Shown one piece after another: positions 1 to 64,000 of a stretch of 64,000 nucleotides of DNA. The stretch is taken from the NCBI GenBank assembly GCA_964514585.1, contig CAZETU010000001.1:210523-274522 (forward strand), read 5' to 3'. The position numbers were made by a program, and so were the translations under genes. A model generated the notes under the pieces. That model was given only the letters and a program-made list of their open reading frames with translations. It did not search any database and was not told the origin of the DNA. The number at the start of each line of letters is the position of its first letter. Position 1 is the first letter of the stretch. This DNA is from Candidatus Woesearchaeota archaeon (GTDB lineage: Archaea > Nanobdellota > Nanobdellia > Pacearchaeales > GW2011-AR1).

Positions 1-144
1 CGAGATTTCAAATCGGTCAGAGAAGATATTAAAGTCCTAGAAAGATTCGGCTTCATCGATTTTCATTCAGAAAAAGTCGGCAAAAGAGAATCCCTAATGC
101 CAGTTCTGGTAGCAGACAGACTCCAAATAATCATAGATATCTAA
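1..144 (+). CDS. 3' end of a winged-HTH transcriptional regulator (partial, begins before window)
   Basis: Frame 1 is open from base 1: RDFKSVREDIKVLERFGFIDFHSEKVGKRESLMPVLVADRLQIIIDI*, resembling a wHTH recognition helix plus wing. Confidence 0.65.
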   Translation, partial: RDFKSVREDIKVLERFGFIDFHSEKVGKRESLMPVLVADRLQIIIDI

Positions 145-180
145 ATATACACAAGCGCCGAAAAGCGGCGCAACAAAAAC

Positions 181-270
181 ACATAAGATATCGTACAAGA
201 TTCACTCTTGGAAGATATCCAAAGGAATTCTGCAGAATTCCCCCAAAGAATTTTGCACCAGCAAAATTTT
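181..270. repeat. Three-hairpin dispersed element, copy A
   Basis: 181-220 matches 60672-60711 at 35/40 nt, followed by hairpins GGAATTCT-gc-AGAATTCC and AATTTTGC-acca-GCAAAATT. Confidence 0.75.
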
Positions 271-276
271 TAACGT

Positions 277-774
277 CTAAAAGACCTTACAAACCTTCAT
301 TCGAATTACTAAACTATCACTACCAGAAACAATACTTCTCTGCGAAGCCAAAACATTCCCCGTGCAATTCCCCTCATCTATCCTCAAAAGCCCCTGCGTC
401 CCATCATCTTCCTTAACAAAAAAATCAAGCTGATAAGCATTCACACTTGCCTCACTTTCCATCAAATCCCCCAAAATATCACTCAGACTCTCATTTAGAT
501 AATCACACGCAGAAACCCCCAAATTGCTGCACCGATCACCCTCATAACAACTCTTAAACAAATCCTCAACAGCATCATAATCCGGCTCGTAAACAATCGC
601 ACAATCAGTCGTATATTTCATCAAAGCACTCAATATATGACTCGTCTCTAAACTATCGCTCTCATCCGGCCCATCTCTAAGCGAAATCACCAAAAAAACC
701 ATCAACCCAACAACAACCAACACAACTATCAAAACAAACCCAACCATCTCCTGCTGCCCCTTATTGTTCCTCAT
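277..774 (-). CDS. Pilin-like protein with class III signal peptide
   Basis: N-terminus MRNNKG-QQEM followed by a long hydrophobic helix; paired Cys in the globular part. Confidence 0.75.
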   Translation of the reverse strand: MRNNKGQQEMVGFVLIVVLVVVGLMVFLVISLRDGPDESDSLETSHILSALMKYTTDCAIVYEPDYDAVEDLFKSCYEGDRCSNLGVSACDYLNESLSDILGDLMESEASVNAYQLDFFVKEDDGTQGLLRIDEGNCTGNVLASQRSIVSGSDSLVIRMKVCKVF

Positions 775-1276
775 GAATCTTCACCCCCACAACTAATTTT
801 CCAATCTCACACCTCGGCTCACCACCCAATTCCTTCATATTCTTACAAATCGACACATAACTCGAATATTCCTTCACATTACTCTGCCCAGAATCATAAA
901 TCTCATAATAATTACAATTAAACCCAGGACATTTCTTAACCTCATCAAACGCAGGATAAACCAAATAAACCTTCACAGAAGCAACAGGCCAAAACACCTC
1001 ATAAGCAGCACTAAAATCTCCAGTCATAATCCGAAGCTTATCCTCATCTAAAGTCATACTCTCACTAGAATCATAATTCAACTCAGGCATATCTGCAATA
1101 ACCCGCAAAGAAGAAATCGCCTTATCTCTCTGAAGCGAAGCAGCCCCACCCTGAATATCACCAACCCAAATCCCAAGAAAAAACAACCCAACTAAAACAA
1201 AAAAGAACATTACAGCAACTATCATAAACGCCATCTGCATAATTTTCATCTGCCCTCGCGCGCGACATTTCACCAT
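761..1276 (-). CDS. Pilin-like protein with class III signal peptide
   Basis: MVKCRARG-QMKIMQMAF plus hydrophobic helix; ATG at 1276 overlaps the upstream stop codon. Confidence 0.75.
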   Translation of the reverse strand: MVKCRARGQMKIMQMAFMIVAVMFFFVLVGLFFLGIWVGDIQGGAASLQRDKAISSLRVIADMPELNYDSSESMTLDEDKLRIMTGDFSAAYEVFWPVASVKVYLVYPAFDEVKKCPGFNCNYYEIYDSGQSNVKEYSSYVSICKNMKELGGEPRCEIGKLVVGVKIHEEQ

Positions 1277-2238
1277 AATCCACACAACTCCATATCATTT
1301 CTCCTCTCAAGAGTATCACCTAAAGGCCGCAAATTCATCAAATCTTCAGTAGTAGCATTACCAACCAAGCCACTCCAAACAAACAAATCCCCTTTCAAAT
1401 TCGTATTACAGCCTCGAGCATCCATCAAATCAGCCTTCTCAACAAACATCTCCCCAATCTTCCCAGCTCGATACATCAACCGCTCAACATTACACTCATA
1501 AATATTCTCATCCGAAAAAATCGCAGCATACATCAAACTCCCAACATAATTCATGTCCTCACCCTTCTTCACAACAATTCCCTCATCATAAACCGAATCA
1601 CACTTAGACAAACACGATCCATAAACCGAAATATCACAATCACTCCCCTGTCCAAAACAAACATTAACAGCCTCAGGAAAATCACAGCCAACATTTTTCC
1701 CAATCGAAATATCATACTCTGAAACCCCAACATTAGGCATCCCAAAACTCAAAACCTCATCAGCAATCTCATCAGGTGCATCCATAAAACAATAATTCTC
1801 ACTCGTCAAAAAAATCAAATCCGAAACCTTATACGGAAAATCAAAAGGCTTAGAAAAAACATAATAATCCTTACCGGTATTCTTCTCCGAAGAGAAAATA
1901 TACTTATTATAAACGGAAGTAGCCCCGCCAAAATCGCCCCACTCACCATTCATCCCAGTTTCCGTCGCAACCGCAATATCATTTTTCCCGAAACCACCAG
2001 TGAAACAAATATTCCTAATCTTAGTTTCCTGTCTAAAAGCTATCTGACCAAAAGAACCCTCGCTAAAACCGGCTTGCAACGGATCAGTAATTATCGAAAT
2101 ACTTTTTCCAATTTCAGTATTTGACCCATAAACTTGAGTATCTCCCGTATTCATAGCCCCAAAAATCGCCAAGAATAAAATCGCTCCACCAACGATAATC
2201 GCAAATAACCACGCAAAATTAAATTGCCCCTTTTTCAT
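1270..2238 (-). CDS. Pilin-like Cys-rich protein with class III signal peptide
   Basis: MKKG-QFNFAWLFAIIVGGAILFLAIF; several Cys in the C-terminal part. Confidence 0.75.
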   Translation of the reverse strand: MKKGQFNFAWLFAIIVGGAILFLAIFGAMNTGDTQVYGSNTEIGKSISIITDPLQAGFSEGSFGQIAFRQETKIRNICFTGGFGKNDIAVATETGMNGEWGDFGGATSVYNKYIFSSEKNTGKDYYVFSKPFDFPYKVSDLIFLTSENYCFMDAPDEIADEVLSFGMPNVGVSEYDISIGKNVGCDFPEAVNVCFGQGSDCDISVYGSCLSKCDSVYDEGIVVKKGEDMNYVGSLMYAAIFSDENIYECNVERLMYRAGKIGEMFVEKADLMDARGCNTNLKGDLFVWSGLVGNATTEDLMNLRPLGDTLERRNDMELCGLW

Positions 2239-2276
2239 AAAAATACAATGCCAATACTTTTTTTAAAATCTCCTAA

Positions 2277-2768
2277 TCAGCTTATCATAACCAACTTATC
2301 ATAAAAATCCTTCTCGATCCTCAACCCCTTCGAAACCTCGACACAATAAGGATTCCCCTGCGCAGTAATCTTCTCCAAATTAATATGTTCAATCAATTTC
2401 CACTGCATATTTTCAGCTTTCTCCGGCGGAACCAAAAAAGTATTAGCCCTATAAACATCATAATTCCGAATCTGATCATAATCCGCCCCAGGCCTAGTTA
2501 TCGTCGCCGACAAATTAGCAAAACAAACCTTCTCAATCCCCGACGGCAAATCAATATCAAAATTAACAGCACTCGACTGACCACTAAGCGCATCATTCAC
2601 ACCCCCCTGCAACTCACGATAAAACAACCCAACACTCGATGCATCTCCAATATCCAAAAAATAATCAACCGCAATAAATGCCACAACAACAAAAACAACT
2701 ATCAACAAAATCGCAAAAATCATACCAAAAGGCATTCCCATCGTCTGCTGTCCCCTCTTCAACCTCAT
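2277..2768 (-). CDS. Pilin-like protein with class III signal peptide
   Basis: MRLKRG-QQTMGMPFG plus hydrophobic helix. Confidence 0.75.
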   Translation of the reverse strand: MRLKRGQQTMGMPFGMIFAILLIVVFVVVAFIAVDYFLDIGDASSVGLFYRELQGGVNDALSGQSSAVNFDIDLPSGIEKVCFANLSATITRPGADYDQIRNYDVYRANTFLVPPEKAENMQWKLIEHINLEKITAQGNPYCVEVSKGLRIEKDFYDKLVMIS

Positions 2769-2882
2769 AATAATTACATAGCAACCGATTTTATAAAACT
2801 ATAGCTAAAACTATACAATCTCCAACAACACCATTTTGCCGTTGGTAAAATTAATAAAAAAATAAAAAAATAATTTTTATAT

Positions 2883-4160
2883 TCAGTAGAGGATGTTCAA
2901 ACCTGCAATATCTCCAAAGTTAAGAGTTCTTTTCCCAATATCTCCTTCCCAAGAATAGCCAAACATTGTTTGTTCTCCACATTCAGAATTATACAAATCT
3001 CCTAAACCAATTGCATGTCCAAGTTCATGTGTTAAGATATTTTGTAAATCCATTTTCAAAGGATCTCCATCTCCCCAAGCGAAATCTGTATCCAACATTA
3101 CGTCAAACTCTGTAATTTGCCTCTTTTTTGGCGGTCCTCCGAAATAACCCCAAACTGAACAAACTGCGATTACACCATCTTGATCATAGTCGCCAAAAGA
3201 GATTACATTTGTCCCATCTCCATTAATTCCGGTTGGATAACTAGAATCAAGAGTTTGAACTCCAAAGTTAATAAAATCCGTGTCAGCCCAATCTACCGGC
3301 TCATTCCATTCACCTATCGATTTATCAACCGCAGCTACAAATTGCTCTGCCGTAACGCCTTCTTCTCCTTCCGTTACACTTATTAGATAATTAGGCGATG
3401 TCCACCATTCCATATCTCTCGATATGAAACTATAACAAGCATCATCTTTTACAGGCTTAGCTTTCTTAATCAATTTAGACCCACCAATCTGTTCATGTCT
3501 GCCATCCGCATAATGAATAAACGTGATTTTTTCTTTATATTGTCCAAGTCCTGCTCCTGCAGGCGAAACATATTGCATTCCATTTAATCCAGCACAATGG
3601 TCGTTTTCAATTTGTTGTATTATTGCAAAGGCACCCCAAATTTCAGGTCCGATTTCTGTTCCATCAGCAGTCTGCCAAATCTCATCAACCAAAACAGCGT
3701 CCGTAGGTGCAGCAACTATCTTAACAAAATAGTTCCATTTACAAATCTCTCCTTTAACCTCATATTCGCCACTTTGATGATTAGTCAACCAAGCTCCAGA
3801 ACCAATATAACTCTCATGTCCATAGTGTCTATCAAGTAACCCATCGTCATCACAATCTTTATTACTTAACCATGCATCGTTCCATTTCATAGATAATTTA
3901 ATATCCCTATAATCGTGGCACCATTCCGCATCTCTGTAGGAATCACAATACCCGCCATTAAAAAATCTTCCTTGATAATTATAGCCCCATTCGTCAAAAC
4001 CAGTCGTTATAGTTTCTCCTTCAGAATTAACCAATTCTCCACTTTGAATTGTCATACATTGACCAGAAGTCTTCTCCTTATTTTCACTCCCAGCAAAAAC
4101 CAAACCAATAGTTGAAAACATCATCAGCAGAATTAAACTAAATGTTATTATTTTTTTCAT
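2883..4160 (-). CDS. Secreted metzincin (matrixin-like) zinc metalloprotease with an extra N-terminal domain
   Basis: Signal peptide; HELGHAIGLGD zinc motif; Met-turn QTMFGY; GGAGG SD motif upstream. Confidence 0.8.
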   Translation of the reverse strand: MKKIITFSLILLMMFSTIGLVFAGSENKEKTSGQCMTIQSGELVNSEGETITTGFDEWGYNYQGRFFNGGYCDSYRDAEWCHDYRDIKLSMKWNDAWLSNKDCDDDGLLDRHYGHESYIGSGAWLTNHQSGEYEVKGEICKWNYFVKIVAAPTDAVLVDEIWQTADGTEIGPEIWGAFAIIQQIENDHCAGLNGMQYVSPAGAGLGQYKEKITFIHYADGRHEQIGGSKLIKKAKPVKDDACYSFISRDMEWWTSPNYLISVTEGEEGVTAEQFVAAVDKSIGEWNEPVDWADTDFINFGVQTLDSSYPTGINGDGTNVISFGDYDQDGVIAVCSVWGYFGGPPKKRQITEFDVMLDTDFAWGDGDPLKMDLQNILTHELGHAIGLGDLYNSECGEQTMFGYSWEGDIGKRTLNFGDIAGLNILY

Positions 4161-4254
4161 ATTTTTATACCTCCTATAATTTAGTTAAGTATATGTAATC
4201 AACGTCGACAAAGTATTTAAATTTTTATACCCCAGCAGATTATACATTATTATC

Positions 4255-6687
4255 TTACAAAAAATCCTGAGTCGGTCTCACAACAACCGAACAATCAGCG
4301 TCCTCATTTCTAAAGGCATCACGACACTTAATATAATAAGTCTCCTGATCATTCCACTCAGCAACGTGAACACTAGAATTAGAATAAGGCATCTCAACTC
4401 CCTCATCAAAACTAAAGTCACAATTATTAAACGAATAAGCACACTCACTATCCCGAACAGTCACAAGCTTCAACATCTGATCTTCCTCATAAATCCTCGC
4501 AACAACCGGCGCATTAGTATCAACATCCAAAGTAAAACTCGCAATATCTAAAGCTAAATTCCCACCCTCATCGATACACTTAACATAATAATCATGCTCA
4601 CCACCAACCAAATCTAACCTCTGCGTATGAATTCCATCATCAGTATTCGTATCATAAAACATAATGTAGTCATTCTCATTACCAGTCTCAGAATAATAAC
4701 AAACCGACCGACCATTATTACAACCATAAATCGTCTCAGCATATAACTCAACAGGCGCAGGACTAACAGCCCCAAAAATGGTCCCATTAGGCATCAATCT
4801 TCTCAACTTCAAACCAGTGCTCCCTCTGAGGCTAAACTTAAAACTCTCTTTATTCTCATTCCTATCATTCTCTTCAACTCCAGGCTGATCCTTACATCTT
4901 ACATAAAAGTCAGCTCCATCCCTAGGAATCCCACTAAGCTCACCTTGACAAGTAAACAACTGCGCCGCATTCATTTGATAAAGCTCACTCGAACAACTCA
5001 TCTCATTTTGCATATTATCATAATCCTGATCCTGAGTACTCCACCTACAAGTCGACGGCTCATTAACATAAAACTCAACCATAGCAGTATCCTGTTCCTC
5101 AGCAACACACCCACCATTAACAACCGAAGTAGCCTTAACCTGCGGAGCAGTCACGTCTGGCGACGGATCAATACAAAACCGAATAGCATACTCAGCCGAA
5201 TTCTCATTCCCATTCTTATCCTTACACCTCAAATAAAACGTCAAATCCTTCCCATTCTCCAAAACAAGACCAGTCCCCTCAATCTCAGCAGCCCCAGGCA
5301 AACTAAACTTCTCCGAATGATTATAAGAATACAAATTACTCGACCCCACATAACTAATCATCTCATCAAATGTCTCAGTATGATTAAAATCAATCTTACA
5401 CTGCGCTGGCTCATTAACAGTAATCCCAAACTCCAACGGTGTAAACGCTTTTAAGCACCCATCACTAGATTCTAAATTAACAATCTTAAATCCAGGACCA
5501 GGCGGCGAAATCTTAACATCAGTATACTTATGCCCCAAACTAAGCTCATTATAATTCGGCTTAATCACAGGCATATCAACATCCCGAGGATTAATATTCA
5601 CACACTTCTCATCCACTGTTCCCTCATTAACAATCTCACAATTCTGTCCCAAAGATTTACACCTATACTCAGAACAAGGCAAAGAGTCATCATTACAAAT
5701 CTCACAATCATTCCCTCCCGACGGAGCCTGCCACGGCATACACTCAAAAGTCACAACCTCAGTATCCATCTTCTGATACATAGCAACAAAAACAACAGCC
5801 CCAATCCCAACACCAACCAAAGGATTAGAAAGCCACTTCCAAGACTGCGACTCAAGAATTTTACTATAAGTAGAAAAAAACCTATAAGATCCAGCTCCAG
5901 CGGCCAAAGCCGTAGACAAAGCCTCAGTATTTTGTTCCTCCATCCCAAACAAACTTCCAATCATCTGACCAGCAAAATAAGCAATTCCTGCCCAAACCAA
6001 ACCAGAGACAGCTGCATCAGCAAAAGTTCCTTTAATAAGTCCAAGATGAGAAGATCCAAATTTAGTACTAGTTTGGCCAGCACTAGTAACCGGAGTCTTA
6101 GCAACAACGGAAGAAGTTCCTTCAACAGTTTTTGTAACACCATTAGAATTAGTAACGACCATATCATAAGTACCTTTTTCAGCACCAGCAGTAACAGTGG
6201 CAGTTGTTCCGTCACCTAAAGCTGCAGTTTCAATACCTTTCTCTCCCATGTATTGTAAGGTTCCACCATTATAAGTTCCAGCAGGAAGTTGGGTTGTTAA
6301 GTCAGCAGCATAAGTAGTGGTTCCAGACCAAGAGCCCGTATTGCCCGAGGCGTAATTCGTAACATCAACCTTAGGAGCATTAGAAGGAGGAGTTGGAAGT
6401 TTTGAAGTTTCCCCAGCCCCAGCGGATCCCTTAAGTCCCCCAGCACCACCAGTCTCAACAGTAGAGGTTCCTGCTTCTGCAGCATGTTGAGATGTAATAA
6501 CACTACCATCGCCAATTATACCATCACCATTAATATCATATTGAAGGTCAACTTCACTAGGAGTGCCAGCACTAACAAATTCAATATTCCCAATCATAAA
6601 TGCAAACGCAAAAACAGACAAAATAAACAAGCCTAATTCAAAACTAGCAACGGATTTTTTAACAAATAAATCAGACCCTTTTTTCAT
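4255..6687 (-). CDS. Large Cys-rich membrane/surface protein (810 aa)
   Basis: N-terminal hydrophobic segment, Thr/Gly-rich region, central Gly-rich hydrophobic helices, Cys-rich C-terminal half paralogous to the 14689-18477 protein. Confidence 0.8.
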   Translation of the reverse strand: MKKGSDLFVKKSVASFELGLFILSVFAFAFMIGNIEFVSAGTPSEVDLQYDINGDGIIGDGSVITSQHAAEAGTSTVETGGAGGLKGSAGAGETSKLPTPPSNAPKVDVTNYASGNTGSWSGTTTYAADLTTQLPAGTYNGGTLQYMGEKGIETAALGDGTTATVTAGAEKGTYDMVVTNSNGVTKTVEGTSSVVAKTPVTSAGQTSTKFGSSHLGLIKGTFADAAVSGLVWAGIAYFAGQMIGSLFGMEEQNTEALSTALAAGAGSYRFFSTYSKILESQSWKWLSNPLVGVGIGAVVFVAMYQKMDTEVVTFECMPWQAPSGGNDCEICNDDSLPCSEYRCKSLGQNCEIVNEGTVDEKCVNINPRDVDMPVIKPNYNELSLGHKYTDVKISPPGPGFKIVNLESSDGCLKAFTPLEFGITVNEPAQCKIDFNHTETFDEMISYVGSSNLYSYNHSEKFSLPGAAEIEGTGLVLENGKDLTFYLRCKDKNGNENSAEYAIRFCIDPSPDVTAPQVKATSVVNGGCVAEEQDTAMVEFYVNEPSTCRWSTQDQDYDNMQNEMSCSSELYQMNAAQLFTCQGELSGIPRDGADFYVRCKDQPGVEENDRNENKESFKFSLRGSTGLKLRRLMPNGTIFGAVSPAPVELYAETIYGCNNGRSVCYYSETGNENDYIMFYDTNTDDGIHTQRLDLVGGEHDYYVKCIDEGGNLALDIASFTLDVDTNAPVVARIYEEDQMLKLVTVRDSECAYSFNNCDFSFDEGVEMPYSNSSVHVAEWNDQETYYIKCRDAFRNEDADCSVVVRPTQDFL

Positions 6688-6721
6688 AAATACTACAACA
6701 ATCAGTTATTTATAAATTCTA

Positions 6722-7237
6722 TTATTCGATAACCCTAAATTTTCTTACATCCGCAGCTCCACTTTCTGCTCTAGCAATTACAACATATTCTCCTGGAAGT
6801 AAGGAGTCTTTTCTAACAATACATGCTTTCCCCGGCAATGCGTTATACCGATCAAAAGACTTACCATTTTTGTCTCTAAATTCATAAGAAACACGCTCTC
6901 TTTCACTATAAGCCCCTAAATCAATATATATTCCAATGTTTCTATTGTCAATAACATTTCCAGCATCATTACCCAATTCTGAAATCTCAATATTCCCATT
7001 TTCATCCTTATCATCACATTCTCTAAAATTCATTCTGGGATCAGGACTCTTATTAGTACGAGTTGGGAAATACTGTTCTGATAAAGTTTTAGCATTGGCC
7101 TGCCTATCCCTATTCCTCTGAACATGCTTCCCTGCTTCATATGTAGCAATAGGCATACATCCATTAACAGCAACAGCAGCCAAGCCAGCAAGACCAACTC
7201 CTAAAAAACCACGTCTAGTAATATTACCTTTTCTCAT
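6722..7237 (-). CDS. Orphan lipoprotein with twin-arginine-like signal
   Basis: TRRGFLG, hydrophobic stretch, then lipobox-like VNGC. Confidence 0.6.
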   Translation of the reverse strand: MRKGNITRRGFLGVGLAGLAAVAVNGCMPIATYEAGKHVQRNRDRQANAKTLSEQYFPTRTNKSPDPRMNFRECDDKDENGNIEISELGNDAGNVIDNRNIGIYIDLGAYSERERVSYEFRDKNGKSFDRYNALPGKACIVRKDSLLPGEYVVIARAESGAADVRKFRVIE

Positions 7238-7366
7238 ACAAACTACAAGAATTCAAACTTTAAAAGCTTTTCGATTTGTCATCACTCTTAAGAGACAAAG
7301 AAAGAAATTATTTAATTCTAATTAATCCATAGGTAAATTTTTATAACACTATTCTCTATTAAATAT

Positions 7367-8383
7367 ATGGATCTCATTAAACCAAAAAACTTGGAAAGGG
7401 GAGACACTATAGGAATTATTTCTCCTTCGGGAGGCCTAGCTCCGTTCGCTCCTCACAGACTAGATAATGCAATTAAATTCTTAGAAAATCAAGGGTATAA
7501 AGTAAAAGAGTTTTCTTGCACGAGGAAAAATAATGGATGGGAATCAGCTCCAGCAGAGGAAAGAGCCAAAGATATAATGGCCGCATTTTTAGACGAAGAA
7601 GTAAAGGCAATTATATGTTCAATAGGTGGGAACACTCTAAATAAAGTATTAAAATATCTAGATTTCGGAAAAATCGGAGAAAACCCAAAAATATTATGTG
7701 GGTATTCAGATATAAGCGTTCTTCATTATGCAATATTAAAAAAGACAGGGCTATCAACTTTTTACGGTCCATGTATGATGACCCAGTTTGGAGAGTATCC
7801 AAGTCCTCTGAGCTATACTATAGAATATTTTAACAAAGCAATTGTAAATGGGAACATTGGAGAAGTAGAATCATCAGAAGAATGGACTGGAGAAACCCTA
7901 GATTGGTTTGCAAAAAAAGATCTAGAAAGACCTAGAAAATTATCAAAAAACCCGGGCTATAAATGGCTAAAAGAGGGTAAAGCTAACGGAGAATTAATCG
8001 GCGGGTGTCTCCATTCCATAGCACACTTAATAGGAACAGAATATTGGCCAAATCATAATGAAAAAATTTTATTTATAGAAACACCAGAAGGGGAAGACTT
8101 CAAGAAAAGCGAATCACTGGCCGAAATTGATGCTCAGTTAGCAGACCTCGAAATTGCAGGGATTTTTAAACAAATAAAAGGCTTGGTGATAGGAAGACCT
8201 TTTGGCCAATCAGAAAAAGAAGTCGAAAAATTCAAAGAAGCAATTCTTGATAACACTAAAGATTACAGTTTCCCAATTTTATTCGGGATAGATATAGGAC
8301 ATACTGATCCCCAAATAACAATTCCTTTAGGAGCAAATGCAGATTTAGATTCCGAGAAAAATTTATTTATGATAAACAAATAA
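7367..8383 (+). CDS. Peptidase family S66, MccF-like
   Basis: GYSDIS (Ser nucleophile), FIETPE (Glu), IGHTDP (His); loop EEWTGETLDW resembling MccF-type members. Confidence 0.88.
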   Translation: MDLIKPKNLERGDTIGIISPSGGLAPFAPHRLDNAIKFLENQGYKVKEFSCTRKNNGWESAPAEERAKDIMAAFLDEEVKAIICSIGGNTLNKVLKYLDFGKIGENPKILCGYSDISVLHYAILKKTGLSTFYGPCMMTQFGEYPSPLSYTIEYFNKAIVNGNIGEVESSEEWTGETLDWFAKKDLERPRKLSKNPGYKWLKEGKANGELIGGCLHSIAHLIGTEYWPNHNEKILFIETPEGEDFKKSESLAEIDAQLADLEIAGIFKQIKGLVIGRPFGQSEKEVEKFKEAILDNTKDYSFPILFGIDIGHTDPQITIPLGANADLDSEKNLFMINK

Positions 8384-8387
8384 TCTA

Positions 8388-9491
8388 CTAATTAACTTCA
8401 TCTCTCCCAACTTCTCGAACCCCAGCGCTTGAAACAATAATTTTTTTTGGAACTCCAATATAGTCTGAAAATTTTGCCTTCGTTGTTCTTCTTGTTCTAC
8501 GGTCATCAAGTAAAACACGCCCGCCTTCAGATCTTATTTTTTCATAAACTTCTCTAGTTCTAGCATAAACATCTTCTGAATCACCAAACATTAAAACAGA
8601 AGTATCAAATGGTCTTATCTCTTCAGGCAAGTCAAACCCCCTACTGTCTCTCGAAGCATCAAATGCAGAGTAAAGCATTCTTTCAATACCCATAGAAAAT
8701 GATCCCAAAACAGGAAAAACATTTTCATTTTTATCGTTAGTGAATTTCAAAGATCTAACTCTTGGAACGTATTCATATCCCATGGCTAAACTTAATGCCT
8801 TATTTTGCTGATCATCCCAATTAACATTATCTCCCTCGGGGCATTTATAGAAATATTCCAAATCAAAATCTAAATGAGGCCCTCTTCTAACGTTTTCACC
8901 TCTCTTTCTTTTTGTTGCTTTGATCCCCAATCTATCAAAAAGACCTTCACAGGCTGATTCATATTGATTAAGTGAAAGGCCAAATCTTCTTCTATCCTCA
9001 TCAAGAGATAGCATTGCACAAACCTCAAACTCTCGCAATTTTAAAATTCCTCGAGGATCTTTTATAGGTCTTAGTAGACTCTTATAAAAAAATAATCTCA
9101 ATGGCAAAGTTCTATAAGAGACAGTATCTCTGTTTAGCCAATCGACAATTTCCATTTCATGGGTTGTAAGCCCTATATACTTTTCCATTGGGCTAGGCAA
9201 AGTAACAAACTTTCTCTCGAAAGTATCTTGGATTTCTGTTCCATCGTTTAAAACTTCACGTTTCATATAACTAGGAATTTCAATATGTAACGCGTCCATT
9301 CCTTCATGGCTTTCTCTAACTAATCTAGTAAGATTATCTCGTACCATAGATCCAATTGGAAGAGAAAAAGGCAATCCAGGATTCTTAAAAGAGAAAAAAA
9401 CTCCCCGCTCTAAAAGATCAGATGTTCTAAAATCTTGAAAATTATTAGGAATTTTAAATGAATTTGGAAAAGGCAACTTACTTATTCTCAT
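8388..9491 (-). CDS. Divergent prolyl-tRNA synthetase paralog (class IIa fold, no editing insertion)
   Basis: GLTTHE; SYRTLPLRL; degenerate motif 2 LRPIKDPRGILKLREF; motif 3 SMGIERML; short anticodon-binding-like tail VLLDDR...DYIGVP. Confidence 0.75.
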   Translation of the reverse strand: MRISKLPFPNSFKIPNNFQDFRTSDLLERGVFFSFKNPGLPFSLPIGSMVRDNLTRLVRESHEGMDALHIEIPSYMKREVLNDGTEIQDTFERKFVTLPSPMEKYIGLTTHEMEIVDWLNRDTVSYRTLPLRLFFYKSLLRPIKDPRGILKLREFEVCAMLSLDEDRRRFGLSLNQYESACEGLFDRLGIKATKRKRGENVRRGPHLDFDLEYFYKCPEGDNVNWDDQQNKALSLAMGYEYVPRVRSLKFTNDKNENVFPVLGSFSMGIERMLYSAFDASRDSRGFDLPEEIRPFDTSVLMFGDSEDVYARTREVYEKIRSEGGRVLLDDRRTRRTTKAKFSDYIGVPKKIIVSSAGVREVGRDEVN

Positions 9492-10318
9492 TTTATTCTT
9501 TTAGAAGTATAAAGCTCCGAATCTTCCCAAGCCATTTTATTAGAGAGTATCATTATGTCATATCCCATCTTTGATAAATTTTCTCTAAATAAAAACATGT
9601 ATTCCTTGTAGTTTTTCATTAATTTTTCTAAAGTTTCTGGGAGTAAATCATTAAGGTGTTTTCTGTTTAATATATCCTCGACAAATCCACTTACAACACC
9701 ATCCTTAATATAATCAAATTTAAAACTAAGTTCAACATATTTTTCTAAACCAGGCAAATCAAAAAACTTAATCCAATCTTTCTTATAGAGTGGTGTTATA
9801 TCTACATGTATTGCTTTTGAAACATCTTCAATTAGTTTTTTAGATGGAACCTCCATATAATACATAGGAACTGCTACAATAAATCCAGATTTTTTGCAAA
9901 CTCGTCTACATTCCTCAAACGCTTTTTCTCTATTGGACATTAAAGAAAGCACATTGCCAACTATTACCAAATCAAATGTTTCATCTTCAAAGGGAAGAGA
10001 ATTAACATCTGCTTTTTTAAATCTAATATTGTCCAATTTCTCCACATTAGCTCTTTTTGCCGCCTCTTTTAGACTCATTTCGTTTATATCTATAGAAATT
10101 AATTTGCAGGGAATCAGTTTGCTTAATTCAATCGCGGTAAATCCAGTACTGGTCCCAATTTCTAAAACCTTACTGTATCTATCTATACAAGTTCTATTTG
10201 CAATTTCAAAAACAGTATTTCTCCCACCCGGGATCCTGTTTGTTTCTTTAGTTAAGCCAATTAATTGATTGTAATCCATTTTATCAATATCATCCGCTGT
10301 TAATTCTTCAATTTTCAT
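9488..10318 (-). CDS. Class I SAM-dependent methyltransferase
   Basis: VLEIGTSTGF motif I, ISIDIN, ADVNSLPFEDETFDLV. Confidence 0.9.
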   Translation of the reverse strand: MKIEELTADDIDKMDYNQLIGLTKETNRIPGGRNTVFEIANRTCIDRYSKVLEIGTSTGFTAIELSKLIPCKLISIDINEMSLKEAAKRANVEKLDNIRFKKADVNSLPFEDETFDLVIVGNVLSLMSNREKAFEECRRVCKKSGFIVAVPMYYMEVPSKKLIEDVSKAIHVDITPLYKKDWIKFFDLPGLEKYVELSFKFDYIKDGVVSGFVEDILNRKHLNDLLPETLEKLMKNYKEYMFLFRENLSKMGYDIMILSNKMAWEDSELYTSKRIK

Positions 10319-10319
10319 T

Positions 10320-11456
10320 TTAAGGTTTTAAAGTTCCATCAACTCTTGGGAATTGATTAGCGCTCCAAATAAATGGCATTTCTAAAAGACCCTGTAAAAA
10401 TCTCTCCCATCCAAGTCCAAATCCAGACGTTTCTTTATAATTATTTAATTTACGAGTTTGAAGGTATGGTTCATAATCTTCTTTTGGAAGATTAAATATC
10501 TCAGATTTTTCTTCGAGCTCTTCTCTAGACCTAACCCTATGTCCACTTCCAATAGTTTCTCTATATCCTGGCCAAATAATATCTGAATTATTAGCCACTT
10601 TTGGGATTTTACCATCTATCATAGAATGATAAAAAGGAACCTCTAAGAGAGGGAATTCTCTGATTAAAACCATATTCCCCATTATTTCTGTAATTTTAAT
10701 TTCTTCCCAAGATCCAAAATGCTTAAGTGTAAATTCTTTATATTTCTCTTCGCCCGTTTCTTTGTATAAAATTTCTAGCGCCTCCTTAAATGTAATTTTC
10801 GGTATCTCTAATATGTTCTCGGCAAATTCGCCAAGTTCTCCTAGCTTCTCTTTAGATAAAAAATATGCTAAGTCCTCATTATTTTTTACCAACAAATCTT
10901 CTATTATTTTTTTAAGCAAATTAAGAGCAATAAATTCATTCTCCTTTTGATTAACTTTCCCTTCATATTCTATATGGTGGAATTCAGACAAGTGAGTTGC
11001 ATCAGATATCTCTTTCCTGAATGAATTATAAATTGAATAAACATGATTCACACCACTTTGCATCATTGCAAGCTCCAAATAAATTTGTGAAGATTCTGAC
11101 AGAAAAGCTTTTTTGGGCAAGTTAAACCAATCAAGAGTTATTGGACATGTATCTGTTGTGTAATTCAAAGCCTCTTTGCCATAAACCGCTCCAGGAGAAG
11201 ATATCATTCTTGTAGTCATTGGAAGTGCAGTAAAAAGGGCATTTAAGTTATCGAAATATTCATTTGCAGAAAGATTTATCCTATGATTAATTTTAGCTAT
11301 ATGTCCCCACATTTCATCTTCATTAAATTGATTAACTCTTTCTTTAAACTTTTCAATGGGAGGAACTACAGATAAAACATTATCAATTTTTGAGAATACC
11401 TTATTCCCTTTATAGGAAATTGTCCCATCTTTATTTGCAGTATATGGACCTAACAT
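10320..11456 (-). CDS. AsnRS/AspRS-like class IIb catalytic-domain paralog lacking the OB-fold anticodon domain
   Basis: Motif 2 SFRKEISDATHLSEFHHIEYE; motif 3 GFGLGWERF; ETIGSGHR; ATG at 11456 lies about 21 nt after a TTTTAAA box. Confidence 0.8.
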   Translation of the reverse strand: MLGPYTANKDGTISYKGNKVFSKIDNVLSVVPPIEKFKERVNQFNEDEMWGHIAKINHRINLSANEYFDNLNALFTALPMTTRMISSPGAVYGKEALNYTTDTCPITLDWFNLPKKAFLSESSQIYLELAMMQSGVNHVYSIYNSFRKEISDATHLSEFHHIEYEGKVNQKENEFIALNLLKKIIEDLLVKNNEDLAYFLSKEKLGELGEFAENILEIPKITFKEALEILYKETGEEKYKEFTLKHFGSWEEIKITEIMGNMVLIREFPLLEVPFYHSMIDGKIPKVANNSDIIWPGYRETIGSGHRVRSREELEEKSEIFNLPKEDYEPYLQTRKLNNYKETSGFGLGWERFLQGLLEMPFIWSANQFPRVDGTLKP

Positions 11457-11532
11457 AAGAAAAGAACAAATTCTCAATTTAAAAACATTACTATAGAATA
11501 GTTACAGTCAATTCTATACAATTTTATCTTTT

Positions 11533-13314
11533 CTATACCCGACCACTAATAGCCGCAATCACTCTTCCAGAAAACCCACCACTAACAATATTCACAGTAT
11601 TCGGAGCAAACTCTTCCTCGCTCCCATCAACAGTCCAGACATATCCATCATCAGTATATTCTCCCTGATAATTAACATAACCACCACAGTCACCTAGAGC
11701 AGTACAAATCCTATTAGCCCCAAGAGCCCATTCCTCTTCCAAACACTCACATCCCTCAACACACTTCCAATTATCATCAAGCAAGCCCTTTTCATAAGTC
11801 ACAATACATTTAGCACTAGCCTGCCCACAAATCTGCGACGCACTTCCCTCTTCCCAAAAAGCAAGTCCAGGCGGAAAATTAGGCAAACAAACCCCGCTAG
11901 CTCTATTAGTCACAGTTTTCTCAACTACTTCTTCATCATCATCTCCACCAAAAATAGACTTCCCAGTTATCGGAGCAACAACATTCCCAGTATAAGTCGG
12001 ATTGCTAAACGATCCAGTCGAAGTAGGATTAGAATAAGTCGAACTACCAACTCCACCACCATCACTACTTCCAGCCCCAATTAAAAGCCCAGCAATCGAA
12101 GGCTCCCAAATACAATCCCTCCTATCAATATTCAAACAATCATCCTCATCCTCTTGAGCCGTACAATCCTGCCACCTATTAACTCTACATCCAGAAGTCC
12201 CAAAATCCCCAGCGCTCGTCTCAATATAACTCCACAAACAAATCTCATTCCTATAATCAGCACAAGGCTCAACCCTCACCTCACCATCAACACAAGTTTC
12301 CCTAAAATACCTCGACCCAACCTGGTCGTTCCCCTCGCCAACATTATCATCATAAACACACCACGCTTCCCCATTAATTCTTTTCTCACCATCAGCATCC
12401 ACACACTCAGTCCTCTGACAATAATAATCACTATCCGCAGGCCCACCAAAAACCCCTTCCCACTCAGCACACCGCGACCCTAACATATAATCACAGTTCC
12501 CACAATTCTTATTCGACCCATCATTAGGATCACAAATATCGTCAGCCTCGGCAACCTTCCCATTATTCCAACTCCTAACCTTATCCGAAGAATAAATATT
12601 CTCCCTATTCCCACAAGAATCAATCCAATAAACCTGACCCCGATAACACGAAGTAGAAGTCTGCTTAGCACAAGACGTACTTAATTCCTCAGCCGAACAA
12701 AGAAAGTCCTCATAAAAAGTCCTCTGCTCCGACAAGGCAACTTCAGTACCATTCACCGTCTCAACTCTCTCCCCAGCCCCACAATCAGCCCGAGTCGTAA
12801 ATTCACAAACCCTATCAAAATCCTTCTCATAAACACAAGCACCCATATCCTGAGCCTGTGCCGTTGCAATACAACTAACCTCATTAGTTATATCAGACCT
12901 ATAATCATTCTCAACTCCAAACAGCGTCGACAGTCTCTTACATCGAACCAACGGAACAAACGCAGCCTGATCAGCAATTATACAACATCCCAACTGACAC
13001 TGCGGCACCTCTTCAACACTTCGAGAATCCCACGTCCCACCAGCGTCCGAACAAACTCTCTGCGGCGTATTCCCCATACAAATTCCTTCCTCACTATCAT
13101 AACAAGTCCCAAGCTTACAATAAGAAGTAGTCTCACAAGACGTCGGCGAACTCTTAAATCCAGAATCACAAGTTTCCTCAGGAGCATTAATACACCATCC
13201 ACCACTCTCAGTCTTTTCACAACAAAAACTCGGGTCAGACATCACAGTCTCAGCAGCAACACTAAAAGTAAAACAAACCACAAACACACTCATCAACAAA
13301 CTCAACTTATTCAT
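11533..13314 (-). CDS. Secreted Cys-rich protein (593 aa), paralog of the N-terminal half of 14689-18477
   Basis: Signal peptide; VGSRYFRETCVDGEVRVEPCADYRNEIC versus VGSRHWKYVCSQGVVQIEPCADYRNQIC. Confidence 0.8.
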   Translation of the reverse strand: MNKLSLLMSVFVVCFTFSVAAETVMSDPSFCCEKTESGGWCINAPEETCDSGFKSSPTSCETTSYCKLGTCYDSEEGICMGNTPQRVCSDAGGTWDSRSVEEVPQCQLGCCIIADQAAFVPLVRCKRLSTLFGVENDYRSDITNEVSCIATAQAQDMGACVYEKDFDRVCEFTTRADCGAGERVETVNGTEVALSEQRTFYEDFLCSAEELSTSCAKQTSTSCYRGQVYWIDSCGNRENIYSSDKVRSWNNGKVAEADDICDPNDGSNKNCGNCDYMLGSRCAEWEGVFGGPADSDYYCQRTECVDADGEKRINGEAWCVYDDNVGEGNDQVGSRYFRETCVDGEVRVEPCADYRNEICLWSYIETSAGDFGTSGCRVNRWQDCTAQEDEDDCLNIDRRDCIWEPSIAGLLIGAGSSDGGGVGSSTYSNPTSTGSFSNPTYTGNVVAPITGKSIFGGDDDEEVVEKTVTNRASGVCLPNFPPGLAFWEEGSASQICGQASAKCIVTYEKGLLDDNWKCVEGCECLEEEWALGANRICTALGDCGGYVNYQGEYTDDGYVWTVDGSEEEFAPNTVNIVSGGFSGRVIAAISGRV

Positions 13315-13631
13315 TTTAATTCCCCCTTTATTTTTACAATTACTTTCTTTAAGGATGGCAATTCGTTAATCAGTTCCATAATTACTTCCATAGGTACATC
13401 ATTATATACATGACTTATTAAATTTCTACAGGCATAAAACTTTTTCCAATTAATCTCATTATGTTTCTTTATAATCTCACGAGGCAATTTATCAATATTT
13501 TCTCCTATAACCTGAAATCTCATAAGCATAGCATCCCAAACCGTCTTATCCTCCAATGATTTATTCAAATCTCCCTCAATCCTTCCAATCATCTCCTTAA
13601 TCAAATTTAAATTTAAACTATATTTTAACAT
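13311..13631 (-). CDS. HEPN (HepT/DUF86-like) RNase toxin
   Basis: DAMLMRFQVIGE; R-X4-H motif RNLISH. Confidence 0.85.
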   Translation of the reverse strand: MLKYSLNLNLIKEMIGRIEGDLNKSLEDKTVWDAMLMRFQVIGENIDKLPREIIKKHNEINWKKFYACRNLISHVYNDVPMEVIMELINELPSLKKVIVKIKGELK

Positions 13632-13911
13632 AAACCACCTCTTTCTTTATATAATTTAATTCAGGTCTCAACGATTGAGAAGAAACCAAGTCAATTTTTC
13701 TCTTAAACAAATTTTCTAAATAAAATAAAACCTCAAAATAATTTTTACCCAAATTCTCTTTTTCAAGAGTAACCAAAAAATCAATATCACTTCCTCTCTT
13801 CTGTGTTCCTTTTAGATATGAACCAAATAACCCAATTTTTTTTACACCCCTCGCTTTCAACTTTTCTTTTCTTTTCTCAATCTCACTAATTATTTTTTTC
13901 TTATTCATCAT
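13618..13911 (-). CDS. Minimal nucleotidyltransferase (MNT) antitoxin
   Basis: GLFGSYLKG...SDIDFLV motif; ATG at 13911 overlaps the upstream TGA (ATGA). Confidence 0.87.
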   Translation of the reverse strand: MMNKKKIISEIEKRKEKLKARGVKKIGLFGSYLKGTQKRGSDIDFLVTLEKENLGKNYFEVLFYLENLFKRKIDLVSSQSLRPELNYIKKEVVYVKI

Positions 13912-14669
13912 GCATACCCCGGAGGCCAAGCCAAACTTCGACTAGCAAATTTAAATTTATTTCCATAAACCTTATTCTCCAACATGTAAACAGTAGTGCC
14001 ATCTCCACGCTTAATTTTATCAATCACATAATCAGGATAAAAGCCCATCATACTCGTCACATCACTATCCCCATACTTAACTTCAAATTGTAAAATCGAA
14101 GTCGCAATCATCAAAGTTTCATAAAGCGCAGAATTTATTCGAACATTAAACTTCGTAAATCTCTGACTACCAACGGTAGTAGGAGCATTAACCTCAACCC
14201 TAATCACACCAGGCTCAATCACAACATCATAATTAATTTCCCCACTCACAACATCATAACCCTGAGACTTCAGTTCATTAATCGAATTACTATAACAAGT
14301 ATCCATACTATCCCGAATAGAAATCTCCAACTGATCATCAAAAGTCTGCTTCAAAAACGGCCTCTGCACAGTACAAGTCTTATAATATTCACTAGTATAG
14401 CAAAGATAAGTCAAGTCCTCTCCCTTATACGCATAAGTAAACTCAGGATCAATCAACCCAGCCTTCGCCTCAAGATCCTCCATCACCTGCTCAACTGCAT
14501 CCTCAATACAAGATTCAAACCCAAGCTTCTTCCCTTCTTGAGAAAAATAAGTCGGCCGCGCCCACAAAAAGAAAACCAAAATAGCCGAAACAATAACAAT
14601 CGCCACTAAAATAAACATAGTCACCTGACCCTTTTTGCCACTGCCCCTTTCCATGCTCATTATAGCCAT
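13908..14669 (-). CDS. Pilin-like protein with class III signal peptide
   Basis: KKG-QVTMFILVAIVIV; paralog of 18477-19238. Confidence 0.75.
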   Translation of the reverse strand: MAIMSMERGSGKKGQVTMFILVAIVIVSAILVFFLWARPTYFSQEGKKLGFESCIEDAVEQVMEDLEAKAGLIDPEFTYAYKGEDLTYLCYTSEYYKTCTVQRPFLKQTFDDQLEISIRDSMDTCYSNSINELKSQGYDVVSGEINYDVVIEPGVIRVEVNAPTTVGSQRFTKFNVRINSALYETLMIATSILQFEVKYGDSDVTSMMGFYPDYVIDKIKRGDGTTVYMLENKVYGNKFKFASRSLAWPPGYA

Positions 14670-14688
14670 CCCTTATTTATAAATTCTA

Positions 14689-17600
14689 TCATAATGCACG
14701 AGCAGTAATAGAGCATTCCCTAGGAATATTTCCAAACTCGTCCTCGCACTTAATATAATAAGTATCCCCCCGAGTCGTAGAAAATGAATGCGTCTCCCCT
14801 ACACCAAGCATTTCACCACTGTCCCAATCAAACCTACAAGTGCTAGTTGAATACCGACAATCCGCATCTTCATTCGTCACAATATACATCGTCCCACCAT
14901 TCTGCCAAACCCGAGCAACCTGCGGCGTCGAAGTATCATGAATAATCCTAAACTCAGTCTCGCCCCTCACAAAATCCCCAGTCTCATCCGTACACTCAAT
15001 ATAAATATGATTAGTCACAGCCGGCCGATTCAACATCTGCTCATGACTATTACTCTCGCCAGTCTCAAACATCTGAATCATATTCTCATATCCCGAAAAC
15101 GAATAAGAACACCAATGATACTCGGCCCCACCAGAAGTATCAACTTCAACATAAATCGTCGTCACAGTCGTATTAACCTCAAAGTCTTCACTCGGTTCAA
15201 TTGAATCAATCGCAATCTTTCTCTCAGGCTTCCGAAGCTCATAAACAAAACTCTCAACATTAGCATTCCTCTCAGTCTCATCAACAACCCACGGCTGATC
15301 CATACACTTCACATAATATGTATTCGTCCCATTAGAAACCGGTAAAATATCACTACAAGTATATCCCAAAGGATTCGACGGCCGCGCCAAAGTATCATTA
15401 CAAATCATAGAGTTAGCCATGGCTCCATAATCAACATCCGTAGAACTCCACTTACAAGTCGACAACTCATTCGTCACAATACTAACATCCTGCGAAGTTT
15501 TCTCAAACCCAATAATCAAATCATTCTTTGGCTCACTCCCACGAATCATCGGCGCAGTCACATCATCACCCTCGACAACACAAAGATCAACCGTATAAAA
15601 TCCAGGACTCTCATGCCCCTTAACATCTCTACATTTCACATACAGCGTCATATCCCCATTCCAATCAGCACCCTGACTCTGCCCATGACTAGGATCAGGC
15701 AAAAGAAAACTAGTCGTATGATTCCGAATATAAGAATTCCCACCAAGGTCAAATTCCATATTCTCAAACTCATTCATAGCAATATCAAACTTACACTGCG
15801 CCGGCTCATCAGTCGTAATCCCAAAAACCAACTGAGTATAAGCATCAATGCAACCCCCTCCAGAAGTAATACTAAAACCGCTTTCACTAATACTAGTATA
15901 TTCCTCATCTTCAGAAATCATACTTATCGAAGGCCCCAAAACAGGCGGATTAACATCATCAGGACTCCCATCAACACACATCTCATCCTCAGTCCCCTTA
16001 TTGATAATCTCACACGCAGCCCCCAAGCTCGCACAACGATATTCAGAGCACGGTTTCAACGGGTCACCATTACACTTCTCACAATCATCAGCCCCACTCG
16101 GAGCCTGCCACGGCTTACACTCAAACTGAACCTCAATCGGGTCACAATCATCCCCTCCAAAAAATAAAGAAACAATAACCAAGACAACACCTATTATAAA
16201 TAAAGCAAGACCAAGCACAGGGATGCCCAAAAGAGGAGCGCTATTAGTCAAAAGAGCATACCCAGCAATTCCACCTATAAGCCCGCCACCAATAGACATA
16301 AGTAAAGATCCGCCGGGACTAAGACCCAAAGATTTCGCAATCATAGCTCCAGCAATCATTCCAATTCCAAGTCCAATAGCAAATCCAGCGAAAGGAGCCA
16401 AGCTTCCAGCCGCCCCAAGTACACTCGTGGACTGAGAAATTGTAGCAACTGCAGAAATTCCCTCGAGCGCAAGGGCTCCACTCAAAGAACCAATAGTAGA
16501 AACAAGTGAAATAAATCCTGCAGCATACCCAATACCAACAGCCCCCATTCCAATATTATTCATTAAAGTATCCTCCCCCAATTCCCCAACAGGAGTTTCC
16601 AAATCCCCAATCAATCCAGCAGCCTCCAAAAATTCTGTATAATCTTCGACTTCAGCAATTTGTCCAGGAACAGGCGCAGACATTTTAATCAAATCAGAAA
16701 TATATTTAGTGCTTAAATCTGGAGAGTTCCTAAGTTTATAATTATCATTATATTCCCCCAAAATATTTACAGAGCCCCCACAATCCCCAATACCTCTACA
16801 CATATCATTCATCTCCTCAACAAATCCCGCTCCCAAACATCCTTTATTCGCAACAATCTCGCATCCTCCCCATGTCTTAGGCTTATACACAACCGTACAC
16901 GTCTGACTCGCAATCCCACAAAGTTGTTTAGCTGTCATCTCATACCTCTCGTCCCGAAGATTAAATCCGCCAGGATATCTAGGCATACAAACATCAAAAC
17001 TAAACTTATCAGCAATTTTAACTTCCTCAACTCGACAATTCAAAGTATCCGCACATTCTTCCATCACATCTTTATCCCCATTCATATCAAGACACTTCCT
17101 CCAATTATTAGCAATACAAGCCGCATTCCTAAATTCAACTTCATTCCCCTGGACATCAAAAGTATTAGTCTGCACACAAATCTGATTTCTATAATCAGCA
17201 CAAGGCTCTATTTGGACAACACCTTGAGAACAAACATATTTCCAATGCCGACTCCCAACAACATCATCTCCATCATCAATCTTCCCATCATACTCACACC
17301 ATGATTCACCATTCCCATAAATCTCACCCTTAAACTCACAAGACGTTGACCGACAATAAAAATTTCCATTATCTACATTAAAATTATCTTCCGAGGCAGA
17401 TGCACAAATCCCCCCAATAAATCGATTACAATTCCCGCAACTTTCAGAATTAGCATTGCCAGTTTTGCTAAAATCCCCACAAACATCTTCAGGCTCAGCA
17501 ACCCTCTCCCAATAATTATAATCATTTAACTTCGACGAATCATAAATATTAGCATAATTCCCACAAGAATCCAAAAAATAAACCTCATCCTTGCCATCAA

Positions 17601-18477
17601 CACAAGTCGTTTGATCAGTCTTCTCACAAGACGTATTCAAAACCTTAGCTGTACATAAATACCCCTCATTAAACTCACCATTATAACTAAAACAATCGCT
17701 CTCCGTAATAAACTTACAATTACCCCCGGCCAAAACACAAGCTCCCTCAGTCTGAATCGAAGACATCGCCGCACATTGCCCCTCATTAACCTCAGGCCTC
17801 CAATCAGTTACAGAATTAGGCCCAAGTGCCAACTGCGTCGTATCAACCTCACATTGTCCCCGTGTTTCAAAAATAGTTTCAGTTCCAAGAATACAACAGC
17901 CAAGTCGCGCCTCAAGCATATTACAATTAGGATCAGCTACCCAACTCGTCGGACAATCACCCTCTAAAACACTCCTATCATAAATTCCCAAACTCTCATC
18001 ATAGCAACACCCCTTCTTACAAAAAGAAGTAGAAGCGCACAGACTCCCCTCGGCAAAAGGGGACGTCTCTACGCAACTCAACGGAGCAGAAGTGGCGCAT
18101 TTCTCTCCATTCTTAGCTAAAAAGCAACACCCGACATTAGCGGCATTGGACGAGATTGAGAAAGATTCCACAGTAACTTCCTCAGTTAAAATATAACCGG
18201 TTTCGAGTGTCAAATTTATTTCTCTTGCCGAAGCCAACGGCAAGATTGGTTCTTTCAAACCCTCCACAATTGCATCTGAAAGTTTCCTAAAAATCGACTT
18301 CGCCGGCTTAATATCCAACGTAGCCATTCTTTCCGCTATCTGTCTATCTCTCTCTTCATACTGCTTATCCAATTCTTCAAAAACTCCATCCGTTGCAGCA
18401 ATCCCATAAGAAAATGCAAACATAGCCAAAAGCATCAAGGTCAATTCAAAACTCGCAACTATCTTTTTACCTTCCAT
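14689..18477 (-). CDS. Giant Cys-rich membrane/surface protein (1262 aa)
   Basis: N-terminal hydrophobic segment, Cys-rich domain, Gly-rich multi-helix hydrophobic core, Cys-rich beta-rich C-terminus. Confidence 0.82.
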   Translation of the reverse strand: MEGKKIVASFELTLMLLAMFAFSYGIAATDGVFEELDKQYEERDRQIAERMATLDIKPAKSIFRKLSDAIVEGLKEPILPLASAREINLTLETGYILTEEVTVESFSISSNAANVGCCFLAKNGEKCATSAPLSCVETSPFAEGSLCASTSFCKKGCCYDESLGIYDRSVLEGDCPTSWVADPNCNMLEARLGCCILGTETIFETRGQCEVDTTQLALGPNSVTDWRPEVNEGQCAAMSSIQTEGACVLAGGNCKFITESDCFSYNGEFNEGYLCTAKVLNTSCEKTDQTTCVDGKDEVYFLDSCGNYANIYDSSKLNDYNYWERVAEPEDVCGDFSKTGNANSESCGNCNRFIGGICASASEDNFNVDNGNFYCRSTSCEFKGEIYGNGESWCEYDGKIDDGDDVVGSRHWKYVCSQGVVQIEPCADYRNQICVQTNTFDVQGNEVEFRNAACIANNWRKCLDMNGDKDVMEECADTLNCRVEEVKIADKFSFDVCMPRYPGGFNLRDERYEMTAKQLCGIASQTCTVVYKPKTWGGCEIVANKGCLGAGFVEEMNDMCRGIGDCGGSVNILGEYNDNYKLRNSPDLSTKYISDLIKMSAPVPGQIAEVEDYTEFLEAAGLIGDLETPVGELGEDTLMNNIGMGAVGIGYAAGFISLVSTIGSLSGALALEGISAVATISQSTSVLGAAGSLAPFAGFAIGLGIGMIAGAMIAKSLGLSPGGSLLMSIGGGLIGGIAGYALLTNSAPLLGIPVLGLALFIIGVVLVIVSLFFGGDDCDPIEVQFECKPWQAPSGADDCEKCNGDPLKPCSEYRCASLGAACEIINKGTEDEMCVDGSPDDVNPPVLGPSISMISEDEEYTSISESGFSITSGGGCIDAYTQLVFGITTDEPAQCKFDIAMNEFENMEFDLGGNSYIRNHTTSFLLPDPSHGQSQGADWNGDMTLYVKCRDVKGHESPGFYTVDLCVVEGDDVTAPMIRGSEPKNDLIIGFEKTSQDVSIVTNELSTCKWSSTDVDYGAMANSMICNDTLARPSNPLGYTCSDILPVSNGTNTYYVKCMDQPWVVDETERNANVESFVYELRKPERKIAIDSIEPSEDFEVNTTVTTIYVEVDTSGGAEYHWCSYSFSGYENMIQMFETGESNSHEQMLNRPAVTNHIYIECTDETGDFVRGETEFRIIHDTSTPQVARVWQNGGTMYIVTNEDADCRYSTSTCRFDWDSGEMLGVGETHSFSTTRGDTYYIKCEDEFGNIPRECSITARAL

Positions 18478-19238
18478 TAAATCCCAGGCGCAAACGCACA
18501 GCTCCTCACAGCAAATTTAAACTCAATCCCACTCCGACGGTCAATCAATCGATACAACTTACTATCACTATAATCAACCCTCCGAATATCAAACTCAGGA
18601 TACAACAACATATACCCATTATACTCAAAGTGGCAATACTGCGACTCACTATTCACAACGTCCCGCGCAACCCTAATCAAATCGTAAATCGGCGAAATAA
18701 TTTTCGTATCAAAATTCTCAAAATCCTGAGTAGAACCTTCTCCCGTAACATGCAACTTCTTCTTCAAGCTAACTTCAACAGCACCAGGCAAAACATCAAC
18801 AGAATAACTAGCCGCTCCACCGCTAACATCAAAACCCCGATTCTCAAAATCCTCTCTCATAGAATCAAAACAATCCTGAACCGCGCCTTGAGTATCCGCA
18901 ACAATCTCGTCTTCTATTTCCATTTCCAACATCGGATGAATATTATAGCAACCCTGATAATAGTCCGCCTGATAACACAAATAATTCCATTCCTCATCCT
19001 GATACATTATCGCCCTTTTCGGTATAATCACGCCACCATTAGACAAAATAGTCTCAACAGATTCCTTTACAGCGTCACGAACACATTTGTCAACAGATTC
19101 CTTGGGGTTTAAATCAGAAGGCTCTATAGAAGTATTTCCACCCATAAAAAACAAAGCAGCTATAATCCCAGTTACAATCACGATTCCCAAAATTATAAAC
19201 ATCGTCACTTGCCCCCCTTTCTTCATTTCATTTACCAT
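18477..19238 (-). CDS. Pilin-like protein with class III signal peptide
   Basis: KKGG-QVTMFIILGIVIV; FKFAVRS ending parallels FKFASRS in 13908-14669. Confidence 0.75.
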   Translation of the reverse strand: MVNEMKKGGQVTMFIILGIVIVTGIIAALFFMGGNTSIEPSDLNPKESVDKCVRDAVKESVETILSNGGVIIPKRAIMYQDEEWNYLCYQADYYQGCYNIHPMLEMEIEDEIVADTQGAVQDCFDSMREDFENRGFDVSGGAASYSVDVLPGAVEVSLKKKLHVTGEGSTQDFENFDTKIISPIYDLIRVARDVVNSESQYCHFEYNGYMLLYPEFDIRRVDYSDSKLYRLIDRRSGIEFKFAVRSCAFAPGI

Positions 19239-19948
19239 TAACTTAACTCCACATACAAATAATATGCCGTCATTTCCACCGAAGAGGATTCATTCGCATT
19301 CTCCGGAACAATCATTTGAAAATCATAATTAACTCCATCAAAACCTGTTTTCCCACCATCCTCTAATAGCGTTGCAAAAATAATATCCGAATTTGTATAA
19401 TCATATAATAAAATTTCTTCAAAATCTGATGTCTGTGAAGCATCATTTACATAAGTATAAATTGCGGAACAATTTTGAGCCCCTATCTCAACATCACCAA
19501 CTCGAATTATTTCAGTATTATTCTCTAAAAATGTAGAACTAATATTATCATTCCCCGTATGCTCAAGGGCCGCATCTTCTGCGTCTATGTGAGTCTGATT
19601 CGCACAATTAACCATTGACCACTCAACAGTTCCAGACGCTCTCGTAGCATAAACCTCACCACTCACACTAGCCAAAGACCAATCATAAATAGTTGATCCA
19701 CCTACATCATCCAACGTAAAAAGTCCATCAATCCAACCAACAAAAGCTTTCCAGTGAGAATTCTGGGTTGATGCAGTAACATTTACCGTTGTTATGTTAC
19801 CGCCAGAAACATTAATTATTTTCGATGCCGCCGTTGATCCGCTTTCATTAGCAGTAATATTGATTGAGTCAGGTCCAGTAGGTATAGCAACAACAAACGA
19901 AATAGACATAACCAAAATCATAACCAAAATCAAGCCCTTAAAATCCAT
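19238..19948 (-). CDS. Secreted beta-rich, likely glycosylated protein; paralog of 41128-41907
   Basis: Signal peptide; many N-x-S/T sequons; YDWSLASVSGEVYA and DFQMIVPE shared with the paralog. Confidence 0.75.
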   Translation of the reverse strand: MDFKGLILVMILVMSISFVVAIPTGPDSINITANESGSTAASKIINVSGGNITTVNVTASTQNSHWKAFVGWIDGLFTLDDVGGSTIYDWSLASVSGEVYATRASGTVEWSMVNCANQTHIDAEDAALEHTGNDNISSTFLENNTEIIRVGDVEIGAQNCSAIYTYVNDASQTSDFEEILLYDYTNSDIIFATLLEDGGKTGFDGVNYDFQMIVPENANESSSVEMTAYYLYVELS

Positions 19949-20130
19949 AAATTAACCCCCACCTTTTTTATTTTATCAATCTTCCCATCAATAATCAATT
20001 CCAACAAATATTTTTCAGCCGTATTCCAAGAGACCCCAAGGTGACCAGCAATCTCACTACTTGTTACAATTTTCTCTTTTTTTATCAAGTTTATTATCTT
20101 TGAATTATGAACATTCATAATAGTATACAT
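19930..20130 (-). CDS. Small winged-HTH DNA-binding protein
   Basis: TSSEIAGHLGVSWNTAEKYLLEL HTH pattern. Confidence 0.75.
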   Translation of the reverse strand: MYTIMNVHNSKIINLIKKEKIVTSSEIAGHLGVSWNTAEKYLLELIIDGKIDKIKKVGVNLWILRA

Positions 20131-20266
20131 TGTAATATTAATAGCAACTTTAATAGCAATCTTAGTATTAAGATTAATATCAATATTATCTCCAGTACCA
20201 ATACTAATATTAATATTAGTATCAATAACATTACTAGTACCAGTATCATTACCAGTATCAGTAAGT
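20131..20266. repeat. Period-3 low-complexity AT-rich tract
   Basis: Nearly every third base is A on + (aat att aat agc aac ... agt acc agt atc att acc agt atc); contains short palindromes. Confidence 0.6.
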
Positions 20267-20384
20267 GTTTAGTTATGCAGATAACTATGAATACTCATAT
20301 ATAAAGGTTACGGAAATATAATTTTTGAAAAATAAATAACAATTAATTAACTTTATAGACGGTAAAAATCAAAATAAAAACAGC

Positions 20385-21107
20385 TTAATCATTTTCAACT
20401 CGCGGAGCCAATACAAATCCAATACCCATTTTCTCCCCAGGGAAATCCAGCTTCAAAGGATAGTCATTAGAAAAATTAACAACAACTCTTTCACTAATCT
20501 TAATCGCCTTAATGAACTTCATCAAATACTCCAAAGAATACTTAGACTTCCCACTCCCAAAAATCTCCATATCCTCACTAGAAAACTCCGCCCTCGCCGA
20601 ATTCAAATTCCCACTTCCCGAAACCTTAAACATACCTTCCTCCGCAGAAAAAGCACAACTATCAGCCACAACATTAGCGTCCTCAACAGCCTGAGCAAAC
20701 CCAAGCGCACCCATCTCAACACGAGCCCCAAAATTCAATTCAGGGATTTCTTTATCTTCCGTCGACACCTCAATCAAAGCCAAGGTAAAAATCCTCTTAA
20801 CCTTATCCAAAATCGTAATTTTCAACTTATTATCCTCTTGCTCAAAAACAACACTAGAAGAACTCGACGCCCTCTTCAAAATCTTTTTCAAATCATCCAA
20901 ATTAACACCCCAAACCTCATCTCCAGTTTCATACTGCGAAAAACTCGTATTAGGCAACTTGAAAATCGCCAAAGCAACATTCGCCGGATCAACAGCAACA
21001 ATACTAAGTCCCTCAGGATTCAACTTAATCCGCACCTCGTTCACAATCTCAGAAATTATACCAATCGCGTCACTAACTAACTTCGGATCATCCAATTTTA
21101 ATATCAT
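20385..21107 (-). CDS. pcn: PCNA sliding clamp
   Basis: AVDPANVAL, YSLEYLMKF, DYPLKLDF, FVLAPRVE; 240 aa. Confidence 0.95.
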   Translation of the reverse strand: MILKLDDPKLVSDAIGIISEIVNEVRIKLNPEGLSIVAVDPANVALAIFKLPNTSFSQYETGDEVWGVNLDDLKKILKRASSSSSVVFEQEDNKLKITILDKVKRIFTLALIEVSTEDKEIPELNFGARVEMGALGFAQAVEDANVVADSCAFSAEEGMFKVSGSGNLNSARAEFSSEDMEIFGSGKSKYSLEYLMKFIKAIKISERVVVNFSNDYPLKLDFPGEKMGIGFVLAPRVEND

Positions 21108-21165
21108 AAAAAAGAAAACTCCTCTCCTTATTTAAAGATTATTACACTCAAGATTATTCATTCAA

Positions 21166-21408
21166 CTAAACCGGCAAAGGAGGAGGCTGAGGTATAGAAT
21201 TCCCAATCAAACTTCCACCATCTCCACCACTAAGCAACAACCAAACACCAACGACAATTCCAACCAAAATCAAAGCAATGATTAACCAAATCCACCACTT
21301 AGATTTCTTCACAACTGGCTCAGTCGCAATTTCCGTAGCAATTGGTCTTGGTTTCACCTCCTGCATATTAGGTTGCTCTGGCGCCATTTGCCCCTTTTTA
21401 TTTTTCAT
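21166..21408 (-). CDS. Small single-TM membrane protein
   Basis: KKSKWWIWLIIALILVGIVVGVWLLL helix; Pro-rich C-terminus. Confidence 0.6.
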   Translation of the reverse strand: MKNKKGQMAPEQPNMQEVKPRPIATEIATEPVVKKSKWWIWLIIALILVGIVVGVWLLLSGGDGGSLIGNSIPQPPPLPV

Positions 21409-22652
21409 TATATAAATGCCTCAATCACTGTAGTGGATATAGAGCCGGTAGAAGCCAACTGTGTTGTATCACCTTCTCGAGTATATTTAATACTTATATC
21501 TCCCTTAAAACTATCTCCAAGAGTTAAACCAGCATCGCAAGTAAAAGGAATATCTATCGTAGCTTCTGAAACAATTGCTACCGGCGTAGAATCAGCAACA
21601 CATATAATTCCCCCATCAGTATCCACAGTAGCCTCAGAAAGAATTAAATCATCCTCAGCATTATTTTTCAATCCTAAATCTATAGTCCCTGTATTGTCAT
21701 CAGCTCTCACACCCCAAGCTTCCAAATAAAAAGGGGCATTTATCATAGCAAAATTAGGAATATTAGAATCCAAGCAAGCCCCATCCTCACAGCCATTAGG
21801 ACACATATAAGCTTCATCATCATATTCCCCAGATTCTTTACAAATAAATTCAAACAAAGTATCTCCACTACAAGTATCACTAGCAGAAGTAATTCCTTCA
21901 ACTGGAGCATCTTCATTTTGACCAGTTACAGTTCCCTTGGTATAGTAATTCAATCCCCCATCACTATCAACACAACCATCATCACTAACAGGTAAACTAG
22001 GAGGTCCTACTTCACTCGGCTTCTCTAACTTACAATCTCCTGAAACTTTCACGATCATACCCATTCCTAAAAAATCATTTAAATCAAAATGTTCAAGATC
22101 AGGAGCAATTGACATCCATTCACCATCTTCGGGATTCCAAGCATATATCTTTTCATAATTACAATTTCCCTTTATCTTATCCCACGAGAAAGTATCATCA
22201 TAAAAAATATTAGTTGTAAACCCAATAAAATTCCACCCACTAAACAGCGAAACATATTCTAAAGGAATAAATTCAAGTGTTTTATAGGTCATTTCCCCTC
22301 TAACATCCGAATAAACCCAAAAGGAACTAGCACTAATGTAAGTATCCCACCGAGTATTACTTCCTCCCATTTTCTCTCTTTCAGGACTAGGATAAAATCT
22401 AACGTACTCTTGAAGTTGAGAATTCCAAGCATAAACAGCTTTAATATTTTCCGAAGAAATATCTCCAGATTCTATCCAATCGGGATTTCCAAAACCATGA
22501 AGCAGATTCCATCCCTTTTCTACATTAACAGTAACGCTATCTATTTCAGTATCAATAGAACCACCATCTGTATAATCTAGATTATCCCTTATTGCCCCCA
22601 CAAAAACACTCAAAACCAAAACAAATCCAAGAACCAAAAATAACTTTTTCAT
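21408..22652 (-). CDS. Secreted mosaic surface protein
   Basis: Signal peptide; two GWN-containing repeats; Cys repeat CVDSDGGLNYYTKG...CPNGCEDGAC; beta-sandwich-like C-terminus. Confidence 0.7.
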   Translation of the reverse strand: MKKLFLVLGFVLVLSVFVGAIRDNLDYTDGGSIDTEIDSVTVNVEKGWNLLHGFGNPDWIESGDISSENIKAVYAWNSQLQEYVRFYPSPEREKMGGSNTRWDTYISASSFWVYSDVRGEMTYKTLEFIPLEYVSLFSGWNFIGFTTNIFYDDTFSWDKIKGNCNYEKIYAWNPEDGEWMSIAPDLEHFDLNDFLGMGMIVKVSGDCKLEKPSEVGPPSLPVSDDGCVDSDGGLNYYTKGTVTGQNEDAPVEGITSASDTCSGDTLFEFICKESGEYDDEAYMCPNGCEDGACLDSNIPNFAMINAPFYLEAWGVRADDNTGTIDLGLKNNAEDDLILSEATVDTDGGIICVADSTPVAIVSEATIDIPFTCDAGLTLGDSFKGDISIKYTREGDTTQLASTGSISTTVIEAFI

Positions 22653-22729
22653 AAAACCACAACCCCATTATATTATATAAAACTTCCCATCACAACAATC
22701 TCTAAAAACCAACATTTCTTAATTTTAAC

Positions 22730-24358
22730 ATGGACAATAACAAAAAAGAAGGTCATGACAAAAGTCCCGAATATTCCAAAAAACCTTTAACAAAGACCCA
22801 GCTAATCGCCCCATCATATTACAACAGAAAAGACATTCAGGCAAAAATGTTCGAATTCTGCCGCCATAGAGAAAGCGTCGCAAGTTTCAACTATGATTAT
22901 TGGGCAAAACGCCCCGACACCTTCGACTACCCAACCGATATCCCAAATGCTGCAAGAAACGGCGCAACATCATTCCACTGCTCCGAAGAAATCTGGACTA
23001 ACCCACTCGACATCAAAACCGACATGACCCCACAACAGTACAACGAAATCAAAACAGGCTGGGACTTCCTAGTGGACATCGACTCCCCATTCCTCGACTA
23101 CGGAAAAATCGCCGCAAAACTAATTATCAACGAACTAGAAAAACACGACATCAAAAACTTCGGAATAAAATTCTCCGGCGGCAAAGGCTTCCACATCATC
23201 GTCCCATTCAAGGCATTCCCAGAAGAAGTAAACGGACAACTAACAAAAGACCACTTCCCAGAATGGCCACGACTAATCGCAGGCTACATCTTCAGTCAAA
23301 TCCGAGAAAAAATGAACCAAGAAATCCTAAGGCTAACAACCCGAGACAAACTCCGAGAACAAGGCGAACTAGTCTCCGAAAACCTCTGTCCAAAATGCCA
23401 CAGTCCAACAGTAAAAAAAGTAATTGGCAAATACGTCTGTCCCGACATCAAATGTAAAACCGAAGTCGAATCAATGAAATCAAACAGAAAAGAAATGCTC
23501 TGCCCTTCTTGCAACGGAAAAATGAAAAGAGTCTCACAACGAGAAATCGACTTCTGCGAAACCTGCAAAATCAGCACAGCCAAACTCGAAGCAAGTTCAA
23601 GCACATACGGCGGACAAGTTAGACAAAACACAACCCAGTTCAAAGTAGAAGACACAATCAAATCAACTGAAGACTCAGTCGACGTCGTCTTAGTTTCTTC
23701 CCGCCACCTTTTCAGAGCCCCATATTCCCTCCACGAAAAAACCGCTTTCGCCTCAATCGTAATCGACAAAGACCAAATCGAAGACTTCAAACCAACCGAC
23801 GCCGACCCCCTAAAAATCAAAGAACCAAAATCATTCATGCCAAACGTGATAGAAGGCGAAGCAAGAAAACTCCTCTCAGAAGCCCTTGAGTGGGGAAGAG
23901 AAAACGCGCCAAAAGAAGAAAAGAAAAAATACGAAGGCGGGCCAATCGACATGCAAGGATTAACAATCACCGAAAACATGTTCCCGCCAGTCATCCAAAA
24001 AATTCTAAAAGGAATCCCAAAAGACGGCCGAAAAAGAGCCCTATCCCTACTCCTAGCTTTCTTCACATCTCTCGAACTCCCCGAAGATTTCATAATAGAA
24101 AAAATAGCCGAATGGAACAAGAAAAACTACCACCCCCTAAAAGAAGGATATATCAAATCCCAAATTTCATGGTCTCTAAAAAACAAACGACTCCCTCCAA
24201 ACTACGACAAACCCCTATACAAAGAATTCGGCATCACAAACCCCCCAGAACCCGGCATGAAAAACCCAATAAACTACACAATCAAAAGAGCCATGCAAGC
24301 CAAAAACAAATCCTCAGGAAATTTCTACGTCAAACCAAAACACAAAGGCGAGATTTAG
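22730..24358 (+). CDS. priS: Fused PriS-PriL(CTD) DNA primase with a zinc-ribbon insertion
   Basis: WDFLVDIDS, KFSGGKGFH, RHLFRAPYSLHEKT; C-terminal FPP...DGRKR...EWN...LPPN resembling the PriL/PriX domain. Confidence 0.88.
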   Translation: MDNNKKEGHDKSPEYSKKPLTKTQLIAPSYYNRKDIQAKMFEFCRHRESVASFNYDYWAKRPDTFDYPTDIPNAARNGATSFHCSEEIWTNPLDIKTDMTPQQYNEIKTGWDFLVDIDSPFLDYGKIAAKLIINELEKHDIKNFGIKFSGGKGFHIIVPFKAFPEEVNGQLTKDHFPEWPRLIAGYIFSQIREKMNQEILRLTTRDKLREQGELVSENLCPKCHSPTVKKVIGKYVCPDIKCKTEVESMKSNRKEMLCPSCNGKMKRVSQREIDFCETCKISTAKLEASSSTYGGQVRQNTTQFKVEDTIKSTEDSVDVVLVSSRHLFRAPYSLHEKTAFASIVIDKDQIEDFKPTDADPLKIKEPKSFMPNVIEGEARKLLSEALEWGRENAPKEEKKKYEGGPIDMQGLTITENMFPPVIQKILKGIPKDGRKRALSLLLAFFTSLELPEDFIIEKIAEWNKKNYHPLKEGYIKSQISWSLKNKRLPPNYDKPLYKEFGITNPPEPGMKNPINYTIKRAMQAKNKSSGNFYVKPKHKGEI

Positions 24359-24747
24359 CCTTTTTTCATATCTAAATATTTTCGAATTAGTTTTTCAGTT
24401 CTCTTAGAAACCTTCGTCTTACTCCCAGGTTTCCAGTAAGAAATATGTTTTATTTCATGTCTTGGTCTTGATTTCCCCGAAGCCTTAACTAAAAAGACCT
24501 TTGCATGATTAACAATCCTTCTCCCTTTATTGTCATGCCATTGATATCCTTTATAACTAAAAAGATATTTCATACTCTTAGTCCACAATCCAGTCTCTTC
24601 TCTTAATTCTCTCATTGTTGCTTTTTTTCTTGACTCACCTTTATCCGCTCCTCCCCCAGGCAAGGCAAACACCTCTCTTCTTCCAGCTACAACCAAAACC
24701 CCTTTTCTAGATTCAACAATCGCCACACCTTTTCTTCTTATTCTCAT
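24355..24747 (-). CDS. NUDIX hydrolase
   Basis: Nudix box GGADKGESRKKATMRELREETGL. Confidence 0.9.
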   Translation of the reverse strand: MRIRRKGVAIVESRKGVLVVAGRREVFALPGGGADKGESRKKATMRELREETGLWTKSMKYLFSYKGYQWHDNKGRRIVNHAKVFLVKASGKSRPRHEIKHISYWKPGSKTKVSKRTEKLIRKYLDMKKG

Positions 24748-25296
24748 CTACCCCAGCTCCTCAAACCACTCCCTCATCATCTTCGGCATCCGCTTATACA
24801 ACCAAGCATTAAACTTCACAAACTCCCGAGTCTCCATCGTCACATAATCAATAATCTTATCATAATCCCCATGCTTAAACCAAATCGGCACCATCATCCC
24901 ATCACGATCCTTCCCAGTAATCTTATTCAACCCCGACCCCTTAAACTCACCACCCTTCATCAAAATCCCAATCACCCTCAAATCAATAAACGGCTTCGAC
25001 AAAATATCAATCTCAGCCAACCCATGAATCTCAGCCCGCCTCTTCAAAAAATTATGCTCGAAAGTCAAATTATACCCAACAGGCACGAAACTAAAATCAT
25101 AATCATCAAGAAAGCTGGTCTCTCTCAAAAATTTCTCAATAATATCTTTCTCACAACTCTCCCAAGACTTCAAAATCACCAACGGACCAATAGCTTCCCC
25201 AGTCCCACGACTTAGTTCCTGATATTGAATCGTCACAATCTCATCAACATTCGGATTCAACCCCGTCGTCTCGATATCCAAATAAAAATTCCCCAT
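24748..25296 (-). CDS. RNase H-like / DEDD 3'-5' exonuclease domain protein
   Basis: YLDIETTG, VGYNLTFE, FIDL; start reassigned to ATG at 25296. Confidence 0.8.
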   Translation of the reverse strand: MGNFYLDIETTGLNPNVDEIVTIQYQELSRGTGEAIGPLVILKSWESCEKDIIEKFLRETSFLDDYDFSFVPVGYNLTFEHNFLKRRAEIHGLAEIDILSKPFIDLRVIGILMKGGEFKGSGLNKITGKDRDGMMVPIWFKHGDYDKIIDYVTMETREFVKFNAWLYKRMPKMMREWFEELG

Positions 25297-25363
25297 AAAA
25301 CTATATACTAACCAACTATAAAAATTTAACAATATTTATAAACAACTTGTCCTATATCTACAC

Positions 25364-27277
25364 ATGAAAAAGACAGGGGTGATGATAGTGCTATTCTTAT
25401 TAGTATTCTCATTAGTCCCACTAATTCTCTCAGCAGAAAACGACACATGTGAAGCAAACGAAGATTGCGGAACTGGAGAAATATGCGACAACGAATTATG
25501 CATCATCGAAGACGACACAACAGATGACGATGACGAAACAGAATCCCAACAAGACCCAGAAAAAATTGACGAAGCCTTTCTTTGTCTAGAAGATAAGGCC
25601 GACGATTGTTCAGGGTTAACAACTCAAGAAATCGCACTAACAATACTAGCAACTCCAGACAACATATTCGACGACTGCGTAGAGGAATTAATCGACAAAG
25701 AATCTTCAGATAACTGGGGAAACGTCCGAGACACCGCACTAGCAATCATAGCCCTAAAACACGCAGGTGAAGACACAACCGACTACGAAGAATGGCTACT
25801 CGAACAAGAACAAACCCCAACAGAATTAATCTGGTACTTGCAAGAAGATTCAAACGAACAAACAGAATGCCACATCGGCTACGACGCAAAAGATTACCTA
25901 ATAACAATAGGTGAAAACAAAAAGATCGACAAGAACGCTGGGTCATGTTTAACAAGAGCTCAATCAAACTTCTGGTTACAAATAAACTCAAACTGCTTCG
26001 AAGAAGAATTCATAATCGAATGCGACAAAGATTTCATAGCAAACCTATTATACAGAAACCAAAAATCCTCAACAATATATGTATTAGAAGGAACTGAAAG
26101 CTCTCCAGCCTTCGGATCAATATCACTATCAGTAAAATCAAAATGCTTTGGAAAAAACTCATGTGAATATGAAGCAACAGCATGGGCAACACTAGCACTT
26201 TTATTAACCGGTCACAACGTCGAAGAATTCATACCATACGTAATCGCAATGTCCGACACAAACGAAGGATACCTACCAGAAGCATTCATCTACATGCTAA
26301 CAAACTACGAAGATTATGCAAGCCAACTAGTCGCAAGCCAAAAATTAGGAAACTATTGGGAAGCCGAAAATTCTGCATACAACCGGCACTACGACACATC
26401 ACTAGCATTACTTGCATTAGGCAGCTCATCCTCATCAGAACAAATCACAAAAGCACGAGACTGGCTGTTATTTTCACAAGGTTCCAACGGTTGCTGGTCA
26501 AACTCAATAAAAGATACGGCAATGGCTTTATGGGCACTTGAAGGGCGAGCAGGACGAGCTTCATCAGGCGGCGGCGTAACATACTGTTCAGAAGCAGGTT
26601 ATTTCTGTGTCCCAACATTCGAATGCCCAGCCTCAGAAGATGTAGGAAATAATTATTTCTGTGGTTCACTTTCAGACACATGCTGTATGTCAGAAAACCT
26701 AAAAAGCTGTTCAGAATATGGCGGCTCACAATGTGAGTCAACTCAAGTCTGTGCAGGAAATTCCAGAAAATCAACAGATATAGAAACATGTTGCACAGGA
26801 GAGTGTGTAGAAAAGCCAACAGAATCAGAGTGCGAAGAGAATTTCTACACATGTATGGACGAATGCTCAGAATTTCAAGAATCAATATCAACATATTCTT
26901 GCGACGGTGTTCAAGTTTGCTGTCGAACCAAAACTGAATCAGAACCTAGTTCATCTTGGTGGATTTGGATGCTAATTATTTTAATCTTAATAACACTAGG
27001 AGCAATAGGATATATTTACAGAGAAAAAATAAAGTTATGGTGGTTTCAATTTAGATCAAAGTTCAAAAAAGATAAAGGCAAAAAAGGCCCAGGCCCAAGA
27101 CCAGGTATGCCACCAAGACCAGGCCCAGGCCCAAGACCAGGTATGCCACCACGACCTGGATTTCCTCCAGTAAGAAGGGCTCCTACCCCAGTAGCTCAAC
27201 AAAAAGGAAGACCTTACGACAGAAGAGATCCTCAAATGTCAGCAACATTCAAAAAACTCCGAGAAATGTCAAAGTAA
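25364..27277 (+). CDS. Membrane-anchored surface protein with alpha/alpha-barrel-like repeats, Cys-rich stalk and Pro-rich tail
   Basis: Repeats DTALAIIAL, DTSLALLAL, DTAMALWAL; SQGSNGCW; C-terminal TM helix. Confidence 0.72.
   Translation: MKKTGVMIVLFLLVFSLVPLILSAENDTCEANEDCGTGEICDNELCIIEDDTTDDDDETESQQDPEKIDEAFLCLEDKADDCSGLTTQEIALTILATPDNIFDDCVEELIDKESSDNWGNVRDTALAIIALKHAGEDTTDYEEWLLEQEQTPTELIWYLQEDSNEQTECHIGYDAKDYLITIGENKKIDKNAGSCLTRAQSNFWLQINSNCFEEEFIIECDKDFIANLLYRNQKSSTIYVLEGTESSPAFGSISLSVKSKCFGKNSCEYEATAWATLALLLTGHNVEEFIPYVIAMSDTNEGYLPEAFIYMLTNYEDYASQLVASQKLGNYWEAENSAYNRHYDTSLALLALGSSSSSEQITKARDWLLFSQGSNGCWSNSIKDTAMALWALEGRAGRASSGGGVTYCSEAGYFCVPTFECPASEDVGNNYFCGSLSDTCCMSENLKSCSEYGGSQCESTQVCAGNSRKSTDIETCCTGECVEKPTESECEENFYTCMDECSEFQESISTYSCDGVQVCCRTKTESEPSSSWWIWMLIILILITLGAIGYIYREKIKLWWFQFRSKFKKDKGKKGPGPRPGMPPRPGPGPRPGMPPRPGFPPVRRAPTPVAQQKGRPYDRRDPQMSATFKKLREMSK
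27086..27157 (+). repeat. 36-bp tandem duplication encoding (GPGPRPGMPPRP)x2
   Basis: ggcccaggcccaagaccaggtatgccaccaagacca followed by a near-identical copy. Confidence 0.9.
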
Positions 27278-27324
27278 TTCTCCTCGGGCAAAGGATTTAT
27301 TAATCCCGAAAACCTTTTCTCCAA

Positions 27325-28629
27325 ATGAGGTGCGTAGCAATTTTGTTATCAATATTTCTAATATCCATGGCATCAGCCCTTCCTTTATTAGAATTCCAAC
27401 ACGAACAAACTCAACCAGGCGAAACAATTCTTGCAGCAATTACAACAACAGGAGAATTCTCAGAAGAAATAAGCAATGACCAGGTCAAATTCTACGAAGG
27501 CCGAAAAGAAATATTTTTAGAATCAGGCATAAAATTCTACGAAGACACTCATTACTTATATGTTTATACGACAAGAGAAGGAAACTTTTCAATGAAAATC
27601 TCAAATATATTATACACAGAGAAGGGCGAACTAAAATCAACAACAATCACAACACCTCTACTTATTCAAACAAACGAATTAACAGACGACAACACTACCT
27701 ACACTGAAATCCTATCAATAAAACCAGGAGTAGTAATAGCAAACCCAGAAGCAAAAGTAAAACTAATAAACAAAGGAACCTCCCCTATAGACGTAACTTA
27801 CGACGAAAACGAAATAACGATACAGCCACTCCACACAGAAGAAATAATAACATATCCACAAAAAATATTCTCCGAACTAAAAATTTCAACATACAAAGAT
27901 TTTACAGTTTCAATAATATACCCAACATTTAACTCAAGCCTAAATGAAACACCATTTATAGAAGAAAAATTCGATCTTAAACACGACCCAGACTTACTTT
28001 TTGCAGAGTTAATCGTAGATAACGACACAACAGAAACAATTCAACTTTTCAACTTCGGAAACGAATCAATAACAAATATGGTGTTCGTAACAGATATAGA
28101 CTTCATAGAAATCAAAACAATAGAAAACATGACAGGAAAAGAAATCCACAACCTATCACTCTCATTCTCACCAAACTATCCAGGCCACATCCAAGGCGAC
28201 ATCAATATAACATACACACAATACGATGAAGAAAAAACAATCTCAATTCCACTCAGTATATTCGTCCTACCAAAAGGAAGCACAGTAGAAGACTTCAACG
28301 TCACCGAAGAAACTTGTTCCGACCAATTCGGAATAGTCTGTGCAGATAGTGAAGTCTGCGACGGCAAAGCAATCTTCACCAAAAAGCAAGACTCAATAGA
28401 CCGAGAATATTGTTGCCTAGGAAGTTGCCTTCCAATAGAAACAGACGAACCAGGAAGCGGCGGTTGGGGTTGGCTAATTGGACTAGTCATTTTAATAATT
28501 CTAGGAGCAGGTGGATTTTACTTCTACAAAAAATCAAAAGGGATCAAGCAAAAAACTCCAGATCAACAAATCAAAGAAACTACAGACAAATATTCGAAAA
28601 GATTAACTGGCGGACTAGAGCGAGGATAA
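27325..28629 (+). CDS. Membrane-anchored secreted protein (beta-rich domains, Cys-rich module, C-terminal TM)
   Basis: Signal peptide; sequons; CSDQFGIVC...CCLGSC; GWGWLIGLVILIILG. Confidence 0.7.
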   Translation: MRCVAILLSIFLISMASALPLLEFQHEQTQPGETILAAITTTGEFSEEISNDQVKFYEGRKEIFLESGIKFYEDTHYLYVYTTREGNFSMKISNILYTEKGELKSTTITTPLLIQTNELTDDNTTYTEILSIKPGVVIANPEAKVKLINKGTSPIDVTYDENEITIQPLHTEEIITYPQKIFSELKISTYKDFTVSIIYPTFNSSLNETPFIEEKFDLKHDPDLLFAELIVDNDTTETIQLFNFGNESITNMVFVTDIDFIEIKTIENMTGKEIHNLSLSFSPNYPGHIQGDINITYTQYDEEKTISIPLSIFVLPKGSTVEDFNVTEETCSDQFGIVCADSEVCDGKAIFTKKQDSIDREYCCLGSCLPIETDEPGSGGWGWLIGLVILIILGAGGFYFYKKSKGIKQKTPDQQIKETTDKYSKRLTGGLERG

Positions 28630-29106
28630 TTATTTCTTTTTCTTTTTGCTAGTAACCTTCTTCTTAGCAACCTTCTTCGGCTTCTCTTTCTCCTCTAACT
28701 TCTTCTGAGCTTCTTGCAACTGCGCATTAAGCTGATTAATCTTAATGTTAGCAATCTTTGCAATCTCATCATAACGATGCATTCGTCCAGAAATATTATT
28801 CAACAAAGCAGTAGCTTCAACCATATCCATCGTAACCTTCCCAGGCTCAATCACCTCAACCGAACTCGGCATAAAATCAAACATCGTCTCAGCCAACCGA
28901 CCAAAATTAGGCGTCTCAAAATCAGCCTCGGCAAAACAAGTAAACATATCCCTATGTCCCTCAATCTCCTTAGGCTCACTAAGCTTAATCGAATGAACCT
29001 CTATATCATTAACCTGATTCAAAATCCCAATATGTTGCGACAAAGCCTCTTTCAAATGACTCGCAGGCCGCCCCGCAATCTCAACAATCATAATAGCTCT
29101 TACCAT
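28630..29106 (-). CDS. Hypothetical protein (ferredoxin-like fold plus coiled coil, basic tail)
   Basis: 158-aa ORF with host-like codon use; MFDFMPSSVEVIEP. Confidence 0.65.
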   Translation of the reverse strand: MVRAIMIVEIAGRPASHLKEALSQHIGILNQVNDIEVHSIKLSEPKEIEGHRDMFTCFAEADFETPNFGRLAETMFDFMPSSVEVIEPGKVTMDMVEATALLNNISGRMHRYDEIAKIANIKINQLNAQLQEAQKKLEEKEKPKKVAKKKVTSKKKKK

Positions 29107-29130
29107 GAATCGATAAACCCAATTCCCCTT

Positions 29131-29730
29131 TTAACCTTTTCCCCAAATCAAAACCGCAACGACAAAAATCATGAACAAAGAAAAAACATAAGGCAAATAA
29201 TCAAGAGCCTTAGAATCCCTAGACTCAAAAACAACAACCTCATCCTTACTTTCACCACCAAAATCAACAACCTCCGGCTCCCAAGATTTCTTCAAAACAA
29301 TCACTTCGTCATACTCTTCAATCTCAACAACCTCCTCCAAAACCCCTACTTCCTCTTCCTCAGCCTCCTCAACTTCAATCTCAATCTCAAAAAACTCCCG
29401 CTTATCACCCTGCCTCAATTTCACAAACCCATCAAAATTCCCATCATCAGAAACCTTCAATAAAACATCTTCTTCATCCCCACTCTCAACAAATTCCTTC
29501 AAATAATAATACCCAGACTTCCACTCATCCTCATCCTCATCCCAAATCTTCAAAACAGAATCCCGCTCCTCATCCAACTCAACCTTAACGTCATAAACCC
29601 CATCACCATCAAAAACCTCCAACGAACACTCAAACTCTTCATCGACAAAAATTTCATCAGGACAATCAAAATCAATATCAACCGCAGAAACAAAAGAAAT
29701 CATCAATAGAAAAAGTAATAGATATTTCAT
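29131..29730 (-). CDS. Acidic secreted protein with a C-terminal membrane anchor
   Basis: Signal peptide; Glu/Asp-rich; terminal TM helix. Confidence 0.65.
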   Translation of the reverse strand: MKYLLLFLLMISFVSAVDIDFDCPDEIFVDEEFECSLEVFDGDGVYDVKVELDEERDSVLKIWDEDEDEWKSGYYYLKEFVESGDEEDVLLKVSDDGNFDGFVKLRQGDKREFFEIEIEVEEAEEEEVGVLEEVVEIEEYDEVIVLKKSWEPEVVDFGGESKDEVVVFESRDSKALDYLPYVFSLFMIFVVAVLIWGKG

Positions 29731-29847
29731 ATAAAATACATAATATCAAAGCATATAAATTATCCGAAATCAATTTTACATACCAACAAATAGAAAAACA
29801 AATATTCCAGCAAAACATTTATATACTACTATTAAGTTAATACAATT

Positions 29848-30201
29848 ATGGCAAGTGATAATGATACACTTAGAAAGCTCGAAACTTTAGAAAGCTTGGA
29901 AAGCGTACCTGTTGGTAGTGAAGTTGTACTTGTACACAGAAATGGGCGTCCCGGGAATTCTTTTACAGTTCATGGTAATTTTGAAGGTGTAGATACGAGA
30001 GTAGGTGCATATGTGGATGTTACAAATCATTTAGATCTACCCATCGAGCTAAACTTTGATCCAGCATACCCCGGGAAGCTTTTAACTTTTTTAAGAGGAT
30101 TTCAAGACCCAAGATTTGAAAGAAAATCCGAATCCACGGGCTATAACCACTTTGCAAATCCCGGACCCAGATATGAAGCTTATCAAGTTGTCGAAAAATA
30201 A
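29848..30201 (+). CDS. Orphan hypothetical protein
   Basis: 117-aa ORF preceded by a TTTATATA box; G-rich against the local strand skew. Confidence 0.6.
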   Translation: MASDNDTLRKLETLESLESVPVGSEVVLVHRNGRPGNSFTVHGNFEGVDTRVGAYVDVTNHLDLPIELNFDPAYPGKLLTFLRGFQDPRFERKSESTGYNHFANPGPRYEAYQVVEK

Positions 30202-30271
30202 ATTTTTTATCACTAATCCCTCATTCGTTCTTCAATGCCCCAAAAATTAACATACTCAATCTAAAGCCATC

Positions 30272-30601
30272 TTAATACATCAAAGTCCCAATAAGAACAG
30301 TCATATTAGTAATAAATCCAAGCGAGTACGCAATGGCAATAGGTTTATCCTTATGAACAATACCGTAAATGAACCAAGGAATATTAAACAAAGCATAAAG
30401 CCCCCAAGACAAACCCGACACTCCCATAGCGCTCTTATAAATAAAAATCTGTAAAATCTGAGGCAACGCAATCAACGGACCAATCACAGCAATAACAACC
30501 AAAAACCTATCTAAAAACCGAACCCACTTATTTTCATGCGGATATATCTCCAACTTTTTATGCACTCTCTTCCTTTTATGCATATGATGAATACCATTCA
30601 T
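30272..30601 (-). CDS. SemiSWEET / PQ-loop family transporter
   Basis: ALPQILQI PQ motif, GVS, three TM helices; ATG at 30601 lies about 21 nt after TTTAAA. Confidence 0.8.
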   Translation of the reverse strand: MNGIHHMHKRKRVHKKLEIYPHENKWVRFLDRFLVVIAVIGPLIALPQILQIFIYKSAMGVSGLSWGLYALFNIPWFIYGIVHKDKPIAIAYSLGFITNMTVLIGTLMY

Positions 30602-30711
30602 AGAAATCCCTAACAAACTTTCTTTAAATAATCTCCCTACTACATCCGCCCCCAATCTAAACAGTAGAAATATCTACAATCATAAACAAAAGCAAAATCT
30701 CCAATTAGCTT

Positions 30712-31665
30712 TTATTTTAATTTTTGACATTCCTTTAAAATTTTCTCTGATAATTTCAATTTATCTTTAATCATATTTTCATTAATTTTATCAATCCCCA
30801 AAACTTTCAAAAGAATTTTTTTAAGTTCAGTTCTCTCGCTTTTTATTATCTTTTTATCAAAAGCCCACGTTACTAAACATCCCACAATAAATCTATATGC
30901 AAAAACAAAAGGATAATTTTCAAAAGTTTTTCTTAATCCCTCTATATTATACCTAATTTTTATCTTATCAAAAAAACCAAAGTTTTCGCAGCTTGGATTT
31001 TCAGACTTTTTTATTTTATTCATTAGAAGATATGCTTTTTTAAAATCCCTTAAAATCTGTTTTTCATTTTCATTTTCAAAAGTATACAATCTTTCAATAT
31101 TCTCATAGGTTTTAATTTTATATTTCCTATCAATTTTCTTCAAACTTGTCAATAATCTAAAAGTTGGAAAGGGAAAATTAAACCTTGGAGGCAAAGTGTG
31201 CATTAAAATAAATGCAGGGCTTTCGAGTCCATACAAATGATGAAAAGATTTTTCATAATCTTTATTCCTAAAAGATTTTTCTGCTGATTTCTGGTACTTT
31301 TTTGATTCTTCTAATTCATTATTAAATCTCTTTTTTGCCACTTTTTCATTAAACTTACTTTTCTTTATCTTACCTGTCTTGTCGTAAAGAATTTTTTCCT
31401 CTGGCAAAATATTTTCATTATTCAAATTTTCTATTTCAAAATAATGTTCTTCAATATATTTTCCTCCAAACCTATAAAACCTTCTTGGGTTTTTTGGCAT
31501 ATCTTTTTTCTTAACATAAAAAACTATATCAATATCACTATGTTCAGTTTCGTCTCTTCTAGCAACACTTCCTCCAAGAATGATTGCTTGAATAAAACCT
31601 TCATTAATCTTTTTATCAACTAAGGCATTGACAACCTCTACAAATTCTTCATGTATTTTTCTCAT
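30712..31665 (-). CDS. Nucleotidyltransferase (Pol-beta superfamily) with a helical C-terminal domain
   Basis: ILGGSVARRDETEHSDIDIVF. Confidence 0.8.
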   Translation of the reverse strand: MRKIHEEFVEVVNALVDKKINEGFIQAIILGGSVARRDETEHSDIDIVFYVKKKDMPKNPRRFYRFGGKYIEEHYFEIENLNNENILPEEKILYDKTGKIKKSKFNEKVAKKRFNNELEESKKYQKSAEKSFRNKDYEKSFHHLYGLESPAFILMHTLPPRFNFPFPTFRLLTSLKKIDRKYKIKTYENIERLYTFENENEKQILRDFKKAYLLMNKIKKSENPSCENFGFFDKIKIRYNIEGLRKTFENYPFVFAYRFIVGCLVTWAFDKKIIKSERTELKKILLKVLGIDKINENMIKDKLKLSEKILKECQKLK

Positions 31666-32168
31666 CGCATTCGCCCCTCAATCTCCCCAAAATCAATATA
31701 CTCAACCCGCACCCGATTCTTCTCCTTCTCCTTAGACGCAACCAAAATCTCCGAAAAAATCCCACGATCCAAATACCATTTACATTTCTCCTTCTCAATC
31801 CTAGACAAAGTTCCATTCATCTTAACCTCAACCCCAATCACCTTATACAAATCCCCTCGCTTTTCAAAGCAAACAAAATCAGGAAACCCAGTCCCAATCG
31901 TCATCACCCCCATATTATTTCTAAACTTCCTAAAAAGCCTCTTACACGGCACCAACTTATCCTCGTCAATATCAATATTATTAGACCACTTATCAACAAC
32001 CCAACCTTTCTCCTCCAAATCCTTTCGAACCCTAAGCTCGAACGCCCCACCGGCAGCCTTACTCTTCGCCCCCCGTTTCATATCAGACTTCTTCTTCAAC
32101 TTAACAGTCCCATCATCCAACACAACCGGCTTATACTCAACCTCTTCCTCCTGACTCTTCAACTCCAT
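31662..32168 (-). CDS. PD-(D/E)xK nuclease, Holliday junction resolvase (Hjc)-like
   Basis: GGAFELRVRKDLEEKGW, GFPDF, GVEVK; start reassigned to ATG at 32168. Confidence 0.7.
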   Translation of the reverse strand: MELKSQEEEVEYKPVVLDDGTVKLKKKSDMKRGAKSKAAGGAFELRVRKDLEEKGWVVDKWSNNIDIDEDKLVPCKRLFRKFRNNMGVMTIGTGFPDFVCFEKRGDLYKVIGVEVKMNGTLSRIEKEKCKWYLDRGIFSEILVASKEKEKNRVRVEYIDFGEIEGRMR

Positions 32169-32240
32169 ACCAACACCAACAAACCAAGAATTATAAAACT
32201 TTATATAATCCCCAAATTTTAACATATCAGGAGATCATAA

Positions 32241-33473
32241 ATGTTAGGAATCCAAATTTTAATTCTATTAGTACTACTCTTCTTGTCAGCATTTTTCTCA
32301 GGCATTGAAACAGCGCTAATGTCAATTAACCAAATAAAAGTAAAATCTCTAGTTAAACAAGGCAAAAAAGGAGCATCAGTCCTACACAGAATAAAACAAA
32401 GCCCCCACAAACTAATAATCACCATACTCATCGGAAACAACCTAGTCAACATTGGGGCAGCTTCCCTGGCAACAGTTCTGTTCATGGACTTATTCGGCTC
32501 AGCAGGAATAGGAATCGCAACAGGCGTAATGACTTTCTTAATCTTGGTCTTCGGAGAAATCACACCAAAAACTTTTGCAGCACAAAACTCAGAAAAAATT
32601 TCCCTAATAGTCGCACGCCCAGTCGAAATACTCTCAATTATACTTTCACCATTCGTCTGGTTCTTCGAAAAAATATCAAAAATGATGTCAAGTCTATTGA
32701 ACTCTGAAGAAGACGGCGGACTTTCAGAAAGCGAACTAGAGACCGTCGTTACAATGGGAAGAAAAGAAGGACTCCTTGAAAAAGAAGCAGCAGAAATAAT
32801 GCACAACGTTCTAAAGTTCGGCGGAACAGTCGCAAAAGAAATCATGACACCAAGAGTCGAAATGGTAATGATCGACGGAAATAAAAAAATAAGCGAAGCT
32901 CTAGATCTAATTGTAAAAACGCCATACTCAAGATACCCAGTTTACATCAAAGAAAACCAAATCGAAGGAATCTTAGACATCGACGACGTCCTGAAACAAG
33001 TAAGAGATAAAAAACTCGGCAAAAAAGTAAAAGAACTCCTAAGGCCAATATTATTCATCCCAGAAACAAAAGAAATAGACGACCTCTTAACAGAATTCGA
33101 AGGCAAAGAAGTCCCAATGGCAGTTGTGGTAGACGAATACGGCGGAATCGAAGGACTAGTAACAGTTGAAGACATCCTTGAAGAAATAGTCGGAGATATA
33201 TTCGACAAAAGCAAAGCAAAAAATCTCTACTTCAAAAAACTAAAAGAAAATATCATAAAGGTAGATGCGAAAGCACCAGTCGATGAGCTAAACAAAATTC
33301 TAAAATTAGGAATCAGGGGAGAACACTTCAACACAATCGGAGGCTATATTCAACACAGACTCCAAAGAATTCCTCATCAAGGAGAAAGAATAAAATTACG
33401 AAACGCAGTAATTGAGGTCGGAGAAGTAACAAATCAAAGAATCAAAAACGTAAAGATAATCAAAAACATCTAA
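32241..33473 (+). CDS. CNNM/CorB (hemolysin-family) protein: DUF21, CBS pair and CorC_HlyC domain
   Basis: FFSGIETAL, ILIGNNLVNI, FGEITPK, IMTPR, YSRYPVY, VVDEYGG. Confidence 0.93.
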   Translation: MLGIQILILLVLLFLSAFFSGIETALMSINQIKVKSLVKQGKKGASVLHRIKQSPHKLIITILIGNNLVNIGAASLATVLFMDLFGSAGIGIATGVMTFLILVFGEITPKTFAAQNSEKISLIVARPVEILSIILSPFVWFFEKISKMMSSLLNSEEDGGLSESELETVVTMGRKEGLLEKEAAEIMHNVLKFGGTVAKEIMTPRVEMVMIDGNKKISEALDLIVKTPYSRYPVYIKENQIEGILDIDDVLKQVRDKKLGKKVKELLRPILFIPETKEIDDLLTEFEGKEVPMAVVVDEYGGIEGLVTVEDILEEIVGDIFDKSKAKNLYFKKLKENIIKVDAKAPVDELNKILKLGIRGEHFNTIGGYIQHRLQRIPHQGERIKLRNAVIEVGEVTNQRIKNVKIIKNI

Positions 33474-33634
33474 AGATCTCTTGCGTACACAGTTCGTCGC
33501 CCATTTGCCTTCGCCCGTTCAACTGCTTTCTTTAGCGCCTCATCAGTCTTCTTTTCAAGCGCCATCGCCAAATCCTCGCCCAAATTCAAACCTTCCAAGT
33601 TCTCCCGAATATTACTTTTTACAATCAATCCCAT
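33470..33634 (-). CDS. Short histone-fold protein (54 aa), absent from the ORF track
   Basis: Manual translation: MGLIVKSNIRENLEGLNLGEDLAMALEKKTDEALKKAVERAKANGRRTVYARDL*; histone L2/alpha3 motif RxTVxxxD. Confidence 0.85.
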   Translation of the reverse strand: MGLIVKSNIRENLEGLNLGEDLAMALEKKTDEALKKAVERAKANGRRTVYARDL

Positions 33635-34280
33635 CTTTCTTTATCTCGCATTTAGTTCCACCATTAGTCGGCCTAAGAGCATTAAACAAATAATAAACAT
33701 AAAATCCACCGACAATCGCAATCGTCGTCCAAAGAACAAAACTCTCCATTTCCTTAACACCAGTAAAATTTCCACCAAACATATATCCAATAAACAAAAA
33801 CATAACAACCCACAAAATACTCCCAATAATATTAAAAAATAAAAACTTAGAAAACTTAACTCTTTCAGTCCCGACGATAAAAGGCGCAATAGAACGAGTC
33901 ACAGGATTAAGCCTACCAAAAACTAGCGCTTTCCCCGGATGACCATGAACTACAGAACCAACTCTCTCAAGCGTTGCCTTCCTCACAAATAACTTATTAG
34001 CAAATCTATGAAAAAAGTCCTTCTTCACAAACCTCCCAAAACAATAACTAAAAGTATCAATTGAAATTGAAGCAACAATCGCAACCACCGCAACTTTCCA
34101 CAAAACAAAAAATTCAAACCGAGCCAAAACTCCAGCTAGCAAAAGAACAATAGTACCCCCAGGAATAAAAGCCCCAATAAACGGAGTCGACTCAATAAAA
34201 AGCGCAAGAAAAACTATCAAATATCCCCAAAAAGCAAAAAAGCTCCGATTCATTCCAAGCAACGTTTCAACAAACACCAT
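33612..34280 (-). CDS. DedA family membrane protein
   Basis: FIESTPFIGAFIPGG, GRLNPVTRSIAPFIVG, FLFFNIIGSILW. Confidence 0.9.
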   Translation of the reverse strand: MVFVETLLGMNRSFFAFWGYLIVFLALFIESTPFIGAFIPGGTIVLLLAGVLARFEFFVLWKVAVVAIVASISIDTFSYCFGRFVKKDFFHRFANKLFVRKATLERVGSVVHGHPGKALVFGRLNPVTRSIAPFIVGTERVKFSKFLFFNIIGSILWVVMFLFIGYMFGGNFTGVKEMESFVLWTTIAIVGGFYVYYLFNALRPTNGGTKCEIKKDGIDCKK

Positions 34281-35795
34281 CTATTTCTTAACCTTCTTAT
34301 CACTCTCTTCTACTTCAGACCTCATGAAAGGAAATAAAAGAACATCTCTAATTGAAGGTTGATTAGTAAAAAACATCACAATTCTATCAATACCAATCCC
34401 TATTCCACCAGCAGGAGGCATTCCCACCCTCATAGAATCAATAAAATCCTTGTCTATAACATTTGCTTCAAAATGTGCCTCAAACTTTTCAAGTCGCCCC
34501 TCACCTTTTAATTGATCCTCTAGTCTTTTTTTCTGCTCTTCTGGATCATTTAATTCACTATAGGCATTGGCAATCTCAGTACCGTTGATAAATAATTCAA
34601 ACCTTTCAACAGTGCCTTCTTTTTCCCTATGATCCTTAGTTAAAGGGCAAGTGGATTTAGGATAATCAATAATAAACGTTGGCTGTATAAGATTGTGCTC
34701 AACTCCTTCATCAAACACAAAATGAATAAGTTGATCCCGAGTCCCAGAAAATCCAAGTTTTTTACCATAATCTTTCAATTCAGCTTCATTACATGGATCA
34801 ATCTTACAATATTTTTTTATAGATTCCTCAATCGTCATCACTTTAAACGGAGCCTTAAAATCAAGGACCTTGCCCTGATATTCTACTTTAGTTTTACCAT
34901 ATACTTTTTTCGCAATACTCTCTAATAACTGTTCAGCCATCCTCCTAATATCATTGTAATCCCAATAAGAAGCATAAGCCTCCATCATAGTAAACTCAGG
35001 ATTATGTGTTGCATCAATCCCCTCATTTCTAAAATTTTTACAAATAGTAAAATTCTTTTCAATACCTCCAACCAACAATTTCTTCAGATAAATTTCAGGA
35101 GAAATAGACAAATATAATTTCATCTTCAAGGCATGCAATTCTGTAATAAATGGCCTTGCTTCAGCTCCTCCATAAAGAGGCTGTAACGCAGGAGTTTCAA
35201 CTTCCAAAAAATCTTTTTTCTTTAAAAAATCCCTCATGATATCAACAATTTGTGCACGTCTAACAAAAACCTCTTTCACATCAGGATTAATAATCAAATC
35301 TAAATATCTCTTTCTATACCTCTCCTCTTTATCCTTCAGCCCCTTATGTTTATCTGGCAACGGCAAAATCGACTTAGTCAAAATAAACAACTCCTTAGCC
35401 ATAAGTGAAATCTCCCCAGTACGAGTCTTCATTACCTCCCCCTTAACACCAACAATATCTCCAGCATCAATCCTGCTAAAACTATTAACAACCTCCTGCG
35501 GAACCTCACCCTTCTGAACAACAATCTGAATCGTCCCCTTCAAGTCCTGTAAATTAAAAAACGACAACTTCCCAAAACTCCTCTTAGTCATAACCCGACC
35601 AGCAACAACTCTCTCTTGCCCAGATTTCTCCTCATCCTTCAACTTCCCAAACTCATCCTTAATATCAGTAGAATGAACTCTGTCTTCATGTAAATCAAAC
35701 CGATGCGGATACGGATCAATCCCCTCCTCTCGAAGCGACGCTATCTTCTTAATTCTCTCATCAACTATCTGCTTCTCACGTCCCTTAAGCTCCAT
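34281..35795 (-). CDS. lysS: Lysine--tRNA ligase, class II
   Basis: OB domain; RYRKRYLDL; FRNEGIDATHNPEFT; GMPPAGGIGIGIDR. Confidence 0.96.
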   Translation of the reverse strand: MELKGREKQIVDERIKKIASLREEGIDPYPHRFDLHEDRVHSTDIKDEFGKLKDEEKSGQERVVAGRVMTKRSFGKLSFFNLQDLKGTIQIVVQKGEVPQEVVNSFSRIDAGDIVGVKGEVMKTRTGEISLMAKELFILTKSILPLPDKHKGLKDKEERYRKRYLDLIINPDVKEVFVRRAQIVDIMRDFLKKKDFLEVETPALQPLYGGAEARPFITELHALKMKLYLSISPEIYLKKLLVGGIEKNFTICKNFRNEGIDATHNPEFTMMEAYASYWDYNDIRRMAEQLLESIAKKVYGKTKVEYQGKVLDFKAPFKVMTIEESIKKYCKIDPCNEAELKDYGKKLGFSGTRDQLIHFVFDEGVEHNLIQPTFIIDYPKSTCPLTKDHREKEGTVERFELFINGTEIANAYSELNDPEEQKKRLEDQLKGEGRLEKFEAHFEANVIDKDFIDSMRVGMPPAGGIGIGIDRIVMFFTNQPSIRDVLLFPFMRSEVEESDKKVKK

Positions 35796-35828
35796 ATTAA
35801 CATCAACTAAACCATATTTATAAAACTA

Positions 35829-36107
35829 TCAAAACCGAAGTATCTTAAATTCCTTAAAATCGCCCTGCCACTTCCGCTCCTCAATTTGAACATGACGAAT
35901 CTGCGAATGCTCAGGTCCCTTCCGAACAAACCCAGCCAACCTATCAATCTGATCCTGCTCACCCTCAACAAGTATCTCAACATTCCCACCATTCAAATTC
36001 CGAACAAACCCACTCAACTTTAAATTATCAGCATGCTCCTTGACAAACTGCCTAAAAAAAATCCCCTGAACAGTCCCCTGCACAACAAACCTCGCCGCCT
36101 TCTTCAT
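35829..36107 (-). CDS. acyP: Acylphosphatase
   Basis: GTVQGIFFR, GFVRNL..GNVE. Confidence 0.93.
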   Translation of the reverse strand: MKKAARFVVQGTVQGIFFRQFVKEHADNLKLSGFVRNLNGGNVEILVEGEQDQIDRLAGFVRKGPEHSQIRHVQIEERKWQGDFKEFKILRF

Positions 36108-36131
36108 ATTGTAAGAAATCAAACTTACTTT

Positions 36132-36890
36132 TTATTCCTGTCGGTCAGGTATTTCATTATGTTCTTTGGCTCTATCCCAAGCTTCCCAAAACCCAGCATG
36201 ATAATTATCATAATTAGCGACGACCTCTGTCAACCTTTTTTCAATCTCTACTTCCTTCGGAAAAGAAACGTCAAACATATTACGATATTTATCCAAAACA
36301 TTCGAAATTTCCAAACATGCCTCTTCGTCAAGTTCTCTTTCAAATTCCCCTTCTTCCTTAGAGGAGTATCTTATTATTGCGTTCCTTTTGTTAATAAGTT
36401 CCCCAGCAATTGCATCAGCAGAATGACTATATTCATAAGGTATAGGAACTTTCGGCTCAACAAAAAAATCAGTATCCGAAAGACCCCCCATACAAGATTG
36501 CAAAATACCCCTCAAGAGAAACCCGCTACTCCTTTTTTCAGCCATAAGTTCTTCTAAAATGTCTCTTCTACTAATGTAATCATTTAAGCGCAATAATATT
36601 TGAGGAACGTAATAAATAAATGCCTTCTCAATTGATTTATTAATATAATATGTCGGTCTAGATCCATTAGACCTATATTTCTTAAGTCGTCTCGGATCAA
36701 TATTATAAGCATACCACTCAGCCGCATACTCAACCAACTCAGGATTATCCCTAGCGGCATGATAATTATTAACATGTTTACGCATCTCTTCTTTCATCTC
36801 CCGCAAGGTTTCTCTTTTAAACTTAGCCCTAAACCTTCTAGGTATACCCGCTCCCCTATCCTGCGACAAAAACTCATCATCCAATTCCAT
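36132..36890 (-). CDS. Orphan hypothetical protein
   Basis: About 250-aa ORF; no motif recognised. Confidence 0.55.
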   Translation of the reverse strand: MELDDEFLSQDRGAGIPRRFRAKFKRETLREMKEEMRKHVNNYHAARDNPELVEYAAEWYAYNIDPRRLKKYRSNGSRPTYYINKSIEKAFIYYVPQILLRLNDYISRRDILEELMAEKRSSGFLLRGILQSCMGGLSDTDFFVEPKVPIPYEYSHSADAIAGELINKRNAIIRYSSKEEGEFERELDEEACLEISNVLDKYRNMFDVSFPKEVEIEKRLTEVVANYDNYHAGFWEAWDRAKEHNEIPDRQE

Positions 36891-36983
36891 AATATAGTAA
36901 TCATGAATACATACAAAAAACTTTTCATAAAAAAACAAGACATAATAACAAAACTTATAAAGAATATTCTATTATGTCTTAAT

Positions 36984-37946
36984 ATGGAGGCAAAAATAAA
37001 TCTAAAAGATAGAAAGCTATTATCCCAATTAGAACAAAATTCCAGGCAATCAAACATAAAAATAGCAAAACAAATCGGAACAAGCAAAGACTCAGTTGCC
37101 TACAAAATAAAAAAATTAATAGACATAAGAATCATAAAAGAATTTTCATCAGTTACAAACCCTTCAAAACTAGGTTACACTTCGCACAGAATCCTTCTAA
37201 AACTCATAGACACTGACACAAAAAAATTCGACTCCATAATAAAACACTTAAAACAAAACAAACAAATTTGGTGGATCTCAAAGCTAGACGGTGCATGGGA
37301 TATGGTCTTCGCAACTTGGACAAAAAGCAACACTGAGCTCCAAGAAATACTTGCAGACTTAAATCTAAAATTCAAACCACAAATCGGGGAACAGCAAATC
37401 TGCCCAGTCATAAAATATGAACTTTCCTCAAGAGGACACCTAACAAACGCCCCTTCAAAAAAACTCTTCACAATAGGCGGCGAACCAACAGCAGAAAAAA
37501 TAGATGAAACAGATAAAAAAATTCTAGAAGAATTATCAAAGAACTCAAAAATCCCCCTAATCGATTTAGCCGAAATTCTAAAAATCGACAATATGACAAT
37601 TCATCATCGGATAAAAAAACTAGAAGAAAAACAAATAATACTAGGATACACAATCCATCTAAACACAAGAAAACTAATGAAAGTCTTTTATTCGGTAAAA
37701 ATAAATTTAAAACAGACAACTCAAAAACAAGAACTAATTGAATACATCCAAAAACTTCCACAAATAACAGCCACAACAGAAACAATCGGAGGTTACGACA
37801 TAGATTTCGACATCGAAGTAGAAAATTCAGAAGAATACTTTCAAATCATAGAAAGAATAAGAGACAAATTCCCCCTCATAAGAAACATAATCTATTTTAG
37901 AATTCTAGAAAATTACAAAATACTCAGAATACCAAGGCTATCTTAA
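36984..37946 (+). CDS. Tandem (double) Lrp/AsnC family regulator
   Basis: Two HTH-RAM units: INLKDRKLLSQLEQNSRQS and IDETDKKILEELSKNSKIP; ATG at 36984. Confidence 0.88.
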   Translation: MEAKINLKDRKLLSQLEQNSRQSNIKIAKQIGTSKDSVAYKIKKLIDIRIIKEFSSVTNPSKLGYTSHRILLKLIDTDTKKFDSIIKHLKQNKQIWWISKLDGAWDMVFATWTKSNTELQEILADLNLKFKPQIGEQQICPVIKYELSSRGHLTNAPSKKLFTIGGEPTAEKIDETDKKILEELSKNSKIPLIDLAEILKIDNMTIHHRIKKLEEKQIILGYTIHLNTRKLMKVFYSVKINLKQTTQKQELIEYIQKLPQITATTETIGGYDIDFDIEVENSEEYFQIIERIRDKFPLIRNIIYFRILENYKILRIPRLS

Positions 37947-38533
37947 TAACCCATTTTCTCCTGTCGGTCAATCTCATTATGAATAACAGTAATAACTTGA
38001 CTCGCAAAAAGCGTTAAAGGCCCAACCGAAACCCCATCAATCTTTTTCAAAAACTTTTTCTTATCCGACGGAAACCCATCATGATCCCCAATAATAAAAA
38101 CCTCATTCCCTTTCAATTTCAAATCCCGTACATCCTTCCCACGACCTTCCAACAACAAAACATCCTTCCCATCTTTATCCAACTCTTTAGCTAAATGCTC
38201 AAAACTTTTCTTCTCAATTAAAGCCCCAGGAAAAACCTCTAACAACCCCTCGCTGTCAGGCGATTTATACAACATCCTCTTTATCAACCCCGCAACATTC
38301 TTCTTAGAAATTGGCATCTCTTTATTCGATTCCAAAACCAAATGACGAGGAGCACTAGGTGGCCCATCAAAAATCAAATGCAACCGAACATCATCCCTCA
38401 TCGCATTCGAAACAAAAAATACAGAAATTATCACATTACAAACTATATCCATCCGCCCAGCCTTCATCAAATCATCCTTAATCATATTCCCAGCCGTCAC
38501 AGCACTCTTCGAATAATAAATAAATTCTCTCAT
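37943..38533 (-). CDS. trmY: tRNA pseudouridine-54 N1-methyltransferase (SPOUT)
   Basis: AGRMDIVC, HLIFDGPP, FIIGDHDG, SVGPLTLFASQVI. Confidence 0.85.
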   Translation of the reverse strand: MREFIYYSKSAVTAGNMIKDDLMKAGRMDIVCNVIISVFFVSNAMRDDVRLHLIFDGPPSAPRHLVLESNKEMPISKKNVAGLIKRMLYKSPDSEGLLEVFPGALIEKKSFEHLAKELDKDGKDVLLLEGRGKDVRDLKLKGNEVFIIGDHDGFPSDKKKFLKKIDGVSVGPLTLFASQVITVIHNEIDRQEKMGY

Positions 38534-38573
38534 TTAAAAACCAAGAGAAAACACTTTAAGAAACTAACCCAAC

Positions 38574-38768
38574 TCATCTCTCCCAAGTACAATTAGGACT
38601 AGGAGTTTCATGCATCCCATTTCTTAACAAATTTTCTCCCATAGCATCCAAATCATCAAGGACATAAACTAAATTATCAGAGTCAGGAAGGGGACGCCTC
38701 AAGCCAGGAACAGCAATATAACAACCATAAACATCCGTTCCCATTTCTCTCCTCGGTAATAAACTCAT
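38574..38768 (-). CDS. Small orphan protein
   Basis: 64-aa ORF filling the gap between trmY and rbcL. Confidence 0.4.
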   Translation of the reverse strand: MSLLPRREMGTDVYGCYIAVPGLRRPLPDSDNLVYVLDDLDAMGENLLRNGMHETPSPNCTWER

Positions 38769-38832
38769 GAGTCAACATCATCAGTATTCCTTTAAAAATA
38801 TTATTATCCCGAAATATACTATTTTATCCCAA

Positions 38833-40101
38833 CTAGAATCTAACTTTTCCCCAAAACTTCAAGGCATTTCTCAACTCAGAATTAGTCTCACTATAATCCC
38901 CCAATGTTCTACCCTTCATAACAGCGTCGACAGATTGTCTCATTGCAGTCGCTCCAACTCTAGTCCCCTGAGGATGACCATGACATCCCCCACCAGCCTG
39001 AATAATAATATCCTCGCCAAAATTCTTCATCAAATAAGGAACATGCCCAGGATAAATTCCCCCACTACAAACAGAAAAAACAGGCTTAATACTCCCCCAA
39101 TTCTGCTCAAGCCGATGCTTAGTCCTCTTAACTTCCATAGTCTCCATCTCCTCATTAATCTCACCAACCTCTCTCTTGCCTCCTCTCATTTTCCCAATTC
39201 CAGTTCCAATATGCAAGCTATCTACCCCAGCAATCCGTGCAAAATCAGCAACACTCATCATCGACAAGCCATGATTAGGGTTCTCTGTAAACGCACCATG
39301 CATCGCCCTATGCGCATGAATCCCAAGCGTCGTATTTTCACGCAAAGTCTGTAAGCTCGCAAAACCAGCAGTAATAATATCATGCATTACAAACTTCCCG
39401 CCAAGCTCCTTCGCCAAATCAGCCCTCTTCATCATCCTCATCGACTCCGCAGTCACATTAATCAAATAACCCTTCTTCTCTCCAGTCTCCTCGCTCGCCT
39501 TATCACACATCTCCAAAGTCTTAGCCGCCCTCTTTTCAAACAAATTAAATTTTTGCGAAGACAAATTCTCATCATCCTTAACCAAATCGCAACCCCCAAC
39601 CCAAGACTCAAAAGCAACCTTAGCATGATCCTTAGTTTTCAATCCCAACTTTGGTTTAACAATCGTTCCAACCAACGGCCTTTTCCTAACTCTCAAAATC
39701 TTACGATAACCTTCAATACCATAACGCGGCCCAGGAAAAGTCTTCAATAACTTTCTAGGAAACTTAATATCCTCAAGTCTCAATCCCTCAACACACTTCA
39801 TCCCAAAAACATTACCCGCTATCGACGACAAAATATTAGCAACAGAACCATCCTCAAACAAGTCCTGTGGATAAGCAATCTTCACATAATTCCCAGAAAC
39901 CGCAAAAACCTTAGCCCCCAACTTATTTACATACTTCTTATTAGATGAAACATTACACCACGTCCCAATACTCGACTCCAAAGCAACATTGTTAGCAGCC
40001 TCATTCAAACTCATGCCACTAGGAGTCACCTTAAATAAACAAATCAAGTCCTTTCTCGTAGGCTTATAATTCAAATCAACAAAATCAAATTTCTTTCCCA
40101 T
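38833..40101 (-). CDS. rbcL: RuBisCO large subunit, archaeal form III-type
   Basis: GTIVKPKLG, VKDDEN, HAHRAMH, loop-6 GKM, SGG, QAGGG. Confidence 0.95.
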   Translation of the reverse strand: MGKKFDFVDLNYKPTRKDLICLFKVTPSGMSLNEAANNVALESSIGTWCNVSSNKKYVNKLGAKVFAVSGNYVKIAYPQDLFEDGSVANILSSIAGNVFGMKCVEGLRLEDIKFPRKLLKTFPGPRYGIEGYRKILRVRKRPLVGTIVKPKLGLKTKDHAKVAFESWVGGCDLVKDDENLSSQKFNLFEKRAAKTLEMCDKASEETGEKKGYLINVTAESMRMMKRADLAKELGGKFVMHDIITAGFASLQTLRENTTLGIHAHRAMHGAFTENPNHGLSMMSVADFARIAGVDSLHIGTGIGKMRGGKREVGEINEEMETMEVKRTKHRLEQNWGSIKPVFSVCSGGIYPGHVPYLMKNFGEDIIIQAGGGCHGHPQGTRVGATAMRQSVDAVMKGRTLGDYSETNSELRNALKFWGKVRF

Positions 40102-40102
40102 T

Positions 40103-40402
40103 TTACTTTTTCTTTGACAGAAGAGGCAAATTCTTATTTTCCTTTTCTTCCCTCATGTCTTCTTTAATATCATTAATATCCCCCGCTATATCTACCTCAG
40201 ATCTCTTTATATTATAAATATTAGTCACAATACTCTCAAGAGAATGAACACCCCATCCAGCAAGATAAATCACCGCAGCCCAAGGAGAATGTTTCAACCA
40301 TAAAGGCATTTCAACAAAAACAAATATCTCCAAGGCCAACCAAACCAAAAGAAAAGCTAGGGCAAGCCAAGCCAAATAATCCCAAATCGATCGCCCCTCC
40401 AT
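40103..40402 (-). CDS. Small two-TM membrane protein
   Basis: Two hydrophobic helices then a coiled tail. Confidence 0.6.
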   Translation of the reverse strand: MEGRSIWDYLAWLALAFLLVWLALEIFVFVEMPLWLKHSPWAAVIYLAGWGVHSLESIVTNIYNIKRSEVDIAGDINDIKEDMREEKENKNLPLLSKKK

Positions 40403-40558
40403 CCCAACAACAAGCAGAATTAGTTTTTATATCTTATCAAAATTCAAAGTTAAAGACGACAAAGAATTTTCTCACACCTCTATTTAATAATTTAGTTAAA
40501 TATATCAAGTAAATTAAGTTAACGAAAGACTTAAATAGTATTACATATTAAAAGAATC

Positions 40559-41131
40559 ATGGAATTTGATGATTTTTTAACACAGCCAAAATGGCAGATA
40601 CTAGAATTAATTGCCAAAAAGCCTTCCTCTCCTGTAAAAATCTCCGAAGAAATAGGAACTTCCGTCGCATATGTAAGCCAACAACTAAAATTTCTAGAAG
40701 CAGCAGGAATAATAAAAAAAGAAAGAACAAGAGAAGTAGGTAAAGGAAAACCCCGTCTAATTTATTCAATCTCTGAAGATATATTCCACATAACCGCTCT
40801 AATAAACAAAACCCCAGAAAAGAAAAAAATAATCCCAAGCATCCATCAAAAAATAGTATTAAGAATTTGGATGCTAGATGACAAAGATCTAATTTACTTT
40901 TCAGAAAAATTATTATGGAGAGTCGAGCCATTTTTAGAAGACATAACTCAAATATCCATCGACACAAAAAAATCCAAAGTCACAATCTCTTCAAAAAACA
41001 AAAAAATAGAATCAATTATACAATCCTTTCTTAAAGAAATCAATAACAAAATAAGTTGTGAGATTTCCCCTGCTACCAAAGACCCAAATCTTTTTCATCA
41101 AATTTATAATTCGGAGGCAATAACAGTATGA
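40559..41131 (+). CDS. ArsR-like winged-HTH regulator with an additional C-terminal domain
   Basis: PKWQILELI...SPVKISEEIGTSVAYVSQQLKFLEAAGII. Confidence 0.8.
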   Translation: MEFDDFLTQPKWQILELIAKKPSSPVKISEEIGTSVAYVSQQLKFLEAAGIIKKERTREVGKGKPRLIYSISEDIFHITALINKTPEKKKIIPSIHQKIVLRIWMLDDKDLIYFSEKLLWRVEPFLEDITQISIDTKKSKVTISSKNKKIESIIQSFLKEINNKISCEISPATKDPNLFHQIYNSEAITV

Positions 41132-41907
41132 AACAAGAGACTCTAAAAATAATTTCAATAACACTCATCTTAATATTAACATTACATCTAATGCCAGCAA
41201 CGCCTAACGGGGCCTCAATTACTCCGGGAGCATCCGAAAGACCCGACTCTGGCCAAGCATCAAACCATTCCGCAATCGCAGGGAATATAACCGAACTAAC
41301 AATTTTCTCAGGAGACGGAGCATCACAAACTTGGCAAGGTTATTACGGAAACGTCTCAGGGGGACTAAGCCTAGGAGACGGCTCAAACAACATCCTATAT
41401 AACTGGAGCCTTATAACGCCAAGCGGCGAAGTATACGCCTCGACAAACTCATCAATAACATGGGTAAACATCCAATGTTTCAACTTCTCAGCAAACGGAA
41501 GCTACATAGACGAGTCAGGAAACGGCGGAACAACAAACCAATACGGAACAAACATAACGATACTCGAAAGCGAATACGGAATTTCCACAACAGACCTAGA
41601 CGGAATAAATGAAACCTTCACTATAAAAAATCACGACCTATTTTACACTTCAAACAAAGAATTCTCAGCAGACGAATGCCGAAGCCTACAACTTTTTACA
41701 AACGAAACTCAAAGCGAAGACGGTTCCTTCGAGGAATTGATTCTATACGAGCCAGCAACAAGAAGCGTCATATTCTCAACAATTTTAGAAAATTCGAAGA
41801 AAGGTTTCAATAATAAAGAGGTAGACTTTCAAATGGTAGTCCCAGAAGACGGCCACGACGCCGACACCCAAACAACAATGTACTTCTTCTTCATAGAGAT
41901 AGAATAA
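41128..41907 (+). CDS. Secreted beta-rich protein; paralog of 19238-19948
   Basis: Signal peptide; GNITEL, WQGYYG, YNWSLITPSGEVYA, DFQMVVPE. Confidence 0.75.
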   Translation: MKQETLKIISITLILILTLHLMPATPNGASITPGASERPDSGQASNHSAIAGNITELTIFSGDGASQTWQGYYGNVSGGLSLGDGSNNILYNWSLITPSGEVYASTNSSITWVNIQCFNFSANGSYIDESGNGGTTNQYGTNITILESEYGISTTDLDGINETFTIKNHDLFYTSNKEFSADECRSLQLFTNETQSEDGSFEELILYEPATRSVIFSTILENSKKGFNNKEVDFQMVVPEDGHDADTQTTMYFFFIEIE

Positions 41908-42534
41908 TCAAAAATCAATCCCAAATCTTTTCAATTCTCTTTTCAGTTGCCTCGGATTTTCAAAACGAATAGTATTTATTCCCAACTTTTTCGCAGGACG
42001 AATATCATCAACCAAACTGTCTCCAATCATCAAAACCTCGTCGGGTTTCACCCCATATCTCTTCATAATTTTTTTAAAACCTTTCAACGAAGGCTTAACT
42101 TCTCCATCTTCAAAAGAAAACATCGTATAATCAATAGAGTTTAATAAAGAAGTATTCTTCCTCAAATATTCAACCGAAAAAATACTTGTATTAGAAAGCA
42201 AAGCAATTTTGTACCCATCTTGTTTCAACTTTTTAATCAAAGGTAGCGAATGAGAATATAATCTAGCCCTTTTCTCCCTCTTATCCCTAATTCCCAAAAC
42301 AGTATTCACATTTTGCTCACAAGCATCTATCCCCATCTTCTTACATAAAAATTCATAAGCGGAATACTTGTCTTTCCATTTTCTAGTCTGAAGAGCCATT
42401 TCAAATTTTTTCCGAAGAACTTCCCTTGACCCTTTCAAATTAAATTCCCTTCTTATAACATCTATAGTCCCATTTCTCAAATCCTTGTAAACAAGTGTCT
42501 TCCATAAATCAAAAATAACCACCTTAATTTCCAT
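41908..42534 (-). CDS. HAD-superfamily hydrolase
   Basis: VIFDLWKTL, LLSNT, KP, MIGDSLVDD; true start taken as ATG at 42534. Confidence 0.9.
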   Translation of the reverse strand: MEIKVVIFDLWKTLVYKDLRNGTIDVIRREFNLKGSREVLRKKFEMALQTRKWKDKYSAYEFLCKKMGIDACEQNVNTVLGIRDKREKRARLYSHSLPLIKKLKQDGYKIALLSNTSIFSVEYLRKNTSLLNSIDYTMFSFEDGEVKPSLKGFKKIMKRYGVKPDEVLMIGDSLVDDIRPAKKLGINTIRFENPRQLKRELKRFGIDF

Positions 42535-42535
42535 C

Positions 42536-42655
42536 CTACTTCCCACAACTAGTACAGTCCCCACATTTTCTATGATATGCTTGGCACTCCGAACATCTCC
42601 CATGTCGAGGACAATCCCACGTACACGGACAATCTGGATTCTCAACTTCACTCAT
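42536..42655 (-). CDS. 39-aa 8-Cys microprotein, absent from the ORF track
   Basis: Manual translation MSEVENPDCPCTWDCPRHGRCSECQAYHRKCGDCTSCGK*; ATGA overlap with the upstream gene; stop 1 nt before the HAD start. Confidence 0.8.
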   Translation of the reverse strand: MSEVENPDCPCTWDCPRHGRCSECQAYHRKCGDCTSCGK

Positions 42656-42987
42656 ATTTTTTTAATATTTTTTATTTCAATAACTATCGCCCCCTTAACA
42701 TCAAACTCCTCGTTCTCAGGCAACTCTTTTACAAAATCAAACCATTTCCCAGAATCAAAATACTCAACGATACCATCAATTTCAATACCTTCATCATTTT
42801 CCCAGAAAACCAGAGAAACATTAGGATTGCTTTTAATATTTTCAATAGTAGTATTCATAAAATTATTTGTAATTATAATTTTATTATCCCTAATATCATT
42901 AATCTCCACAGCAATATTGTGAGGACAATTGTCTCGACCGACACTCGCCAACGCAATATTTTTATTTTTCAAATCTTCAACTTCCAT
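42652..42987 (-). CDS. Pyridoxamine 5'-phosphate oxidase-like FMN-binding split-barrel protein
   Basis: ALASVGRDNCPH, TIENIKSNPNVSL, KGAIVIEI. Confidence 0.82.
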   Translation of the reverse strand: MEVEDLKNKNIALASVGRDNCPHNIAVEINDIRDNKIIITNNFMNTTIENIKSNPNVSLVFWENDEGIEIDGIVEYFDSGKWFDFVKELPENEEFDVKGAIVIEIKNIKKI

Positions 42988-44350
42988 TCTCCAACACATA
43001 CCCTTCTTTACTATCCTTAATAATCCATCCCATTTCTTTCAACTTATCCCGCAACTCATCAGACTTCCCCCAATTCTTTTCAGCCCGAGCTTTCTCCCTC
43101 TCATCAGCAATCTCTCTAATCTCCGAAGGAACCTCAACTTCCTCAGTCTCCAACAACTTCAGCCCAAAAACCTGATCCATCTTTTTTATCGTCCCAATCT
43201 TACCCTCAGCCTTCTCATCCCTAACCAAACTCCAAAGCACAGCCAAAGCCCCAGGCATATCCAAATCATCATTAATCCTCGCCTCAAACTCTTTCAAATA
43301 TTTCTTATTAATCCCACGAACATTCTCCAATCCCGAAATAATATTCCTCAACTTCCTATAAGAATCAACAGCACTCTGCATAGCCTCATTACTCCAAGTC
43401 AAAGGCTTCCTATACTTCGCCGAAAAAGTAAAATACCGATACGCCAAAGGATCAATTCCCTCTTCTTCCAACTGACTAATCGTCTTAATCTTTCCAGCCG
43501 ACTTAGACATCTTCCCACCTTTAATATTCAAAAACGCTCCATGCATCCAAGTCTTCACCCACGGCTTTTTCCCAAAAGCACACTCCGACTGTGCAATCTC
43601 ATTCTCATGATGCACCGACGCCAAATCCTCGCCGCCAGTATGAATATCAAACTGCTTTCCCAAATATTTAGAACTCATAGCCGAACACTCAATATGCCAT
43701 CCAGGAAAACCAAGTCCCCAAGGGCTCTCCCATTCCTGTTGCCTCTCTCCCGGCGTCCCACTAAATTTCCAAAGCGCAAAATCCGTCTTATTTTTCTTCT
43801 CCTTAGCACTAATCCGTTTCCCCTCTTTAAGCCCCTCAATTTTCTTATTCGTCAACTTCCCATAATCACCAAACTTAGAACTATCAAAATAAACCCCGTC
43901 ACTAGTTTTATAAGTATAATCTTTCTTCTCCAAAATCTTAATCAAATCAATCTGTTCCTTAATGTGTTCAGTAGCCCTAGGCCAAAAATCAGGCTCAATC
44001 AAATTCAACTTAGCAAAATCCTCTTTAAACGCCTTAAAATAAAACTCACTAATCTCCTTAGCCGTCTTCCCTTCACTAGCCGCCGCCTTCTCTAACTTAT
44101 CGTCCCCCTCGTCACCATCCGAAGTCAAATGCCCAACATCCGTCACATTAATCACATGCTTAACATCAAAACCATTATACATCAAAACCCGTTTCAAAAC
44201 ATCAGCAAAAACCGAACTCCGAAAATTCCCAACATGCGCATACCAATAAACCGTCGGCCCACAAGTATAAATCCCAACCTTCCCATCTTTAATCGGAACA
44301 AAATCTTCCTTTTTCCGCGTCAACGTATTATACAATTTTATCATATCCAA
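42977..44350 (-). CDS. cysS: Cysteine--tRNA ligase
   Basis: YTCGPTVY..AHVGN, GFPGWHIECSAM, HHENEIAQ, KMSKS. Confidence 0.97.
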   Translation of the reverse strand: MDMIKLYNTLTRKKEDFVPIKDGKVGIYTCGPTVYWYAHVGNFRSSVFADVLKRVLMYNGFDVKHVINVTDVGHLTSDGDEGDDKLEKAAASEGKTAKEISEFYFKAFKEDFAKLNLIEPDFWPRATEHIKEQIDLIKILEKKDYTYKTSDGVYFDSSKFGDYGKLTNKKIEGLKEGKRISAKEKKNKTDFALWKFSGTPGERQQEWESPWGLGFPGWHIECSAMSSKYLGKQFDIHTGGEDLASVHHENEIAQSECAFGKKPWVKTWMHGAFLNIKGGKMSKSAGKIKTISQLEEEGIDPLAYRYFTFSAKYRKPLTWSNEAMQSAVDSYRKLRNIISGLENVRGINKKYLKEFEARINDDLDMPGALAVLWSLVRDEKAEGKIGTIKKMDQVFGLKLLETEEVEVPSEIREIADEREKARAEKNWGKSDELRDKLKEMGWIIKDSKEGYVLENGS

Positions 44351-44376
44351 GTGAAATAAATTAGATTAATAAAACT

Positions 44377-45066
44377 TTAGAATTCAAGAATTGTGAAATC
44401 CCCTTCAGAACCTAAATTAATAACCTTAGTTTTCCCAATTTTTGATTGTCCTCGAGCCTCATGGATATGTCCACACAAAACAAGTTTAGGCTGATATCTA
44501 CGAATAGCTTTCAATAATATTTTGGAACCAACATGCTTCCCAGAGTGAATTTTATCAACATGACCAAAAGGTGGAGCATGAGATAGTAAAACAGAATTTT
44601 TGTATTTCTTCAGCAATTCAGAAAGTTTCAAAAATCTCTTATTATTCAAATCATTACTATAAAATCCCTTAAATTTTTCCTCAAGCCAAAAGTGAGAATG
44701 CTTTTCATAAATCATATCGAACAAAACAAAAACTTTTTTCTTTATTTTAACTGCCCCCGTTTCCCTATAATAAAGATTCTTATTTTTGAATTTTCTAAGC
44801 AAGTCCTTAAAATATTTAGAGCCCTCCTGTGTTAAAAACATATTGCCCTTAAAAATAATTAGAGGAAGCCCACAAGAAAGAAGTTTTTTCAAAACCGCCT
44901 CACCTTTTTTCAAATCAGGAAATCCTCCTTTATTCTTACTTCTCTTGATTGGGAAAACTTCCCCAACGCAAATAATCAACTCAATCTCATACTTCTTAAT
45001 CAAACTGTCAATATTCTTTGGAAGCTTTCCGTGAGGATCACCAAGGGCAAGAACTTTCATACTCAA
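44377..45066 (-). CDS. Calcineurin-like metallophosphoesterase
   Basis: GDPHG, GN, SHAPP, GHIHE. Confidence 0.85.
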   Translation of the reverse strand: MSMKVLALGDPHGKLPKNIDSLIKKYEIELIICVGEVFPIKRSKNKGGFPDLKKGEAVLKKLLSCGLPLIIFKGNMFLTQEGSKYFKDLLRKFKNKNLYYRETGAVKIKKKVFVLFDMIYEKHSHFWLEEKFKGFYSNDLNNKRFLKLSELLKKYKNSVLLSHAPPFGHVDKIHSGKHVGSKILLKAIRRYQPKLVLCGHIHEARGQSKIGKTKVINLGSEGDFTILEF

Positions 45067-46601
45067 CTAAGAAATTTCACACTTTTAACTCTTCCTTTCT
45101 TAGAATCAAAATCAATCATAACCTGCGCCCGCTTCCCATAACCAGGATTAATCAACAAAGTCTTTCCCAATTTATCCCGCCCAGGATGATCATGAATATG
45201 TCCACCAACACAAACCACAGGTTTAAACTTCGTGCAAAATTTCCGCGCAATCGTCGACCCTAAATGTTTCCCATAAGCATAAGACTTTTTGTCCATCACC
45301 CTATCCAACTTCGTCCCATTCGGAATATTATGACTAATAAAAAAAGTCGGCAACCGTTTATTTTTCCGACCCTTATGCGCCCCCTCCAACTTCCCAACAA
45401 TCCTATCATGAGCTCTCTTTAATTTTTCAACCTGCTTCTTGCTATACTCCCCATTTTTTCTCTTACCAAAACTCTCCGGCGCACTACTTAACCCATAACC
45501 AACAAAATTAATCCCACCAAACGGGGCGTTATGTAACATACAATTATGAACATTCTTCGTCCCCTTAATCAAATTAGAATTAATCTCATCTCCAGCCCAC
45601 GAATCATAAAACCATTTCAAATAGCTATAACTACTTGCATCCAAATTCTTAATCCTCGACTTTCCATAACTCTGATCCCAATTCCCCCCAACCATAAAAA
45701 TCGGTTTTCCAAAAGAATCAAGATACTTCAAAACCTTATTACCTTCCTCAACGGACATCTTCTCATAACTCTCTAGCTTCTTTCTGCTTCCCAAAATTTT
45801 AGAAGCAAATGCCTCAAAATCCAACGACGTATCAGTCGCCCCAACTTTTTTCAATTCCCTAAACCACTTCTTGTAAATCGGCGCAATCTTCCGGTCATCA
45901 CAAATATCCCCAACCAAAACCATACAACCAAAATCCCTATCCTTAATCACAGGTCGTCTCCCATGCAAATCACCAATCACTAGAATTTTCATGCTATTCA
46001 CTTTATGAGCAACCAAAACAGGATTATACCCCTGTCGCTTATTAATCTTAAACCCCTTCAGTAAATCTTTCTTAGAAAGAGTAATCAACCCATCTCTCGA
46101 GCACATAAAAAAATACTTATCCCCTTCCTTCTTGTAGGCAACAATCCAATGAGGGACCGAAGGTTTACCATTCTTCATATAAAAACTAGAAGTCAGCACT
46201 GCAACACGATTTCCCGCAGCCAACAAAGCGTCTAACTTGTTCATAGGATCATCAAGCGCCTTAACCATTGAAGAAAATTTCTTATTCAAACCATTAAACC
46301 TCTTCCTAGCTGCAGCCTTATATTCAGTCTGTAACTTTTTAGGAATTTTCTCATGACGAATCATCAAGTCGAACATTTTATTATTTAATTTTTTAGAGCA
46401 AGTATAAATCGTCAAATCTACATTATGTTCTTTTGCCCAAACCAAAAAAGCAGAATAAGAAGACGCCTTAAATGGTTTAAGTTTCCCTGTCCGTGAAAGT
46501 CCCATCTCAATTTCTTTATTTGCCTTAATCCCAGCGAGGTTAATAAAAGCACAAGGTCCACAATTAAATGAAGATTTAGTAGTATAAACTTTCATATCCA
46601 A
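45063..46601 (-). CDS. Fusion of a C39-like papain-fold domain and a metallophosphoesterase
   Basis: N-terminal SSFNCGPCA...PHWIVAY; C-terminal IGDLHG, VGD, GGNWD, SHNIP, GHIHD. Confidence 0.75.
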   Translation of the reverse strand: MDMKVYTTKSSFNCGPCAFINLAGIKANKEIEMGLSRTGKLKPFKASSYSAFLVWAKEHNVDLTIYTCSKKLNNKMFDLMIRHEKIPKKLQTEYKAAARKRFNGLNKKFSSMVKALDDPMNKLDALLAAGNRVAVLTSSFYMKNGKPSVPHWIVAYKKEGDKYFFMCSRDGLITLSKKDLLKGFKINKRQGYNPVLVAHKVNSMKILVIGDLHGRRPVIKDRDFGCMVLVGDICDDRKIAPIYKKWFRELKKVGATDTSLDFEAFASKILGSRKKLESYEKMSVEEGNKVLKYLDSFGKPIFMVGGNWDQSYGKSRIKNLDASSYSYLKWFYDSWAGDEINSNLIKGTKNVHNCMLHNAPFGGINFVGYGLSSAPESFGKRKNGEYSKKQVEKLKRAHDRIVGKLEGAHKGRKNKRLPTFFISHNIPNGTKLDRVMDKKSYAYGKHLGSTIARKFCTKFKPVVCVGGHIHDHPGRDKLGKTLLINPGYGKRAQVMIDFDSKKGRVKSVKFLS

Positions 46602-46625
46602 CCATCCAAAAACAATTATTTAAAT

Positions 46626-47171
46626 TTAAGCAAGTACTTCAACATCAAAGAAATCAGTAGCATAAGCAGAGCCGTCCATCTTCACATCAATATGCATCCT
46701 AAACGTACAAAGCGGCGCATTCTCAGGAATAAAAAATCTAACAATCCCAAAATAAGAATCCCCAGGAGCAATCGTCATCTGATCACTTCGCCCAGTCTTA
46801 AGCCAACCCTCAATCGCCTTTTCATCAACCCCACATTTCTTTCGAACATCAGGATCAGAAACAGTAACCTCATAACTAAACTTCCCAACCTCAGCAGTCC
46901 CCCTCACCAAATTCTTTATACCAAACGCAATACCCCAGTCCTCATTCTGCTCAATCTTCGCAATCTGATTCGGCAAATAAACAACAGTCCTCTTATCCTC
47001 AACAAACAACTTATTTATCTGCGCCTTAACCTTATCATTCATCTGCAAAATATTCTCACTCGACCCAGTAAAAATATTCTTAACCAAAACCAACCCCAAA
47101 ATCAACATCGACATCGCCAAAACAATCACAACAATCGTCCCAATAGACAACTCTATCGCACCCTTTTTCAT
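46626..47171 (-). CDS. Pilin-like protein with class III signal peptide
   Basis: MKKG-AIELSIGTIVVIVLAMSMLILGL (Glu near +3 to +5). Confidence 0.78.
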   Translation of the reverse strand: MKKGAIELSIGTIVVIVLAMSMLILGLVLVKNIFTGSSENILQMNDKVKAQINKLFVEDKRTVVYLPNQIAKIEQNEDWGIAFGIKNLVRGTAEVGKFSYEVTVSDPDVRKKCGVDEKAIEGWLKTGRSDQMTIAPGDSYFGIVRFFIPENAPLCTFRMHIDVKMDGSAYATDFFDVEVLA

Positions 47172-47218
47172 ACAAGTCTATCGTTTCTTTTCTTTATAAA
47201 AGTTATGGGAAAATAAAA

Positions 47219-47290
47219 TGGGACTGGGGAGAATCGAACTCCCTACACCACGGTCTTCAGCCGTGTGCTCTCCCAATGAGCTACAGCCCC
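47219..47290 (-). tRNA. tRNA-Phe (GAA), no encoded CCA
   Basis: Acceptor GGGGCTG/CAGTCCC; anticodon arm CACGG-ctGAAga-CCGTG; T-arm GGGAG-TTCGATT-CTCCC. Confidence 0.95.
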
Positions 47291-47330
47291 ATTCAATATC
47301 AAGAGAAAAGTTACTTTTTAAGTTTAATCA

Positions 47331-47453
47331 TGAGGAGTGCGAGAATCGAACGTCTACACCGAACGATTAGGTCTGAACAAATTTAGAAATAATTGCAGAC
47401 ATGATTGTGAGTAGGTCTTCAGCCGTGTGCTCTCTCGGGTGAGCTACAGCCCC
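47331..47453 (-). pseudogene. Degenerate tandem tRNA-Phe copy with an insertion of about 50 nt
   Basis: 5' half nearly identical to tRNA-Phe; 38-nt upstream region duplicated exactly (47291-47328 = 47454-47491); T-arm and acceptor stem mispaired. Confidence 0.7.
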
Positions 47454-47547
47454 ATTCAATATCAAGAGAAAAGTTACTTTTTAAGTTTAATTACAAATAG
47501 TAAGGCTCTTCCAAAAACAATAAAAAGAAACTTTTCTTAACTCTACT

Positions 47548-48135
47548 ATGTCGAAACTAGGATTCGAAGCAAAAAGAAAATTAATCCACCTTCTTGGTCT
47601 CACATATGTTCTCATCTACTGGCTAGCCCTAAAACTTCTCGGCCACCGAATCGCAATGCTAATACTCCTTTGTATTTTAATAACTTTCATCACAATAGAA
47701 TTTTTCAGAATCAAAGAACACATGAAAATCCCGATATTCCACGTTCTCTGGCGATCAAAAGAAGAAAACACCCTCGGCGGACAAGTTTATTTCATGCTCG
47801 GAATAATTATAGCACTAGGTTTATTTGAGTTCAACATAGCACTCGCAGTAATTTTGATGACAGTATTCGGAGATATGGCAGCCGCAATATTCGGAATCGC
47901 CTTCGGTAAACACTGGATCAAGAGCCTACCAGACACAGCATGGGAGGGTTGCATCGCAGAATTCATAGTTGACGTTGCAATAGGACTTTTCATAATCGGC
48001 GACCCAATTATCGCAATCCCAATGGCACTAATGGCAACAATCGTAGAAACAATCTTCCCTCACATTGACGACAACTTAGCAATTCCAGTCTTCGCAGGTT
48101 TCGTCGGCCAAGGATTAAAATTACTTTTCCCTTAA
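47548..48135 (+). CDS. CTP-dependent polyprenol/diacylglycerol kinase family membrane protein
   Basis: RKLIH, FGDMAAAIFG...GKH, EG, DDNLAIP. Confidence 0.85.
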   Translation: MSKLGFEAKRKLIHLLGLTYVLIYWLALKLLGHRIAMLILLCILITFITIEFFRIKEHMKIPIFHVLWRSKEENTLGGQVYFMLGIIIALGLFEFNIALAVILMTVFGDMAAAIFGIAFGKHWIKSLPDTAWEGCIAEFIVDVAIGLFIIGDPIIAIPMALMATIVETIFPHIDDNLAIPVFAGFVGQGLKLLFP

Positions 48136-48151
48136 TCCAAGAAAAATAAAC

Positions 48152-48452
48152 AGTCAGTAGGAAATAGGCCGTGTTCTGTCAAATTCCGTAATCGGACAAT
48201 TTGTACTAACATCTGACTAAGCGGGTGCAATAACCCTTGCATCAATCAGGGTGCTCGTTCCAGCCGAATTAAATCGGATCGTTTCTATACCAGAGCCACG
48301 CCTCGCGACGCACGATTTTCATCGTTAATTCCCCTTCGGGCTTTAGCAAACTAAATTGCTAAGGATGCACGGACCTTCCTCAGCGTCCAGAAATCATTTC
48401 ATTTCTCCAGCCTTTTAGACCAGGACACCGACAGTTAGCTATCCTACTGACT
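48152..48452 (-). ncRNA. rnpB: RNase P RNA
   Basis: CR-I-like GAGGAAGGTCC; CR-V-like ACAGAACACGGCCT; perfect 11-bp terminal helix AGTCAGTAGGA/TCCTACTGACT. Confidence 0.88.
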
Positions 48453-48502
48453 AATATATCAAAGTAAAAAACCTTTTTAAGTTTAGTTGTTCTACAAATT
48501 TC

Positions 48503-48991
48503 ATGATAAACAAAATCAAAGACAACGTCTTTCAATTAGGCTTTCAGATATTCGGCAGCACAGTATACCTAATAAAATTAAACAATCAAAACATTCTAAT
48601 CGACACATCCAGCGAAGAAAACAAGCAAGAACTAATCAACGACTTAAAAAAACTAAATATAACCCCAGAAAAAATAAACATATTAATTCTAACCCACGAT
48701 CATTGGGACCACATAGGGAACAACAGCCTTTTCACAAACGCAAAAATCATAACTAACGAAAACACATCCGACCTCCTACAAGAATTCAAAACAATTCAAA
48801 CTCCAGGTCACACCACAGACTCATTCTGCATCCTCTACGAAGACATACTTTTTTCAGGCGACACGATTTTCCATCACGGTGGCAGAGGCAGAACAGATTT
48901 ACCAGGCGGCAGCGAAGAACAAATATTAAACAGCATAAGAAAATTAAAAGACATAGATTACAAAATATTATGCCCAGGACACATCGATTAA
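48503..48991 (+). CDS. MBL-fold metallo-hydrolase (glyoxalase II-like)
   Basis: [21 protein letters not shown]. Confidence 0.9.
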
Positions 48992-48992
48992 A

Positions 48993-49409
48993 ATGAAAAT
49001 CCACACAAAACAACTCCACATAAAAACCCCAAACCGAATAGACTTCGTAAACATAACAAACAAAATTCAAGAAATAGTCGACGAATCAGAAGTTCAAGAC
49101 GGCTTAGTCCTAATCAACCCAATGCATATCACAGCCTCAGTCTTTATCAACGACGCCGAATCAGGATTAATTCAAGATTTTAAAGAATGGTTAGAAAAAC
49201 TAGCTCCAAAAAATTTCAACTACCATCACCACCAAACAGGTGAAGACAACGGCTTTTCACATCTCTGGAGAACAATCATGGGAAGAGAAACAACTGTGGC
49301 AATAACAAACGGACAACTCGATTTCGGCACATGGGAACAAATTTTTTACGGCGAGTTCGACGGACAACGCGACAAAAGAATTCTAGTTAAAATAATTGGA
49401 GAACAATAA
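48993..49409 (+). CDS. YjbQ/UPF0047 family protein
   Basis: [29 protein letters not shown]. Confidence 0.92.
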
Positions 49410-49440
49410 TTCTTAAATAGTTTGTATTTCTGATTAATTT

Positions 49441-49566
49441 ATGGAAAAACTTGAGATTGCGACAGATATGGACGGCGCAGATCTCCGATGCAAAGGATGG
49501 TGCCACGATTTTAGCCCAGGAACTGTTGGTTACAAAAGTACTCCAGCAATAGAATATTTTGAATAA
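49441..49566 (+). CDS. Putative RiPP precursor peptide (41 aa), absent from the ORF track
   Basis: MEKLEIATDMDGADLRCKGWCHDFSPGTVGYKSTPAIEYFE*; TTAAATA box about 22 nt upstream; 32 nt before the radical SAM gene. Confidence 0.65.
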   Translation: MEKLEIATDMDGADLRCKGWCHDFSPGTVGYKSTPAIEYFE

Positions 49567-49598
49567 ATTTTTATTTAATATTCTAGGAATAACCATAG

Positions 49599-50981
49599 AT
49601 GAAACTTTCCAAATTAGCCAGAATCTACGAATTTGGAGGTGAAGATAAATTTTATTATGTCATCCGCCATAGTATATTAAACAAGTCCTTCATTTTTTCC
49701 GAAGAAGAATATGAACAATTAATTGATTCTTTAAAATCAGGCGAAGACAACGATGTAATTCAAGAGCTAAGAGTAAATCATATAATTGTCGGAAACAACT
49801 ACAAAGAAGAAAAGTTTATCGATTTTTTAAAAGATAATTATAATTCCAACAAATTTAGTTTAGAAATTGTTTATCTAATATTTAATTCCAATTGCAATCT
49901 AAAATGTAAATATTGCTATGTTGAAAAAAGTACAGACCCAAAATTCTCTCATCAATCAATGGATGAGCCTACCTTCGAAAAAACAATGACATGTATAGAA
50001 AGAATAATATCTAAAGCAAACAAAAAGAAAATCAATTTCATTTTTTACGGATCAGAACCCTTAATGGCAAAAGATATGATTTCAAAAAGTCTAGAAAGAA
50101 TATCGGCGGCCTGTAAAAACACAGAAACAGAAACAGAATTTAATATTACGACAAACGGGACATTATTTGATAATCAGATTCTAGAAATATTCAAAAAGTA
50201 CAAAGTCAAAGTTTCGGTGTCACTAGATGGACCAAAAGAAGTCAATGACCAAATGAGAGTGACCCAAGAAAACCATGGAACTTTCGAAGAAATATCCTCA
50301 TCTCTAGAAATGTTAAATGAAAAAGAAATCCCTTTCGGTATATCATGTACGATAGGACCGCATAATATCAACACCCTAAAGGAAAATATAGAACTCTTTA
50401 AAAAAATGGGGGCGACAAGCATCGGGTTCAATATATTACTCAATGCACGTTACTACAAAATTCCTCAAGTGCCATTAAACAAATTAAATGATAATCTTAT
50501 TGCAGCTTCAGAAGTAGCAAGATTACAAGGCATTTATGAGGATCGCGTTCAAAGAAAATACAGAGCATTTCATAATTCAATCCCAAGATTAAAAGATTGT
50601 GGAGGTGTAGGAAATCAACTAGTTTTTTTCCCAAATGGAGACATTGGCGTTTGCGAAGCCCATTTGTGTAATCGAAAATACGAAGTAGGAACCGTCGACG
50701 ACTTTGAATTAGACAACATTAAAAACAATGACATAATAAAACTCTGGACCGAAAGATATCCCCTTAATATGCCTGAATGCACATATTGTCCAGCAATCGG
50801 AATCTGCGGAGGAGGCTGTCCCTTCAACGCCGAAACAAGAATGAAGAATTTAAAAAAACTAGACAAACCATTTTGCATTCACACAACAAAAATTTTAGAT
50901 TGGCTACTGGAAAAATCTGTCTCAGAAAAAACTGGAGAAAAAGACCTTTACATGAGAGACATTTCATTTATGTTCCAATAA
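49599..50981 (+). CDS. Radical SAM/SPASM-domain peptide maturase-like enzyme
   Basis: CNLKCKYC; FYGSEPL; SPASM CGGVG...GVC...CTYCPAIGICGGGC; roughly 60-aa N-terminal extension. Confidence 0.9.
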   Translation: MKLSKLARIYEFGGEDKFYYVIRHSILNKSFIFSEEEYEQLIDSLKSGEDNDVIQELRVNHIIVGNNYKEEKFIDFLKDNYNSNKFSLEIVYLIFNSNCNLKCKYCYVEKSTDPKFSHQSMDEPTFEKTMTCIERIISKANKKKINFIFYGSEPLMAKDMISKSLERISAACKNTETETEFNITTNGTLFDNQILEIFKKYKVKVSVSLDGPKEVNDQMRVTQENHGTFEEISSSLEMLNEKEIPFGISCTIGPHNINTLKENIELFKKMGATSIGFNILLNARYYKIPQVPLNKLNDNLIAASEVARLQGIYEDRVQRKYRAFHNSIPRLKDCGGVGNQLVFFPNGDIGVCEAHLCNRKYEVGTVDDFELDNIKNNDIIKLWTERYPLNMPECTYCPAIGICGGGCPFNAETRMKNLKKLDKPFCIHTTKILDWLLEKSVSEKTGEKDLYMRDISFMFQ

Positions 50982-51015
50982 ATAATTTTAAATGCTGCAT
51001 AACCCTTTGAATTTA

Positions 51016-51465
51016 ATGAAAATAAGAAAAGCAACAAATAAAGATTTTGATCAATATCTAAAATTACGAAAAGAAGACATCTCAGAATACTCCAATTTAA
51101 TAAAAAAGAAAATTTCCTTAGTTCAAGATTTACAAATCAAAAAAGAGTTCGAAGGAATGTCAAAATCAAAAGAGCACCTTATCTTGGTCGCAGAAAAAGA
51201 AGGAAAACTCCTGGGCTATCTCACGGGATCAATTATTAAAAACATTTGGCAAAAGAGCGGCTATGTAGACGACATTTTCACCTCAAAAGAATTAAAAAGA
51301 AAAGGAATCGCCACGCACTTGATGAAATCATTTATTAAATTCCTCAAAGCAAAAAACATCAAAAAATGCAAGCTTGGGGTGAACATAAAAAATAAAAAAG
51401 CAATAAAATTATACAAAAAACTCGGATTCAAGCTTTCTCATTACGAAATGGATCTTTCAATCTAA
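51016..51465 (+). CDS. GNAT family N-acetyltransferase
   Basis: YVDDIFTSKELKRKGIAT, NKKAIKLYKKLGF. Confidence 0.9.
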   Translation: MKIRKATNKDFDQYLKLRKEDISEYSNLIKKKISLVQDLQIKKEFEGMSKSKEHLILVAEKEGKLLGYLTGSIIKNIWQKSGYVDDIFTSKELKRKGIATHLMKSFIKFLKAKNIKKCKLGVNIKNKKAIKLYKKLGFKLSHYEMDLSI

Positions 51466-51476
51466 TCGACAACTAA

Positions 51477-51827
51477 TCAACCAGTCCGCTCTCTTTGCCC
51501 AGCGAGCCTAATAACAAACCTATACTCTTTCTTCCTTTTCGCATGTTTACTTCGATTCCAATTTTGCTTAACATACCTAATATGGGCCTTTCTCCCAGGG
51601 TAGTACTTAACATTTCCCAGGTCAGTTTCCAAATAACACTTCCTTGAACCCCGAGCCGAAAGATAAATACTCCCCCCTGTATATAAATTAGAAATACTAT
51701 CTACATGAACATCAGGGAAACTCCCATCCGGAGCAACAATATCTGCCCGCATCCTTTTAAGAAGACCAGTCACCTTTTCATTTTGCCTATTAGGCAAAAC
51801 TCTCGTTGCAACAATATTATTTCTCAT
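51477..51827 (-). CDS. Orphan hypothetical protein
   Basis: 116-aa basic ORF with its own TTTAAA box upstream. Confidence 0.55.
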   Translation of the reverse strand: MRNNIVATRVLPNRQNEKVTGLLKRMRADIVAPDGSFPDVHVDSISNLYTGGSIYLSARGSRKCYLETDLGNVKYYPGRKAHIRYVKQNWNRSKHAKRKKEYRFVIRLAGQRERTG

Positions 51828-51864
51828 AAAACTACATAAAACAAAACACTTTAAATTTTTCTAA

Positions 51865-52215
51865 TTAAGCAAATTCCCTAACTTCAAAATAATCAGGTCT
51901 TATATTGATTTCAATTTGTTTTCCAAAATGGTTTTCATAAAGATTAACATATCTTAACGCAGCAACCCTAAACCTTCTTGTATTTTGAATAGTAATTGAA
52001 GATCCATCAAGATTAACAAAGCCAGCAACGCCAGACCCTCTTCTCGAATCCCCAAGTTTCCATCTAGTAGCGATAGTCCCAAGTTTCCCAGTTTCCATTC
52101 GAGGACTTCTAGAGTCTTTAGTTATAACAGTATCAGCCCTGTATTGTGGCCCAAAACTCTTACTAACAAATCGATTAACAACCCTAATAGTTTCTTTGTG
52201 ATCTCCAGGCGCCAT
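51865..52215 (-). CDS. Orphan hypothetical protein
   Basis: ORF with a TTATATA box about 21 nt before ATG 52215. Confidence 0.55.
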   Translation of the reverse strand: MAPGDHKETIRVVNRFVSKSFGPQYRADTVITKDSRSPRMETGKLGTIATRWKLGDSRRGSGVAGFVNLDGSSITIQNTRRFRVAALRYVNLYENHFGKQIEINIRPDYFEVREFA

Positions 52216-52286
52216 ACAATCCACAGAAAATTAACCTATATAAGAATTATTGCGATTAACTTCATTAATCTCAATAATTTCATGAT

Positions 52287-52601
52287 TTAAAGAACTTCAT
52301 AAAAATGACCATCACCAGTATATATAAAATGTCTAGCCTTCGTATCATATTTCTTGTTCAACCCAAAACAACCTAGCGCACAACCTCCAAGCATAAGAAC
52401 AATATAAGGCCAAGTATCCCTCAATTTATCACCTGCCTGCTCCACCACTTTATTCAACGGAACAAACTTAAAATCATAATCATCATGAATTTTCTTAGCC
52501 AAGCCAATAGTTCCAGCAGCCTGAATTAAGATACCCAAAATCAAAGCATTTCTTGCAAGGCCACGTCTACTCTTCCTAATATAATCTTTAACCATAAACA
52601 T
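52287..52601 (-). CDS. Orphan two-TM membrane protein
   Basis: Two hydrophobic helices; own TTTTAAG box upstream. Confidence 0.55.
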   Translation of the reverse strand: MFMVKDYIRKSRRGLARNALILGILIQAAGTIGLAKKIHDDYDFKFVPLNKVVEQAGDKLRDTWPYIVLMLGGCALGCFGLNKKYDTKARHFIYTGDGHFYEVL

Positions 52602-52854
52602 ACCAAGAAAAATAACTACTTAAAAGTTACTACACTCCCACATCTCAAATTCCAAAAAAATTATAACGATATTGAGAACAGTATAAGAAATGCACTAAAG
52701 AATAGCTCCTCACCAAGACTTACGTCTTAGTTAAAATCACTATGTCTAGATTTAATCACTTTCTCTCGGAATAAATTCCTCAAAATTAAGTGAAGTGTAG
52801 ATAAATAATATGCTTAATCATCCTCGAGAATAAATTCTCTCAAACAATCAAACA

Positions 52855-55650
52855 AAATGTGGCTTTTAGTAGACGCGAACTGAACAAATCGCGAAAGCTC
52901 AATGCTTACATTCCGTCTCTATCAACGCAGTCTTTTACTGCGGCCTATATTGATTCGTTTTGCGGACCGCTTCGTGCTTAGATGCTTTCAGCACTTATCG
53001 GTATAGTGTGTAGCTGCCCAGCCTGCTCATAACAACTGGTAGACCAGAGACACCGAACCCACGTTCCTCTCGTACTGGAGGGTCCTTCCACTCAATCAAT
53101 AACACATCTAGTAGATATCATACAAACTGTCTCACGACGTTCTTAACCCAGCTAACGATCCCTTTTAATGCGTGAACTCCGACACCCTTGGATGCTTGTG
53201 CACATCCAGGATAGGAAGAGCCGACAGCGATGTACCAAACCGCCCCGTCAATGTGAACTATCGGGGGCGACAAGCCTGTTATCCTTGAGGTACCTTTTCT
53301 GACATTTACCTGACCCATTAAAAGTCATGGTAAGTTCGTTAAGCCCAACTTTCATTCCTGCATCTCTTGCTGTTGAAGATACAGTCAGATAAACTTTTGC
53401 CTTTACACTCTACTCCAGATTTCCGAACTGGATGAGTTTATCTTTGGGCCCCACAGATACATTTTCTGCGGGGTGCCGCCCCAGCCAAACTACCCGCCAA
53501 TTGCTGTCCCAGTAAGGTTAGTGGTTCTATTAAAAATGGGTGGTGTTACACTTTTGCTCCACTTAAGCCGAAACTTAAGCTTCAACGCTCCCACCTACTC
53601 TGAGCATTCATAATAAAATCACAACAACAGGTTGTAGTAAAGGTCTACAAGGTCTTCGCTTCCCACTAGACGACACCGGCCTTTTCACCGGTAAATGATT
53701 TCGGAGGGTGCAAGTTAGGGACAGTGACAACATCGTTAAGCCGTTCATGCACGTCACCATTCAGATGACAAGGCATTACGCTACCTTAAGAGCCTCATAG
53801 TTAGGCCCGCCGTTTGATGGGCTTTCGACAGGTTGAAACCTGTGTTTAGACACCACCACTGGGCAGACTTCACCAAGCATACTTATCCTTTCGGAGCTGC
53901 GCTTAGCTACGTTTTTGGTAAACAGTCGTGCCATCCTTGTTACTGAGATCTACTCCCCCATACAATGAATCATACAAAAGAATAGACATCCCTTCTACCG
54001 AAGATACGGGACTATTTATGCCGAATTCCCTTAACTTGATTAACCCTACACGTCTTAGCCTTCTCAGCTAGGGTACCAGTGCCAGTTCTTGGTACTGCTC
54101 AACTCTTTCTATTTTCCAAACTTTTCACTGACTCTTGGACTCAGCGGATTCTACAGGGATTCTCAAACTTCTCTTCATTACAATCCATAAAATTCTCCAT
54201 GTATATGCCTCTCGGCACTCCACCTATCCGAAAGCGATTTGGAAACTTAACAAAAAAGTTAAGTACAGGAATATTAACCTGTTCTCCGTCGTCACATTCA
54301 GTTAAGGTGTGACTTAGGTGCAGACTAACCCTTGGCTAATTGTTAGTGCCAAGGAAACCGTACCCTTTCGACGTCTTTCGGTTCTCAGAAAGATCAGATC
54401 CTACTCACACCAGGATTCGCATTACTAGTCGCTCCACCCTCGCTTACGCGAAATCTTCTGCGCAACTAATACGCCTGCTTACCATAACATCCAACTGGAT
54501 GTATCCGAAGTATCGGTAATTTGCTTTAGCCCCGTCCATTTTCGAGGCCACTATTCTCAATGGGTGAGCTGTTACGCTTTCTTTAAATGATGGCGGCTTC
54601 TAGACCTACATCCCCACTGTCTCAGAATAATGACTCCCTTCGTTACACTTAGCAAATATTTTGGGACCTTAACTTCGGGCTCCCTTGTTCGGGTTTCGTA
54701 ACGGTATCTTACATACCGTCGCTGTTTCGGGAATTACGCAGTTTACAAGTTCTGAGTTAGAAAAGTTTCCGTAACAATTATGCTCTGCAAAACTTATCTG
54801 TACTTTACCTCATAAACGAACTGTACTCAACTATACCTAGGCATATTTCAGCAGGAACCAGCTATCGCCAGATTAGAATGGCTTTTCACCCCTATTCCCA
54901 AATCATCCGAGTACATGCACGTAACAACGGTTCGGACCTCCATTTCTCTTTCAAAAAACTTCATCCTGTTCAGGAATAGATCATCTGGCTTCAGGTCTTA
55001 CCCGTGTGACTAACGCAATTTCGTACTCGCTTTCGCTTCGGCTTCATTTATTAACCTTGCCACACAAATAAACTCCCTGGCTCGTTCTTCAAAACGCACG
55101 CTACAACTCCGTAAAGCCGTAGCTATTTTGTAACTATTAGATTTCAAGTCTTTTAACTCTCTTGTGAGAGTACTTTTCAGCTTTCCCTCGCGGTACTCGT
55201 TCGCTATCGGACTTAAATTACTATTTAGGGTTAGGAGTTAATTCTCCCATATTCAGACGACTAATCCAAGTCGCCCTACTCTTTTAAGAACTGACATATA
55301 CTCTTCATTTACGGGGCTGTCACCCTCTAAAGCGGTTCTTTCCAGAACACTTCAACTCAAGTACTTAGTCATTATATCTCACCACATCTCTACCCTCGTT
55401 TCCAAGGGAGATTCAGCTTGCCCTGTTTCCTTTTCGCTCGCTGCTAATAAGGAAATCATTATTATTTTCTTTTCCTCCCGGTACTAAGATGTTTCAATTC
55501 CCGGGGTAGCTTTGCCGTTAGGCATTATTGTGTTTCACATTCGGAGATCTAGGGGTCAAAAGTCGCATGCACCTCACCCTAGCATATCGCAGCTTGCCAC
55601 GTCCTTCATCAAAATTTAAGCCAAGCTATCCATCTAATAGTTTCATAGAA
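52855..55650 (-). rRNA. rrl: 23S rRNA (ends approximate)
   Basis: Reverse complement of conserved 23S motifs, e.g. + strand CCTTAAGAGCCTCATAGTTA and CGACAGCGATGTACCAAAC (peptidyl-transferase region). Confidence 0.95.
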
Positions 55651-55865
55651 TCTATCCTTCTTCACTTTGATTTAATCAAATCATTTACCTCCCTCCTAAG
55701 AGGGAAGTGTCTTTAGTGAATTTCTTATACTGTTCTCATCGAATATAAAACTTGTCGCCAAGTTATTCTCAAACTCCCCAAACCAACAAAGTTGAATTCG
55801 GTTCATCGTTAATTTTTTTAAAAGCTTGTTCTGCTTTTTCTTCCCAAAAGAGGGTTGAATATGAA

Positions 55866-55936
55866 TGGACCTGCCGCGAATCGAACGCGGGTATCTTCGG
55901 TGCAAGCGAAGTATTCTACCACTAGACTACAGGCCC
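55866..55936 (-). tRNA. tRNA-Ala (TGC) in the 16S-23S spacer
   Basis: GGGCCTG/CAGGTCC acceptor with G3:U70; CTTCG-ctTGCac-CGAAG anticodon arm. Confidence 0.95.
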
Positions 55937-56186
55937 TTGTCTTTTGGGCATGTTGTCTTCGTGAATTGTCTTGGACAATCCTCTAGACTACGGGCCCATG
56001 TTTCAGTGCTCGTGTCAAACTTGCACTGACTACAAAATGATGAGACCGATGATCAATTCTAACACTTGCTTAATATAATTTAATTTTTTATTTTTGTCAG
56101 TTAAATTCGCAGTGTTAAAATTTCCGAAGTGTACATAAGTACTCGAGGAAAATTTAACCAAGAATTTAACGTCAACAATAAAAAAT

Positions 56187-57628
56187 AGGAGGTGATCCAT
56201 CTGCAGGTTCCCCTACAGATACCTTGTGACGACTTAACCTACCTTGTCATGAAAAGGTTCTTCCCAAAAAGGGCTTCACCCCTACATAACTCGGTTGGTT
56301 TGACGGGCGGTGTGTGCAAGAGACAGGGACTTATTCACCGGACAGTGCTAATATCCGATTACTACGAATTCCATCGTCATGAGGGTGGGTTGCAACCCTC
56401 AATCTGGACTGAGATATGCGTTAGGGGATTAGCTTCTCCTCTCGGAGTCGCATCCATTTGAACATACCATTGCCGCGCGCGTGTAGCCCAGGGGATTAGG
56501 GACGTACTCACCTAACGTAGCCCGCACCTTCCTCCTTGTTACCAAGGCAGTCTCGATAAGGTACCCATTTCTGTAGTAATTATCGACACGGGTCTCGCCT
56601 GTTACCTGATTTAACAGGTCACTTCACAGCACAGGCTGACGTCGGCCATGCATCTCCGCTCAGCGTGTCAGGTAAGCCCTTTAGACTGACCTTCATCCTG
56701 CTGTCGCTCCTGGTGAGGTTCACGGTGTAAAATCTAATTGAACCGCACGCGTCACTCGTTGTATGTCTCCCCGCCAATTCCTTTAAGTTTCGATCTTGCG
56801 ACTATACTTCCCAGGTAGCTCACTCTTCGCCTTCGCTTCAGCACCGAATCCTCCCGAAGAGGGCCCGATGTTTAGTGAGCAGTGTTTACTGCCAGGACTA
56901 CACGGGTATCTAATCCGTTTTGCGCCCCTGGCCTTCATCCCTCACTGTCAGATTCGTCCTCGTAAGGTGCCTTCGCTCATTGTTAGTCCACCGAAGATTA
57001 ACATATTTTACCATTACCTCCGGCGTACTCCTTACGTCTACCGATCTCTAGCCGCTCAGTATCTCCTGCAAGCCCTACGCTTGAGACGTAGGATTTCACA
57101 AGAGACTTAAACGGCAAGCTACGGATGTTTTAGACCCAATAAAAAGGGATGCAACTTGAACTGCTGGTATTACCGCGGCGGCTGGCACCAGTCTTTCCCA
57201 GTCCTTATTCTCCTGGTTTTTTACACTAAGAAAAAGTTTTTCTAAACGAAAAACACTTTGGTTCGCTTTATCACACTTGCGTGCATTGTAAAAGTTCCGC
57301 GACTGCTGCACTCCGTAGAGCTAGGAATAGTGTCTCAGATTCCTTCTCCGGGCAACTCCGCTAAGAGCCCGTAATGATCATTGCCTTGGTAGGCAGTTAC
57401 CCCACCAACAAGCTAATCATACGCAGTCTCATCCTTAGGCTCGAATTTCAAGGTAAATACGTTCCAGTATTTTACCTCTATCAAGTGTTAGCCTCAGTTT
57501 CCCGAGGGTATCCTTGACCTAAGGTTAGATTAACTACGTGTTACTGAGCAGTTTGCCGACTATAAATCAGACTTGCATGTCTAAACCCAAACCAAATAGC
57601 TGCATCCTCCAGCAGGATAAACTGGAAT
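56187..57628 (-). rRNA. rrs: 16S rRNA, archaeal
   Basis: 5' ATTCCAGTTTATCCTGCTGGA; GTGCCAGCCGCCGCGGTAA; 3' GGATCACCTCCT. Confidence 0.97.
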
Positions 57629-58037
57629 TAAACAAAATTGTTTATTTATGAAATAAATTCAAATCCTTTTTGCTTCCAAAAGATTAAAGGTAACCTCTTG
57701 GAATTTGCTACTAATATAAATCAATGTATAATAATATCTAAATAACATAACTACGACATCGCACTGATGTTCCTACCCGATTCAACTTCACAGAATCGAA
57801 TAATAATTATTTAGAAAGATCGCTCCATTGCTTTAAGACATTCTTGCAATTTCAATAATAAATTATTAAAATCACACAACTAGAATTGATCATCATCACA
57901 CTCGACAGAATCGTCGGGCGCTCATTCTAGCCTCAAAATTATCAATTGAAGCCTTGGATATTATCTCCAAAGTTATCATTTTGTAATATTACGGACAAAA
58001 ATCGATTTATAAATGTATCGATAAAATAAGAACAAGA

Positions 58038-60617
58038 TTACCGACGGTCAGAAAGAAAATATTTCCCAATTTTCCAACCCTCAAAAACAACCAATCCAGA
58101 AAGACTAGCCAAAACAGAATACCCAAGCTGAGAACCACTCAAAGCCACAAATCCAAACACGCTTCCAAACACAGTATAAACAGCCACCAAGTGCAATGCC
58201 CCCGAAACCAAGACAGAATAAATCAAATATTTGTTATTCAAAATCCCAACACGAAACAAACTCCTATTAGACTTGCATGAGAAGACAAAAAACAACTCAA
58301 AGAAAATTGCCGTCGTAATCGCCATCGTTCTAGCTATCTCCAGCCCAAAATTATTCATACCAAAATTAAAAATCATCAATGAAGACACAACCATTAACAC
58401 TCCAGCAACGACAATCCATTTCCAAACCCCAGTCAACAGCCCGTCCCCACGCGGCTTTCTCTTCATAGAATCCTCTTCAGCAGGCTCAACCGCCAACGCC
58501 AAGGCAGGCAAGCTATCCGTTACAAGATTCATCCACAAAATAGCCAACGGTAAAAACATTAGCGGCATTCCCATCATCAGTCCCGCCACAACAGCCAAAA
58601 CTTCACCAACATTTGCAGCCAGCAAAAACTTAACCGACTTCTTCATGTTATCAAAAACTCTTCGGCCCTGTCTAACAGCCTTAACAATCGAGGCAAAATT
58701 ATCATCCAGCAAAACAATATCAGAAGAATCCCGAGCCACATCACTTCCACGAATCCCCATAGAAACTCCAATATCAGCTTTCTTCAGAGCCAAAATATCA
58801 TTAACACCGTCGCCAGTAACAGCCACAGTTTCATTCTGCTTTTTCAAAACCTCAACAATCTTAAGCTTCTGTTGTGGGGTAACCCTAGCAAAAATAACCT
58901 TATCTCTAACAACTCTATCCCATTTATCATCACTCAGGCGATCTAGTTCCCGACCCTCAACAATATCACCCTCGAGCCCAATTTTTTTAGCAATAGCCCT
59001 TGTCGTAAAAGCAGAGTCTCCAGTTATAATCTTAATCTTAATGCCAGCCTCAATAGCTTCACGAATAGCGTCCTTAACCTCTTCTCTCGGCGGATCAATC
59101 ATCCCATCGAACCCAGCAAATATCAAATGATTCTCAGCCGTCGCCTGGTCAACCTTCGTAACTTGCCTAAACGCCAACCCCAAAACTCTAAGTCCCGACC
59201 CTTCCATCTCCAAAGATATTTTCTTCAACTCTTTCTTCCTCTTCGAATCAAGAATCTTAACCTTATTACCGACGAGCTCACGAGTACATCTCTCCAAAAT
59301 AAACAAAGGCGCTCCCTTAACATAGCTAGTTTTAATATTACCCTTGGCCCGAACAATAGACATCATCTTACGCTCGCTATCAAACGGGAATTCCTTAACT
59401 CTAGAATTAGCAGCAGTCAATTTCTTTTTATCGACGCCAAACTTCTTCGCAGCCTTAATTAAAGCAACCTCTGTCGGGTCCCCAAGAATACTATCTTTCT
59501 CATCCCTAGCATTATTACAAAGAACACCAACCTTCAAAGCCTGACCAAGAGCAGTATCAACTTTATCAACCTCGCTCAAAAGATAGGTCTTGTTAGAATA
59601 AATCTTATCAACATTCAAATCCTCCTCAGTCAAAGTCCCAGTCTTATCCGTACAAATAATAGTTGCCCTCCCCAAAGTCTCAGCCGCAGGAAGCCGGCGG
59701 ACCAAAGTATTAACCTTGTTCATTTGCTTTATAGCAACAGCCAAAGTTATAGCAATAATAGCAGGAAGCCCCTCGGGAATAGCCCCAATCGCAAGACTAA
59801 CAGAAACCAAAAACATTTCAACCTTATCAATCCCAGAATAAATCCCTAAAAGAAAAACAAAAAACACAAAAACCAAAATCGCAATCGAAATATTCCTAGA
59901 AAATTCATTAATTTTTTTCTCCAAAGGCATCTTCTCAGATTCCGTCGTTTGAACAAGGGCAGCCAACTTCCCAAACTCAGTATTATTAGCAGTCGCAACA
60001 ACCATAGCAGTAGTCTTTCCCTTGACAACAGTCGTCCCAGCATAAAGCATATTTTTCCTATCTGCCAAGACAACATCCTTCTCTAAAATTGATTCATTCT
60101 TATCAACAGGAAAACTCTCCCCGCTCAAAACAGCCTCATTAGTTTGCAAATTTTCCTGTTCCAAAATTCTACAATCCGCAAGCACTCTATCTCCAGAATC
60201 AAGCAAAACAATATCCCCAGGAACCAAAAACTTTGAATCAATCTCCGACTGAACACCATCCCTCAAAACAAGAACCTTATACCTAAGACTTTTTTTCAAT
60301 TTCTCAATAATTTCCTCAGCCTTATATTCCTGAAAAAAACCAATCCCCCCATTCAAAAGAACAATCACACCAATCACCGCAGCATCGATAAAATGACCAA
60401 TAATCGCAGAAACAATCGCAGCCAAAATCAAAATATAAATCAACAAAGAATTAAACTGACCTAAAAATAAAAAAACTTTACTTCTAGTTTTCTGCTTTCT
60501 AATAACATTTTTCCCATACTTAGCAAACCTTTTCTGAACCTCAGATTTAGTCAAACCATCTTTAGACCCCTCCAAATTTTTCAAGACAGCCTCAGGCGAT
60601 AACGTATGCCAATTCAT
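58038..60617 (-). CDS. Cation-transporting P-type ATPase (type II, Ca2+-like)
   Basis: SGES, PEGL, DKTGT, KGAP, DPPR, TGD, GDGVND. Confidence 0.95.
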   Translation of the reverse strand: MNWHTLSPEAVLKNLEGSKDGLTKSEVQKRFAKYGKNVIRKQKTRSKVFLFLGQFNSLLIYILILAAIVSAIIGHFIDAAVIGVIVLLNGGIGFFQEYKAEEIIEKLKKSLRYKVLVLRDGVQSEIDSKFLVPGDIVLLDSGDRVLADCRILEQENLQTNEAVLSGESFPVDKNESILEKDVVLADRKNMLYAGTTVVKGKTTAMVVATANNTEFGKLAALVQTTESEKMPLEKKINEFSRNISIAILVFVFFVFLLGIYSGIDKVEMFLVSVSLAIGAIPEGLPAIIAITLAVAIKQMNKVNTLVRRLPAAETLGRATIICTDKTGTLTEEDLNVDKIYSNKTYLLSEVDKVDTALGQALKVGVLCNNARDEKDSILGDPTEVALIKAAKKFGVDKKKLTAANSRVKEFPFDSERKMMSIVRAKGNIKTSYVKGAPLFILERCTRELVGNKVKILDSKRKKELKKISLEMEGSGLRVLGLAFRQVTKVDQATAENHLIFAGFDGMIDPPREEVKDAIREAIEAGIKIKIITGDSAFTTRAIAKKIGLEGDIVEGRELDRLSDDKWDRVVRDKVIFARVTPQQKLKIVEVLKKQNETVAVTGDGVNDILALKKADIGVSMGIRGSDVARDSSDIVLLDDNFASIVKAVRQGRRVFDNMKKSVKFLLAANVGEVLAVVAGLMMGMPLMFLPLAILWMNLVTDSLPALALAVEPAEEDSMKRKPRGDGLLTGVWKWIVVAGVLMVVSSLMIFNFGMNNFGLEIARTMAITTAIFFELFFVFSCKSNRSLFRVGILNNKYLIYSVLVSGALHLVAVYTVFGSVFGFVALSGSQLGYSVLASLSGLVVFEGWKIGKYFLSDRR

Positions 60618-60671
60618 AAATTATTCAACGAATCCAGAATTATAAATCTACCTAAGATTTAAAAATCAGAT

Positions 60672-60760
60672 ATATAAGATATTGTACAAGATTTACTCTT
60701 GGGAGATATTCCTAAAATTCATAGAATTTCTCCAACGATTTTTTCGTCAGAAAAAATGTT
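60672..60760. repeat. Three-hairpin dispersed element, copy B
   Basis: Homologous to 181-270; hairpins AAATTC-ata-GAATTT and TTTTTTC-gtca-GAAAAAA. Confidence 0.75.
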
Positions 60761-60765
60761 GATAT

Positions 60766-61665
60766 TTAAACTCCCTGCTCTACAGCCGCACCAACAGAAA
60801 CACTTTCTTCAGTTTTCGCAGCCATCTCTTCCTTAACTTCATCATCAGCCCTTTCTAACAAAGTCTTCATCTTATCTTCAATCGCACTCTCCCCACTCTT
60901 CAAATCTCTCTCTTTCTTCTCTCGAGCAAGTCTCTTCTTCTTTGGCTCTTCCAAAATAAGCTCCTCACCAACAAAGTCTTCTAGTGTTGGAAGCGGCTTA
61001 TCTATCCCATGCGCCTTCATGTATTCCCTAGCCATCAACCAGAAAAACAGACCCATAGATTTATTCGACTTATTATTTCCAATCATAACAACATCAATAT
61101 CCGCAGTATGATTATTAGTATCACAAATCCCAACGACAGGAACTCTAACATTCTTAGCATCAGCCAAAGCGTTCTTGTCTAACCAAGGATCAGAAATCAA
61201 AATCATCTTAGTCTCAATAAAATTATCAAGCATTGTGTTAGTCAAAACACCACTAGGATATTTCTTCGTAAAAACCCTAACACCAGTCAACTCAGCAAAC
61301 ATCTTAGCAGCTCTCCACCCAGCTTCTCTCTTACAGACAAGTGTCCACTCATCAGGCTTATACTGCTTAATAAAATCAATACCCTCAGCCAATTTCTTAT
61401 CAACAAGCAACGTATTCAAAATCGCAAGCCCATCAAGTCTCCTCCGATAAACATACTTCCTCATAGAAGGCGTAATAACCTTTGTCCCCAAATACGAGGC
61501 AGTCTTAATATAATCTTCAAGAGGAGTTAAAATCGTCTGATCTTCTTTTTTTTCGCCATCACTTACGCTTGGCGTTATTTCTTTTTTATCAGGTTTCACT
61601 TCCTCTTTTAAAGTATCATCTACAACAGCATCTTCCTTAACAGTTTCTGTTTTTTTAGCTACCAT
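60766..61665 (-). CDS. rps2: 30S ribosomal protein uS2 (archaeal type) with charged N- and C-terminal extensions
   Basis: YVYRRRLDGLAILN, SDPWLD, PVVGICDTNN, GNNKSNKS. Confidence 0.92.
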   Translation of the reverse strand: MVAKKTETVKEDAVVDDTLKEEVKPDKKEITPSVSDGEKKEDQTILTPLEDYIKTASYLGTKVITPSMRKYVYRRRLDGLAILNTLLVDKKLAEGIDFIKQYKPDEWTLVCKREAGWRAAKMFAELTGVRVFTKKYPSGVLTNTMLDNFIETKMILISDPWLDKNALADAKNVRVPVVGICDTNNHTADIDVVMIGNNKSNKSMGLFFWLMAREYMKAHGIDKPLPTLEDFVGEELILEEPKKKRLAREKKERDLKSGESAIEDKMKTLLERADDEVKEEMAAKTEESVSVGAAVEQGV

Positions 61666-61681
61666 TTGTATATAATTCCGC

Positions 61682-61725
61682 TCAGGAGTTTACGCTACTA
61701 CTTGTTATCCAAGCCCCGCACCTGA
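61682..61725 (-). promoter_or_regulatory. Candidate structured 5' leader of rps2
   Basis: On the minus strand nested helices TCAGG/CCTGA, TGCG/CGTA and CTTG/CAAG lie 17-60 nt upstream of the ATG. Confidence 0.4.
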
Positions 61726-61816
61726 TACGTATAACTGAAGAGAATTTTGACTATTTAAAGTTTAGGGTCAAAAAAAAGTATATACTCGAGTATACAAATT
61801 AATTCTGAACTCATCG

Positions 61817-62233
61817 CTATCTATCATCTGGGAGAACATTGGAATCGTCACCTGGCTGCAAAATCGTAGCAAACTTACCCTTACATTTTTTACTCTTACA
61901 ATCACATAGAATCAATGTCCCATCTTTCTCAGTCTCATCATAATCAACAGTAATTTCCTTATTCTCTTTAATATTCCTTGCAGCAATCAACTTAGGAATA
62001 TCTCCAGAAATATCCAAAATAGTATTTGGGTCACAAGAATGATTAACATAATTCAAAACAAATTTATCAGAAACCCATGTATTATTACCAATATAAACAC
62101 ATCCCCCTTTAGCATAATGCAATATGTCATCATTAGGAACCTCGTAAAACACATCCCCCTTCAATATTACCTTAGATGTAAAAACACCAAGCCCATGAAT
62201 CTTACTCGGCTTTCTTACTAGAAAATCCACCAT
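61817..62233 (-). CDS. SET-domain lysine methyltransferase with a post-SET Cys motif
   Basis: SKIHGLGVF, NHSCDPN, EITVDY, CDCKSKKC. Confidence 0.9.
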   Translation of the reverse strand: MVDFLVRKPSKIHGLGVFTSKVILKGDVFYEVPNDDILHYAKGGCVYIGNNTWVSDKFVLNYVNHSCDPNTILDISGDIPKLIAARNIKENKEITVDYDETEKDGTLILCDCKSKKCKGKFATILQPGDDSNVLPDDR

Positions 62234-62279
62234 ATTCACACAAATAATTAACCATATATAAGATTATCTAAAAACTATT

Positions 62280-62543
62280 TCAACCCCCATATTTCTCTAA
62301 CCAAATTCTCTTGAAAAATGAAAGAGTTATAGTAGACAACAAAAAAGCAACAGCCGGCACAATCGAATTAACAAAAGGTTTAGGTAAGTCCGCAAAATAA
62401 AAAAACAAAACAATAACAAAATAAGTCAAAACAGCAACGAGAATTCTCCTAGTAAAACTTGTTTCCCAAGCCTTATCGCCCTCAACTTTTTTATTCCTAG
62501 ACTTAATACTTCTAATTTCTTTTTCCAAATCTTCTAATTTCAT
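62280..62543 (-). CDS. Small two-TM membrane protein
   Basis: Coiled N-terminus, DKAWETSFTRR, two TM helices. Confidence 0.65.
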   Translation of the reverse strand: MKLEDLEKEIRSIKSRNKKVEGDKAWETSFTRRILVAVLTYFVIVLFFYFADLPKPFVNSIVPAVAFLLSTITLSFFKRIWLEKYGG

Positions 62544-63751
62544 TTCAGCTTCCGTTCAATATCAACAACCCGCTTCAACTTTATCAAACGCTCCCGACCA
62601 TAAATTCCAGCTTTCAAAAATTGACCACCAAAACCAACACAATAATCAGCCAAAACATCATCCATAGTCTCTCCACTACGATGCGAAAAAATCATCGTAA
62701 TATCATGCTTCTTACAAAACCGGACAACCTGCTTAACTTCCAAAATCGACCCAATCTGATTCGGCTTAATAATCATCGCATTCATCGCTTTCCCCTGAAC
62801 AGCCCGCCTAACCAATTTCATATTCGTCGTCGTTAAATCATCACCAACAACAAGGCTTTTCGTAGAATTCTTTTCAACAGCACTCAAAACTCCCTTAAAC
62901 CCAGAAAAATCTTGCTCATACATCGGATCTTCAACATAAAAAATCCCAAACTTTCTCACTAGTCTCTCAATATAATCAGCCTGATCAACCTTATCCCGAA
63001 TTAGCTCCTTATTCTTATATTTGTAATAACCACCCCTCTCATAAAATCCAGAAGCAGCAATATCAAGACCAATTCTCAAATAATACTTATCTGCCACCTC
63101 CCTTAAAATTGCCAAAACTTCCTCATTAGTCTTCTTGGTTATCCACGCATTCTCATCATTCCGCTTCCTGGTCTTCAATAATTTCTGAGCATGTTGATAA
63201 GCTCTCAAGTTAACAGTTATCGCCCTAGAAAAAGTATTCTCTTTTGGAATCAACAAAAACTCCTGAAAATCAGGTCTCTTTCCTTCGACCGCTCTCGAAT
63301 GCAAACCACCACCAATACAATTCCCAACAGGCATCGGCATCTTCGGCTTCTTTCCCTTATTCACATCATCATTAATCAATTCCCAAAGTTCCTTGTTATT
63401 ATCTTTAGCCGCAGCCTTCAAAAAAACACCCTCAAGCACATAAATCACATTCCCACCAAGCTTTCCAAATCGCGCCTCAAACCTTTTCACTAATTCAACA
63501 ACCTGCTTCAAGTCATCAACCTTCTTTATAATAAAATTCTGATTCTTTAATTTCTTACAAAAAACCCGCAACATCTTCATGCTCCGATCAATCCCATTAG
63601 AATTATATGAAGGAACCTCTGACTTCCCCTTAGACTTCCCCGAGGGTGCCGAGCAAACAAACCTCCCCTCATAAGTCTTCAATTCAATCTGAACAGTCCT
63701 CTCCCCTCTTGAATTCTTAATCAAACTCGGCTTCATCTCTCTAATAAACAT
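62540..63751 (-). CDS. eno: Enolase (divergent, short)
   Basis: PSGKSKG, DFQEF, LDIAAS, VEDP, VGDDL, IKPNQIG, SHRSGET. Confidence 0.9.
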   Translation of the reverse strand: MFIREMKPSLIKNSRGERTVQIELKTYEGRFVCSAPSGKSKGKSEVPSYNSNGIDRSMKMLRVFCKKLKNQNFIIKKVDDLKQVVELVKRFEARFGKLGGNVIYVLEGVFLKAAAKDNNKELWELINDDVNKGKKPKMPMPVGNCIGGGLHSRAVEGKRPDFQEFLLIPKENTFSRAITVNLRAYQHAQKLLKTRKRNDENAWITKKTNEEVLAILREVADKYYLRIGLDIAASGFYERGGYYKYKNKELIRDKVDQADYIERLVRKFGIFYVEDPMYEQDFSGFKGVLSAVEKNSTKSLVVGDDLTTTNMKLVRRAVQGKAMNAMIIKPNQIGSILEVKQVVRFCKKHDITMIFSHRSGETMDDVLADYCVGFGGQFLKAGIYGRERLIKLKRVVDIERKLK

Positions 63752-64000
63752 AACAATAAAAATAGAAATTACTTAATAAATCTTACTCAAGCCGTTCTCC
63801 ATAAATCTTACAATAAAGATCTTCCACTTTTCTACAAGACATCTCTCATCTCTTCCTGTTAGCTCGCTTGTCTGATTCATCTCCCAAAGGAACAGGCTCA
63901 GAAAATATTTTATCTATACCAGGATTCTCAGAACAACGAGGCCGAAGCCGAAGCCGAGCTCCCAATCTCACAAACATTACTGGACAAAAAACCAAAACCA

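Follow-up and report, generated by a model that had tools for sequence, protein, structure and literature searches.

Agrocin 84 and microcin C are the closest described counterparts of the locus reported here. The former is specified by the agn cluster of plasmid pAgK84 of Rhizobium rhizogenes K84, in which AgnA, a truncated AsnRS-like protein annotated as 'Agrocin84-synthetase', has been proposed, and no more than proposed, to perform the key biosynthetic step (PMC8323819). The latter is specified by MccA-F, together with MccH (HIT) and MccG (S51) in some clusters, and enzymes of the S66, HIT, GNAT, and S51 families were experimentally shown to act on processed microcin C (PMC8323819, PMC9239234). 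Phosmidosine is a prolyl N-acyl phosphoramidate of 8-oxoadenosine from Streptomyces durhameusis with an O-methylated phosphate. The compound is among the few natural phosphoramidate nucleotide antibiotics (PMC6429109).

Here, a 64-kb window (the whole stretch of DNA analyzed) of a DPANN genome was found to contain a cassette for which horizontal acquisition of a minimal agrocin 84 / microcin C kind of system is the best explanation. Since its components correspond to the core genes of the agrocin 84 and microcin C clusters, the cassette probably makes, and protects its bearer from, a stable aminoacyl-AMP look-alike that would poison tRNA synthetases. We found no description of an archaeal version in the literature.

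Layout and insertion site of the cassette

The ORF read-out of the window revealed four intact genes at 7367-11456 (Table 1). Three form one tightly coupled minus-strand operon, in the order AsnRS-like core, SAM-dependent transferase, and derived ProRS-fold gene, to which the S66 peptidase gene is convergent. Direct reading of the sequence showed all the junctions that had been described: a 1-nt gap between the AsnRS-like and methyltransferase genes (TAA-A-ATG), an ATGA overlap between the methyltransferase and ProRS-like genes, and 4 nt between the two convergent stop codons. The TATA-like element of the operon lies at about −29 to −22 relative to the ATG of the AsnRS-like gene, with which a TTG at 11477 is in frame, and the same upstream region contains an 8-nt inverted repeat (tatagaat/attctata). 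Conservation of a 4-codon ORF in this region (MFLN) was sought in related loci and not found, and the 171-aa ORF of the island gave no Pfam, PADLOC, or convincing Atlas match.

Table 1. Features of the cassette and of the island that carries it
Feature	Coordinates	Strand	Length	Remarks
AgnA-type AsnRS-derived class IIb catalytic core	10320..11456	-	378 aa	First gene of the operon
AgnB1/MccD-type class I SAM-dependent transferase	9488..10318	-	276 aa	Pfam, PDB, and AgnB1 matches
Derived ProRS-fold protein	8388..9491	-	367 aa	Swappable partner module
MccF/AgnC5-type S66 serine peptidase	7367..8383	+	338 aa	Presumed self-immunity enzyme
Operon upstream region	11457..11532	-		TATA-like TTTTTAAA at 11485-11478 (direct reading); putative promoter
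S66 gene upstream region	7238..7366	+		TATA-like TTTTTATAA at 7338-7346 (direct reading); putative promoter
Inserted island	6688..11532	.		Between two halves of a surface-protein gene; includes the 171-aa ORF
171-aa ORF	6722-7237	-	171 aa	Within the island

The original prediction that the block interrupts a surface-protein locus could be sharpened by comparison with three congeners devoid of the cassette (G005, G009, and G012), in which the flanking ORFs 11533-13314 and 4255-6687 correspond to a single continuous ORF of 1387, 1365, and 1308 aa, respectively. Repeats flanking the island were looked for and not found. As had been claimed, the island is more AT-rich than its flanks (33.1% GC, whereas the flanking genes have 41-44% and the whole genome 37.1%), although it is not extreme, since its GC content falls at the 10th percentile of 4.8-kb windows. 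A HepT-type toxin-antitoxin pair adjoins the island.

Assignment of the four proteins

The AsnRS-like protein matched tRNA-synt_2 (D/K/N; PF00152) with an E value of 4e-31, while no Pfam match to the OB anticodon domain (PF01336) was obtained. Its AlphaFold model (pLDDT 90.8) most closely resembled AsnRS (TMq 0.78-0.79), and no OB barrel was present in residues 1-110, in agreement with the predicted loss of the anticodon domain. The protein scored 141.8 bits with NCBIfam asnS (cut-off 414) and 101.6 bits with the archaeal AsnA models (cut-off 389), and in the PDB it matched AsnRS (E 6e-20) better than archaeal asparagine synthetase A (E 3e-7 to 1e-6). It aligned over its full length with AgnA of pAgK84 (26% identity, E 1e-22). 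It retains motif 2 (SFRKE..HLSEFHHIEYE), GSGHR, and motif 3 (GFGLGWER), all of which hardly vary within its family. More than 120 clusters matched it at 62-84% identity, and this gene is the conserved anchor of the cassette family. Both aaRS-like proteins of the cassette retain the class II ATP and adenylate residues and have confident folds.

The ProRS-like protein barely exceeded the Pfam cut-off for tRNA-synt_2b (30.8 bits), scored 107.9 bits against a cut-off of 558 for NCBIfam proS, and matched PDB ProRS in two stretches (E 1e-23). Its AF2 model (pLDDT 91.6) gave R. palustris ProRS as the top match (TMq 0.85-0.87) across both the catalytic and the anticodon-binding domains; the protein combines a bacterial-type ProRS catalytic core that lacks the INS editing domain with an anticodon-binding domain. 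The family retains TTHE (TxE motif), the motif 2 Arg, REF, the motif 3 Arg, and DDR of the anticodon domain, whereas the RDE Glu and the DaYSF motif have been lost. Hence, the prediction of a ProRS paralog held, whereas "degenerate" did not apply: the protein is derived rather than decayed. An archaeal ProRS scoring above the NCBIfam cut-off sits on another contig, so the cassette protein is not the sole ProRS of the genome, and its assignment as the housekeeping enzyme was rejected. In the tree, the ProRS-like proteins form a monophyletic clade separate from canonical ProRS. The clade is also represented in the agn-like cluster of Xenorhabdus, which bears its own LeuRS and encodes a 383-aa protein with 28% identity (E 8e-48) to the cassette protein. 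Belonging to this separate, derived clade shared with a LeuRS-bearing cluster, the protein is neither a housekeeping enzyme nor, probably, an immunity copy. A link to AgnC1 was sought and could not be shown.

The SAM enzyme matched Methyltransf_11/25/31 (E about 1e-20), and its closest solved relative was MccD (5fcd; E 6e-21, versus 3e-12 for the runner-up). It shares 43% identity with AgnB1 over the full length (E 9e-74), 43% with the Xenorhabdus homologue, and 33% over 185 aa with E. coli MccD. Because the 5′-phosphoramidate of agrocin 84 carries no alkylation, it is by analogy with MccD only that the enzyme would alkylate its substrate.

For the S66 protein, both Pfam domains were detected (N, E 4e-37; C, E 5e-31), and it showed 34% identity to AgnC5 (E 1e-65) and 33% to E. 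coli MccF. The equivalents of the Ser-Glu-His triad (S118, E243, and H311) and of the adenine-stacking W186 are conserved, the role of the latter and the cleavage reaction having been described for MccF (PMC8323819). PDB matches to MccF-family entries (E 1e-59 to 1e-47) were far stronger than those to LdcA (E 1e-14 to 1e-6), bearing out the predicted MccF type, and an LdcA-type assignment was rejected. The protein has H, E, and E at the positions of MccF N220, R246, and K247, which we take to bind the Asp side chain; the acyl group would therefore not be that of microcin C. The gene is the only one of its kind in the genome. Its sole NCBIfam match was the muramoyltetrapeptide carboxypeptidase model, as would suit an LD-carboxypeptidase recycling cell-wall-type peptides beside unrelated neighbors. 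We regard this as highly improbable, since the score (113.7 bits) is well under the cut-off of 378 bits, MccF structures outmatch LdcA by 35 orders of magnitude or more, W186 is conserved, and the genes are found linked again and again in different phyla.

Non-toxic aminoacyl-transfer roles are well known for truncated paralogues of class II aaRS (EpmA/PoxA, amino acid:carrier-protein ligases, and AsnA), and the cassette might likewise transfer an aminoacyl group to a protein, tRNA, or metabolite, with the methyltransferase methylating the product and the S66 enzyme trimming a peptide. The weak matches to archaeal asparagine synthetase A and the anticodon-type domain of the ProRS-like protein are consistent with such a role. 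However, all AsnA and EpmA model scores are well under their cut-offs, the partners belong precisely to the microcin C and agrocin families, no carrier-protein or target-protein gene is conserved nearby, and the cassette is accessory and spread horizontally across domains, making this explanation very unlikely.

Co-occurrence and the probable function of the cassette

The anchor was present in only 2 of the 36 congeners searched, and the genome encodes a separate archaeal ProRS, AspRS, and GatB/GatE; the two aaRS-like proteins are thus not needed for translation. The cassette family extends over DPANN, CPR, haloarchaea, and bacteria, and its partners are reshuffled from one cassette to another (further aaRS-like genes, HIT, GNAT, S51, and PLP decarboxylase). 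Among 31 well-flanked, non-redundant loci bearing the AsnRS-like gene, 25 had the methyltransferase, 21 the S66 peptidase, and 24 a second aaRS-like gene, such that the expected co-occurrence of the four families was observed; at least one of S66, HIT, GNAT, and S51 was found in 25. Because the module that carries the second aaRS-like gene can be swapped, little can be concluded from it about proline. Related cassettes also bear a PLP Orn/DAP-type decarboxylase (MccE N-domain type) and ABC exporters. Bacterial relatives lie within obvious antibiotic clusters, with an extra leuS and an exporter in Xenorhabdus; the Exiguobacterium relative sits with sugar-nucleotide genes. In Natrinema, both an extra leuS and exporters are present.

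Alternatively, the island could confer resistance only, making nothing itself: aminoacyl-nucleotide antibiotics of neighbors would be hydrolyzed by the S66 enzyme, modified by the SAM enzyme, and bound by insensitive or decoy aaRS-like proteins. The window lacks an exporter and an obvious precursor gene, the ProRS-like protein retains its anticodon-type domain, some relatives' cassettes contain bona fide extra copies of AsnRS, ProRS, or LeuRS, and stand-alone MccF homologues giving resistance are common (PMC8323819). Yet the invariant anchor has no tRNA-binding domain and therefore cannot replace an aaRS, its homologue AgnA carries a synthetase annotation and a proposed biosynthetic role (PMC8323819), and MccD/AgnB1-type enzymes are biosynthetic in the one case studied. 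Moreover, no two genes stay together more constantly than the anchor and the methyltransferase, and it is the detoxifying enzyme that varies among S66, HIT, GNAT, and S51, as would be expected of a producer whose immunity part can be exchanged. We therefore consider detoxification alone unlikely and favor production.

The product might also remain inside the cell, as the toxin of a toxin-antidote or abortive-infection module that is held in check by the S66 enzyme and stabilizes the island or halts translation upon virus attack. The minimal four-gene form without an exporter, the promoter-like region of the S66 gene, the very patchy distribution, shuffled modules, and insertion into surface-protein genes, as for defence islands, and the adjoining HepT-type pair would fit such a module. 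Against it, known defence systems gave no match save a generic methyltransferase domain, the cassette was not found in the viral contigs searched, and the ABC or MFS exporters present in relatives suggest that at least some members export; we thus judge it quite unlikely.

We find it likely that the cassette synthesizes an aminoacyl-phosphoramidate nucleotide independently of MccB and also provides self-immunity. The three-gene operon would yield a stable aminoacyl-adenylate mimic, for which an N-acyl phosphoramidate nucleotide is the likeliest candidate, and would need neither a ribosomal precursor peptide nor an MccB/ThiF enzyme. The AgnA-type enzyme would bind ATP together with an amino acid or its amide and form the acyl/phosphoramidate link to AMP, presumably as the constant core step because its active site is identical in every cassette. 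The AgnB1/MccD-type enzyme may then alkylate the product with a methyl or 3-amino-3-carboxypropyl group, most plausibly on the phosphoramidate, like MccD, and the ProRS-fold protein, with an adenylate-forming site and an anticodon-type domain, could be an exchangeable accessory that supplies or attaches the variable part. The separately transcribed MccF/AgnC5-type peptidase would protect the producer by cleaving the compound at its acyl-N bond within the cell, and the target to be inhibited would be a tRNA synthetase, either in competitors or in the host cell. The 64-kb window contains neither an exporter nor a full-length resistant aaRS, so that production for export is not apparent. If this reading is correct, a DPANN symbiont has its own aminoacyl-nucleotide synthesis and immunity cassette.

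Comparison with known systems

Archaeal asparagine synthetase A (AS-AR; PDB 1NNH and 3P8T) and bacterial AsnA have the same class IIb core without an anticodon domain, but they are much less similar in sequence than AsnRS and shorter (294 aa versus 378 aa), their models score well under the cut-offs, and, unlike them, the AsnRS-like gene sits in an accessory cassette rather than in amino-acid metabolism. The prolyl and methyl-phosphoramidate make-up of phosmidosine is what a ProRS-like enzyme and a methyltransferase might suggest. We know of no phosmidosine gene cluster for comparison, and proline specificity is doubtful because LeuRS-type clusters, too, can be accompanied by the ProRS-like module.

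Compared with microcin C, an MccB/ThiF protein was searched for in the genome and not found, the aaRS-derived enzymes apparently replacing the adenylyltransferase; no MccA-like ORF is conserved at the cassette or related loci, the MccC exporter is absent, and the side-chain pocket of MccF differs. The MccD-type SAM transferase and the MccF-type peptidase are shared, E. coli mccF is convergent to mccB-E as the S66 gene is to the operon here, and sister cassettes have GNAT (MccE2 type), PLP decarboxylase (MccE1 type), HIT, and S51 genes.

Agrocin 84 takes 17 genes on a plasmid, versus four on an archaeal chromosome here, and the cassette is devoid of AgnC1-C7 other than the AgnC5 homologue (AgnC1-C7 being proposed for the pentanamide moiety), the remaining agn genes, and the exporter. 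The parallel originally drawn with agrocin 84 did not hold for an aaRS serving immunity, as nothing in the window corresponds to the full-length LeuRS AgnB2. Homologues of AgnA, AgnB1, and AgnC5 are all in the cassette, agnA and agnB1 are adjacent in the same order as the AsnRS-like/methyltransferase pair, with an aaRS-family gene coming next, and a homologue of the ProRS-like protein is also encoded by the agn-like cluster of the Xenorhabdus bovienii CS03 megaplasmid. Thus, even with AgnA only 26% identical to the cassette protein, the resemblance to agrocin 84 is, as judged from sequence comparison, real homology and not mere likeness.

Gene content of the island and its insertion site

The original prediction placed four genes in two converging units. 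All four are intact ORFs at these positions, and Pfam, NCBIfam, and PDB sequence searches agreed on the families to which they had been assigned (see the table). The tight coupling read from the sequence also stood: the AsnRS-like and methyltransferase genes are separated by 1 nt, the methyltransferase and ProRS-like genes overlap in an ATGA, and the converging stops lie 4 nt apart. The operon and the S66 gene each have a TATA-like box of their own, about 25 nt before the first ATG.

Features of the island and its surroundings (positions in the window)
Feature	Position	Strand	Remarks
425-aa ORF	2883-4160		weak matrixin (M10) and carbohydrate-binding-module matches
Flanking ORF, 810 aa	4255-6687		without Pfam domains
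Island	6688-11532		insert that includes the cassette
171-aa ORF	6722-7237		the one ORF of the island besides the four cassette genes
S66 peptidase	7367-8383	+	intact ORF; Pfam, NCBIfam, PDB sequence search
ProRS-like	8388-9491	-	intact ORF; Pfam, NCBIfam, PDB sequence search
SAM methyltransferase	9488-10318	-	intact ORF; Pfam, NCBIfam, PDB sequence search
AsnRS-like	10320-11456	-	intact ORF; Pfam, NCBIfam, PDB sequence search
Flanking ORF, 593 aa	11533-13314		without Pfam domains
HepT-like RNase ORF	13311-13631		Pfam PF01934, E 3e-13; overlaps the 103-aa ORF
103-aa ORF	13618-13929		probably the MNT-type partner of the HepT-like RNase

The block had been described as AT-rich and as interrupting a surface-protein locus, and both descriptions were borne out. 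The GC content of the island is 33.1%, against 41-44% in the flanking genes and 37.1% in the genome; among windows of 4.8 kb it ranks at the 10th percentile. In three congeners free of the cassette the two flanking ORFs form one uninterrupted ORF (1387, 1365, and 1308 aa) that the 4.8-kb island splits here, and the flanking gene at 11533-13314 is core to the genus (38/41 genomes). A fourth congener (G026, locus L087) carries different cargo at the same junction, namely a radical SAM/SPASM enzyme and a TehB-like methyltransferase. The junction looks like an insertion hotspot within a surface-protein gene, both halves of which remain open. Archaeon BMS3Abin17 has the cassette on the opposite side of its homologue of the 810-aa ORF. 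The island borders carry no direct or inverted repeats above background, integrase, transposase, or recombinase genes were not found in the island, and the 171-aa ORF had no match in Pfam or PADLOC and none that was convincing in the Atlas.

Beside the island, the HepT-like and 103-aa ORFs would be a toxin-antitoxin pair, which is duplicated in G026. The 425-aa ORF is missing at the equivalent position in the congeners compared (L083-L085, L087).

Identity of the encoded proteins

A tblastn search of plasmids with the AsnRS-like protein (the anchor of the cassette) found agnA ('Agrocin84-synthetase') of pAgK84, the agrocin 84 plasmid of Rhizobium rhizogenes K84. BLASTP aligned the two proteins full length (26% identity over 345 aa, E 1e-22), and the anticodon domain is missing from both. 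The AlphaFold model of the anchor (pLDDT 90.8) matched AsnRS structures; no OB anticodon-binding domain was detected, either as a PF01336 match or as an OB fold in the model. A genuine AsnRS was rejected, as the OB domain is absent and the score of 141.8 bits falls below the 414-bit cut-off of the asnS equivalog (NF003037); the archaeal asparagine synthetase A model gave 101.6 bits against a cut-off of 389. Plain asparagine synthesis, or aminoacylation of protein or tRNA, is therefore a very unlikely role, and one that would leave the gene linkage unexplained. All features for binding ATP and an alpha-amino acid and for adenylate formation are present in the AgnA-type enzyme, and its relatives fall into more than 120 clusters of the database (62-84% identity). 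Three large proteins (P0233, P0260, and P0265; 1300-1570 aa) carry a C-terminal AgnA/AsnRS-like domain at 26-29% identity and are possibly fusions with other biosynthetic modules.

The SAM methyltransferase is 43% identical to AgnB1 over its full length (E 9e-74). Its best PDB match is MccD (5fcd, E 6e-21, the next match being at 3e-12), and it shares 33% identity with E. coli MccD (E 2e-27), the family-specific N-terminal region included. In microcin C, the aminopropyl group is installed by MccD together with a PLP decarboxylase (PMC8323819; PMC9239234).

The S66 protein is 34% identical to AgnC5 (E 1e-65), and its proposed assignment to the MccF type was upheld, with E values of 1e-59 to 1e-47 for the MccF family in the PDB versus 1e-14 to 1e-6 for LdcA. 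Murein-type recycling is accordingly extremely improbable: the family thresholds failed for this function too, and it does not account for the gene linkage. With residues numbered by alignment to E. coli MccF from an mcc plasmid, the S118, E243, and H311 triad and W186, the adenine-stacking residue of MccF (PMC8323819), are kept both here and in each of the 14 homologues from cassettes that were examined. In the window's protein, H, E, and E occupy the positions of N220, R246, and K247 of MccF. We take these three to be the residues of MccF that recognize the acyl side chain (Asp), and because they are replaced, the side chain recognized here is probably not aspartate.

The ProRS-like protein yielded an AlphaFold model (pLDDT 91.6) that matched INS-less ProRS, and the match extended to the anticodon-binding domain. 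Among its sequence motifs, TTHE, 'REF', the Arg residues of motifs 2 and 3, and 'DDR' of the anticodon domain are retained, while the Glu of 'RDE' and the 'DaYSF' of canonical motif 2 (fRDE ... DaYSF) are lost throughout the family. Its nearest relatives, in only about 16 clusters, are 35-51% identical, and on sequence divergence the gene is evolving far faster than the anchor. Maximum-likelihood analysis set the derived proteins apart from canonical ProRS as a clade (support 96/91), within which the window's protein belongs to a subclade of 12 (support 100/100). Canonical ProRS was rejected on these grounds, namely the lost motif 2, the separate clade, and a score of 107.9 bits against the equivalog cut-off of 558. 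At two loci a canonical INS-less ProRS occurs together with a derived copy, and the one scored (L023) reached 558.3 bits, just at the cut-off. The ProRS-like gene is not the only ProRS of its genome, as an archaeal-type ProRS above the NCBIfam cut-off is encoded elsewhere.

The sister subclade includes a 383-aa protein (28% identity, E 8e-48) of an agn-like cluster in Xenorhabdus bovienii, which has its own full-length leuS, as well as proteins of DPANN cassettes with a LeuRS-like gene. Hence the derived ProRS-fold protein is a component of agn-like clusters whatever type of aminoacyl-tRNA synthetase (aaRS) adjoins it, and it is unlikely to represent a resistant copy of the target or to mark proline. 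Proline specificity was rejected because members of this clade are also found beside LeuRS-type partners and because a LysRS-like gene takes the place of the ProRS-like one in the nearest cassettes. A review describes AgnC1 as a remote ProRS-like fold (PMC8323819). Homology of the ProRS-like protein to AgnC1 was not supported (BLASTP E 0.64; hhalign with a 22-sequence profile, E 0.09, probability <1%); AgnC1 and the Xenorhabdus 383-aa protein gave a weak pairwise match (E 2e-5 over 85 aa).

The genome to which the window belongs (1.04 Mb, 18 contigs, 89.65% complete) encodes AspRS, class II LysRS, ThrRS, SerRS, HisRS, GlyRS, PheRS alpha, GatB, and GatE, and a canonical AsnRS was not found in these 18 contigs. 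The AspRS, of 462 aa, is of bacterial type (the bacterial model gives it 686 bits), and it and two GatB/GatE-type genes lie at G000:C2:77965-79353, C2:80956-81840, and C2:89748-90548. Given these genes and no canonical AsnRS, Asn-tRNA is presumably made via transamidation, in which case an AsnRS-directed inhibitor would spare the producer.

Distribution and modularity of the cassette

A scan of one genome per species for the AsnRS-like gene returned 51 loci. These are spread over DPANN archaea (Woese-, Pace-, Nano-, Micr-, Parv-, and Aenigmarchaeota), Marsarchaeota, the haloarchaea Natrinema and Haloarcula, and bacteria (Patescibacteria, Paenibacillus, Microcoleus, Zixibacteria, and a gammaproteobacterium). 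Closer to the window, the anchor is present in 2/36 genomes of the same genus and once, as a pseudogene, among 24 other genomes of the order. The two congeners with a cassette (L012 in G001 and L010 in G003) carry it at other genomic sites; L012 differs in layout (AgnA-type gene, ProRS-like gene of the other subclade, S66, GNAT, and a reversed methyltransferase gene), and the contig of L010 stops after the methyltransferase gene, which suggests separate acquisitions within one genus.

ORFs were called and clustered for all loci, and partners were counted in the 31 loci that are non-redundant and sufficiently flanked. The families expected to travel together do so: the methyltransferase occurs in 25/31 loci, the S66 peptidase in 21/31, and a second aaRS-like gene in 24/31, of the ProRS-like type in 14 of these. 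Four kinds of enzyme have been found by experiment to detoxify processed microcin C, namely S66 (MccF), GNAT (MccE2), HIT (MccH), and S51 (MccG) (PMC8323819; PMC9239234), and 25/31 loci hold at least one of S66, HIT, GNAT, and S51 peptidase genes. Other repeated partners are a PLP decarboxylase of the Orn/DAP type, radical SAM enzymes, an APH-type kinase, ABC exporters, and a C39 peptidase, and the aaRS-type partners comprise LeuRS-, MetRS-, LysRS-, and AspRS-like genes as well as bona fide AsnRS, ProRS, or LeuRS genes. An island that confers resistance only is unlikely in view of these counts, as the biosynthetic pair is constant and the detoxifiers vary, and the anchor is without any tRNA-binding domain. 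We regard an intracellular toxin-antidote or defence role as quite unlikely: PADLOC, searched for known defence systems, gave only a generic methyltransferase-domain match, and viral contigs yielded aaRS-type matches at 26-28% identity only, the cassette not being found there.

Gene-by-gene similarities to the window are discordant among loci. L011 (anchor 82%, S66 77%) has a LysRS-like gene where the window has the ProRS-like one, L049 (76% and 75%) has a LeuRS-like gene and a 35%-identical ProRS-like gene, and L054 (68% and 55%) holds the nearest ProRS-like gene (50%). Across the family the anchor hardly varies in its active-site segments, whichever partner is present. Because of this near-invariance and the discordant similarities, the anchor reaction seems to be constant and the partner to be swapped by recombination.

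Several loci carry distinct layouts. A family of about 327 aa with no Pfam match adjoins the AgnA-type gene at L030:9980-10963, L032:9148-10134, L038:5886-6863, and L045:9131-10159, usually with a HIT hydrolase and without an S66 or ProRS-like gene, and may be an alternative partner enzyme. Locus L089, on a plasmid of Exiguobacterium sp. Helios (NZ_CP053558.1, 69633-82550), combines an AlaRS-related protein, a SAM methyltransferase, and an AgnA-type gene amid CDP-sugar genes, a glycosyltransferase, an ATP-grasp enzyme, and a deoxynucleoside kinase, an apparent further nucleotide-antibiotic cluster built on the same AgnA-type/methyltransferase pair. Among cultured haloarchaea, Natrinema gari JCM 14663 (L046:4038-12042) and N. 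altunense AJ2 (L047) have a methyltransferase gene, an archaeal-type LeuRS gene (full-length product of 948 aa, 968 bits), an AgnA-type gene, a two-gene ABC exporter, and an S66 gene, a layout like that of agrocin 84.

Proposed pathway and comparison with agrocin 84 and microcin C

In the pathway that we propose, the AgnA-type enzyme would form an acyl-phosphoramidate link to AMP, a step modelled on the one suggested for AgnA (PMC8323819), the AgnB1/MccD-type enzyme would alkylate the intermediate, the ProRS-fold protein would add or supply a variable part, and the S66 peptidase would cleave the acyl-N bond and thereby protect the producer. Two sub-models can be framed. In an agrocin-like one, the amino-acid part would vary by cassette and the co-encoded full-length aaRS would be resistant targets, as the LeuRS copies of pAgK84, Xenorhabdus, and Natrinema suggest. 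In the other, the invariant anchor would make a constant warhead to which the degenerate aaRS-like enzymes add variable groups, and this is consistent with the invariance of the anchor and with near-identical S66 proteins beside different partners.

We also put forward, tentatively and as somewhat doubtful, a wider reading, in which the AsnRS-derived AgnA-type enzyme and its MccD/AgnB1-type partner would be a new machinery for forming P-N bonds that stands in for MccB with a free amino acid as its substrate, and the four-gene cassette the smallest natural route to a mimic of aminoacyl-AMP. DPANN and CPR episymbionts might use such a compound as a weapon or means of control against the tRNA synthetases of hosts or competitors, exchangeable aaRS-like modules would diversify it, and a producer lacking AsnRS could be intrinsically insensitive to an Asn-AMP mimic.

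The making of the agrocin 84 phosphoramidate link has reportedly been an open question since the pAgK84 sequence of 2006, and the cassette marks the genes likely to be responsible for the core chemistry. The agn-like clusters listed by a 2021 review are confined to Ensifer and actinobacteria, and the same review regards the pathway to agrocin as unknown (PMC8323819); our literature search on MccD/MccF, agrocin, DPANN, and phosmidosine found no description of the cassette in archaea or CPR. The window and some 50 relatives showed AgnA, AgnB1, and the MccF-type peptidase to be a conserved, mobile core, which stands alone, without agrocin-specific tailoring, in two domains of life. This suggests aaRS-poisoning nucleotides as a common currency of ultra-small symbionts thought to be without secondary metabolism. 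The idea is testable, since cultured carriers exist (Natrinema gari, N. altunense, Xenorhabdus bovienii CS03, and R. rhizogenes K84), and the four-gene system is small enough for direct reconstitution. New in the window are a DPANN chromosomal copy with a precise insertion site, the minimal four-gene form, and the placement of the ProRS-like module.

The likeness to agrocin 84, raised in the original prediction as an analogy, is one of homology, with counterparts matched for AgnA, AgnB1, and AgnC5. The annotated order on pAgK84 is agnA, the SAM methyltransferase gene (AgnB1), and agnB2 (resistant LeuRS), with agnC5 (MccF-like) farther along, so that the AgnB1-type gene lies directly downstream of the AgnA-type gene there as in the window. 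In contrast to agrocin 84, the window has no counterpart of the full-length resistant target aaRS (AgnB2 LeuRS), whereas related cassettes carry LeuRS, AsnRS, or ProRS copies, and the island lacks AgnC1-C7 (pentanamide), the other tailoring genes of the 17-gene cluster, and the exporter; neither an exporter nor a resistant aaRS was found within the window. Unlike microcin C, the system is without MccB/ThiF, PF00899 having no match in the 89.65%-complete genome or in the related loci examined. A 4-codon ORF (MFLN) upstream of the operon was rejected as an MccA-like precursor since it is not conserved, and MccA-like short ORFs ending in Asn precede the anchor in 3 of about 38 loci and are mutually unlike. 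What the window does share with microcin C is an MccD-type SAM-dependent transferase and a convergent arrangement, as E. coli mccF converges on mccB-E.

Follow-up and report, generated by a model that had tools for sequence, protein, structure and literature searches.

A small conserved ORF and its radical SAM/SPASM enzyme as a candidate RiPP-type precursor–maturase pair in a DPANN archaeon

Introduction

DPANN archaea, whose genomes measure about 1 Mb, are believed to depend on other cells that they live on; to our knowledge, almost nothing is known of the small molecules that they make. The locus described here comes from such an archaeon (Pacearchaeota/Woesearchaeota-like) and holds a 41-codon ORF directly ahead of a gene for a radical SAM/SPASM enzyme, with a gene for a GNAT N-acetyltransferase behind. 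It raises the question of whether the small ORF encodes the substrate of the enzyme and, if so, what kind of bond the enzyme installs and whether the acetyltransferase has a part in it. A preliminary description of the DNA proposed a RiPP operon. Literature searches on DPANN RiPPs, FibroRumin, the core motif and archaeal ranthipeptides turned up no publication on this peptide family or on any RiPP-type system of DPANN archaea.

Results

A conserved small gene precedes the enzyme

Positions are those of the window, the whole 64,000-nt stretch of DNA that was analysed. The promoter, the peptide gene and the spacer are laid out as follows.

49413–49419, + strand: TATA-like promoter box TTAAATA
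49441–49566, + strand: gene of the putative precursor peptide, ATG start, 41 aa plus stop, subfamily A with a single core repeat, conserved ahead of orthologous radical SAM genes
49441–49485, + strand: leader, residues 1–15, opening with the family-wide M-E-x-L-E; putative RRE-binding segment
49486–49509, + strand: core motif RCKGWCHD, residues 16–23, a unit present one to three times in relatives; putative modification site
49510–49563, + strand: C-terminal tail, residues 24–41, conserved and ending in P-x-x-E-Y-F-E
49567–49598, + strand: A+T-rich spacer of 32 nt, lying between the stop codon of the peptide gene and the radical SAM start at 49599; it contains a run of T and another TATA-like stretch

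The 41-aa ORF had been put forward as an unannotated peptide gene. Its position ahead of the radical SAM gene holds, but gene callers did call it (P0166), along with its relatives, naming it simply 'hypothetical protein'. When homologues of the enzyme were collected, as had been suggested, about 45 loci, differing in their flanks, turned out to have a homologous small ORF 1–39 nt ahead of the orthologous radical SAM/SPASM gene, a degree of conservation that places the ORF far beyond chance. The peptide family comprises 82 clusters in a collection of 5.8 billion proteins and, when 1.84 billion proteins were scanned exhaustively by HMM, 40 representative clusters, all of 39–107 aa; neither Pfam nor NCBIfam has a curated family containing it. 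Invariant residues are encoded by synonymous codons (Arg by CGA, CGT, AGG or AGA; Cys by TGC or TGT; Gly by GGA, GGT or GGC), which indicates that the ORF is translated. On this comparative evidence the 41-aa ORF is a genuine gene.

The TTAAATA box reported about 22 nt before the ORF is present, at 21 nt counted from box to ATG. Upstream of homologous peptides, 29 of the 34 regions compared have a TT[TA]A[AT]A hexamer whose first base falls between −30 and −27, and the long ORFs of the window have a hexamer peak at −29 as well (11 of 58), which bears out the claim that other promoters in this DNA share the spacing. Since the hexamer recurs at the same offset in both sets, the promoter spacing of the peptide gene is not due to chance. 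A hexamer at this distance implies leaderless transcripts, and the position of the box predicts the same for the peptide mRNA. The 32-nt gap before the enzyme gene reads as described; in relatives several of the corresponding spacers are too short for a promoter of their own. Common orientation and short spacers fit co-transcription and so bear out the word operon in part, but the window's own spacer contains the T-rich, TATA-like stretch noted above, and one may speculate that it acts as a partial terminator or a second promoter.

A+T-rich intergenic DNA often contains short ORFs and the enzyme lies outside every curated family, so that the small ORF might have arisen by chance or encode a small protein unconnected with the enzyme, which would act on something else. 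Conservation, the fixed promoter spacing, the synonymous codons and the co-diversification described below all counter this. Comparative data already contradict such a reading, and we regard it as hardly tenable.

The peptide consists of a leader, a repeatable core and a conserved tail

In the family alignment M1 never varies and E2 hardly does; 71 of the 82 family peptides start with ME.[LIV][EKDR], and the leader, counted from M1 to the core Arg, has a length of 15–18 in 72 of 74 peptides. Three subfamilies can be distinguished by their cores: A (RCKGWCH), B (RCRDSCPC) and C (RCxGMCxGSCSCPTGHCKC). R16, C17 and C21 are the only core residues that are invariant over all three. The CxxWC core with further aromatic residues that was first noted is indeed present in the window's peptide, but the family-wide core is R-C-x3-C, with Met, Ser or Arg in place of Trp in the sister subfamilies B and C. 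Within subfamily A, RC.GWCH is unchanged in all 66 repeats, although the core Lys, at the variable position, gives way to Leu, Ser, Gln or Arg in some members. The next residue is Asp in 54 of these repeats, Ser in nine, Lys in two and Asn in one, and hence is not invariant. Core repeat number varies freely between close relatives, and decaying repeats lose both cysteines (locus L032). In the tail F40 is nearly invariant, and the endings ..EYFN, ..KYFLN and ..YQFKKAA recur within the family.

Subfamilies A, B and C coincide with three clades of the radical SAM tree (SH-aLRT 96–99). Sequence comparison thereby shows that the peptide co-diversifies with its enzyme.

The enzyme has the domain layout of a peptide maturase

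The following parts of the enzyme were recognized.

49599–50981, + strand: radical SAM/SPASM peptide maturase (predicted), 460 aa; Pfam Radical_SAM, E = 1.7e-17
49599–49868, + strand: RRE-like N-terminal domain in the AF2 model, residues 1–90, three strands followed by three helices
49893–49916, + strand: CX3CX2C (C99, C103, C106), sequence motif of the SAM-cleaving [4Fe-4S] cluster
50598–50876, + strand: SPASM region, C334-x12-G-x4-C352, C394-x2-C397-x5-C403-x3-C407 and C426, for two auxiliary clusters

The original assignment as a radical SAM/SPASM enzyme is upheld by the Pfam match, the CX3CX2C motif and the seven-cysteine SPASM motif. C99, C103 and C106 are invariant among 28 homologues, as are all seven SPASM cysteines. 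The SPASM motif was read from the translation; at E 0.01 the Pfam SPASM model does not match the window's enzyme, and several orthologues do match it.

In the AF2 model of the enzyme (pLDDT 91.7), DSSP assigns strands to residues 7–13, 18–24 and 30–34 and helices to residues 35–47, 52–59 and 70–80, a β1β2β3-α1α2α3 arrangement. The best structural matches of the model are ChlB, CteB, anSME and TigE (Z 30–33). Two of these are RRE-bearing maturases: CteB superposes on residues 4–444 (Z 32.9, 410 residues, r.m.s.d. 4.1) and TigE on residues 1–445 (Z 30.6, 406 residues), in both cases with the N-terminal domain included. Pfam and PDB profile searches with residues 1–90 alone returned noise and no PqqD/RRE signal. 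An RRE-like N terminus had been named as a point to check; the predicted topology of residues 7–80 fits such a fold, while sequence searches are silent.

All of the best NCBIfam matches of the enzyme are peptide maturases, each scoring below its curated cut-off: FibroRumin (217.5 bits), PapB (NF047865; 161 against 340), CefB (138), YhhB (134.7), DynA (126), QhpD (121 against 453), AmcB (110), SCIFF (TIGR03974; 107.5 against 425) and FxsB (100). Because the enzyme stays under the cut-off of every named family, its chemistry cannot be transferred by homology. A precursor-type pairing of the small ORF with an RRE-bearing radical SAM/SPASM enzyme in this archaeon is supported, the proposal having withstood the refuting conditions set for it on the upstream peptide and on the N terminus.

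Cysteine-centred thioethers are the favoured cross-links

Enzymes of the radical SAM/SPASM fold class also make C–C cyclophanes, Lys–Trp links, cyclopropylglycine (TigE) and formylglycine (anSME), and relatives with these activities score well too, a counterpoint to any reading based on cysteine. We nonetheless favour thioether cross-links centred on Cys, in keeping with the invariance of the two core cysteines and with their joint loss from decaying repeats. Models of the Cys-peptide maturases FibroRumin, PapB, CefB, QhpD and SCIFF are among the best matches and cover the enzyme end to end, whereas those of cyclophane families match only residues ~91–290.

Six catalytic-proximity positions given in PMC10288494 were compared between the enzyme and four others, CteB, FibroRumin, TigE and anSME. 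The enzyme has Y-Y-T-S-E-A at these positions, aligned with F-F-T-S-H-Q in CteB, F-Y-I-S-H-G in FibroRumin, F-F-V-S-K-G in TigE and F-Q-Q-S-D-F in anSME. Positions 1–4 are close to those of CteB and FibroRumin; positions 5 and 6 are E-A as against H-Q in CteB. In the subfamilies in which Trp is replaced the set is Y-Y-I-S-Q-A/G, almost unchanged. Replacement of the Trp while the predicted active site stays nearly the same argues against a Trp cyclophane.

This bears on an alternative in which the same precursor–maturase pair forms a C–C or C–N cross-link on an aromatic residue and the cysteines serve another purpose, for instance a disulfide or metal binding. Candidates would be a triceptide-type Trp cyclophane, a streptide-like Lys–Trp link or a link like the Arg–Trp one that PMC11851443 ascribes to WprB. 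K-G-W, R-x-x-x-W and W-C-H all lie within the subfamily A core, which is constant in the sense given above, and the YhhB, DynA, AmcB and FxsB models match the radical SAM half of the enzyme. Yet Trp is missing from subfamilies B and C, and Lys from some members of A, while the enzymes form one family with near-identical predicted active sites; the partial coverage by cyclophane families speaks against the alternative as well. We think an aromatic link unlikely.

A precedent for Cys-centred chemistry comes from CrpC, an experimentally characterized archaeal RRE-bearing radical SAM/SPASM ranthionine synthase, which installs ranthionines in C-x-x-X motifs including CAGM (PMC13692751). C-A-G-M is also present in the subfamily C peptides, and the window's peptide carries C-K-G-W.

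The GNAT gene is probably a neighbour

51016–51465, + strand: GNAT N-acetyltransferase, 149 aa; Pfam Acetyltransf_1, E = 1e-18

The GNAT gene reported behind the radical SAM gene was recovered as an ORF that opens at 50992 and ends at 51465; the start at 51016 is the one used by gene callers and homologues. A co-directional GNAT gene follows the radical SAM gene by ~34 nt in five loci (the window, L052, L078, L079 and L080), which form a single radical SAM clade (SH-aLRT 99) and have different flanking genes. Linkage across differing flanks is what would be expected of a dedicated enzyme of a three-gene unit, either a tailoring one that acetylates the processed peptide or the core Lys, or one for self-protection. 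It is in line with this that L026 has, where the HExxH gene (below) would stand, a second GNAT that is not related to the first (29% identity), and that RiPP-acetylating GNATs such as HaaN (NF041716) are known.

However, the GNAT orthogroup occurs without the radical SAM or peptide gene in 8 of 13 contexts examined, within the DNA available. These unlinked orthologues include ones with 74% and 72% identity, several being translationally coupled to unrelated genes; linked and unlinked members are intermixed in the GNAT tree; and, in the order, four further genomes have the GNAT but no radical SAM gene. The score against HaaN is 18.9 bits for a cut-off of 250, the best match being RimI-like, and most of the peptide family does without a GNAT. 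A dedicated role is therefore possible but rather doubtful. Having an independent and sporadic orthogroup, the GNAT was rejected as a defining member of the cassette. Of the options first offered (tailoring, immunity or an unrelated neighbour), these contexts favour the last: the GNAT is probably only a lineage-specific neighbour.

Elsewhere in the family the usual third gene is a convergent one for an HExxH zincin-like protein, presumed to be a leader or tail peptidase. A Foldseek search with its model gave no match at E ≤ 0.001; a wider structure search gave middling scores (Z ~8) in a list made up almost wholly of zincin metallopeptidases. Neither a search of the present genome's assembly (89.65% complete) with a profile built from 16 orthologues, at E ≤ 1, nor tblastn against the window turned up this gene. 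Two candidates behind the GNAT gene were rejected. The two minus-strand ORFs at 51477–52224 would fit a decayed HExxH copy in size and orientation but have no similarity to it; as a structured RNA, the region 51470–52290 matches nothing in Rfam at E ≤ 1, and it is not conserved among 30 relatives.

The cassette is accessory

The enzyme is present in 9 of 301 sampled genomes of the order (~3%) and, within the genus, in 1 of the 24 other genomes, and the relative G015 has a decayed second copy. The cassette is accessory. As far as the sequence collections reach, the peptide family is confined to these DPANN archaea. This sparse distribution fits a specialized product of the conflict or interaction type rather than a core cofactor.

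The neighbourhood of the cassette leaves room for a different role. There is no transporter, immunity gene or protease beside it in this genome that would account for the release and export of a product, and no transporter, immunity gene or signal sequence in any locus examined, as would suit a modified peptide that is not released but works inside the cell as a cofactor-like or metal-handling molecule, comparable with PQQ, mycofactocin or the pyrite-induced Crp. Its functional part would be the Glu-Tyr-Phe C-terminal tail, an aromatic feature conserved across subfamilies, or the core with its Cys, Cys and His. In Methanococcus voltae CrpABC is upregulated on pyrite (PMC13692751). Nevertheless, patchiness, a decayed copy and freely changing repeat number are traits of accessory, fast-evolving systems and not of cofactor pathways, and no dependent enzyme is conserved nearby. 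We give the cofactor or metal role only a small chance of being right.

Discussion

With moderate confidence, we take the 41-aa ORF and the 460-aa enzyme to be a RiPP-type precursor–maturase pair whose products are most likely Cys-centred thioethers. The peptide would be made from a leaderless mRNA, and its M-E-K-L-E leader would dock as an extra strand on the RRE-like N-terminal domain of the enzyme. The R-C-K-G-W-C-H core, some 15–17 residues downstream, could then reach the radical SAM active site, where the enzyme would abstract a hydrogen atom and most likely bond the sulfur of a Cys to a carbon in a neighbouring residue. The predicted result is an intramotif thioether, of either the ranthionine or the sactionine kind, with a mass change of −2 Da for each link and one cross-linked unit per core repeat. 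In the clade of the window a GNAT stands in the place of the usual HExxH partner and could, but need not, acetylate the product.

A bolder proposal goes beyond this pair. The family could be an undescribed, DPANN-only RiPP class in which tandem copies of a 10-residue module, E-L-R-C-K-G-W-C-H-D, tune the number of rings, with a cross-link new to radical SAM enzymes, for instance a tryptathionine-like Cys–Trp link or a double Cys bridge around Gly-Trp. Its product would mediate the interaction of an episymbiont with its host or a competitor, and members of the GNAT clade would yield an acetylated form that does without a dedicated peptidase. We see a slim chance of all this being so. In kind this is an ordinary RRE-bearing radical SAM/SPASM system; the peptide family itself is undescribed.

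The precursor–maturase pair amounts to a compact two-gene system in this genome that is directly testable. Natural variants with one, two and three core repeats, together with three co-evolving subfamilies, should be useful for the study of substrate recognition and ring formation. When an ORF list excludes short ORFs, as the one behind the preliminary description did, precursors of ~40 aa may be missed.

Relation to known systems

FibroRumin, a system defined computationally (TIGR04136 maturase, TIGR04135/PF27848 Cys-rich target), is the best-scoring family (E 3e-64, residues 52–437), although the score is about half of the curated cut-off of 400 and enzyme identity is ~32%; no publication on its chemistry was found. 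The FibroRumin precursors of Petroclostridium (L081) resemble the DPANN peptides in design, with a leader ahead of a Cys-rich core and a C-terminal tail that is acidic and aromatic, and the active-site positions compared above are similar. However, the TIGR04135 target model matches 1 of 19 DPANN peptides (E 0.055) and not the window's, which has no Pfam match either. The DPANN peptides have their own M-E-x-L-E leader and a tandem-repeatable R-C-x3-C core, and the HExxH or GNAT partner genes of their cassettes were not seen at L081.

CteB (PDB 5WGG/5WHY), PapB, which makes freyrasin, and QhpD share the layout of RRE, radical SAM and SPASM domains and act on Cys-bearing substrates, and PapA resembles the present peptides in its repeated core motifs. 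Sequence identity to CteB is 19–20%, and the PapB, SCIFF and QhpD models score the enzyme below their cut-offs. Whereas PapB-type precursors repeat C-x3-D/E, the core here is R-C-x3-C-H-(D/S/K/N) with no regular C-x3-D.

The CrpC/CrpA system of Methanococcus voltae (TIGR04463) is likewise archaeal; the order of domains in CrpC agrees, and its cluster cysteines are spaced almost identically (PMC13692751). CrpA has its recognition sequence at the extreme N terminus and is cross-linked in CAGM, CAVD, CAGD and CPLV; it is a large protein with ten 17-residue repeats (PMC13692751), whereas the putative substrates here have 39–107 aa. CrpC comes from methanogens and has other partner genes, and the enzyme scores 105.3 bits against the TIGR04463 cut-off of 525.

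Finally, triceptide enzymes (XyeB, YhhB, GrrM/OscB and FxsB) are radical SAM/SPASM proteins that work on short, often tandem motifs, and the subfamily A motif contains an aromatic residue. The enzyme scores 79–135 bits against their cut-offs of 310–450, with only the radical SAM half matched. In the peptides described here, moreover, it is not the aromatic residue that is conserved across subfamilies but the two cysteines.

The peptide gene and its locus

The cassette lies downstream of a metallo-beta-lactamase-fold gene and a YjbQ/UPF0047 gene; past the adjoining GNAT gene, and ahead of the rRNA operon, are two minus-strand ORFs that are not conserved. The preliminary description had placed a TTAAATA box about 22 nt before the peptide ATG and 32 nt between the peptide and radical SAM (rSAM) genes; both are present, the box 21 nt away.

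Layout of the locus in the window
49413-49419 (+): TTAAATA box, 21 nt between box and peptide ATG
49441-49566 (+): peptide ORF, 41 codons, ATG start, read from the sequence
49567-49598 (+): A+T-rich spacer, 32 nt, containing a T-run and, ~19-28 nt ahead of the rSAM ATG, another TATA-like stretch
49599-50981 (+): enzyme ORF, 460 codons, read from the sequence
50992-51465 (+): GNAT ORF; the conserved start at 51016 gives 149 aa
within 51470-52290 (-): two ORFs (116 and 119 aa) unusual in composition, being rich in Arg and Gly and higher in G+C than the neighbours

The T-run and TATA-like stretch of the spacer could provide separate or attenuated transcription of the enzyme gene; in many relatives the spacer is too short for a second TATA-like stretch. 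The interval 51470-52290, from the GNAT gene to the rRNA operon, looks like strain-specific DNA; searches of Pfam and of Rfam (E <= 1) gave nothing for its ORFs, which are also not conserved across 30 related genomes.

The 41-aa ORF, first put forward as a hidden precursor, is a gene. Following the check suggested with that proposal, we searched metagenomes and species-representative genomes for loci encoding enzyme relatives and translated the DNA lying upstream. In nearly every locus with sufficient upstream DNA, a small plus-strand ORF clearly homologous to that of the window ends 1-39 nt before the enzyme gene. These peptides begin with M-E-x-L-E, contain Arg-Cys-x3-Cys without exception and carry a tail with a terminal aromatic pair (..EYFN, ..KYFLN, ..YQFKKAA). 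Codon choice at the invariant positions varies synonymously (Arg uses four codons, from both codon families); selection therefore acts on the protein. A profile search of 5.8 billion proteins returned 82 peptide clusters at 90% identity, and running HMMER exhaustively over 1.84 billion representatives gave 40, all of 39-107 aa; the peptide matches no model in Pfam or NCBIfam. A divergent locus (L045:3700-4000) has the rSAM gene and the HExxH gene described below; its upstream 300 nt hold no recognisable R-C-x3-C peptide, only a 20-codon ORF with C-x3-C ~250 nt upstream.

In 29 of 34 peptide genes the ATG is preceded by a TATA-like hexamer whose start is 27-30 nt away, the spacing preferred by the long ORFs of the window, and the peptide mRNA is therefore probably leaderless. 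Among those long ORFs the hexamer has a sharp maximum at -29 relative to the first ATG (11/58), which suggests that leaderless transcripts are common in the source organism.

The enzyme

Pfam matches the 460-aa enzyme to the radical SAM core. Maturases of peptides or proteins make up almost all of the best 25 of its 72 NCBIfam matches; no match reaches its curated cut-off (bits versus cut-off: FibroRumin 217.5 vs 400, PapB 161 vs 340, CefB 138.5 vs 600, anSME 137 vs 349, QhpD 121 vs 453, SCIFF 107.5 vs 425, TIGR04463 105 vs 525). The CX3CX2C motif (C99/C103/C106) and seven SPASM cysteines (C334-x12-G-x4-C352, C394-x2-C397-x5-C403-x3-C407 and C426) do not vary among 28 homologues.

A confident AlphaFold2 model from the 28-homologue alignment (pLDDT 91.7, pTM 0.89) has ChlB, CteB, anSME and TigE as its top structural neighbours (Z 30-33). 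Residues 7-80 fold as three strands and then three helices, which is the topology of a RiPP recognition element (RRE). CteB superposes on model residues 4-444 (410 aligned) and TigE on 1-445 (406 aligned), so that the N-terminal recognition domains of both are included. Sequence searches with the N-domain alone gave no matches, and the assignment as an RRE, which fits the N-terminal extension originally noted, rests on the predicted structure.

Peptide subfamilies and their enzymes

The peptides of the 82-cluster search fall into three subfamilies.

Core motifs of the peptide subfamilies
A (includes the window): (E/D)-L-R-C-K-G-W-C-H-(D/S); 43 clusters and one variant
B: R-C-R-D-S-C-P-C(-H-C); 10 clusters
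C: R-C-x-G-M-C-x-G-S-C-S-C-P-T-G-H-C-K-C; 28 clusters

RC.GWCH is invariant in all 66 instances within subfamily A. Only M1, R16, C17 and C21 are invariant across all three, and the Trp position is Met, Ser or Arg in other peptides. Of the CxxWC core with further aromatics originally recognized, the Cys pair is retained across the subfamilies but the Trp is not, and the invariant element becomes Arg-Cys-x3-Cys. Of 74 peptides, 58 have the first core Arg 17 residues from Met1 and 72 have it at 15-18; in the window the distance is 15. Subfamily A clusters carry one core (21), two (21) or three (one), the peptide of locus L004 having three as well, and repeat number differs between close relatives on the enzyme tree. 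The second repeat of the L032 precursor (3797-3976, +) is decaying, both Cys gone (..L-R-Y-N-G-W-S-H..), whereas its close relatives L027 and L031 retain them; gain and decay of repeats is rapid.

A maximum-likelihood tree of 31 family enzymes, rooted with a FibroRumin maturase (32 rows), resolves into three clades (SH-aLRT 96-99), an exact match to peptide subfamilies B, C and A. We then compared residues aligned to the six catalytic-site proximity positions published for CteB (PMC10288494).

Catalytic-site proximity residues
Subfamily A enzymes: Y-Y-T-S-E-A
Subfamily C enzymes: Y-Y-I-S-Q-A
Subfamily B enzymes: Y-Y-I/V-S-Q-G
FibroRumin enzyme (Petroclostridium, L081): F-Y-I-S-H-G
CteB: F-F-T-S-H-Q

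The aligned residues of subfamilies A, B and C indicate that the pocket is near-constant despite the change at the Trp position; the sole position tracking peptide subfamily is Glu in A versus Gln in B and C.

Likely chemistry

The precursor-enzyme pair is very probably real. The invariant Cys pair, the near-constant pocket and the Cys-peptide maturases among the profile neighbours favour chemistry centred on Cys over a Trp cyclophane. The closest experimental archaeal precedent is CrpC of Methanococcus voltae, an RRE-rSAM/SPASM enzyme that makes ranthionine links in C-x-x-X motifs (CAGM, CAVD, CAGD, CPLV) and recognizes the extreme N-terminus of its substrate (PMC13692751). The window enzyme has almost the same spacing of cluster ligands, and C-A-G-M is present in subfamily C, with C-K-G-W in the window peptide. 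Because of this precedent and the Cys-centred evidence, our proposal is that each core repeat acquires one or two thioethers within the motif; given a real pair, this is moderately likely. C-C or C-N cross-links on Trp are less likely, as is a non-secreted cofactor- or metal-related role.

Partner genes

Subfamilies A and C include 33 loci at which the 3' end of the enzyme gene is overlapped by a convergent gene of ~245 aa (for example L001:5393-6175 (-), with 32 further loci in alignment A2). Its product belongs to no Pfam family and has an invariant H-E-x-x-H followed 32 residues on by D-E-G. The confident model (pLDDT 90.8) has weak structural neighbours (Z ~8), almost all zincin metallopeptidases (M1, M3, M4, M9, M30, M32, M36, Wss1). 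The protein is the obvious candidate for leader or tail peptidase and, by its predicted fold, a candidate new peptidase family dedicated to the peptide system. The gene was not found in the window or the rest of the source genome (89.65% complete). At seven loci a TehB-like SAM methyltransferase gene lies just past it on the same strand (among them L002:5432-5974, L006:2627-3145 and L005:7179-7466, all (-); also L030 and L050), and some lineages may use it as an additional, optional tailoring gene. At L026:2150-2635 (-), a different GNAT, 29% identical to that of the window, takes the convergent position usual for the HExxH gene.

The window enzyme forms a clade with those of L022, L078, L079 and L080 (SH-aLRT 99), in which a GNAT gene follows the enzyme gene in the same direction and the other flanks differ; L052, a C-terminal enzyme fragment outside the tree, has the same arrangement. 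This linkage suggested a dedicated tailoring enzyme, but on testing we rejected the GNAT as a defining cassette member. Its orthogroup comprises 22 clusters, and 8 of 13 readable contexts, including those of 74%- and 72%-identical GNATs, have neither enzyme nor peptide in the available DNA. Several unlinked GNAT genes are translationally coupled to unrelated genes (KsgA, a serine hydrolase, aminoacyl-tRNA synthetases), and linked and unlinked members intermix in the GNAT tree. Across 301 sampled genomes of the order, the enzyme occurs in nine and a window-type GNAT in five, the source genome alone having both. The unlinked contexts, intermixed tree and single co-occurrence mean that the GNAT is best read as an independent accessory gene, a neighbour in the window lineage. 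Of the roles first suggested for it, neighbour is thus favoured; a tailoring role is less likely and dispensable for explaining the data.

Distribution and relation to known systems

Named enzyme homologues come from metagenome-assembled genomes of Pacearchaeota, Woesearchaeota and 'Nanoarchaeota', which makes an assignment to DPANN reasonable. The cassette is an accessory system of patchy inheritance: the enzyme family is present in nine of the 301 genomes sampled across the order, and in one of 24 other genomes of the genus. A same-genus genome (G015) has an intact rSAM copy and a decayed one (C1:33306-34622) with six stops (3 TGA, 3 TAA). One Pacearchaeota assembly (JBAZMK01) has A and C cassettes on contigs 1 and 5 (L009, L010). 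About 2 kb from the C cassette is a YjbQ gene (L010:7472-7900, -) 81% identical to the upstream neighbour in the window.

The system is of the RRE-dependent rSAM/SPASM RiPP type; searches of the literature gave no account of the present peptide/enzyme family. New from the window are a peptide with one core repeat, from a clade in which the HExxH partner has been lost, and a test that shows the neighbouring GNAT to be no constant part of the cassette. The nearest known systems are FibroRumin, itself computationally defined, and ranthipeptide/SCIFF, all of whose curated membership thresholds are missed; from both, the present system differs in having its own precursor family, a tandemly repeatable core and its own partner genes.
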